Assembly (NCBI GenBank): GCA_964016885.1
Contig: OZ024751.1
Span: 20,770,001-20,834,000 of the forward strand
Direction: 5' to 3'
DNA length: 64,000 nucleotides
Origin: Eledone cirrhosa
Lineage: Eukaryota
In this document: positions 1-64,000 of the stretch, piece after piece
Numbering within the stretch: position 1 is the stretch's first letter
Layout: each line of letters starts with the position of its first letter
Notes under the pieces: generated by a model
Seen by the model: only the letters and a program-made list of their open reading frames with translations
What the model was told of the DNA's origin: nothing
The model's database searches: none
Program-made: the position numbers and the translations under genes

Positions 1-328
1 CTTTCTCTAGAAGACCTAGTACTGTACTATATCTCTTTCTCATTTCCTCTCCATCACTTTCTATCTTTCTCTAGAAGACCTAGTAATGTAATATATCTCT
101 TTCTCATTTCCTCTCCCTCACTTTCTATCTTTCTCTAGAAGACCTAGTACTGTACTATATCTCTTTCTCATTTCCTCTCCCTCACTTTCTATCTTTCTCT
201 AGAAGACCTAGTAATGTAATATATCTCTTTCTCATTTCCTCTCCATCACTTTCTATCTTTCTCTAGAAGACCTAGTACTGTACTATATCTCTTTCTCATT
301 TCCTCTCCCTCACTTTCTATCTTTCTCT
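1..328. repeat. 64-bp minisatellite, about 5 copies, with alternating actgtact/aatgtaat variants
   Basis: ctttctctag/ctttctctgg recurs at 1, 65, 129, 193, 257 and 321. Confidence 0.95.
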
Positions 329-723
329 GGAACAAATCAGCTGTACCCAGGCCTGGAGAGGGATGGGCTCCGCCAGGCTTAAAATCATTAAGAAACGTTG
401 TATGTCAATATGGCGTTCCTATGACTCTATCAGGAGTTACGGGATCATAAATACATATATAGAAACTACGTAATTTGGCAGCTACAGCTTGATGACGAAT
501 GTCTTCCCCCATCGGGTGGCTGATGTGGTCTGGTTACGTAAGCCGAGTTTGAGAAAATGAATGATCAGCGTTTGATTTGCCGAATTAAGAAGGGTGTGTA
601 CGGTTTAGTTTGGAAGAAGTTATACGTACGGGTTGGCTTTTGGTTTAGGGTGTTTGCTGGCGTTTTATGGGCTGATTGGAGCAATAACGGTCTTATTTAC
701 ATACACACACACTCCCCCCCCCC

Positions 724-798
<75 letters not shown>

Positions 799-801
<3 letters not shown>

Positions 802-900
802 CCGAGGTTAACTTTGCCTTTCATCTTTACGGGGGTCGATAAAATAAAGTACCAGTAATGTACTGGTTAGTTGCTGGCCTTGTGCCAAAAGTGGAAACAA
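799..900 (+). mobile_element. tRNA-derived SINE (family S1), 3' half
   Basis: gcctttcatc...gggtcgataaaataaagtaccag...gctggccttgtgccaaaagt matches the many other copies in the window. Confidence 0.9.
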
Positions 901-902
901 GT

Positions 903-1278
903 ATTATTATTATTATTATTATTTATTATTATTATAACAATATCTATCTAGGGCGGGTAAAATTCCCGAGATCCATGGACGAGTTCTCTCCAGTGGTCTC
1001 TGTCCCTCATCATCGCTGCCATGTCCTGTGTCTCCAACAGACCAGTGTCTGTCCTTAGGGCATCAACATACGTTAACCTTGGTCTTCCTCTTCCAGTGTG
1101 TCCATGTAGGGGCTCCCACAGGAGCACTGAGTGCAATGTCAACTCTGGATGTCGGTGAGCATGTCCAGCTAACCTCACTCTCCTCTGTGTCACTTTTGAG
1201 AGGCTCCCATACAGCTCTGAGTTTTTCATCCTCAGTGTATACTGATTAATGTTCAGAGCCATCCTCAGCATTCTCGTG
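903..1278 (-). mobile_element. RTE-clade LINE, 3' end (RT C-terminus) with (TAA)n tail
   Basis: TRMLRMALN...RRVRLAGHAHRH...GRGRPRLTYVDAL...DRDHWRELV is a typical RTE C-terminus. Confidence 0.8.
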
Positions 1279-1406
1279 TCATATTTGGGGAGGGTTATAT
1301 TGTTATACCCATCCAGATGGTGGATGGGTATAACAATATGACCCTCTCCAAATATGACAATATTTGTTTCAACACACGATTTCATATAAAAACCCTTGCA
1401 AAACAA

Positions 1407-1407
<1 letters not shown>
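1277..1407 (+). mobile_element. PLE 3'-terminal fragment with a 39-bp-arm hairpin, related to the terminus of the 24.8-26.8 kb PLE
   Basis: Arms 1277-1315 and 1321-1359; the reverse complement matches 34825-34892 and 24830-24855. Confidence 0.65.
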
Positions 1408-1456
<49 letters not shown>

Positions 1457-1458
<2 letters not shown>

Positions 1459-1632
1459 TCGACCCCAGTACAGTACTGGATTGGACTAGAACATTATTTA
1501 ATGACGGTCTCGAAAGGATGAAAGGTAAAGTTGACCTTGGTAGGATTTGAACTCCCAGAGTGCAGCGAGCCGGAACGAATACCACAAATCATTTTACCCG
1601 ACGTTCTAACATCTCTGCCAAATTCACCGCCT
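1457..1632 (-). mobile_element. SINE S1, diverged copy
   Basis: aaggatgaaaggtaaagttgacctt...gatttgaactc. Confidence 0.8.
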
Positions 1633-2516
1633 CTACATTTTCTTTACTAAGTCTTCTAACCATTCTCATCACCCCATCTCTCCTCTCCCACATCCGCCAT
1701 CAAATAATTGAATTAATCCAAGGTTAGAAGTACTTTATTATAAACAATATATTAATTATTTAAATAGAATTAATTAACAACTTCTAAAGAATTTTTTAAT
1801 TAATGTATTCTTGTGTTCTGTGGTGTTTTACTTAAGTTACAACATCCAGGTACTTCTAATAGTGCAACTTCTAATTAACAGGGTGTCGGTGTGACTTTGT
1901 TTAGGGTGGCAGGGTAGCATAGGTAGCATGGTGGCAGGGTGGCAAGGCAGGGCAGTGTGGAGGGAGGTAGGGTGACAGGGGGTAGTGGGGTGGTGATGGA
2001 ATGAGAATAAAGAAAAGTGTTTTTATATATATTTATTTATATTTGTATAAGTGATTTTCTCTGAGTAATCCATCAAACACACACACACTCTCAGACACTT
2101 TCAGACATAAACACACACAAACTCGCACAGACACACACACACACACACACACACATAAACACGCACACATACACACACATACACAAACACACATAGACAC
2201 TCACACATAAACACGCACACATACACGCACCGGCATACACAAACACACACATAAACACACAAACTCACATACACAAATAAACTCATACACACATAGAATT
2301 TGAAACAAACACATAAAAACAGCCATACGCGTGCGCTTACTTGCTTACACCTACAGGAGACACTGAACGAGCCTTTAACCGGTCATTCATCCTGCGAGAA
2401 ATAGCAGCCAAGTTTCTTTCAAGCCACACTTTTCCATCTTACATAAGTAAGAACACAGAGAGTCTGGTCCTTGATACATTGATTATGTATGTATGTATGT
2501 ATGTATGTATGTATGT

Positions 2517-2925
2517 GAGAGAAGACCCCTTAGCCTTTGTCAAGGCAGAATTCTAGGAGAAAGAAAACTCTGATATAACACCTGCAACCCTGATGATATC
2601 CAATGATGTTGACTTGTTCTTCTTTTTTGGTAAATGTCATCTTGGTTAAGAGAGTGGGACTGGCTTTGTGCAGTGCCTTTGTTCACTATAAAAGCTTCAC
2701 GGCACAGGCATTGCTTTATATCTGGAGATCTCTCTGCACTTGTCGTCACATGGTACCATGGGCCCAGCACTATGTGTCAATAATTGTCACAAGTGTAGTG
2801 TTTGTACCAGAGTTTTCAAGTCGCTGGCTGGACTAAAAAGTCACACTCGTTCAGCGCTTCGGTAGGGTTTCTGCTACATGGATATAAAGTAGTGGCCGTA
2901 CTCGAAAACGAGTTGGCAGCCACCA
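2517..2925 (+). mobile_element. Unclassified retroposon fragment flanked by (ATGT)n
   Basis: Near-identical to 27833-28118 with a shared right end, and (ATGT)n on both sides. Confidence 0.7.
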
Positions 2926-3382
2926 TGTATGTATGTAAGTCAGGTCGCTCTTCAGCGCTACTGGTACCATGTAACCCAGTACAACATGTGCATGGTCGGC
3001 GACTAAACCGGCAACCTCACCAAGCTTGCTTGTTGAGGAGGGTGATTTGGGATATCTTGCGGGATGAAAAAACAAAACCCGTCAAAGAGGGAGGAACTCA
3101 AGAGAGTTAACGGCCTCCCAATAAAGTTTTTTTGGGTTTATTGTGTGGAGCGAGAGACTCCTAGTCTTCATTAAGACATCTCTCTAGGAGAAGGTCACTC
3201 TAATATAGAACCTGCGACTTCATAACGCTTGCTAAGTGACATTTTTTGCGATGCATGGTATTGCTGGCTGGCCACAGGCAAGTCCCTAGGAAGACTAGGA
3301 AACCACATCCGTGATGCTCATGCTTAAGTATGAAGCGATGACATTACTAGAAATGTCTATGTATCTATGTATATATATATAT

Positions 3383-3724
<342 letters not shown>

Positions 3725-3831
3725 CATGCATATATATGCATGTATATATTTATATATGTATATATTTATATATGTGTCAAGAAATAGCCTTCGAAACGGC
3801 TTGAGCTCTGCCGTCGGGGTTAAACTTTTTC

Positions 3832-3862
<31 letters not shown>

Positions 3863-3928
3863 CGTATTTATCTATGTATATATGTATATATTTAAATATA
3901 TAAATATATATATATATATGTATGTGTC

Positions 3929-3964
<36 letters not shown>

Positions 3965-4289
3965 TGTATGTATGTATGTATGTGTGTATGATATATGTAT
4001 GATAATCGTTGTATATTTACAACTATTTCTACAGTAGAGAGGGGCTGGGTTGATGACAACGAAGTGTTTGTCATTGTTAACGGCTCACCTTACCTATATA
4101 TCAGGTGATGCTTATGAGCGTACTCCGTCATTCCAGGGGCCGCAACCTCTTTATCATCCTCAGTAGTAGTAGTAGGAGTGTGTTAACTTACCTAAAAGAG
4201 TATTACAGGGAAATTGAAACCCCCACCGTCCTATTCTGCGACGTTGGATTGACTGTGCCTGTCTCCCCTCACACGTTTTTTGCACTCTT

Positions 4290-4321
<32 letters not shown>

Positions 4322-4341
4322 AATATACATATATATATATA

Positions 4342-4538
4342 TAACGAAGGAAATGTGGTAAGGAACCAGGTGGACCATAACGCACCAAAGTACTCAATAC
4401 TTGAGGTAGTAGAGTGGGTAATAGGAACCAGTAAGACCCCGACGGCTGAGCTCAAGCCGTTTCGACGGCTAATTCTGGACTCAGAATTAGCCGTCGAAAC
4501 GGCTTGAGCTCAGCTGTCGGGGTCTTACTGGTTCCTAT
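4342..4538 (-). mobile_element. Fold-back PLE-type terminus, family A
   Basis: Tail 4342-4420 and near-perfect palindrome 4421-4538 centred on ctggactcag. Confidence 0.75.
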
Positions 4539-4556
4539 ATATATATATATATATAT

Positions 4557-4741
4557 ACGTTAATCCGGGTTGAATCGGAGGTAACCACAGTAAGTAAGGT
4601 ACTCAATACATAGCAGAGTATAAAAGTTTTAATATAGATGAGATTCTACAGGACTAGAACTGTTTCATTCATTAGAAATCATCAGATGATTTCTAATGAA
4701 TGAAACAGTTCTAGTCCTGTAGAATCTCATCTATATTAAAA

Positions 4742-4744
<3 letters not shown>
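4557..4744 (-). mobile_element. Fold-back PLE-type terminus, family C, with HHR core
   Basis: Minus strand reads CTGATGA-tttc-taat-gaat-GAAA-cag..ctg-TA; palindrome apex at about 4684. Confidence 0.75.
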
Positions 4745-4790
<46 letters not shown>

Positions 4791-4922
4791 GAAAAAGTAT
4801 GAACCCCTTTGTTATATATATATAGTTCGAAGTATCAGAAAACAAGAAAACCAGACAAACGCAGATATTATTAGTTTCAGGCTTAGTGAGAGTGAGGTGT
4901 GTGTGCTTATTATTAGTTTCAC

Positions 4923-4971
<49 letters not shown>

Positions 4972-5160
4972 GTGTGTGTGTGTTTGAAAGAATTTAATTA
5001 TATATAAATATGAAAAATTTATTGAAAAAACAGAGGAAGCAGCAAATAAATGGAGTTTCGATGTAATTGAAAGAAACTCTCAGGAGAAGGGGATAGCGGA
5101 AGGTCTTCAGAGAAGAAGCCTCGAAGCGAGTGTTTCGGCCCTTAACTATATATATACATA

Positions 5161-5232
5161 CAGGGTGTCCCCAGAATATCTATACAAACTTCAACAGCAT
5201 TCTAATAAAACCATGTATATATTTTTGGGTAC

Positions 5233-5238
<6 letters not shown>
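5161..5238. mobile_element. Tc1/mariner-type miniature MITE
   Basis: TA|CAGGGTGTCCC...GGGTACACCCTA|TA. Confidence 0.6.
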
Positions 5239-5276
<38 letters not shown>

Positions 5277-5397
5277 CTGGCCTTTATAACGTATGTTAAT
5301 TGCTCTGGTCTTCTTTTAGTCCATTGAGCGCTTGCCGCATATCTCGAAGATTGCATTTCGTTTTGTTTTTGACCCCCGCCGAAATACGATCTCGCTG

Positions 5398-5481
<84 letters not shown>

Positions 5482-5535
5482 AATCAAGAAAGAAGAGTGA
5501 CATGGTTTGCTATACAATAAGGGCTTTATTCACAT

Positions 5536-5643
5536 TGCTGACAATTGCTTCTCTGAACTGGTAGGTCTAGAGATCGCTACACGCCTGATTTTGCGTCAAT
5601 CGATCACCAATACTTTGTTATAACCAGTCTATTCATCAGAGCA
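5536..5643 (-). ncRNA. Hammerhead ribozyme-like motif with long stem II, core variant GAAG
   Basis: tgct-CTGATGA-(about 80 nt)-GAAG-caattg-TC-agca. Confidence 0.55.
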
Positions 5644-5933
5644 TGCGAGAATGTCACCGCGTACTCGCAGCATCACTATGGAAACGTCTTGTTGAGTCAA
5701 ACTTAGCCAAGCGTTAATACTATCCACTACTCGGAGTACTCTAACTGGACTACATCTAAGTGGACTCCCTATAACGATAATTTGTTATCCCGTATATATA
5801 TATATGTAGAAGGTGAGTAATATTGTAGAACAATAAAACTATGTATATATCAAATAAGTAGCACTCAACAGTTGGTAGAACTGGAGTATATATTAAAGAA
5901 GAAATTAAAAGATGGTTAAAAAAGTTCCATATA

Positions 5934-5999
5934 TTTTATTATGCGCATTTCGAAAACAACATCATCCTGGGACAAAAATTGTGTTCTCATCAGATAAAA
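5934..5999 (-). ncRNA. Type I hammerhead ribozyme
   Basis: ttttat-CTGATGA-g..c-GAAA-tgcgca-TA-ataaaa. Confidence 0.8.
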
Positions 6000-6100
6000 T
6001 AAGGTAACATGATATGAAGCCTAAAAACACTTGTCAACAGGAAAGTGCAAAGTCTACATGTATTGACAAGTGTTTTTAGGCTTCATATAATGTTGCCTTA

Positions 6101-6166
6101 TTTTATCTGATGAGGACACAATTTTTGTCCCAGGATGATGTTGTTTTCGAAATGCGCATAATAAAA
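6101..6166 (+). ncRNA. Type I hammerhead ribozyme
   Basis: ttttat-CTGATGA-ggacac..ttttc-GAAA-tgcgca-TA-ataaaa; 6-bp stem I and palindromic stem-loop III. Confidence 0.8.
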
Positions 6167-6841
6167 TATATGGAACTTTTTTAACCATCTTTTAATTTCT
6201 TCTTTTATATGTGTGTCTGAATGTGTATGTGTCTGTATGTGTATGTGTCTGCGTGTGTATGTGTATGTGTGTCTGTATGTGTATGTGTCTGTATGTGTGT
6301 GTCTGTATCTGCATGTGTATGTGTCTGCGTGTGTATGTGTATGTGTGTCTGTATGTGTATGTGTCTGTATGTATGTCTATATGTGTCTGTGTCTGTGTGT
6401 GTCTGTATGGTATATAGCGTCGTCACCATCATCATACACAAACAGACACTCACACACACACACACACATATATATATATACATATGTACATATACCTATA
6501 TATATGTATATGTATACATATACAGACACACATACAAACACACACACTCTGTGCGTTTTTAACTCTTTAGAGAGTGTGTTCTGTGTGTGTGTGTCTGTGT
6601 GTGTCTGTATCTGGGCGTGTGTATGTGTGTGTGCGTGTGTGCGTGTGTGTGTGTGTCTGTGTGTCTGACAACTAATATATTGTGAAGTTGACCTAGTTAG
6701 ATTTTTTTAGAGCAATAAATAAATAAATAAATAAATAGGTGAATCAATAAATAAATGTTCAGCTAAACTTGTTTTCAGATCAGTTTCTTAAAAATAGCCC
6801 CAAATTAAGAAAAATGGGGGATTGTGTTTGAAAGAAGTCTC

Positions 6842-6905
<64 letters not shown>

Positions 6906-6911
<6 letters not shown>

Positions 6912-7100
6912 AAATAAGATGTGAAGACTAAAATTCGAAGAGGGTTCGATAAAGATAATATATATATATAAAATATATAAAACCGTAGAGCAAATATTTA
7001 TTAAAATAACAGATTAAAGTTTAAGCAAAGAATCGCTGCTTTCACCCTTATCCCGTTAAGGGTGAAAGCAGCGATTCTTTGCTCAAACTTTAATCTGTTA

Positions 7101-7108
<8 letters not shown>
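6906..7108 (-). mobile_element. Fold-back PLE-type terminus, family B
   Basis: Palindrome 6999-7108 centred on acccttatcccgttaagggt-GAAA; related copies at about 20725-20880, 24745-24800 and 29619-29819. Confidence 0.7.
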
Positions 7109-7134
<26 letters not shown>

Positions 7135-7137
<3 letters not shown>

Positions 7138-7280
7138 ATTGTTTCTACTTTTGGCACAAGGCCAGCAATGACTCAGTACATTACTGGTATTTTATTTTAT
7201 CGACCCTGTAAGGATGAAAGGCAAAGTTAACCTCGACGGGATTTGATCTCAGACCATAAAGGGACGTAACTATGCTAGAA
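7135..7280 (-). mobile_element. SINE S1
   Basis: Matches the family consensus seen across the window. Confidence 0.85.
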
Positions 7281-7519
7281 TATATATATATAATAATAAG
7301 GAGTTGACGGACCCAGCATATTTATCAATGCCAGGACCGGTTGTATCTCAGGGTATTCCATGGGCAATGTAAGATACATCCCCAGAGTATACACATAGTT
7401 ATTTGCTTCAAGACAACACACGTTAACCTAATATATCCCTTCTAGATACTGTACCGATTGAGTTGTTATTTTTGTTTATCTTTTACACAAGCACACACAG
7501 ACACACACAAACACACACA

Positions 7520-7581
<62 letters not shown>

Positions 7582-7834
7582 AATGAGACGTATAGAGATT
7601 GTTTTAGCGAGAAGCTAACGGCATTCTATAACATATATGCGACTATAACGTCAAGATGGGAAAAGTAGTTAACGAAAGATTTAGGAAAAATAACTCAAAC
7701 TCATCTCAAAAGAGAATCAGGATATAAATTCATCCACAGAATTTAGTAAAATCCATGGAAAAATCTATGGACCTTTAACTCATGATAAAACAAAGTCTGA
7801 AACACTTATCCTTCAATTTAGAATAACATCAAAT

Positions 7835-7916
7835 GCTCTGTATAGTCTTAAAAGACTATTTCATGAAAACTTTCAGTGGAGATGGTCACGGTTGGAATAT
7901 CATTCATCAGCAGAGC
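7835..7916 (-). ncRNA. Type I hammerhead ribozyme with full stem III
   Basis: gctctg-CTGATGA-atga..tcat-GAAA-tagtct-ttta-agacta-TA-cagagc; the host repeat 7580-7820 is homologous to 19612-19850. Confidence 0.85.
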
Positions 7917-8339
7917 TCAACAGAAAACCAGGGCTCTCACAGTAATATAGTCTGAAAAAGGGAATTCTAAAACTGGCTAGTTCGCCTTCATGTGTATTTA
8001 TGAAAAAGCACATATATATATATATATATATAAAAATACGTGTGTGTGTGTGCGCGCGCGCGTATATGTATCTATCTATATAAATATATATATATATAAA
8101 CTTCTGTCGTTCATTCTAGAACTTAGGTCTCTTTATGTAGACTTCTGCATGTAATTAAATCAATGAAAAGATCGATACAACTAATATTAGACACCTACAG
8201 CCAGTGTGTGTACATTAAGTCTATTTGTGGGCAGATGAAAACCGACTAAAAACCCTTGAAGGGCTTTGTCCTTCCATAGACCGGACATTACTGTTAAAAG
8301 AATAACAAAAATAAAATAAAATAAAATAGAATTATAGAC

Positions 8340-9330
8340 CTATAACCAAATCAATACGATCGTGAACGCAAGAGGCCGAAATGGGATTCCTCCGAAGGGA
8401 ATTTGGAGTAACGTTACTCAAAGGCTTGCGTAGCTCGGAGACGAGAGGGTCACTCAAGGCAGGGCTGCTATTTCACCGAATTGAGAGATCACAGCTCCGA
8501 TACTATGACATGTGGTTAGAATGTCTCAGGAAAGAATCTCTGAATTGAGAGATCACAGCTCCGATACTATGGATATGTGGTTAGAATGTCTCAGGAAAGA
8601 ATCTCTTGATTGAGAGATCACAGCTCCGATACTATGGTCATGTGGTTAGAATGTCTCAGGAAAGAATATCTGAATTGAGAGATCACAGCTCCGATACTAT
8701 GGACATGTGGTAAGAATGTCTCAGGAAAGAATCTCTTGATTGAGAGATCACAGCTCCGATACTATGGTCATATGGTTAGAATGTCTCAGGAAAGAATCTC
8801 TGAATTGAGAGATCACAGCTCCGATACTATGGTCATGTGGTTAGAATGTCTCAGGAAAGAATCTCTGAATTGAGAGATCACAGCTCCGATACTATGACAT
8901 GTGGTTAGAATGTCTCAGGAAAGAATCTCTGAATTGAGAGATCACAGCTCCGATACTATGGATATGTGGTTAGAATGTCTCAGGAAAGAATCTCTTGATT
9001 GAGAGATCACAGCTCCGATACTATGGACATGTGGTTAGAATGTCTCAGGAAAGAATATCTGAATTGAGAGATCACAGCTCCTATACTATGGTCATGTGGT
9101 TAGAATGTCTCAGGAAAGAATTGCTGTTATATATTTTACGGGCAAAACCAGCCGGCACGAGACCCGGGGGTAGACCCTGAGCAAGATGGTTGGATAACAT
9201 CCATGAGCTTGGATGGTCACGCTTGGGGATCCAGTCGGATCAGTTGGAAACGGTTGTTTCTGACAGGACCCGCTGGAAGGAGTGTTTGAGGACTCTGCCC
9301 CTAACGACACACTCAAGAATAACTGGGGTG
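8340..9330 (+). mobile_element. RTE-clade (Expander/Rex3-like) LINE 3' end with an internal tandem array
   Basis: EMGFLRR...RIERSQLRYYGHVVRM...GTRPGGRP.ARWLDNI...DRTRWKECLRTLP. Confidence 0.85.
8478..9121. repeat. 64/65-bp tandem repeat x10 derived from LINE coding sequence
   Basis: ttgagagatc at 8481, 8545, 8610, 8675, 8740, 8805, 8870, 8934, 8999 and 9064. Confidence 0.95.
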
Positions 9331-9747
9331 AAGAAGAAGAAGAAGAAGAAGAAGAAGGGGAGAAGAAGAAGAAGAAGAAGAAGAAGAAGAAGAAGAAGAA
9401 GAAGAAGAAGAAGAAGAAGAAGAAGAAGAAGGGGAGCAGGAGGAGGAGGAGGAGGAGAAGGAGAAGAAGAAGAAGAAGAAGAAGAAGAAGAAGAAGAAGG
9501 GGGAGCAGGAGGAGGAGCAAAAGAAGAAGAAGAAGAAGAAGAAGAAGAAGAAGAAGAAGGGGAGAAGAAGAAGAAGAAGAAGAAGAAGAAGAAGAAGAAG
9601 AAGAAGAAGAAGAAGAAGAAGAAGAAGAAGAAGAAAAAGAAGCAGGGGGAGCAGGAGGAGCAGAAGAAGAAGAAGAAGAAGATGAAGAAGAAGAAGGAGG
9701 AGGGGGAGCAGGAGGAGGAGCAGAAGAAGAAGGAGAAGAAGAAGAAG

Positions 9748-9777
<30 letters not shown>
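9330..9777. repeat. (GAA)n/(GGA)n compound microsatellite, probably an expanded LINE tail
   Basis: Read directly from sequence. Confidence 0.9.
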
Positions 9778-9778
<1 letters not shown>

Positions 9779-9884
9779 CCTTTGGAATGTCTATTAATTT
9801 GTTTCTTTCTTTCTTTGTTTATATTTCAGGAAAGAAAACGTGTGAGATGTCAAAGAAAATGTTTAGTGTGTTCACTGACCTATT

Positions 9885-9936
<52 letters not shown>

Positions 9937-10137
9937 TTTCTCTCTGTCACTTTCTTTCCTTCTTTTTCTCTCTGTCACTTTCTTTCTCTTTCTCTATCTT
10001 TCGTTATTTCTTTCTTTCTTTGTCTCTCTCTCTCTCTCTTTCTTTCACCCCCCCCCCCTCTCTACCAGAAATAACCAACTATTGAAGCTCCTCTTCCTCC
10101 CTTTTTAATTGAAGTTTCTCTTTCTCTCCCATTCTTT

Positions 10138-10271
10138 CTACGGCCCTTGCCATTCTGAGTTCAAATCCCGCCGAGGTTAACTTTGCCTTTCATCCTTACG
10201 GGGTCGATAAAATAAAGTACCAGTAATGCACTGGGTAATTGCTGGCCTTGTGCCTAAAGTAGAAACAATTC
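10138..10271 (+). mobile_element. SINE S1, 5'-truncated
   Basis: B-box gagttcaaatcc plus family body. Confidence 0.9.
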
Positions 10272-10299
10272 TTTCTGTCTATCTACACACGTGACACGT

Positions 10300-10405
10300 G
10301 TGGTTGTGTGTGTATGTGTGGGCCTGTATGTGCGTAGCGGTGTGTGGTTGTGAGTGTGTGTGGCAGCGTGTGTGTGTGAGCCTGTATGTGCGTAGCGGTA
10401 TGTGG

Positions 10406-10439
<34 letters not shown>

Positions 10440-10765
10440 CTGCATGTGCGTAGCGGTGTGTGGTTGTGTGTGTGACAGTCTGTGTGTGTGTGCCTGCATG
10501 TGCGTAGCGGTGTGTGGTTGTGTGTGTGGCAGTGTGTGTGTGTGTGCCTGCATGTGCGTAGCGGTGTGTGGTTGTGTGTGTGGCAGTGTGTGTGTGTGTG
10601 TGCCTGCATGTGCGTAGCAGTGTGTGGTTGTGTGTGTGGCAGTGTGTGTGTGTGTGCCTGCATGTGCGTAGCGGTGTGTGGTTGTGTGTGTGGCAGTGTG
10701 TGTGTGTGTGTGCCTGCATGTGCGTAGCGGTGTGTGGTGGTGTGTGTGGCAGTGTGTGTGTGTGT
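10300..10765. repeat. GT-rich minisatellite, unit about 55-60 bp, about 8 copies
   Basis: gcctgcatgtgcgtagcggtgtgtggttg recurs. Confidence 0.9.
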
Positions 10766-11033
10766 CTCCATATATGTGTGTGAGTGTGTCAGAGTAGAGG
10801 TGTGTGTTTGAATAAATGCCGGTGTGTTTGTGTATGCGTGTCACCCGCTCATTCTGAAAGTTTATGTCTCTCTCTCTACCTCATTCTCACTATATACGTG
10901 TGTGTGTGTGCGTGTGAGTGTGTGTGAGTGTGAGTGTGAGTGTGAGTGTGTGAGTGTGTGTGTGAGTATGTGTGTGTGTGTGTGAGTGTGTGTGTGTGTG
11001 TGTGTGTGAGTGTGTGTGTGAGTATGTGTGTGT

Positions 11034-11128
<95 letters not shown>

Positions 11129-11424
11129 TGCACACATGATGTAGTGTCTCAGCTGGTTGAGCACAGCTGGTCGATCTAAGAGATATCAAACTGCCAGCTG
11201 AAGAAAAGGCATTTGAGAAAATTCCCAGGGACATGCTCTGCATAAAAAGTCAATAGTAAGGTAGACCACCTCCCTACTTACGACTATTGGAGCGGAATTG
11301 AGTTGGCCACCCGGGGGAAGTGAGTCTCGGGGGTTGGAATGGCTATTCCAACATATCTCTTTCGCAATCTTCCGAGTCAACGTTTTCATTATTCTATCTT
11401 CTTGGATTACGAGATGACTTGCCT

Positions 11425-11985
11425 CTGGGCTCCTACACACCACTCCGGGTCCTACACCCCAGAGAACACTCCTACACACCAGGGTCCTACACACTAAAGC
11501 ACTCTCCGGGTCCTACACACTAAAGAACTCTCCTTCACATCACCCCGGGCTCCTACACCCCAGAGAACTCTCCTCCACACCACCCCGGGCTCCTACACCC
11601 CAGAGAACTCTCCTACACACCACTCCGGGTCCTACACACTAAAGAACTCTCCTCCACACCACCCCGGGCTCCTACACCCCAGAGAACACTCCTACACACC
11701 ACTCCGGGTCCTACACACTAAAGAACTCTCCTCCACACCACCCCGGGCTCCTACACCCCGGAGAACTCTCCTCCACACCACTCCGGGTCCTACACACTAA
11801 AGAACTCTCCTCCACACCACCCCGGGCTCCTACACCCCAGAGAACACTCCTACACACCACTCCGGGTCCTACACACTAAAGAACTCTCCTCCACACCACC
11901 CCGGGCTCCTACACCCCGGAGAACTCTCCTCCACACCACCCGGGCTCCTACACACCAAAGAGATCTGCCCCACACCACCCGGGCA
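11425..11985. repeat. 39/40-bp minisatellite with two largely alternating variants
   Basis: ccgggtcctacacactaaagaactctcct and ccgggctcctacaccccagagaac alternate. Confidence 0.9.
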
Positions 11986-12057
11986 CGATGTAAGGTGGTC
12001 TTCTAAACAAACGTGTCTTCTGTTCTGCCTTATAGCACACACGCACACACACACACA

Positions 12058-12090
<33 letters not shown>

Positions 12091-12301
12091 CCACACACAC
12101 ACACACACACACCCACCCACCCACACATACGCGCTCGCGCACGCACACATACATACACACACACACACACACCTATATACACACACACACATATATATGT
12201 GTGTTTGTGTGTATATATTATATTTATATATATATATATATACATAGTTTCTTTGCCCTAATTAATTCTGCCATTGCTACAAAAGCTTTCTCTGGTTGTC
12301 T

Positions 12302-12333
<32 letters not shown>

Positions 12334-12337
12334 GTGT

Positions 12338-12551
12338 TATAGGAACGAGTAGGACCCCGACGGCTGAGCTCAAGCCGTTTCAACGGCTAATTCTGGACTA
12401 AAATCGTTTTTAGTCCAAAATTAGCCGTCGAAACGGCTTGAGCTCAGCCGTCGGGGTCCTACTCGTTCCTATTACCCACTCTACTACCCTAAGTATTGAG
12501 TACTTTAGTGCGTTATGGTCCACCTGGTTCCTTACCACATTTCCTTCGTTA
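12338..12551 (+). mobile_element. Fold-back PLE-type terminus, family A, with the longer central hairpin
   Basis: Palindrome 12339-12472 with apex ggactaaaa-tcgt-ttttagtcc. Confidence 0.75.
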
Positions 12552-12558
12552 TATGTGT

Positions 12559-12671
12559 TATATATAGAAATGACTTCTACGGGACTACAATTGTTTGATT
12601 CGTGTGAAATCATCAGAAATGTTTCATACGAATGAAACAGTTTTAGTCCTGTAAAAGTTATTTCTATATAA
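12559..12671. mobile_element. Diverged family C fold-back with degenerate HHR
   Basis: gaaatcatcag...gaatgaaacagttttagtcctgta. Confidence 0.6.
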
Positions 12672-13426
12672 TATAGTGAGACCTGGGCATTGTGTGCAGA
12701 GGATATACGCAGACTAGAGAGGAACGAAGCTTGCATGCTCCGCTGGATGTGTAACAGTAATATACGTGAACGGCAAAGCATAAACGAACTAAGGAAAAAA
12801 TTAGAGATAAGAGGGATCAGATGTTGTTTACTCGAGAGAAGGCTGCGTTGGTATGGACACGTGATGCGCATGAAAGTCGATAGCTGTATAACAAAGTGCA
12901 GGGCAATAAAGATAGACGGTAGCCACGGAATAGGCAGACCTAGAAAAACATGGGATGAGCTGATAAACTCCGACCTCACACACTTACACCTCTCCAAGAC
13001 AATGTCACTGGACCGAGACCTTTGGCGGTACTCAGTAACAGAGAAGACCCGCCTTGCCAGTAGGCATCTCTAACAAAATACACCCCGTCCCGCCACCACC
13101 CCCACCCCATCCACACCACCCCGTTCTATGTAAAGTTATGTTGGTGCCGCGCCATCCAGGCCGAAACAAATGAGATTGTGTAGGTGTCACGACAAAAAAA
13201 CACACAGTCCACGCTGTAATGTGGCCGTGTAGGCAACACGGTAAAAACCTCCCAGACCCACACTGTAAATGTGGTTGGTGTTAGGAAGGGCATCCAACTG
13301 TAGAAAACCTGCCAGACAGTCCTATGCGAGCAAGACAATCACTCTTGCCTCAAGTGGGACTACCCCCGTCCAAACCCATGCAAGCGTGGAACACGGACGT
13401 TAAACGTTGATGATGATGATGATGAT
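12672..13426 (+). mobile_element. RTE-clade LINE 3' end with 3' UTR and (GAT)n tail
   Basis: SETWAL...LERNEACMLRWMC...RRLRWYGHVMRM...GRPRKTWDE...DRDLWR. Confidence 0.9.
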
Positions 13427-13507
13427 AATAAATATGCCTCTACTCTACCAACGTATTGAGTACCTTTTTTAACTGTGGTTACCCCCCGACACAGCTCGTG
13501 AATCTAC

Positions 13508-13694
13508 ACGGTGGATTGGCAGTATCGGTAGAGGGTCGGACGCCATGCTTTCCAGCATAGTTACGTCCCTTTACGATCTGAGTTCAAATCCCGCCGAGGT
13601 TGACTTTGCCTTTCATCCTTACGGGGTCGATAAAATAAAGTACCAGTAATGCACTGGGTAATTGCTGGCCTTGTGACTAAAGTAGAAACAATTA
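13508..13694 (+). mobile_element. SINE S1, near full length
   Basis: A-box tggcagtatcgg, B-box gagttcaaatcc, and a central domain gcctttcatccttacggggtcgataaaataaagtaccag resembling the Meta/MESC SINE domain (from memory). Confidence 0.9.
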
Positions 13695-13878
13695 TATATA
13701 GAAAAGAGCGGATATCCAAAACAAAAACATACATTTTTTTTAGTCTGCTCCCTTCCACCCATAACTTATTAGGAAATGTTACTTTTTACTAAATTTTGCT
13801 GTCTGAAGAAATCACGATATCTATCGTCATGGAAATATGTATAACGGCTGAATTAATGAAAGTCTCTAACATCTACAA

Positions 13879-14172
13879 CAGGCATGGGCAACCTTTTTCG
13901 AGAAGCGAGCCGCATGAGATATGGCTCATCACCAGGCGGGCCGCAAGCGCTAATTTTCATTTGTGCCCACATTAAAAACAAAGGGCAGTAACTCGGGTTG
14001 TTTTGATTTGTTTCTTCAGAATTCGTACACGTTGTTTTCCTCGATCGTAAAAAAATATTCGAAAGATAAATTACGACTGAAAAGTTGGGGTAAAAAAATC
14101 AGAAAGATTTCACTTAGGTGACTTAGGAGAGCCATTCAGACAGCTTCGCGGGCCGCAGGTTGCCCACGACTG
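13879..14172. mobile_element. Non-autonomous hAT (Charlie-like) MITE
   Basis: TIRs caggcatgggcaacct / aggttgcccacgactg; perfect 8-bp TSD atctacaa; second copy at 43704-43994. Confidence 0.9.
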
Positions 14173-14807
14173 ATCTACAACTTCGCATTTTCCTCTTTAT
14201 AAATAAGGAAGAGAAGAGGGAGTTCTGGTCATTAATTAGAACATTCTAATTTTAACCAAGTTCTACATGACTGGTTAATATCAACTAATGACTTTTATTA
14301 CTATAATTCTATTCCTGAGAAGTTTGAATGTCTTTTGTAGTCCCTTGTATTGTTTTGTTTTGTCACTGCGCTGTCCTCCTCCCTTTTCTTTCTGCCTGTG
14401 TTTTATTAAAGGTGGGACGTCGGGTGTAGAGGGCGCGGGTATTTACCCCCACCCCCACCCCTACACCCTTCTCTTAATTCTGGCGTCGAATTGGTGAAGT
14501 CATTAGAGCTTAGAAGAAAAGAAAAGGGAGAAAGAAATATAAAAATACCTTGCAGTATTTCTTCTGGATCCCTGCGCTCTCATGTCAAATTCCGCTGATG
14601 TTAACATTGCCTTTCATCTTTTGAGGTTTCGAAGATCGACTGTAAAGTATATAAGCTGACCAAGATACTCTCATGGAATCACCAAATGAGTTTTATTTTA
14701 TAACAGTCCCTGAAAAGAAACAATGCAGTTATTTATAAGAAGAGTTGAAATGAATGCATGCAATATTTCCTTCATAGTCAGATTATGAACGTTTCAGTCA
14801 ACCCTCG

Positions 14808-15842
14808 TACAGTACAGTACAATACAGTATACTACATTACAGTACAGTACAATATAGTATACTACATTATAGTACAGTACAGTACAATATAGTATACTAC
14901 ATTATAGTACAGTACAGTACAATATAGTATACTACATTACAGTACATTTACAGTACAGTACAGTATATTACATTACAGTACAATACAATATAGTATACTA
15001 CATTACATTGCATTTACAGTACAGTACAATACAGTATACTACATTACAGTACAGTACATTTACAGTACAGTACAATATTATAGTATACTACATTACAGTG
15101 CCAGTACGATACAGTACACTACAATACAGTAGATTTACAGTACAGTACAGTATAGTATACTACATTATAGTACATTTACAGTACAGTACAATATAGTATA
15201 CTACATTACAGTACATTTACAGTACAGTATACTACATTACAGTACATTTACAGTACAGTATACTACATTACAGTACATTTACAGTACAGTACAGTACAAT
15301 ACAGTATACTACATTACAGTACAGTACAGTACAATACAGTATACTACATTACAGTACATTTACAGTACAGTACAATACAGTAGAATACACTACATTACAG
15401 TACATTTACAGTACAGTACAATACAGTATACTACATTACAGTACATTTACAGTACAGTACAATACAGTAGAATACACTACATTACAGTACATTTACAGTA
15501 CAGTACAGTACAGTATACTACAATACAGTACATTTACAGTACAGTACAATACAGTATACTACATTACAGTACATTTACAGTACAGTACAATACAGTAGAA
15601 TACACTACATTACAGTACATTTACAGTACAGTACAATACAGTAGAATACACTACATTACAGTACATTTACAGTACAGTACAATACAGTATACTACAATAC
15701 AGTACATTTACAGTACAGTACAATACAGTATACTACATTACAGTACATTTACAGTACAGTACAGTACAATACAGTATACTACATTACAGTACATTTACAG
15801 TACAGTATGATACAGTACAATACAGTACTGCACAGTACAATA
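14808..15842. repeat. Complex satellite of ACAGT/ACAAT/ACATT pentamers with about 41-44-bp higher-order units
   Basis: acattacagtacatttacagtacagtacaatacagtatact recurs. Confidence 0.95.
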
Positions 15843-16149
15843 TACACATACATATATACATGGAAACTTCATAGGCTGACCAAGATACTTTATTTTATAA
15901 ACAATTCAATTATTAATAAGAGTTGAAAGTAATGCATACAAGATTTCACAGCTCTAGCATCACTTGTTCATTGTCATCTTATGAACTTTCAACCGATCAT
16001 TGTAGTTAATACCAGTCAAGGTGCCGTGTATGAGTGCAACTTCTCACAAACAAGTGGTAGGGCGGTGACCTCCCAGAAACTCTATGGCACTATTTGTTCC
16101 AATATAAATACTACTAGACACAGAGAGAAAGAGAGAAATCGAGAGAGAA

Positions 16150-16204
<55 letters not shown>

Positions 16205-16303
16205 GAGGGAGAGAGAGAGAACTAGAGAGAAAGAGAGAGAAGACATTTGGAAGTCGTTTATAAAAAAAATCTACTAAGATTGGAGTTATATTATGTTGTA
16301 AAA

Positions 16304-16695
16304 GGGCGGTGGATTGGCAGTATCGGTAGAGGGTCGGACGCCATGCTTTGACGTATAGAGTTACGGCCCTTGCCATTCTGAGTTCAAATCCCGCCGAGGT
16401 TAAGTTTGCTATTCATCCTTACGGGGTCGATAAAATAAAGTACCAGTAATACACTGAGTAAATTGCTGGCCTTGTGCCAAAAGTAGAAACAATTATATTG
16501 TAAAAGGGTGGGGTGGATTACCAGTATCGGTAGAGGGTCGGACGCCATGCTTTGCAGCATAGAGTCACGTCCCTTTACGGTCTGAGATCAAATCCCACCG
16601 AGGTTAAATTTGCCTTTCATCCTTACAGGGGTGATAAAATAAAGTACCAGTAACACACTAGAGTAAATTGCTGGCCTTGTGCCAAATGTAAAAAA
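16304..16695 (+). mobile_element. Two tandem full-length SINE S1 copies
   Basis: Heads at about 16304 and 16510, each with A/B boxes. Confidence 0.9.
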
Positions 16696-16888
16696 AAAAT
16701 TATATTGATCTACAAACTGTACACACAATCTTTCACTACGAGGGTCAGCTGAAAGGACTGGGTTGGAGGGGTGGGGGTAACTCAAGGGACATCCCAGGTG
16801 GCAAAACCTCAAGCTTCCATTATTCTTTCTCCTCCCAAACACTCTCTCACTCCAATCACTGTTTATCTAATCATACTTCGTCGCTCTG

Positions 16889-16942
<54 letters not shown>

Positions 16943-17016
16943 TCTCTATTTATCTGTCTATCTGTCTGTTTGTCTATATCTGTCTGTCTCTATGTCTGTC
17001 TGTCTGTCTCTCTCTT

Positions 17017-17068
<52 letters not shown>

Positions 17069-17082
17069 TATATATTTATCTG

Positions 17083-17137
<55 letters not shown>

Positions 17138-17166
17138 TTATCTGTCTATCTGTCTGTTTGTCTATA

Positions 17167-17199
<33 letters not shown>

Positions 17200-17319
17200 A
17201 TATATCTATCTATCTATCTGTCTGTATGTCTCTCCCCCTCTCTCTCTCGCACCTGTTCTGTCAAGTTACTGCTACCCCACCTACAGTACCTCATACCCAT
17301 CTGTTAACGCTACAACGAT

Positions 17320-17800
17320 AACCACCACCGCCACTAGCGCCCCAACCACCAATTACTACCATCACCACAACTACCACTACCACCACCACCACCATCACCA
17401 TTACTACCACGACAACCACAACCACCACCGCCATCACTTCCACCATCAACACCACATCACCATTACTACCGCCACCATCACCAGCACCACCACTTCAGCC
17501 ACCAGCCCCACCACACTCCACCATTACTACCACCACTACCACAACCACCACCCCCACTACATCCACCACCACCACTACAACCACCACCATAACCACTACC
17601 ACCACCACCATCACCATTACTACAACCACTACCGCAACCACCACCACCACTACAACCACCACCATCACTTCAACCACCACAACCACTACCACCACCACCA
17701 TCACCATTACTACCACCACTACCGCAACCACCACCGCCACCACATCCATCAATACCACCACCACAATCACCATTACTACCACCACTACCACCTCCTCCCC
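17320..17800. repeat. (ACC)n-rich degenerate trinucleotide repeat
   Basis: Read directly from sequence. Confidence 0.9.
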
Positions 17801-17823
17801 CTCAAATAATACTATATAACCAC

Positions 17824-17932
17824 CCATTATTGCTGGCTACAATGTTGATCCGGGGGTAGCCAGTTTCTGATATAAACACATGACCAATCACTAATGGTCC
17901 TGTTTGTCCTTGACCCCTAGGTGACCATATCC
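17824..17932 (-). CDS. Candidate isolated host exon encoding a PKD-domain-like peptide (IWSPRGQGQTGPLVIGHVFISETGYPRINIVASNNG)
   Basis: Good acceptor ttttctgtttcgttgttag and only one open frame; the donor is weak. Confidence 0.25.
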
Positions 17933-18026
17933 CTAACAACGAAACAGAAAACAAAACATACAACTTATTTTCGGGTTTATTTCCCGAATAATTACTTTGT
18001 CTGCTAAAACAACATAGACTTATATA

Positions 18027-18076
<50 letters not shown>

Positions 18077-18166
18077 TATAAATATATATATATTTATATA
18101 TATATATATATATATATAAATATATATATATTTATATATATATATATATATAAATATATATATATT

Positions 18167-18331
<165 letters not shown>

Positions 18332-18393
18332 TTATATATATATATATGTATATATAAGTCTATGTTGTTTTATATATATATATACATATATAC

Positions 18394-18430
<37 letters not shown>

Positions 18431-18530
18431 AGGGCGGTGCCCCAGCATGGCCTCAGCCGGATGGCTGAAACAGGTAAAAGAGTAAATATATATATATATA
18501 TTTATATATATATATATGTCTATGTTGTTT

Positions 18531-18562
<32 letters not shown>

Positions 18563-18583
18563 CATATATATATACATATATAT

Positions 18584-18990
18584 ATATGAAATATAAGATT
18601 CAAAGAACTGTTCAAAACATTTTTATGATTACAACTGTTTCCTCCAAACCGAAGTTTGGGTTCTTCGGAGCAATTTATTAATGAATGAACACTTATATGA
18701 CCTCCTTTTCACCCAAGAGACATACAGATACATATGCAAATATTGTGGGTCAACATTCATTACAGCATTTAGAGTGGCAGTACACACTTAGAGATTACAT
18801 TCATATTAAAAGATACAATCAAAAATACAGGTTAAAATACAACATAAAATACAGCATAAAAATGTTTTGAACAGTTTTTTTAATCTTATATTTCATATAA
18901 CTGCTCTGTAAATCATCTGATGTTTTTACATTGAGCTACTTAACTTACTGGTAATAAGGTAGTAATATATTACTGCCTACCACTATTTAG
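18584..18990. mobile_element. TA-flanked PLE-type terminus with inverted arms and a degenerate HHR
   Basis: Arms about 18584-18627 and 18853-18898; minus strand CCGAAGA-acccaaac-ttcg-gtttggag-GAAA-cagttg-TA. Confidence 0.55.
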
Positions 18991-19077
18991 GGTTTGTATA
19001 AAAAAATAATAAAAAAAAATATATATATATAACTGCAAAAGGTTTTTGTATTTACATAACCATAAATAATATAATTA

Positions 19078-19141
<64 letters not shown>

Positions 19142-19359
19142 GTTAGAATATGTGTAATAAGGCCAAGACAATGCAGATATGGACATAGAAAAAAGAATGC
19201 AATAGTGAAAGATATTGATGTGAATTCGTCTTTCACCTTGAATTTATTTAAATGTCCTTAATTTTCGAGATAATATCTCTTCTTCGGAAGGAAGTAAAGG
19301 TCTCAGACCAGCGTCTTTAAATCTCTAATGAAGCCATGCTGACCGGAAATATACATATA

Positions 19360-19411
<52 letters not shown>

Positions 19412-19440
19412 CATATATATATATATACATATATATATAC

Positions 19441-19563
<123 letters not shown>

Positions 19564-19568
19564 TATAT

Positions 19569-19612
<44 letters not shown>

Positions 19613-19949
19613 ATGAAAAATATAGAAAACACTGCAGCGAAAAGCCAACAACACTCCATAATATATAAGTGACTATAGCGTCAAAATGGGAAAAATAGTT
19701 AACGTAAGATGTGGGAAAAATAATTCAAACTCATCTCAAAGAGAATCAGGATATAGATTCATCCACAGAATTTAGTGAAATCCAGGGAAAAATCAATAGA
19801 GCCTTAACTCATGATAAAATAAAGTTTAAAATACTCATCCTTCAATTTGGAAAAAAATGTGTATATATATATATACATATATATACACATATATATACAT
19901 ATGTATATATATATATATATACATATATATACACATATATATACATATG

Positions 19950-20037
<88 letters not shown>

Positions 20038-20168
20038 TGTGTCTGTGTGTGTGTGCGCGTGTGTGTGTGAGTGTATGACATATAATTACAATAAATTATA
20101 TATGTATATATATATTTGAACATATATATATATACATATATATAATAAAAGATCTACATTAACTGTAC

Positions 20169-20253
<85 letters not shown>

Positions 20254-20570
20254 AATATATATCATTGCTTCTGTTTTTGTTGTTACTTTTGTTGTTGTTC
20301 TTCTTGAACTTTCTCTTGTTTTTGTCGTTATTGCTGTTGCTGCTGTTGTTATATTTGCAGTCATTGTTGTGGCTGTTATTGTTGTCGTCATCAGTTGTTG
20401 TTGTTGTTGTTTAGTCCCCCCCCCCTCCTAGGTCAGTCCTGATACACCAGACCTATCATTAAAGAAGTCCTGAAGCTGTGACAATCTCAAGTCATTAATT
20501 TTCTCACATGTTGTACTTAAATGTTATGTTATAAACGTATATATATATATATATAAATTACACGAACACA

Positions 20571-20615
<45 letters not shown>

Positions 20616-20873
20616 ATAATAATTGTTTCTACTTTAGGCACAAGGCCAGATATTACCCAGTGCATTACTGGTACTTTATTTTATAAACCCCGTAAAGATG
20701 AAAGGCAAAGTCAACCTCGGCGAATAAATGTGACGACTAAAATCCAAAGAGGGCTCGATAAGGATACATATATATCAAATATATAGGAACCCTAGAGCAA
20801 ATATTTATTTTAGTATCAGAAGATCCCATTAAGTGTGAAAGCAGCAATTCTTTGCTTAAACTTTAATCTGTTA

Positions 20874-20938
<65 letters not shown>

Positions 20939-21019
20939 AAAAATTGAACGGGAACAAAACAGAGAGGCAGTACGAACAAAGGTTTATTAGTTTCACGCTC
21001 TTGAGAGTGAGGTGGTGGT

Positions 21020-21065
<46 letters not shown>

Positions 21066-21066
<1 letters not shown>

Positions 21067-21176
21067 TGAGCTCAGCCGTCGGGGTCCTACTCGTTCCTAT
21101 TACCCACTCTACTACCCTAAGTATTGAGTACTTTGGTGCGTTATGGTCCACCAGGTTCCTTACCACATTTCCTTCG

Positions 21177-21180
<4 letters not shown>
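21066..21180 (+). mobile_element. Family A terminus without fold-back
   Basis: Near-identical to the 3' part of 12338-12551, embedded in (TA)n. Confidence 0.8.
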
Positions 21181-21274
<94 letters not shown>

Positions 21275-21456
21275 GGTTGCAGGTAAATGCGTCCGTAGGC
21301 GGTATGCCGGTGGACCACTCGAAGCTCGCGCAGAGCAGAGTATATTATTATAGATAACGAGGAATCAGTAATGCTTCAAACCACAATTTATTACATATGT
21401 TTCTGCGTCGTTCGGCTCGAGGCAGGATCTGTTACCGATCGAACCTGACTCTGCAT

Positions 21457-21487
<31 letters not shown>

Positions 21488-21613
21488 GTAGGAGGTGAGT
21501 TTTATTGTAGTACAATAAAGCAATGCAGATATCGGATAAGAAGCACTCTACAGTTTGTGGGACTGGAGTATGCATAATATAAGATCAAAAGATGGTTAAA
21601 GGAGTTCAATATA

Positions 21614-21680
21614 TTTTATTATGCGCATTTCAAAAACAAACATCATCAAACAATAATATTTGTGTTTTCATCAGATAAAA
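21614..21680 (-). ncRNA. Type I hammerhead ribozyme
   Basis: Reverse complement of 24382-24448. Confidence 0.8.
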
Positions 21681-22877
21681 CAGAACATGATATGAAGGCT
21701 AAAAAAACACTTGTTGATAGTGCAGTTTTAAATCAACATATGAAAAGTGGTTTTAGATTGATGTGTGATATTGGGAAAAATATTTTATTTAGAGAGGGGG
21801 GGAGAGAAAAGGATGAAAAGGGAAGGAGATGAGAGGGAGAGATGGGTGATAGAGAGAAAGAGATAGTTTTTATAACTGAGAGGAGATATATTTTATATAG
21901 AGGGGTTGAAAACCGTTGGAAGATACTGTATAAATTAAAAATTTTGAAAATTAACGAAGGGAGGATATGTGCGAGGAAAAAATATATTATATTTAGGGAG
22001 GGGTGGGGGTGGAAAGGATGAAAAAAAGGGGAGGAGATGAGAGTGAAGGTGGAAAGGGAGAGATGGGTGATAGAGAGAAAGAGATAGTTTTTATAACTGA
22101 GAAAAAGATATAATGTTTTAATATAGAGAGGTTGGGAACCGTTGGAAGATAATGTATAAATTAAAGGAATTTGAAAATTAACGAAGGGAAATTATGTATG
22201 GAGATAGAGAGAAAAAAATAACGAAGGGAAATTATGTATGGAGATAGAGAGAAAAAAATAATAATTGTGGGTGAATATTCTAACGTCAAAAGAAGAAATG
22301 TAGGAATTTTAAAATTAGCAAAGAGAAAAAGTTTATGTGTAGAAGGATTTGAGAAAAATAATGTGAAGTTAAAGTTTTTATATTGAATTCATATGTATTA
22401 ATAATGAGTTCGTTGATGGGGAGAAAAAAATAATAATAAATTAAGGATGAAATTGAGATTTAAAAGATTTATGATAGAGAGAAAAAATAATAATGATTGC
22501 GGATGAATACTCAAAATGTCAAAAACAAATGTTATTGTTTTACGAGGAGATATAATGAGGGTGATGAGTAAACGGGTATTATAGAGTGTATAATGCCCTT
22601 TAAAGTAAGGTAGATGGGTATATTTTAAAGAATATATGAGTATATATTAAAAAAAATATATAATAATAAATTAAGGATGAAATTGAGATTAAAAAGATTT
22701 ATGATAGAGGGAAAAAAAATAATAATGATTGCGGATGAATATTCAAAATGTCAAAAAACAAATGTTATTGTTTTACGAGAAGATAGGATGAGGGTAATGA
22801 GTAAACGAGTATTATAGAGTGTATAATGCCCTTTAAAGTAAGGTAGATGGGTATATTTTAAAGAGGTGTATGTATGA

Positions 22878-23144
22878 ATATTCAAACTTAAAAGAACTAA
22901 CACTGCTCTCTCAGAACTCATATGGTCCTTAAAAGACAAAAACATTAAATATAACATCTTTTGGAAAAAGATTTCTTCTGCATCCTCGTACTTGAACAGC
23001 TCTCTATCTAAAATCTGTAATCTCTGCCTAAATGAAAAATTTACCATTATCTCTAACCTAGAATCCATAATAAATAGACGCTCGGATTTGTTTTCCATCT
23101 GCCTGCATAAATTCCATAGAACTTTTCACAAAGTATACAGTTAA
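22878..23144 (+). pseudogene. PLE GIY-YIG endonuclease C-terminal fragment (Naiad-like)
   Basis: Hand translation: NTALSELIWSLKDKNIKYNIFWKKISSASSY...CNLCLNEKFTII...INRRSDLFSICLHK; absent from the ORF track. Confidence 0.8.
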
Positions 23145-24381
23145 TATTCAATTCTTTATCAATTTAGAATCTTTTCTCAAAGGCACATATACATACACTT
23201 CTTTAAAATATACCCATCTACCTTACTTTAAAGGGCATTATACACTCTATAATACTCGTTTACTCATTACCCTCATCCTCTCTTCTCGTAAAACAATAAC
23301 ATTTGTTTTTGACATTTTGAATATTCATCCGCAATCATTATTATTTTTTTCCCTCTATCATAAATCTTTTTAATCTCAATTTCATCCTTAATTTATTATT
23401 ATATATTTTTTTTAATATATACTCATATATTCTTTAAAATATACCCATCTACCTTACTTTAAAGGGCATTATACACTCTATAATACCCGTTTACTCATCA
23501 CCCTCATTATATCTCCTCGTAAAACAATAACATTTGTTTTTGACATTTTGAGTATTCATCCGCAATCATTATTATTTTTTCTCTCTATCATAAATCTTTT
23601 TAATCTCAATTTCATCCTTAATTTATTATTATTTTTTTCTCCCCATCAACGAACTCATTATTAATACATATGAATTCAATATAAAAACTTTAACTTCACA
23701 TTATTTTTCTCAAATCCTTCTACACATAAACTTTTTCTCTTTGCTAATTTTAAAATTCCTACATTTCTTCTTTTGACGTTAGAATATTCACCCACAATTA
23801 TTATTTTTTTCTCTCTATCTCCATACATAATTTCCCTTCGTTATTTTTTTCTCTCTATCTCCATACATAATTTCCCTTCGTTAATTTTCAAATTCCTTTA
23901 ATTTATACATTATCTTCCAACGGTTCCCAACCTCTCTATATTAAAACATTATATCTTTTTCTCAGTTATAAAAACTATCTCTTTCTCTCTATCACCCATC
24001 TCTCCCTTTCCACCTTCACTCTCATCTCCTCCCCTTTTTTTCATCCTTTCCACCCCCACCCCTCCCTAAATATAATATATTTTTTCCTCGCACATATCCT
24101 CCCTTCGTTAATTTTCAAAATTTTTAATTTATACAGTATCTTCCAACGGTTTTCAACCCCTCTATATAAAATATATCTCCTCTCAGTTATAAAAACTATC
24201 TCTTTCTCTCTATCACCCATCTCTCCCTCTCATCTCCTTCCCTTTTCATCCTTTTCTCTCCCCCCCTCTCTAAATAAAATATTTTTCCCAATATCACACA
24301 TCAATCTAAAACCACTTTTCATATGTTGATTTAAAACTGCACTATCAACAAGTGTTTTTTTAGCCTTCATATCATGTTCTG

Positions 24382-24448
24382 TTTTATCTGATGAAAACAC
24401 AAATATTATTGTTTGATGATGTTTGTTTTTGAAATGCGCATAATAAAA
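24382..24448 (+). ncRNA. Type I hammerhead ribozyme
   Basis: ttttat-CTGATGA-aaacac..gttttt-GAAA-tgcgca-TA-ataaaa. Confidence 0.8.
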
Positions 24449-24591
24449 TATATTGAACTCCTTTAACCATCTTTTGATCTTATATTATATATATATATAT
24501 ATATAGTAAAAAATTGAACGGGAACAAAACAGAGAGGCAGTACGAACAAAGGTTTATTAGTTTAGTTTCACGCACCTGAGAGTGGGGTGGT

Positions 24592-24650
<59 letters not shown>

Positions 24651-24982
24651 CAAAATAAATGAACAAAACCCAGGAGGCAAATGTAGTTGTATATGAATAT
24701 GGGCTGAAAAAAAAAAATATATATATATATCAACCCATATATATATAAGGTTGAAAGCACCGATTCTTTGCTTAAACTTTAATCTGTTATTTTAATAAAT
24801 AAATATATATATATATATAAATATATATATATTGTTATACTTTGGGAGGGTCATGTTGCCAATAAGAAACACACGCACCAGTTGCTTTCACTTCAATTTA
24901 TTATGATATATTTATAAATTTAGGAATTTATAAATTTCCGGTTGGTTGGTTGGTTCCACAACCAGTTGGTTGTTTATATATT

Positions 24983-25025
24983 GTCAAAGTTCTTTCGTCA
25001 CACATTCTGTGACCTCTTCAGTGAC
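24983..25025 (-). ncRNA. Minimal hammerhead ribozyme in the PLE pseudo-LTR
   Basis: gtca-CTGAAGA-g-gtcaca-gaatg-tgtgac-GAAA-gaac-TT-tgac. Confidence 0.8.
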
Positions 25026-25221
25026 TGGGGGTTCTTTTCTTTGTTTTTTGTGCCTCTCCTTTGTTCTGTCCTACGCTATCTTGTTTTTGTGTGTGTGGTG
25101 TGCTTAGTTTGCGCATGTGTTACATCCGGGAGTCTGTGTGTGTTTATATTCGTTTATTTATTTGTTTATTTACATGTTACTGGTTGGTTGTTTGTTCTAT
25201 GTGTGTGTTTTCATTTTGTCC

Positions 25222-26725
25222 TTAATTGTAAGTTGTGATGTTGCTGTTCCACTCATGTTCTCTATTTAATTTTGGTTGTAATTCATTTATGTTTATTACC
25301 TCTGTGATTTGTCTAAACATTGCGTCTTTTCTGTGTGTAGATTCTATTTTTATTTCTATGTTCTCTAATTTACCCTTATGTTCTATTTTAGCATGTTGGT
25401 AGAGTACAGATGATTCTTTACTATCTTGAAGGTCTCGCCAGTGTTCATTTATCCGTTCCCCTATACTACGAGCCGTCTCACCTATGTACACTATATTTTT
25501 ATCTCTACAATGTCCTTCAGTACATCTTATGCTATATACTACATTTCTAGTTTTACAGTTAATATGGGGGCTTAATTTACAGATTATACATTTCTTATCT
25601 ATACAGGGAGGTCTTTGAAAAGGCTATGTCTTGCTAATAAGTGTTTTTATAGAGGTACATGGTCTTTCTACTATCTTAATATTGAGTTTATATTTATCTA
25701 GGGCCCTTCTAAATTTGTAAGCTAATTCACCTCTAGGGGTTGTATCGATGAACATTACACTCTGGTATTTATTGCTATCATACCATGAGTTTATTCTATT
25801 AGCCTTATTCCTAGTTCTTTCTATTCTATTCCAAAATTTGCTCCTATACAAGGGTCAGGTCCCATTTGTATCATTATTTACCATTTTTTTCCCATTTGGT
25901 TCTGGCTCCTCTATATACTCTGATTTTATCTCTCTGATTGTAACCAGAGAACTGCATACGGTGGATGAAGTGTTGTATGTGTCTCTCTAGTTCTTCGGGG
26001 TTGCACATGCGTGACACGTTTCTCATCACCCGTACCAAATTCGCAATCAGTATGTTGATTTTGGTGTGATCCGAAACACCTGAGTTTCGGTGAATCATAT
26101 ATTTGGAAGTCATTGGTTTGGCATAATGGGAACGGAGGATTTGTTTTTTGTTATTAATGGTATCTAACCGGAGCTCTGTGTCTAGTACAGGTAATCGATG
26201 GTTGGGGTGTTTGCTTGGGTAGTCTATAGTAACTCTAATACTCTGGTGGATGGAGTTAGCTATTTGCTGGATGCTTTCCATTGTGTTTTTCTCTAATTCC
26301 TGACTGTTCTCTAGTGGGGGTGTTTTAACTACGATGTTTATATCATCAACGTAGCGGGAGTACATTATCAGGGTTAAGGGGACTTCTAATTGTTCTTTAA
26401 GTTTAAGTTTAACTCTACTGTCCCACCATACCATGAATAAGTTAGATATGTCGCCTGCAATGCTAACACCAATGGCTGCTCCCTCCTCTTGGGCATATGT
26501 TTTTCCATTAAATTTGAACATATGTTCCATAGGGGTTAATTTTATGCTGGCCCCCACCGCATGTGCAATCATTTTCTTTAGTTCATCGTGGTTTTCGGGG
26601 GTCCGTATGGCTCTGGTCCACACGTTCCATCTATCTGTGTGGGTTTTCTTGGCCATTGAGGTAATGGTAGGTGGTCGGCCTCTTGCTGGTCTTGTAGGGC
26701 ACAGGTTGCTAAGGAGGCAGACCAC
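25222..26725 (-). pseudogene. Disrupted PLE RT/GIY-YIG ORF
   Basis: ORFs 25874-26725, 25624-25851 and 25222-25491 join through one frameshift in an A-run and two in-frame stops. Confidence 0.9.
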
Positions 26726-26762
26726 CTACCATAACCATTTAAGTGTTTTTGTGTTGTAGTTC

Positions 26763-27362
<600 letters not shown>

Positions 27363-27475
27363 AGAAGTCTCTCACTCTCCCTCTCTTCTTTTCATGAACA
27401 TATAACCCACCCACTCATACACACACTCTGACAAGTGTATATAAATAAATCTAAATATATATATATAAATAAATC

Positions 27476-27512
<37 letters not shown>

Positions 27513-27695
27513 GCATACATTATGCAAAACACTCCCCATGTACTTTTTGTTTGCACCCAATGCACATACAGACCTACAACAATATATATATATATATATA
27601 TATATGCACCCACACCCATATATTTATACACACACACACACATATATATATATGCAGCTGCATGGCTATGCAGAAGAATAGATGTCTATATGTAT

Positions 27696-27802
<107 letters not shown>

Positions 27803-27832
27803 TGTATGTATGTATGTATGTATGTATGTATG

Positions 27833-28118
27833 TTGGTTAAGAGAGTGGGACTGGCTTTGTGCAGTGCCTTTGCTCACTATAAAAGCTTCACGGCACAGGC
27901 ATTGCTTTATATCTGGAGATCTCCCTGCACTTGTCGTCACATGGTACCATGGGCCCAGCACTAAGTGTCAATAATTGTCACAGGTGTAGTGTTTGTACCA
28001 GAGTTTTCAAGTCGCTGGCTGGACTAAAAAGTCACACTCGTTCAGCGCATCGGTAGGGGTTCTCCTACATGGATATAAAGTAGTGGCCGTACTCGAAAAC
28101 GAGTTGGCAGCCACCACC
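27833..28118 (+). mobile_element. Second, shorter copy of the (ATGT)n-flanked retroposon
   Basis: Matches about 2642-2925. Confidence 0.7.
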
Positions 28119-28156
28119 ATGTATGTATGTATGTATGTATGTATGTATGTATGTAT

Positions 28157-28192
<36 letters not shown>

Positions 28193-28418
28193 ATAAATGG
28201 GTGAATGTATGTATATACACACATATATATATATATGTGTAAATGTATGTAAAGTTGGTTATTTGGAACGCAGCTTACGAGTGTTAATGGTCGTGTTGGT
28301 AATTACTCTTAATTACTAGTAATTTAGGGAAAGGCAAAATTAATTAAATTTTGTTTTAAAAGCCTAATATAAACAAATTTATAATAATAACAACAACAAC
28401 AACAATGATAATAAAAAC

Positions 28419-28476
<58 letters not shown>

Positions 28477-28605
28477 ATCTCTCTCTCTCTCTCTCATACA
28501 CTCACTCACATACGCGCACACACATACACACACTCACATTTCATCTAATGTAAATATTATATATATATATATATATATATATGTGTGAGTGTGTGTGTGT
28601 GTATA

Positions 28606-28667
<62 letters not shown>

Positions 28668-28859
28668 AGTGTGTGTGTGTGTGTGTATATGTGTGTGTAT
28701 ATATATATATATATATATGTATAGGATATATTTATATATAAACGTACATACATGATACTTTGATTTGGTTAGTTGATGACTCATCAATTAGTAAGAGTAC
28801 GAATATTATTGAACTTTTCTTCGGTATTGAGTACTCATTCTCGCGTCCATCAACATAAC

Positions 28860-29376
28860 ACTTGACTGGTACTTTATTTTATCGACCCCGTAAGGATGAA
28901 AGGCAAAGTTAACCTCGGCGGGATTTAAACTCAGACTGTAAAGGGACGTAACTATGCTAGAAAGCATGGCGTCCGACCCTCTACCGATACTGCCAATTCA
29001 CCGAATGAATATAATGGTTTGTAACTCGCCGGGATTTGAACTCGAAACGTAAAGTAGCATAACCATATGCATGCCACAAGGTATTCTATCCAACGCTCTA
29101 ATCCACCACCCTAATAATTGTTTCTTTTTTTGTCACAAGTCCAACAATTATCTCAGTGCATTACTGGTACTTTATTTTATCGACCCCGTAAGAATGAAAG
29201 GCAAAGTTAACCTCGGCAGGATTTGAAATCAGAATGTAAAGGGCCCTAACTCTATGTTACGAAGCCTATTGTCCAATGCTCTGCCAATCCCTCGTCCTTG
29301 GACAATAGTAATAATTGTTTCTACTTTTGACACAAGGCCAGCAATTATCTCAGTACATTACTGGTACTTCATTTTA
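28860..29376 (-). mobile_element. Cluster of about 4 SINE S1 copies and fragments
   Basis: Repeated family motifs. Confidence 0.85.
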
Positions 29377-29540
29377 TATTGTGAAGTTGACCTAGTTAGA
29401 TTTTTTTAGAGCAATAAATAAATAAATAAATAAATAGGTGAATCAATAAATAAATGTTCAGCTAAACTTGTTTTCAGATCAGTTTCTTAAAAATAGCCCC
29501 AAATTAAGAAAAATGGGGGATTGTGTTTGAAAGTAGTCTC

Positions 29541-29624
<84 letters not shown>

Positions 29625-29960
29625 AAATAAGATGTGAAGACTAAAATTCGAAGAGGGTTCGATAAAGATAATATATATATAAAATATATAAAACCGTAGA
29701 GCAAATATTTATTAAAATAACAGATTAAAGTTTAAGCAAAGAATCGCTGCTTTCACCCTTATCCCGTTAAGGGTGAAAGCAGCGATTCTTTGCTTAAACT
29801 TTAATCTGTTATTTTAATATATATATATATATATATAATAATTGTTTCTACTTTTGGCACAAGGCCAGCAATGACTCAGTACATTACTGGTATTTTATTT
29901 TATCGACCCTGTAAGGATGAAAGGCAAAGTTAACCTCGGCGGGATTTGAACTCAGACCGT
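29375..29960 (+). repeat. Duplicate of the composite segment at about 6678-7260
   Basis: Near-identical unique sequence + TA run + family B hairpin + SINE. Confidence 0.9.
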
Positions 29961-30603
29961 AAAGGGCCGTAACTCTATGCTGCAAAGCATGGCGCCCGAC
30001 CCTCTACCAACACTGCCCTACTGTATAATAACATAATAAATCTACAGTTTATACACATAAAAAAATAGTTTTGTGTGTGTTCATGTCTGTTTGTGGGTGT
30101 GTGTATGAGTGTGTTTGTTTATATGTAAGTGTGTGTGTGTTTGGAAATGACCATAAATGGCCGTGTGAGTATGTATACGTTTGTGCGCGTGTGTGTGTTT
30201 GGAAGTGGCCAAAAAAGGCCGTGTGTGTACGTATATGTTTGTGCGTGTGTGTGTCTGTGCGTGTGTGTTTATGTGTAAATGCGTGTGTGTGTGTGTTTGG
30301 AAATGGCCAAAAATGGCGGTTACTCCAGAAATGTAATTGCTTCAGTTTCGACACACGGTCTCAGATGAAGGTTTCTTGCCAAACATCTAAGTAGTAATAA
30401 GTAAAAGGTCAGAAATATAAGCCATGAGATAATAGGAGAAAAACTGTTGGAAATTTACCAAAGAATTTCTCTTTAGAAAGAAATGTTAAACATATTTTGG
30501 AATTGTCCATCTTGAAGGTTTTATTCCCAAGTTTGTTATCTCATTAAAAAAGCCAGCTTCAGGTGAAATAACAATTCCGTGTTGCTTCTGTTTTATATGC
30601 CAC

Positions 30604-30663
<60 letters not shown>

Positions 30664-30771
30664 GTCTCACTCTTTCATCTTGTATCACCCTGTCTCGCTT
30701 CCCTTTTTTTTTACCATTTCCTCCCGTTTTCTGTTTTTGTACCCGGTTTTGATGTTTGTTTACATGTATAA

Positions 30772-30852
<81 letters not shown>

Positions 30853-31024
30853 CTGTGTATGCGGGTGTGTTATAGGTGTATATAGACACACCTATATATA
30901 TATATATTTATATATATATAAACATATGTATACACACATATAGTGTATGTATATTTGTATGTATATATATATATGTATATATATACATGTATATGTTTGT
31001 ATATATATGTGTATATACATGTAC

Positions 31025-31064
<40 letters not shown>

Positions 31065-31170
31065 ACACACACACAAATATATATATATTTATGTAAATAA
31101 ATATAAACATAAATATACATACATATATATATATGTGTATAAAATATATAAATATATTTATATATTTTAT

Positions 31171-31220
<50 letters not shown>

Positions 31221-31494
31221 TGTTATGTATGGTTGGTGCCACCTTACAAAAGAGTGATGGAAACTACTGCAGTATTCAACATTTAAGCCAAACATCTTTA
31301 CATTTCACAGAATACATATATTCTTAATTACTTTCTTTCTTTCTTTCCATTTATCTTTGCACTTCTTCGAATGTTAAAACCATCAAATTTACCATTTTCA
31401 CTTATAGTTTTGCCATTCGTGTTCCAAAGTGAATAATTATCTCACTGGAATTCTAGTAATGTCCATTTTCACTAAACTTCGACAAATAGTATCA

Positions 31495-31690
31495 TAATAA
31501 CTGTTTCTACGTTAGGCACAAGGCCAGCAATTACCCAGTGCATTACTGGTACTTTATTTTATCGACCCCGTAAGGATGAAAGGCAAAGTTAACCTCGGCG
31601 GGATTTGAACTCAGAATGGCAAGGGCCGTAACTCTATGCGTCAAAGCATGGCGTCCGACCCTCTACCGATACTGCCAATCCACCGCCTTC
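31495..31690 (-). mobile_element. SINE S1, full length
   Basis: Family consensus with A/B boxes. Confidence 0.9.
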
Positions 31691-31770
31691 CAAATAATAT
31701 CATAATAACAAAAGGAAGGGAAGAAGTGTAGGGAGCGCCAAATTCTACAATCCAGTCAGTGGAGTATCTC

Positions 31771-32195
31771 TCACCTGCGGCCTACGGACACAATGACGAA
31801 GGTATTGCCACGGAGAATGGCCAGCGACACCCGCTGCAACAGTTTCTCCATCTCATGAACCTCCTTTCTAAGGCAGACTGCTGTTTTTCTGATTTTTTTA
31901 AAGGACAATGACAGTTCTGGGGCCAAGGACACCTGAGGTCTTGACAGCAACCGGTGTTTTAAAAGAACCCATCTGTCAAATCCCGATATTTGGCGATTTC
32001 CGTCTCCTCTGAAAGGCGGGCGACAGTGCCTGGGTTTGTGACCGAAGCGACACGGCTGGAGGCGAAGGACGAGTCGCAACATGTGGCATCCCAGATCTTT
32101 GATTTACCTCATTCAAAGAGTTATCCCTTCCTGGCGTTTACCATCGTCACGATCGAGGCCAGGCGGTGCCAACCACGTCGAAGCTCCTTCGGATT
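31771..32195 (-). mobile_element. CRE-like non-LTR retrotransposon, degenerate restriction-like endonuclease C-terminus
   Basis: PPGLDRDDGKRQEGITL..WDATCCDS..KYRDL..LLQRVSLAILRGN across frames. Confidence 0.75.
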
Positions 32196-32442
32196 ACGTA
32201 ATTCATTATAATTATTTCTCGGATAAATTTAATGTATGCTTAAAAGGGAAAAGAAATATGTCAATCTTTTCGTCGGAAAAGGAAAGTAAGTTTCCATTGG
32301 ATCTACCTGCGTATCGCAACTCCTAGCAGAAACGCCACCGGTTTTCCTGTGACAAAGACAACTGAAGCTAAAATAAAATAAAATACATCAAGCCACAAAA
32401 AATAGTTTGCTGCTTAAATAGATATTTCGAATTAGGGAGAGT

Positions 32443-32820
32443 GGAAGCACGTGGCCTAGTGGTAAAAGTGTTGGACATACGATCATAATGTTGTGGGTTC
32501 GATTGCTAGACTGCTTTATGTGTTGTGCTTTTGAGTAAAACACTTTATTTCACGTTGCTCCTCTATACTTAGCTGAAAATGAATACCAGCAATAGCTGAG
32601 GGTTTAACTCTGCGATGAACTGTCGCCCCGTCCAAAGGGAGGTCATGTACTCTCAGTTATTTAACACCACGGAAACCGGGATAAACAGCTGCCAGATGAG
32701 CCACCAGGCTCGAGACAGACTTTAACCCTGTGATGGACTAGCGTCCTGTCCTGGGGGAGTACTGTACACTCAGTAGTTTAATGCCACGGAAACCAGGATA
32801 AGAACCAGCATGATGAGTCT
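32443..32820 (+). mobile_element. Second SINE family (S2: tRNA head + CORE-like + V-like domain) with duplicated 3' part
   Basis: tggcctagtgg, gggttcgatt, ttgagtaaaacactttatttc, ccctgtgatggactagcgtcctgtcc; relatives at 52420-52670, 53310-53440 and 59835-59950. Confidence 0.75.
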
Positions 32821-33158
32821 CCTAGTTCGAGACAGACTTAGACATTAGTGGGTTTAAATGGATGTGAAGTGTTAGTTCTACTGATGATGTAGCCACAGCG
32901 ATGGGAACGAGATCATCGGAAGGTCTTGAGTTCATATCCCGCTGGATGAGTGTCAAAAACAACAGGAGGTCACCTAGGAGTCATGATCTAGGTGGGCCCA
33001 GCTCCCTTAGACTCTCAGGAGGAAACAAGGGCCGAAACTCTTGTTTGACGTGAATTATTTCTCTAAGGATATTCCTGCTGTCCACACACCCCGTCACAAA
33101 TTTCTATCATGCATACATACACACACATATATATATATATATACATACATACACACAT

Positions 33159-33213
<55 letters not shown>

Positions 33214-33303
33214 CACACATGCATGCATGCATACATACATGCATACACACTTCCATCCATACATACATAATTTATTGCTCCTTATATATAAATCCTGCTT
33301 GAG

Positions 33304-33363
<60 letters not shown>

Positions 33364-33497
33364 CAATAGGTTGTACTGTAGGTACCATGTAAAGGTCAGT
33401 AGTTTCCAGTGAAGAGATTGTAGCAAATAAATAAATAAATAACAAGCAACAGACAACGTCTAGACACGAGAGGTTAATGAGAAGTTAATCAGAGAGA

Positions 33498-33549
<52 letters not shown>

Positions 33550-33734
33550 CTGCAATGTCTAGACAGTTAATGAGAGAGAAAGAGAGTGAGAGAGAGGGGG
33601 TGTGGTGGAGAAAGCGATAGATAGATAGAAGATAGATAAATAGAAAGAGAGGGAGAGGGAGAGACTGAGAGACACTTTACGTCAGATTTTGAGAAACTTG
33701 TTTACACCCAAAGGGGGAATCATTACACCCAAAG

Positions 33735-34066
33735 AGCGAAACAATCTGTGGCCACAACAGTGTTCAGAAATGAGGGGCGAATCATCACACAACAGCGAAA
33801 CAATCTGTGGCCACAACAGTGTTCATAAATGAGGGGCGAATCATCACACAACAGCGAAACAATCTGTGGCCACAACAGTGTTCATAAATGAGGGGCGATT
33901 CATCACACAACAGCGAAACAATCTGTGGCCGCAACAGTGTTCATAAATGAGGAGCGAATCATCACACAACAGCGAAACAATCTGTGGCCGCAACAGTGTT
34001 CATAAATGAGGAGCGAATCATCACACAACAGCGAAACAATCTGTGGCCGCAACAGTGATCAGAAAT
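33735..34066. repeat. 59-bp minisatellite, about 5.5 copies
   Basis: gcgaaacaatctgtggcc every 59 bp. Confidence 0.95.
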
Positions 34067-34179
34067 ATAATTTTTTAAATGTCTGTAGACTAGAACAAGA
34101 ATGTACCTTGTGATGTTTGTTACAGCTCTCTGTGTTCCAACCTGGGAGCTCGTTTTGAGGGTAAATCTAATCCGATACC

Positions 34180-34274
<95 letters not shown>

Positions 34275-34625
34275 TAAACGGAATAGAAAATGCTGACAAA
34301 TTGTTCACAGTGAAAAATAGTTTAATTAGGAATAAGTGAGAATTAGTAATAGTATTGGTTAGTATTCAGTTTTGGTTTTAAGTTTTACCGGTTGCGCATT
34401 TCTAATGCTTTTCAAAAATAATTTTGAGATAGAGCGTCCGTGATGTTTGCTCTGATCTATATATATATATAGTAATAATAGTAATAATAATAAAATTGAA
34501 ATATTAAAGAGTTAAACAAGATTCAATGAGTACATCAAAGAATGAGTTTTACAGTAGATTGGAAGCACTCTACAAGTAAATATTTTCCAGAGGTAACAAA
34601 ATAGATGTTCTTGTGATCAATTAAA

Positions 34626-34689
34626 TTTTATTATACATATTTCAGAGGTACTTGAATCAGGTTCAACAGTACGTCCTCATCAGATAAAA
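34626..34689 (-). ncRNA. Type I hammerhead ribozyme in a fold-back terminus (about 34490-34745)
   Basis: ttttat-CTGATGA-ggacgtac..gtacctct-GAAA-tatgta-TA-ataaaa. Confidence 0.75.
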
Positions 34690-34753
34690 TCAAATTATTT
34701 TATCAATAAAATTTAATTGATCACAAGAACATCTATTTTGTTAATATTTGAAT

Positions 34754-34810
<57 letters not shown>

Positions 34811-34813
<3 letters not shown>

Positions 34814-35012
34814 GCTTTTTAATTTGTTTTGCGAGATTTCTTATCTGAAATCGTGTGTTGAAACAGATATTGTTATAATTTGGGAGGGTCATGGCGCCAA
34901 TAAAAACACACGCACCTGTTGGTTGGTTGGTTGGTTCGATAACCGGATGGTTGTCTATATATTGTCAAAGCTCTTTCGTCACACATTCTGTGACCTCTTC
35001 AGTGACTAGGTT
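34811..35012 (-). mobile_element. Solo terminus of the 24.8-kb PLE family with HHR at 34964-35006
   Basis: gtca-CTGAAGA-ggtcacagaatgtgtgac-GAAA-gagc-TT-tgac. Confidence 0.8.
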
Positions 35013-35030
35013 TTTTATTCTGTCTCTATG

Positions 35031-35062
<32 letters not shown>

Positions 35063-35119
35063 TATTGCCATCGAAAAGATGACGTAGATATACAATACAA
35101 CGGGAGGAGCATAGTAGTA

Positions 35120-35161
35120 CCAACTGACGATGTTGCAGATGTGCAACGAAAGAACTTTGTT
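35120..35161 (+). ncRNA. Minimal hammerhead ribozyme-like motif
   Basis: CTGACGA-t-gttgca-gatg-tgcaac-GAAA-gaac-TT; stem I is imperfect. Confidence 0.6.
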
Positions 35162-35329
35162 ATACTATATATATATGTGTTTATATCTATATTATATCTG
35201 TATTTTTGACCGTTGGTCAGTCAATGGTAAACATTGAGGACCGAATGAACTAACTGATGTAAAAGACACAGAAGCGAAAACCAACCAAACAGTGAGTGTG
35301 TTCTGTTATTAATTCTGGCAATATTATTA

Positions 35330-35512
35330 CATGGCAGTATCGGTAGAGGGTCGGACGCCATGCTTTGACGCATAGAGTTACGGCCCTTGCCATTCTGAGT
35401 TCAAATCCCGCCGAGGTTAACTTTGCCTTTCATCCTTACGTGGTCGATTAAATAAAGTACCAGTAATGCACTAGGTAATCGCTGGCCTTGTGCCAAAAGT
35501 CGAAACAATTAT
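35330..35512 (+). mobile_element. SINE S1
   Basis: Family consensus. Confidence 0.9.
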
Positions 35513-35541
35513 TACAGCAATATGACCCTCTCCAAGTATAA

Positions 35542-36322
<781 letters not shown>

Positions 36323-37440
36323 TTTCAGTGAAAAATTTATTTGAACTCTAAGAACGAACTTTTTAAAGGATGTCTACAATTCAAGGCCAAATCTTTGCTG
36401 TGTGGAAACACTCAATGAATTCATGACTTTGAACCACCTTGATATTGATGTCTATACTTTCTTAATAACCTTTCCTTTTCCACACTTACACAACGCAGTA
36501 CACCTACTATGATACTCAGCTCTAGAACTTAAATAATTATAAACATTTTTGTATTACTGCCACATAATGCTGCTATATTGAGTACACACAAATACGAACA
36601 ATAACATAGCTATTCCAAATTTACATCTTGTGTTATTTCCTTTTGTTATAATACATTTAATGGCGGCGAATTGGCAGTCGTTAGAACGTCGGATAGAATG
36701 TTTTATGGGATTCGTTCCGGCTCTCTACTCTCGGAGTTCAAATGCCGCCAACGTCAACTTTGCCTTTCATCCTTTCAAGATCGATTCTTCCTCTCTCTGG
36801 AAGAAATTTGCTGTGCCCAGGCCTGGAGTGGGACGAACTACGCCAGGCTTAGAATGACCAACAACGCCGTATGTCAATCAGGAGTTACAGGACCACACCA
36901 TACCTTACTATGTTTATAATTTAGAGATAGTTTTTCTTAAAGAAACGTTTAGCACACTATTTTTTAACGGTATCTTCAAATTCGTCCAACCGCCTGATGA
37001 CTAGGTCACACATTTTATCATTCTTCCACTCTTCACCACTGGGCACAATCTGGGGAGATGGTCATAAATACTGACAAATCACTTCACTTACTAACGATTT
37101 CTGATTTAGGCACAAGGCTAACAATTTTGGGTGAGAGGAAAGTCGATTAAATTGACCCTAGTGTATTACTGATACTTTGTTCTATCGACCCCGGAAGGAG
37201 GAAAGGTAAAATAGACCTCGGCGGTATTTGAACTCAGAACATAAAGGAACATAACTCTATGCTGAAAAGCATGTTGTCCAATGCTCACATGATTCTACCA
37301 ACCCATTGCCCAATGGGAGGCTTTTAACAAGGAGTCGTGTTTGATCAGGATTGAACTGGGACCATTAACCCTTGCAGCAGGAGAGTATCATGGACATCAG
37401 CATTCGTGGAAAATTACTAGTACTACTACTTACTACCATA

Positions 37441-37579
<139 letters not shown>

Positions 37580-37767
37580 CAGTAGCAGGTAGGGTTTGAT
37601 TAAGGACCATCTCAAGCTGTGGCGGCCTTGTAACCAATCTCCTATCCCCGTCCCTAGCAGTTCAGTATGCTGTTGGCAAACATTTCCCTTCTCCCTAGAC
37701 TCAGTGTACTTTTAGGCGTAAATAGGCAACCTGCCCCAAACGATGGAGGGTTAATGAAGAAAAACAT

Positions 37768-37803
<36 letters not shown>

Positions 37804-38289
37804 ATGTTTATAAAATATTTACTTGTTGTAACCCAACAATTTTAAATGAAACTTTTGCATATATTATATATATATATATATATTATATATACATATAAGG
37901 AAGGAAAGAGTGAAAGAACGAAAGGACGACAACAAAAAATAAGACAACCATGAGAAGAAGAAAGTAAAAAACAAAGAAAGAAAGAAGAAAAGAGAAATAC
38001 GAAAGAAGACTAGAAAAAAAGGGTAAAAAAAAAGAAGAAAGAAAAAATCGAAACTACATTAAAACATAAAAAAGAGAAGAAAAGAAATGAGAGAAGAAAG
38101 AAAGGAGAGACAGAGACAGAGAAAGGAGAGAAAGAAATGAGAGAAAGACGTGGGGATGGGGGAAGAAAAGGAGAGTGGTGGGAAAGGAAAGGAGGGTGGT
38201 TTGTTGTCATTTGATGTCATGTTGACCTTTTAAAGTGTGTAGGTTGTAGACAAGTGTAATTAATTATACCATGTAGCAACAAACAGGTG

Positions 38290-39700
38290 GGAGGAAGAGA
38301 TGAGGGGCTAGGTAGAGGATGGTGTATATAGTGGTGGGAGACGGGGAGGGGTAGAAAGATGACATGGGGTGAGGTAGGAGGAGTAGGCAGAGGATTGTAT
38401 ATGTAGGGGGAGGGAGAGATGGGGGAATAGAAAGAATACATGCGGGTAGGTGGAGGGTGGTGTATGATGATGAAGTGAAGGAGAGGGGGTAAAAAACATA
38501 TGCACGTAGGGGGAAGGGAGAGACGGGGGGATAGAAAGACATGGGGGTAGGAAGAGGGTGGTGCATGTAGGAGTGGGGGAGGGAGAGAGAGGGGGATCGA
38601 AAGATGATATGAGGGTAGGAGAAGTGTGGTATATGTAGGGGGTAGAGAGAGAGGAGGAGGAGTAAAGAAATGACATAGAGGTAGGCGAAGGGTGAAGTAT
38701 GAGGAGGAGAGAAGGAGAAGGGGTAGAAGACGTAGGTGAGGTGGGATGGGACGAGGGTGAAGTATGAGGGAGGGGTAGAAGACATAGGTGAGGTGGAGGT
38801 GGGAGGAGGGTGAAGTATGAGGGGGGTATAAGACATAGGTGAGGTGGAGGAGGGAGGAGAGTGAAGTATGAGGGGGGTAGAAGACAGGTGAGGTGGAGGA
38901 GGGAGGAGGGTGAAGTATGAGGGGGTAGAAGACATAGGTGAGGTGGAGGAGGGTGAAGTATGAGGGGGGTAGAAGACATAGGAGAGGTGGAGGTGGGAAG
39001 AAGTAGACGGGTATATGTGGAGGTGGGACGGGTATATCTGAAGACAAAGAGCTGGATTGGAATAAGACAGGTGGGTAGAAGGAGGCGGTGGGGGTAAAAG
39101 AAGTGTGTGGTAAGGTGGAAGGAGGGGGAGATAGGGATTTAAAAAGTTGAATAAAATGGGGTGAGCTGGGGTGGGGTGGGGGAGGGGGGTTATATGGGGA
39201 GATAGGGACTAAGAGTATTTGCAAAACGAACGAACTGACAAAAACAGTTTGAGATGGTAATAGTGGTGGTGGTGGTGGTGGTAGTGGTGCTGGTAGTGGT
39301 AGTGGTGGTGGTGGTAGTGGTGGGGATTGTAGTGGTAGTGGTGGTGGTGGTAGTGGTGGGGATGGTATTGGTAGTGCTAGTGGTGGTGGTAGTAGTGGTA
39401 GTGGTGAGGGTGGGGTGGTAGTGGTAGTGGTGTGGTGGGGATGGTAGTGGTAGTGGTAGTGGTGGTGGGTGTAGGGGTGGGGTGGTGATGGGGGTGGTAG
39501 TGGTGGGGTGATGATGGGGTGGTAGTGGTGGTGGTGGTGGGGGGGGGGGCATTGGGGGTGGTGGTGGTGGTAGTGGGGGGGATGGTAGTGGTAGTGTTGG
39601 TGTTGGTGGTAGCGGTGGTGGTGATAGTAGTGGGGTGATGGTGGTGGTAGTGACGGTGGTAGTAATGGTAGTGACAGTAGTAAGAGTGGTAGTGATAGTT
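38290..39700. repeat. G-rich low-complexity region containing an about 55-bp minisatellite (38690-38995) and (GGT)n
   Basis: gtgaagtatgagggggg..agacataggtgaggtggagg recurs. Confidence 0.85.
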
Positions 39701-39817
39701 GGTTTGTAGTAATATGTAACAAGTACATCTAAAGCTGTATCACCAACATCTGAAGAAAACTGAATTAACAAACAACTATCTTCTTCCTATGTATTGATAA
39801 TTTCAAAAAATTACATT

Positions 39818-40240
39818 ACTCTCTCTCTCTTTAAATATATATATACGTCTCTCTCTCTCTCTCTAAATATATATATATATACGTCTCTCTGTCTCCCTCT
39901 AAATATATATATATATACGTCTCTCTCTCTCTCTAAATATATATATATATATACGTCTCTCTCTCTCTCACTCTAAATATATATATATATATATATATAT
40001 ACGTCTCTCTCTCTCTCTCACTCTAAATATATATATATATATACGTCTCTCTCTCTCTCTAAATATATATATATATACGTCTCTCTCTCTCTCTCTCTAA
40101 ATATATATATATATACGTCTCTCTCTCTCTCTCTCTAAATATATATATATATACGTCTCTCTCTCTCCCTCTCTAAATATATATATATATACGTCTCTCT
40201 CTCTCTCTCTAAATATATATATATATACGTCTCTCTCTCT

Positions 40241-40270
<30 letters not shown>
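39818..40270. repeat. Higher-order repeat (TA)n-CG-(TC)n-TAAA, about 11-12 units
   Basis: Read directly from sequence. Confidence 0.9.
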
Positions 40271-40275
<5 letters not shown>

Positions 40276-40315
40276 ATATTAACAAATGGAATCTATATTT
40301 ATAAAACCATATTTA

Positions 40316-40376
40316 TTTCATTATACATATTTCAAGGACACCAAAGCAAATTATGGTGCGCTTTCATCAGATAAAA
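40316..40376 (-). ncRNA. Type I hammerhead ribozyme, family F
   Basis: ttttat-CTGATGA-aagcgcacca..tggtgtcctt-GAAA-tatgta-TA-atgaaa. Confidence 0.75.
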
Positions 40377-40510
40377 TATAATATAGATCAGTTTTATAAA
40401 CAAATATTGACATACCCTTAAAGAATGCGACCATGTCAGTTGGAAGCTCCCTTTATATCAGTTATAAAAATATTTGCTTGTTGTATCCCAACAAATTAAA
40501 TATAACTTCT

Positions 40511-40564
<54 letters not shown>

Positions 40565-40678
40565 CTTCTATATAAATATAATATAAATATATAACTTCTA
40601 TATAAATATATAACTTCTATATAAATATATATATAAATATATATACACACATGCACACTCACACACATATATACGCAA

Positions 40679-40718
<40 letters not shown>

Positions 40719-64000: not shown

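What the first reader, a model, noticed from the sequence alone, without database searches (positions are those of the whole stretch)
4421..4538. Fold-back turning points coincide with ribozyme helices, suggesting snap-back self-priming of cDNA
Seen: family A (3383, 4421, 12339) reads hairpin-GAAACGGCT-tgagctc-AGCCGTC-gggg, an HHR 3' half. The palindrome axis is the loop of what would be stem II, and CTGANGA is replaced by the mirror copy. Family B (6999, 29710) does the same at acccttatcccgttaagggt-GAAA. Family C (4684, 12615, 46570) and the 34690 element turn just upstream of CTGANGA, at stem I. Inference: reverse transcription stalls in the ribozyme, and the cDNA folds on the pre-existing helix and extends on itself. 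That would explain inverted pseudo-LTRs and the asymmetric tail on one arm. I do not know of this breakpoint rule being described.
Basis: partly seen in the sequence, partly recalled or inferred. Interest (0 to 1): 0.85.

Follow-up and report, generated by a model that had tools for sequence, protein, structure and literature searches.

The report
Penelope hairpins turn at transcript start
The hairpin-shaped stubs that Penelope-like jumping genes leave by the thousand in this animal genome turn around mostly at one fixed base, likely the capped start of the element's RNA, and not along ribozyme helices, which suggests that two DNA copies likely run off the RNA's front end and are joined head to head.

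Summary
The palindromes and the hammerhead 3' half are real, but the helix/snap-back rule fails. The elements are Hydra-clade Penelope-like retrotransposons (one intact 707-aa ORF; 12,000-16,600 exact tail matches per family). Turning points pile up at one adenine (+1): 49 of 67 fold-backs in family A, 28 of 41 in C, 9 of 24 in B. That base is the start of stem I in B and C, lies in loop II in A, and is 57-90 nt upstream of the core in the D families. It has an initiator-like context, a TATA-like box near -30 (A, C), and an untemplated G before it (87 of 100 C junctions; control 25 of 100): the known mark of a copied RNA cap. The native loop is not kept. The tail-less arm often reaches further, and both arms can end at +1 one base apart, which snap-back cannot make. 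A smaller pile-up sits at the ribozyme cut site. Best model (inferred): two cDNAs start internally, run off the RNA 5' end and are joined. No RNA data were available. Self-priming was proposed in 2013; I did not find the cap-site rule in print. This scan noted fold-back stubs in other genomes.

The parts
4343..4481 (-). Family A tail-bearing arm, from +1 (4481, inferred cap site) to the end of the tail at the TA repeat
   Evidence: +1 motif at 4481 on the minus strand
4482..4538 (+). Family A tail-less arm, element positions +5 to +61; its 3' end is fixed (49 of 67 tail-less arms end at +61)
4478..4481 (-). Palindrome spacer = element positions +1..+4, part of hammerhead loop II and not a native stem loop
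4343..4420 (-). Tail: stretch between the two inferred reverse-transcription start sites
   Evidence: tail defined this way in PMC11167929
4436..4475 (-). Hammerhead 3' half (stem II 3' arm, GAAA at 4463, stem III, predicted cut 4441/4440, stem I 3' arm); mirror copy on + with GAAA at 4496
3383..3586 (+). Family A fold-back with a templated insertion at the junction (about 3430-3455); tail arm starts at +8
12339..12549 (+). Family A fold-back; both arms reach +1 (12399 on minus, 12412 on plus) with extra T/A runs and a short spacer
4560..4749 (-). Family C fold-back; tail arm starts at +7 (first base of the core), tail-less arm at +9
46430..46641 (-). Family C fold-back; tail arm reaches +2 and holds a whole type I hammerhead
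6910..7113 (-). Family B fold-back; tail arm starts at +19, tail-less arm at +12, so the spacer belongs to the tail-less arm
29612..29824 (-). Duplicate of the 6999 element with the same flanks; not an independent insertion
5890..6210 (.). D1-family fold-back with whole hammerheads on both arms; minus-strand arm starts at 6061, 68 nt upstream of the core
34595..34760 (.). D4-family element; one arm ends just upstream of the core, the other starts at the stem I 3' strand near the predicted cut site
   Evidence: read by eye

Best explanation
These are short insertion products of Hydra-clade Penelope-like elements whose two arms end mostly at one fixed base, likely the capped first base of the element's RNA, and they likely form when two cDNAs primed from the two cut target strands run off that end and are joined head to head. 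Steps. (1) Shown: insertion in TA repeats, a fixed tail-less start (+61 in A) and a fixed tail end. (2) Inferred, from the two internal start sites and both-strand priming shown in vitro for another Penelope element: a dimeric enzyme starts one cDNA at each site on the same sense RNA. (3) Shown: arm ends stop at +1 and carry an extra G; inferred: this is run-off at the cap of an RNA polymerase II transcript started in the pseudo-LTR. (4) Shown: junctions are blunt, have short microhomology or carry small templated insertions; inferred: end joining or template jumping. (5) Inferred: priming in the 3' pseudo-LTR gives long copies in which both arms read through +1. (6) Shown: a minor pile-up at the hammerhead cut site in family A; inferred: run-off from self-cleaved RNA. 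Ribozyme helices at most supply microhomology in a few percent of junctions.
For: Wall: 49 of 67 (A), 28 of 41 (C) and 9 of 24 (B) fold-backs turn within a few bases of +1; only 1, 0 and 1 turn in the 45 nt upstream. Genome-wide, 1,719 family C arm ends lie at +1 against 160 at +4. Extra G, hand-counted from the first 100 listed rows: C 87 of 100 against 25 of 100 at +4 (Fisher p 2e-19); B 48 of 80 junction rows; A 40 of 92; 4 of 32 at the uncapped ribozyme cut site. TATA-like box at -29 to -31 in 17 of 21 native A rows; TATAAAT at -30 in 4 of 9 distinct native C upstream sequences. +1 lies about 170-230 nt before the ORF start, and L266 runs from a fold-back at +2/+5 through the tail into the ORF. 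Both arms complete to +1 with a one-base spacer: 20 junctions by hand (8, 7, 5); a hairpin primer needs a longer loop. The tail-less arm reaches further 5' in 47 of 105 fairly comparable pairs, and about 16 of 132 pairs have arms that do not overlap (two artefacts removed by eye). In long copies the partner arm also reads through in 13 of 13 cases seen (L101 corrected). D families stop at an initiator-like A 57-90 nt before the core in 15 of 35 rows that reach it. Cut site: about 135 junctions against about 26 at a control position, and 9 of 32 have both arms ending at the cut.
Against: No RNA 5' end was observed; the start site is inferred from DNA alone. Family B and D1-D3 show no clear TATA box at -30. 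Many B copies read through or stop inside the tail, so the wall there is weaker. In family A the G share is lower, a second start near -4 is needed, and a frequent +1/+7 junction could be read as a native mini-hairpin. The excess of longer tail-less arms is not significant once ascertainment is corrected (18 vs 9 by 10 nt or more, p 0.12). The two arms nearly always share subfamily letters (73 and 46 shared rare letters against 91 and 66 differences in A and C), which snap-back also predicts. Deletions after insertion can shorten either arm. Many G rows are ambiguous because the other arm also ends in G. The cut-site peak rests on one control position and sits at a G run. The D start motifs were chosen after seeing the rows.
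Confidence: 0.72

Rival explanations
1. One reading: reverse transcription stalls in the ribozyme, the cDNA folds on a native helix and extends on itself.
For: B and C turning points fall at the stem I 5' strand. Three or four junctions use native helix complementarity. Arms share subfamily letters. The 34690 element joins at stem I.
Against: Native loop II and the native 5' arm are absent from family A fold-backs. 49 of 67 A turning points are in loop II. D families turn 57-90 nt upstream of the core. It does not explain the extra G, the one-base spacers, longer tail-less arms or non-overlapping arms.
Confidence: 0.05
2. Run-off at the cap is real, but the second arm is made by snap-back: one cDNA reaches the cap, gains a few untemplated bases, folds on itself and copies back, with the tail supplied by the same or a second cDNA.
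For: Accounts for the wall, the G and the shared letters. The tail arm is the longer one in 43 of 132 pairs. Templated insertions such as the one at 3430-3455 look like fold-and-copy events. The +1/+7 junction in A forms a neat 6-nt-loop hairpin.
Against: One-base spacers with both arms complete. Junctions where each arm has its own extra base. Non-overlapping arms. The fixed +61 end matches a start site better than a stop site.
Confidence: 0.15
3. The wall is a fixed RNA processing or stall site (splice acceptor, nuclease cut, bound protein) and the G is added by terminal transferase activity, not copied from a cap.
For: No direct transcript data. In Drosophila virilis Penelope an intron end maps to the 5' end of helix I (PMC4209133). 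B lacks a clear TATA box.
Against: The G is rare at the uncapped cut site (4 of 32). TATA-like boxes sit near -30 in A and C, and the context is pyrimidine-A in every family. The bases before +1 are TT, TC or CC, not the AG of a splice acceptor.
Confidence: 0.06
4. Junction positions were shaped after insertion, by deletion at the centre of unstable palindromes.
For: Some copies have internal deletions (L158, L211, L065). Perfect palindromes are unstable (own knowledge).
Against: Non-inverted stubs and chimeras stop at the same base with the same G. Deletion cannot create a sharp one-sided wall. It may blur positions downstream of +1.
Confidence: 0.02

Closest known systems
Hydra clade of C-terminal-endonuclease Penelope-like elements (Craig et al. 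2021, PMC8557442; passages read)
   Same: Single ORF with RWR, DKT, CxCX5C linker and CxxC/CxH motifs; TA-repeat targets; hammerhead in the pseudo-LTR; inverted 5'-truncated copy and optional tail.
   Different: Here copies number in the tens of thousands and are mostly stubs. The tail is about 50-80 nt rather than 30-40. The passages read do not map inversion points and call the mechanism open.
Self-priming model for head-to-head palindromes in Adineta vaga Penelope (Arkhipova et al. 2013, PMC3846280; passages and Discussion read)
   Same: Same architecture; it also notes a TATA box and initiator-like sequence in the pseudo-LTR.
   Different: It favours self-priming on an antisense template and leaves the question open. 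The data here point to a capped sense template and two cDNAs.
Poseidon element of Anolis in vitro (Frangieh et al. 2024, PMC11167929; parts 1-2 of 4 read)
   Same: Two internal start sites that bracket the tail, extension of both target strands, predicted dimer; 5' truncation of the RNA shortens the product.
   Different: It does not, in the parts read, explain inversions or map genomic 5' ends. It found no RNA-seq ends at the ribozyme cut, whereas family A DNA copies show a small pile-up there.
Cap-derived untemplated G and twin priming of LINE-1 (G: PMC9341517, passages; twin priming recalled)
   Same: Extra G at the 5' end of complete cDNAs; two target strands priming on one RNA.
   Different: LINE-1 twin priming inverts a non-overlapping segment. 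Here both cDNAs usually copy the same 60-75 nt, giving a palindrome.
Minimal hammerheads of Penelope-like elements (Cervera and De la Pena 2014, PMC4209133; passages)
   Same: Type I fold, unpaired base at the 5' end of stem II, U3-A8 core variant, palindromic loop 3, paired motifs on opposite strands.
   Different: In family A the inferred start site lies inside loop II, so the 5' transcript end would hold half a ribozyme. Family B has a CAGAAGA core.

Membership tests
Hydra-clade Penelope-like element | Single short ORF, reverse transcriptase then C-terminal GIY-YIG | tested here: met
   Family B: L273 has pseudo-LTRs 3,258 nt apart and an open 707-aa frame; families A and C have related, broken frames. 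Pfam gave no hit on the 707-aa protein. A related endonuclease fragment in L043 hit GIY-YIG weakly, E 0.0012, below the cutoff.
Hydra-clade Penelope-like element | RWK-type motif, DKT in place of DKG, CxCX5C linker, CxxC and CxH around the conserved E and N | tested here: met
   Read by eye in the L273 translation (RWR, DKT, CNCRNRADC, CDLC, CKH) against the description.
Hydra-clade Penelope-like element | Insertion into TA repeats | tested here: met
   Tail ends run into simple repeats in 139 of 141 (A), 65 of 69 (C) and 70 of 83 (B) cases (the test also accepts TG and CA runs).
Hydra-clade Penelope-like element | Placement in a reverse-transcriptase tree with reference Hydra proteins | not tested
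   No reference sequences were in hand.
Type I hammerhead ribozyme (family A) | Stems I-III, CUGANGA or U3-A8 core, GAAA, UH | tested here: inconclusive
   Stems can be drawn by eye. The core is U3-A8 in 10 of 21 rows and a C3/A8 mismatch in 9. Minimum-energy folding of L083 did not give the ribozyme fold. Rfam listed no hammerhead among the 150 of 399 rows shown.
Type I hammerhead ribozyme (family A) | Self-cleavage | not testable with these tools
   Indirect only: arm ends pile up at the predicted cut.
RNA polymerase II core promoter with capped start | TATA near -30, pyrimidine-purine initiator, capped 5' ends at +1 | tested here: inconclusive
   Motif positions met in A and C, TATA not evident in B; the initiator consensus is recalled. 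Cap inferred from the extra G. No RNA was available.
Snap-back product on a native helix | Native loop and both native helix strands kept at the centre, on the first-made (tail-bearing) arm | tested here: not met
   3-4 of 132 junctions use a native helix, and the loop is on the tail-less arm in the three clear cases.

The most novel reading that the evidence does not exclude
Penelope-like elements integrate by symmetric double priming: a dimer copies one capped sense RNA from two internal sites into both broken target ends, and the two cDNAs are joined at their run-off ends. The genome thereby records, base by base, each family's transcription start and its in vivo ribozyme cut. This would explain inverted pseudo-LTRs, the one-sided tail and the mass of stubs with a single rule, and settle the sense-versus-antisense template question.
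Probability: 0.6. Interest if true: 0.75.

Novelty: new variant of a known kind. Interest (0 to 1): 0.62.

Why it matters
How Penelope-like elements make head-to-head inverted ends is called unresolved in the papers read (PMC3846280, PMC8557442, PMC11167929), and so is the role of their ribozymes. A fixed turning point with a cap signature names the template (capped, sense, started in the pseudo-LTR). It gives base-exact predictions for 5' mapping and for the existing in vitro system. It also offers a DNA-only way to read promoters and ribozyme activity of these elements in any genome. The elements and their architecture are known kinds; the new part is the rule and the mechanism it implies.

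Tried and rejected
The inverted-repeat tool was swamped by microsatellites, so I used a script. The Rfam scan listed microRNA-type hairpin hits and no hammerhead in the 150 of 399 rows shown. The first genome search selected for copies holding the stem II arm, so L001-L030 were left out of the arm statistics. An apparent G/A difference between arms in that set came from this selection and from junction sequence. The first breakpoint mapper over-extended through junctions; the stricter one crashed on saving and was rerun with adjusted penalties. I first guessed Neptune clade from an endonuclease fragment; the full ORF fits Hydra. The idea that tail-less arms are significantly longer did not survive correction for ascertainment. 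The idea that the two arms come from different RNAs was mostly not supported (a few discordant pairs such as L056 and L108 seen by eye). Sequencing runs: no RNA holder listed, so no reads were laid. Unconstrained folding did not return the family A ribozyme. Seven paper searches found no report of inversion points at the cap site. The library lacks most subscription papers, including older Penelope reviews, and no supplements were read.

Full report
Setting. The window lies in a 3.0-Gb animal assembly rich in TA, CA and GA repeats. An octopus is my guess from size and repeat content; it was not tested. At 4421-4538 the arms are 57 nt with one mismatch and a 4-nt spacer, and the tail-bearing arm runs on the minus strand from 4481 to about 4343. 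The copies at 6999 and 29710 share 600 bp including flanks and count once.

What the elements are. Exact tail patterns match 16,611 (A), 12,082 (C) and 16,399 (B) places. Following copies whose tail continues led to coding elements. L273 has an open 707-aa frame between two family B pseudo-LTRs, and A and C have related, broken frames. The motifs RWR, DKT, CxCX5C, CxxC and CxH, and the TA targets, match the Hydra clade as described in PMC8557442 (passages). Pfam did not recognise the protein, and no tree was built.

Native ribozymes. Read-through family A copies carry a five-base stem I, a core reading YTGAKAA, a stem II of about ten pairs with a loop of about 33 nt, then GAAA, stem III and GUC. 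The U3-A8 variant is described in PMC4209133 (passages), but 9 of 21 rows have a C3/A8 mismatch. Family C has a compact CTGATGA hammerhead, and family B a CAGAAGA core.

Breakpoint map. I anchored on tails only and took copies in listing order on contig 1: 95 A rows (the last 5 of 100 listed hits were not fetched), 74 C and 65 B, with exact duplicates removed but segmental duplicates kept and L001-L030 excluded. Fold-backs with an adjacent tail-less arm numbered 67, 41 and 24. The most upstream base fell within -4..+5, -1..+5 and -3..+5 of one adenine in 49, 28 and 9 of them, and in the 45 nt upstream in only 1, 0 and 1. The window was drawn after seeing the data, so the small p-values there are descriptive. 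That adenine is the first base of stem I in B and C but lies in loop II in A. For A the helix map reads: loop region 49, stem II 3' arm 8, GAAA 3, stem III 2, stem I 2, other 3. In four more hammerhead families in the same loci, 15 of 35 rows that reach an initiator-like A 57-90 nt before the core stop there, 19 read through and 1 is unclear (motifs picked by eye; 21 further rows did not reach or show the motif). The window's 5890-6210 element is one of those that stop.

Why that base is probably the cap site. Native A has a TATA-like box at -29 to -31 in 17 of 21 rows. Native C has TATAAAT at -30 in 4 of 9 distinct sequences, a variant at -29 in 2, at -37 in 1, and none in 2. B and D1-D3 show no clear box. 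Genome-wide, family C arms that start at +1 without the native C number 1,719, and the preceding base is G in 87 of the first 100 rows (hand count). At +4 there are 160, with G in 25 of 100. In B, 48 of 80 junction rows have G and 20 rows were read-through variants. In A, 40 of 92 have G and 8 rows were native; a second start near -4 shows. An untemplated G is the recognised trace of a copied cap in LINE-1 (PMC9341517, passages). An internal control comes from the predicted ribozyme cut in A: 32 of 100 listed rows of 421 are true junctions, against 9 of 100 of 289 at +46. Nine of the 32 have both arms ending at the cut, and only 4 have a G before it. Against this reading: no RNA was seen, many G rows are ambiguous by one base, and the cut-site test has one control position.

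Snap-back or two cDNAs. Snap-back of the tail-bearing cDNA requires that arm to reach at least as far 5' as its mirror and to leave a foldable loop. The tail-less arm reaches further in 74 of 132 pairs, and in 47 of 105 after removing pairs that could not be mirrored. The excess by 10 nt or more is then not significant (18 vs 9, p 0.12), so the argument rests on such pairs being common, not on their majority. About 16 pairs have arms that do not overlap, mostly in B (18 listed, L158 and L211 removed as internal deletions). Twenty junctions in the listings have both arms complete to +1 with one base between them (hand count). Junction types were 49 microhomology, 20 blunt and 63 with insertions. 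Only 3-4 use a native helix. In long copies the partner arm also reads through +1 in 13 of 13 cases seen; 28 had no partner within the locus. Arms nearly always share subfamily letters, which fits one RNA copied twice but fits snap-back equally. Later deletions could account for some uneven pairs.

Model. Shown in vitro for a Poseidon element: internal initiation at two sites bracketing the tail, extension of both target strands, and a predicted dimer (PMC11167929, parts 1-2 of 4). Inferred here: when this happens in the 5' pseudo-LTR, about 60 and 110-150 nt from the cap, both cDNAs run off the 5' end, often copying the cap, and are joined to close the break, giving a short head-to-head palindrome with a tail on one side. 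In the 3' pseudo-LTR the same reaction gives long, variably truncated inverted copies. Self-cleaved RNA gives a minor class that turns at the cut. My odds: cap site 0.85, two-cDNA joining as the main route about 0.75, the whole model 0.72.

Prior work. The architecture is standard (PMC8557442). A pseudo-LTR promoter is known for Drosophila Penelope (PMC2377424, passages). The retrozyme preprint 10.64898/2026.07.22.740005 (part 1 of 5) concerns tandem arrays. Searches found no statement that inversion points mark the cap site or the ribozyme cut. Subscription papers and supplements, which I did not see, may bear on this. Four earlier notes of this scan describe fold-back stubs in other genomes; none shown mentions a cap site, and none changed my reading.

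Verdict. It is replaced by a sharper rule that makes an open mechanistic question testable. Interest 0.62.

Noticed in passing
window 21569-24493: 1,150-nt perfect inverted repeat with 625 nt between the arms; D1 hammerhead cores at 21674 (minus) and 24388 (plus) suggest a young long Penelope-like insertion.
   Followed up: no
window 45275-45829, 40370, 54241; loci: D2-D4 families keep a splice-donor-like GGTAYGT about 25-50 nt upstream of the core, so the hammerhead may lie in an intron near the transcript start.
   Followed up: no
L154, L273 and other family B copies: Family B, with 16,399 tail matches and an intact ORF, has a CAGAAGA core in nearly all copies: a probably dead ribozyme in a successful family.
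   Followed up: partly
L083, L041, L034 (positions -31 to -24): In family A the TATA-like box overlaps the 5' strand of ribozyme stem II, and the inferred start splits the ribozyme, so only read-through RNA could hold a whole one.
   Followed up: partly
L100:1610-2330: Fold-back followed by two 257-nt tandem units, each running from about +1 through the tail and 5' leader to the first codons: repeated jumps back to the 5' end.
   Followed up: partly
L035:1440-1640: Both arms carry the tail and meet just after the ribozyme cut site.
   Followed up: no
window 1277-1359, 25021, 35002, 35124: A further palindrome and other hammerhead-like cores of a different repeat family.
   Followed up: no
window 4335-4790 and 12339-12680: Families A and C are stacked next to each other in the same TA tracts, and their tails share a GTATTGAGTAC motif.
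   Followed up: no
window 55199-57514: About 2.3 kb of almost pure TA/TG microsatellite.
   Followed up: no

Follow-up and report, generated by a model that had tools for sequence, protein, structure and literature searches.

A palindromic insertion of about 3 kb lies between two (TA)n target microsatellites, at 21461–21487 and 24486–24505, within the stretch of 64,000 nucleotides analysed here, which we call the window. From left to right it consists of an 86-bp tail (21488–21573, minus strand), a left arm (21574–22875, minus strand), a 313-bp spacer (22876–23188, plus strand) and a right arm (23189–24488, plus strand), which overlaps the right microsatellite by the letters TAT. In a local alignment the arms were 99.6% identical over 1302 columns. 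They differ by three substitutions (22461, 22784 and 22865) and by two one-base indels in runs of A (22712 and 22753). The outer 887 bp are identical and all five differences are in the inner third of the arms (KS p 0.008). The original prediction, made from the letters alone, had described near-identical arms, a spacer of about 310 bp coding on the plus strand and a tail of about 87 bp restricted to the left side. All three were borne out; the left arm ends at 22875 instead of 22876, and the tail measures 86 bp, or 87 bp when a shared T is counted. (TA)n abuts both ends of the palindrome and is absent from the central joint, and the microsatellite is the sole similarity in inverted orientation between the flanks. 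Within (TA)n a target-site duplication is unreadable. A 78-bp direct repeat (20916 and 24486) was considered as target-site duplication and rejected, because other insertions intervene and a third copy is present at 46863.

The right arm holds three internal duplications, each of which is mirrored in the left arm. One has a period of 230–231 bp at 93% identity (23187–23408 and 23417–23638, plus a degenerate third piece), another consists of two identical 40-bp units (23801–23880, 100%), and the third is an older pair of about 220 bp at 81% identity (23865–24082 and 24092–24286). Shared duplications of about 240 and 40 bp had been predicted; the 40-bp pair and the mirrored pattern stood, the period of 240 bp did not, and the older pair had gone unmentioned. 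A description of the whole untranslated region as one 230-bp array was discarded, since units 4–5 matched units 1–3 no better than shuffles did.

A perfect palindrome of 10 bp (22875–22884) marks the head-to-head junction of left arm and spacer. Such symmetry is rare, a perfect arm of at least 5 nt being found at 3 of 1612 centres of the sense piece. Further, the residue preceding the Phe encoded at 22881 is usually Ser in related proteins (169 of the 199 tallied). Both observations fit a 5-nt snap-back filler at the joint. The junction palindrome is expected under a self-priming model as well, which is discussed below. The junction also shares 13 nt with 22735, a match that is inconsistent with the observed joint and was dropped.

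The spacer encodes the end of an open reading frame (ORF). The frame runs through 88 codons without a start codon (22878–23141, plus strand) to a TAA stop at 23142–23144, and the remainder of the spacer supplies the first 44 nt of the 3' untranslated region (UTR). The peptide carries the motifs CxxC..EK and N..R..CxH, and the longer motif string quoted in the original prediction is present in full. A phmmer search with the peptide retrieved 1722 proteins at E<=1e-3 (best 3e-13). Among the best 150 of these 1722, CxxC..EK was present in 139 and N..CxH in 94; the CCHH-type pattern was present in none. Ten matches were looked up, and the cluster of one contains 697-aa proteins in which reverse transcriptase (RT) motifs are followed by an endonuclease (EN); these are 37% identical to the peptide (E 4e-17). 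The EN region of a 697-aa protein was then searched, and 73 proteins of at least 640 aa were listed among the best 120 of 284 matches. RT precedes the EN CxxC in 72/72 scorable proteins of these 73. DK[TS] was found in 72, the RWK-type motif [RK]W[KR] in 63 and a CxC..CP linker in 69, whereas the string DKA occurred somewhere in 15. In these long relatives 33–51 aa separate CxxC..E[KR] from the protein end, compared with 34 aa in the peptide. In a 703-position profile made from the 72 long relatives of less than 800 aa the peptide aligned to positions 621–695 (E 2e-18). Domain order, stop distance and profile position thus place the peptide at the very C-terminal end of an RT-EN polyprotein; the GIY-YIG core and the RT are missing. 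Two peculiarities were noted: the gap from F to T.LS is 6 aa, compared with 8 aa in 199/201 relatives, and 2 aa are inserted ahead of CxxC. The prediction of a hidden endonuclease fragment of a Penelope-like retrotransposon (Penelope-like element, PLE) was therefore correct as regards the protein class, given the 1722 matches and the RT-EN nature of the relatives.

Other searches were less informative. Pfam gave no match with the 88-aa peptide or with two of the 697-aa relatives, and among the ten phmmer matches GIY-YIG appeared below threshold in two. Of two word-index protein searches with the peptide, one returned 110 candidates, none at E<=0.001, and the other returned no candidate. Atlas retrieved only unnamed clusters (0.90–0.93), an uninformative result. 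Other pieces of a Hydra-clade ORF were not found within the 64-kb window. From the TAA to the end of the right arm the UTR spans 1344 nt, in which the longest ATG-started frame has 16 aa; together with the tail it amounts to 1.43 kb, enlarged by the internal duplications.

Near the end of this UTR a type I hammerhead ribozyme is predicted. In the right arm the motif occupies 24381–24449 (plus strand), has a short palindromic stem III and a predicted cleavage site after 24442, 46 nt ahead of the arm end. Its mirror image in the left arm lies at 21613–21681 (minus strand, predicted cleavage after 21620). With our type I pattern, in which the stem II slack had been widened after the motif was seen by eye, one motif was present per arm, both here and in a small fold-back element at 5806–6210. 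The whole window contained 15 motifs, compared with 0.08 per shuffle (maximum 1 in 60 shuffles). Here and below, shuffles were produced by permuting 2-nt chunks in blocks of 500 or 1000 bp, i.e. they were not exact dinucleotide shuffles. Covariation was examined with a hand-written structure on a MAFFT alignment of seven related copies. Pairing was complete (111/111 cells), with two-sided changes at 6/16 pairs, whereas controls with slid partners paired at 35–64%. The covariation score was reached by 0/500 shuffles, a control which ignores the relatedness of the copies. Rfam reported no hammerhead at gathering score over the window and none at E<=5 over 23100–24520. An unconstrained fold of the region recovered stems I and II in the 3-kb element; the mini-element did not adopt a hammerhead fold. 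Own pattern and covariation together thus predict that the element carries a canonical type I hammerhead close to its 3' end. The motif reads in the sense of the ORF. Consequently, the right arm is taken as the sense 3' UTR without tail, the left arm, by alignment, as an inverted and 5'-truncated copy of the same UTR, the spacer as the additional 5' portion of the sense copy, and the 86 bp present in the inverted copy only as the 3' tail of a PLE.

Which PLE clade is represented? According to Craig 2021 (PMC8557442), elements of the Hydra clade insert into (TA)n, have a canonical hammerhead and carry a C-terminal EN in which CxxC and CxH flank a conserved E and N. RWK, DKT, a CxCX5C linker and the absence of CCHH are listed as further features, and the elements are generally below 3 kb. 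In Naiads, the clade named in the original prediction, the EN is N-terminal, upstream of the RT, and carries CCHH and CX2-5CxxC fingers; canonical hammerheads are absent, the RT has CxC, DKA and IFD, and in-frame UGA for Cys with a SECIS is optional (PMC8557442). The Penelope/Poseidon, Nematis and Neptune rows in Figs S2/S7 of that source have no CxxC/CxH, and the Naiad rows have no CxxC. Our placement is based on 88 aa and RNA features, as the element contains no RT sequence. The EN end is followed by TAA and UTR as in a C-terminal EN; CxxC precedes the conserved E and CxH follows the conserved N; and in a comparison by eye the peptide matched the Hydra rows of Figs S2/S7 motif for motif. The possession of CxxC and CxH speaks against Penelope/Poseidon, Neptune or Nematis, whose rows have neither. 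Insertion into (TA)n was also observed and does not discriminate, since Naiads share this target. Naiads also show an inverted copy and a one-sided tail (PMC8557442). Yet here the EN is terminal and is followed by stop and UTR, a canonical hammerhead is predicted, the Naiad EN rows of Fig. S2 have no CxxC before E, and CCHH was found in 0 of the best 150 of 1722 matches, which leaves a Naiad insertion with a practically negligible probability. The Naiad assignment therefore did not hold: the EN ends the ORF, a hammerhead lies behind it, and CxxC/CxH are listed as Hydra-specific. Similarly, the suggested check for in-frame TGA and SECIS was negative within the fragment; the three Cys codons are TGT, TGC and TGC, the stop is TAA, and Rfam reported no SECIS family over 23100–24520.

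We are almost certain that the 3-kb element consists of the 3' end of a Hydra-clade PLE, present in two 5'-truncated copies arranged head-to-head in (TA)n. The similarities of the palindrome, the peptide and the mini-element are all far from chance level. The copy is non-autonomous and cannot make RT, because it retains only positions 621–695 of the 703-position profile of its relatives. A parent would measure about 3.6 kb (2.1-kb ORF plus 1.43-kb UTR). Six short motifs from the window had 0 matches in the PMC8557442 supplement and, as far as this supplement was searched, the family is distinct from those published there. The insertion is likely young: three substitutions in 1300 bp would correspond to about 0.3 Myr, provided that the arms were identical at the beginning and that the octopus rate of 0.0036 per site per Myr (PMC13282606) applies.

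The fold-back element at 5806–6210 is the sole other match to the 3-kb element in the window (BLASTN E 8e-56). It is made up of a tail (5806–5889, minus strand), with which the 86-bp tail aligns, two arms (5890–6037 and 6063–6210) and a 25-nt spacer. Against the last 230 nt or so of the 3-kb element it scored 186 identities, 31 mismatches and 18 gap columns (79%); the hammerhead, the tail and the boundary correspond. Its centre coincides with a weak hairpin in the UTR of the 3-kb element; 16/500 shuffles fold as well. At 79% it is a sister subfamily. The original prediction had tied it to an autonomous PLE; the relationship was confirmed, whereas the 3-kb copy itself is not autonomous. It is the only mini-element of family D in the window, and is more likely to be a side product of the shared integration process than to propagate itself as a family.

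A masked self-comparison revealed many small hairpins in (TA)n across the window. Hairpin-type pieces number 21 and cover 6908 bp, about 11% of it. Fourteen small hairpin elements were examined, and ten two-ended copies with a one-sided tail opening with RCTC were retained. The remaining four did not qualify: 26912 lacks a tail, the right arm of 34472 is irregular, and the extensions of 41036 and 47490 are short and do not contain the motif. The ten copies belong to five families (A–E), of which D and E are related. Their tails are 57–95 nt long, and exactly one tail was present in 10/10; nine copies are independent, as 6907 and 29620 appear to sit in a local duplication and count as one. The tail-less end is -1 to 5 nt away from RCTC in 10/10 when shared TA letters are counted. 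The tail-bearing piece is the longer one in 5806 and 45177 and the shorter one in the 3-kb element, 20708, 40272 and 45732. The latter two have no inverted overlap, i.e. an antisense arm is joined to a partial tail. There the tail piece starts at, or just past, the 3' strand of a stem-loop as if RT had stalled, an observation limited to these two cases. The three hairpins of family A have three different centres. Accordingly, the mini-elements look like separate abortive insertions, not like one mobile unit.

The start of the tail appears to be structured. In the 3-kb element a stem-loop is predicted at 21543–21569 (minus strand), consisting of RCTC, an inner stem, a 2-nt bulge and GAGY; it begins 4 nt past the point which matches the end of the tail-less arm. 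A tail pattern that includes this pairing matched 12 times in the window (shuffles: mean 0.4, maximum 2). Nine matches were in the source elements. Of the three new ones two lie 97–100 nt ahead of (TA)n; the other belongs to family B, its tail being interrupted by a high-copy repeat. The sequence-only pattern was not clearly above chance, with 19 matches compared with a mean of 7.7 and a maximum of 20 in 200 shuffles. Pairs were counted by anchoring, as MAFFT misaligned the short stems. The inner pairs, of which pairs 1–3 pair by construction, switch across families between C-G, U-A, A-U, G-U and G-C; the outer pair, which the pattern leaves free, is A-U or G-C in 12/12. The hairpin is part of the minimum-energy fold in 6/9 motif-bearing tails (the exceptions are 3507, 4568 and 46433), and its z-scores are weak (-1.95 to +0.27). 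Six published Hydra consensus ends were inspected by eye. The motif is present in Hydra-2_Amil and Hydra-2_Ajap; Hydra-1_Crog has a variant with one mismatch, Hydra-1_Amil is doubtful, and Hydra-1_Obim and Hydra-1_Ajap, which apparently end before the tail, do not have it. It was absent from a neighbouring non-Hydra PLE in the window. In the open-access literature searched we found no description of the RCTC-stem-loop-NN-GAGY motif. Tentatively, and with slightly less than even odds, we propose that it is a conserved Hydra cis-element which opens the long tail (57–95 nt), sets an internal RT start a few bases upstream and, by priming at two ends, gives rise to abundant MITE-like hairpins.

How was the palindrome generated? 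The right copy contains the ORF end, the stop and 1.34 kb of UTR with the hammerhead, and lacks the last 86 nt of the element. The left copy is the same UTR inverted, with those 86 nt included. An inverted 5'-truncated copy beside the 5' end together with a one-ended tail is standard for PLEs (PMC8557442, PMC3846280). The consensus of the Hydra-clade element Penelope-13_HM comprises inverted nt 1–966 (PMC8557442). The head-to-head layout has thus been published for PLEs, the Hydra clade included. In biochemical assays with a purified PLE protein from anole, both strands of AT-rich DNA were nicked and extended, and RT started at two sites which bound the tail (Frangieh et al. 2024, PMC11167929). 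With these precedents we consider it probable, by a modest margin over even odds, that the 3-kb element arose during a single integration, with RT on the element RNA primed by both nicked target strands. A full-length parent elsewhere would have provided the RNA and the RT-EN protein, and its GIY-YIG nuclease would have nicked both (TA)n strands. The top strand may have primed at the tail end and yielded about 1388 nt; the bottom strand may have used an internal UA immediately 5' of the tail stem-loop and given about 1610 nt. Both syntheses would have ended early and have been joined end to end, with the 5-nt snap-back at the joint. The short hairpins of the window would be products of the same reaction aborted after 50–200 nt, often joined at natural stem-loops such as hammerhead stem II. 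If two target strands prime, each insertion should have one tail, the tail-less end should be fixed and either piece may be the longer; all three were seen. The two-primer reading gives no account of the clustering of arm differences near the centre. Element identity and two-primer reading, taken as a whole, are in our judgement the best explanation (probability about 0.75).

The chief rival is self-priming of the same Hydra element, in which a complete palindrome forms by fold-back of one cDNA or antisense template and the endonuclease later trims one tail. Self-priming with EN resolution is favoured in PMC8557442 and PMC3846280. Its main argument at this locus is the 10-bp junction palindrome, and it is supported by the centres of families A and C, which by eye seem to lie in hammerhead stem II, and by the centre of the mini-element on the weak UTR hairpin, with the reservation that 16/500 shuffles fold as well. 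On the other hand, the unpaired spacer is sense and continuous with the tail-less arm, and a fold-back of that strand would have no template for the tail. An additional central deletion of 305 bp would be required for the 3-kb element, and in 40272 and 45732 an antisense arm is joined to a partial tail without any inverted overlap. We regard self-priming as unlikely, though clearly ahead of the alternatives that follow.

That the inversion is a DNA transposon of the foldback or MITE type with a captured PLE fragment, two head-to-head insertions or a later inverted duplication is very improbable. Long inverted arms and TA flanks would be in line with this group of explanations, and several insertions are piled up in (TA)n runs at the site; yet the arms are the PLE's own UTR and continuous with a stop codon, the tail renders the element ends non-inverted, the one-tail rule holds in 10/10, and (TA)n is lacking at the central joint. 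Terminal inverted repeats and a fixed unit, as in MITEs and foldback elements, are not seen, given the 86-bp one-sided tail and the varying centres of family A. Neither is the element a retrozyme with head-to-tail tandem units, as each arm has one hammerhead and the arms are inverted. Even less probable is a fold-back artefact of sequencing or assembly, which the original prediction had raised. An arm identity of 99.6%, identical outer 887 bp and two homopolymer indels among five differences are what an artefact might leave behind. However, the inversion does not extend past the element boundary, and apart from the microsatellite the flanks have nothing in common in inverted orientation; the boundary has the same place relative to the tail motif in the 79% relative and in four other families; and three substitutions separate the two arms, with a tail on one side only.

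As an insertion the element is ordinary: the family is new, and both its clade and its layout have been described before. It is valuable as a clean genomic record of PLE integration. The ORF stub fixes clade and polarity for hairpin elements devoid of protein, and the hairpin ends point to two fixed priming sites and to a candidate RNA signal. A caution follows for repeat libraries, in which PLE 3' ends may pass as MITEs. If the tail stem-loop is indeed a priming signal, many 'MITEs' in such genomes would be by-products of a retrotransposon.

Among known systems, the non-LTR retrozymes (10.64898/2026.07.22.740005; PMC4209133) resemble the hairpins described here in that they are non-coding, PLE-related and carry type I hammerheads with a short palindromic helix III; metazoan hammerheads with such a short palindromic stem III are thought to act as dimers (PMC4209133). 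The retrozymes are arranged head-to-tail, whereas the elements of the window are head-to-head, have a one-sided tail and, in family A, differing centres. Naiads share the (TA)n preference, the inverted truncated copy and the one-sided tail and differ by the N-terminal CCHH-type EN and the absence of a canonical hammerhead. PAc (Poseidon_Ac) of Anolis (PMC11167929) offers a biochemical analogy to the two-primer reading, as its target is AT-rich and both strands are extended; it has two RT starts bounding the tail, a start at a stem-loop and a hammerhead upstream, as proposed for the 3-kb element. PAc is, unlike the 3-kb element, a member of Penelope/Poseidon; its tail overlaps with the start of the ORF in a pLTR, and its stem-loop is AC-rich instead of RCTC/GAGY. 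Reported PLE tails elsewhere, that of PAc included, are 30–40 nt long compared with 86 nt here. The six Hydra consensus sequences have 3' UTRs of a few hundred nt, compared with 1.43 kb of UTR plus tail in the 3-kb element, and in Hydra-1_Obim peptide and hammerhead differ by eye from those described here. The closest correspondence is nevertheless with the Hydra clade, especially with Penelope-13_HM and Hydra-1_Obim: T.LS..[IV]W.LK, CxxC..EK and N..R..CxH in a C-terminal EN, a canonical type I hammerhead close to the 3' end and insertion into (TA)n.

The region at 20700-24900 is a set of stacked insertions within TA repeats. The fold-back element at 21488-24488, composed of two head-to-head, 5'-truncated 3' ends of a Hydra-clade Penelope-like element (PLE), is accompanied on both sides by short solo pieces located between (TA)n runs (20936-21018, 24506-24593 and 46863-46941; also 21268-21460). 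These are probably the ends of other retroelements. The five differences between the two arms of the fold-back element (22461-22865 compared with 23199-23601) were all located in the inner third (KS p 0.008), four of them within the inner 165 bp. Conversion, polishing or chance may account for this clustering.

Small PLE-type hairpins were observed in several families. Family A (3386-3586, 4344-4535, 12333-12552, 21067-21180 and 3776-3836) has the layout of a hairpin plus a tail of 74-80 nt, i.e. a 3'-terminal segment present on one end only. The hairpin centres lie within a hammerhead-like stem II and differ from copy to copy; single-ended pieces, some with and some without the tail, also belong here. 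The hairpins of family B (4568-4743, 46433-46640, 12574-12673 and 13442-13490) carry tails of 57-66 nt and are centred on the hammerhead core or on stem I; one member is a solo tail interrupted by a high-copy repeat of the window. Family C, with tails of 93-95 nt, was located at 20708-20878, 24748-24801, 6907-7105 and 29620-29816. The latter two copies sit inside two blocks that match each other (6676-7276 and 29375-29981) and seem to have arisen by local duplication. Family E and another copy resembling family D, to which the fold-back element belongs (45177-45563, 40272-40510, 45732-46173, 54153-54338 and 34472-34760), are kin to the family of the fold-back element through hammerhead and tail. 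In two of these copies the antisense arm is joined to just the terminal 55-65 nt of the tail. The stem-loop which opens the tail was further present in an additional family at 5274-5401 and 41564-41791, one of the pair apparently being a solo tail flanked by two (TA)n runs.

Other hairpins lack this tail motif. The hairpin at 26912-27361 is symmetric and tail-less with TA at either end, its centre being interrupted by the high-copy repeat between apparent 10-bp direct repeats. It may be a true MITE. The hairpins at 41036-41363 and 47490-47685 have short one-sided extensions of 36 and 15 nt, respectively, from which the motif is absent. Further hammerhead motifs at 7836-7910 (minus strand) and 53915-53995 (plus strand) are unrelated to the hairpin families.

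Additional repeats were identified in the window. The segment 7606-7829 has a second copy at 19636-19858 (77%), and a 283-bp repeat which terminates in (TATG)n is present at 2643-2925 and 27834-28116 (97.5% identity). The segment 13509-13692 is a SINE-like element, about 185 bp long, that recurs at about 20 other sites (24 BLAST hits within the window) and may resemble octopus SINEs. Frames at 948-1493 (minus), 12672-13073, 47692-48324 and 57639-57923 (all plus) resemble C-terminal pieces of non-LTR retrotransposons, presumably RTE-like and restriction-endonuclease-like; a Pfam search of these frames gave no match.

Directly beside the fold-back element, a second 5'-truncated PLE of a different clade is located on the minus strand (24833-26760). 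Its reading frame is broken. An RT piece matched Pfam RVT_1 (E 5e-4), and the C-terminal GIY-YIG (E 1.2e-4) has a Cys-rich linker and a CCHH-like layout. A hammerhead motif has its core at 25021. A 3'-end copy was found at about 34820-35025, and the hairpin at 1277-1406 is similar to the end of that copy. Judging by its motifs, this PLE may be Neptune- or Nematis-like.
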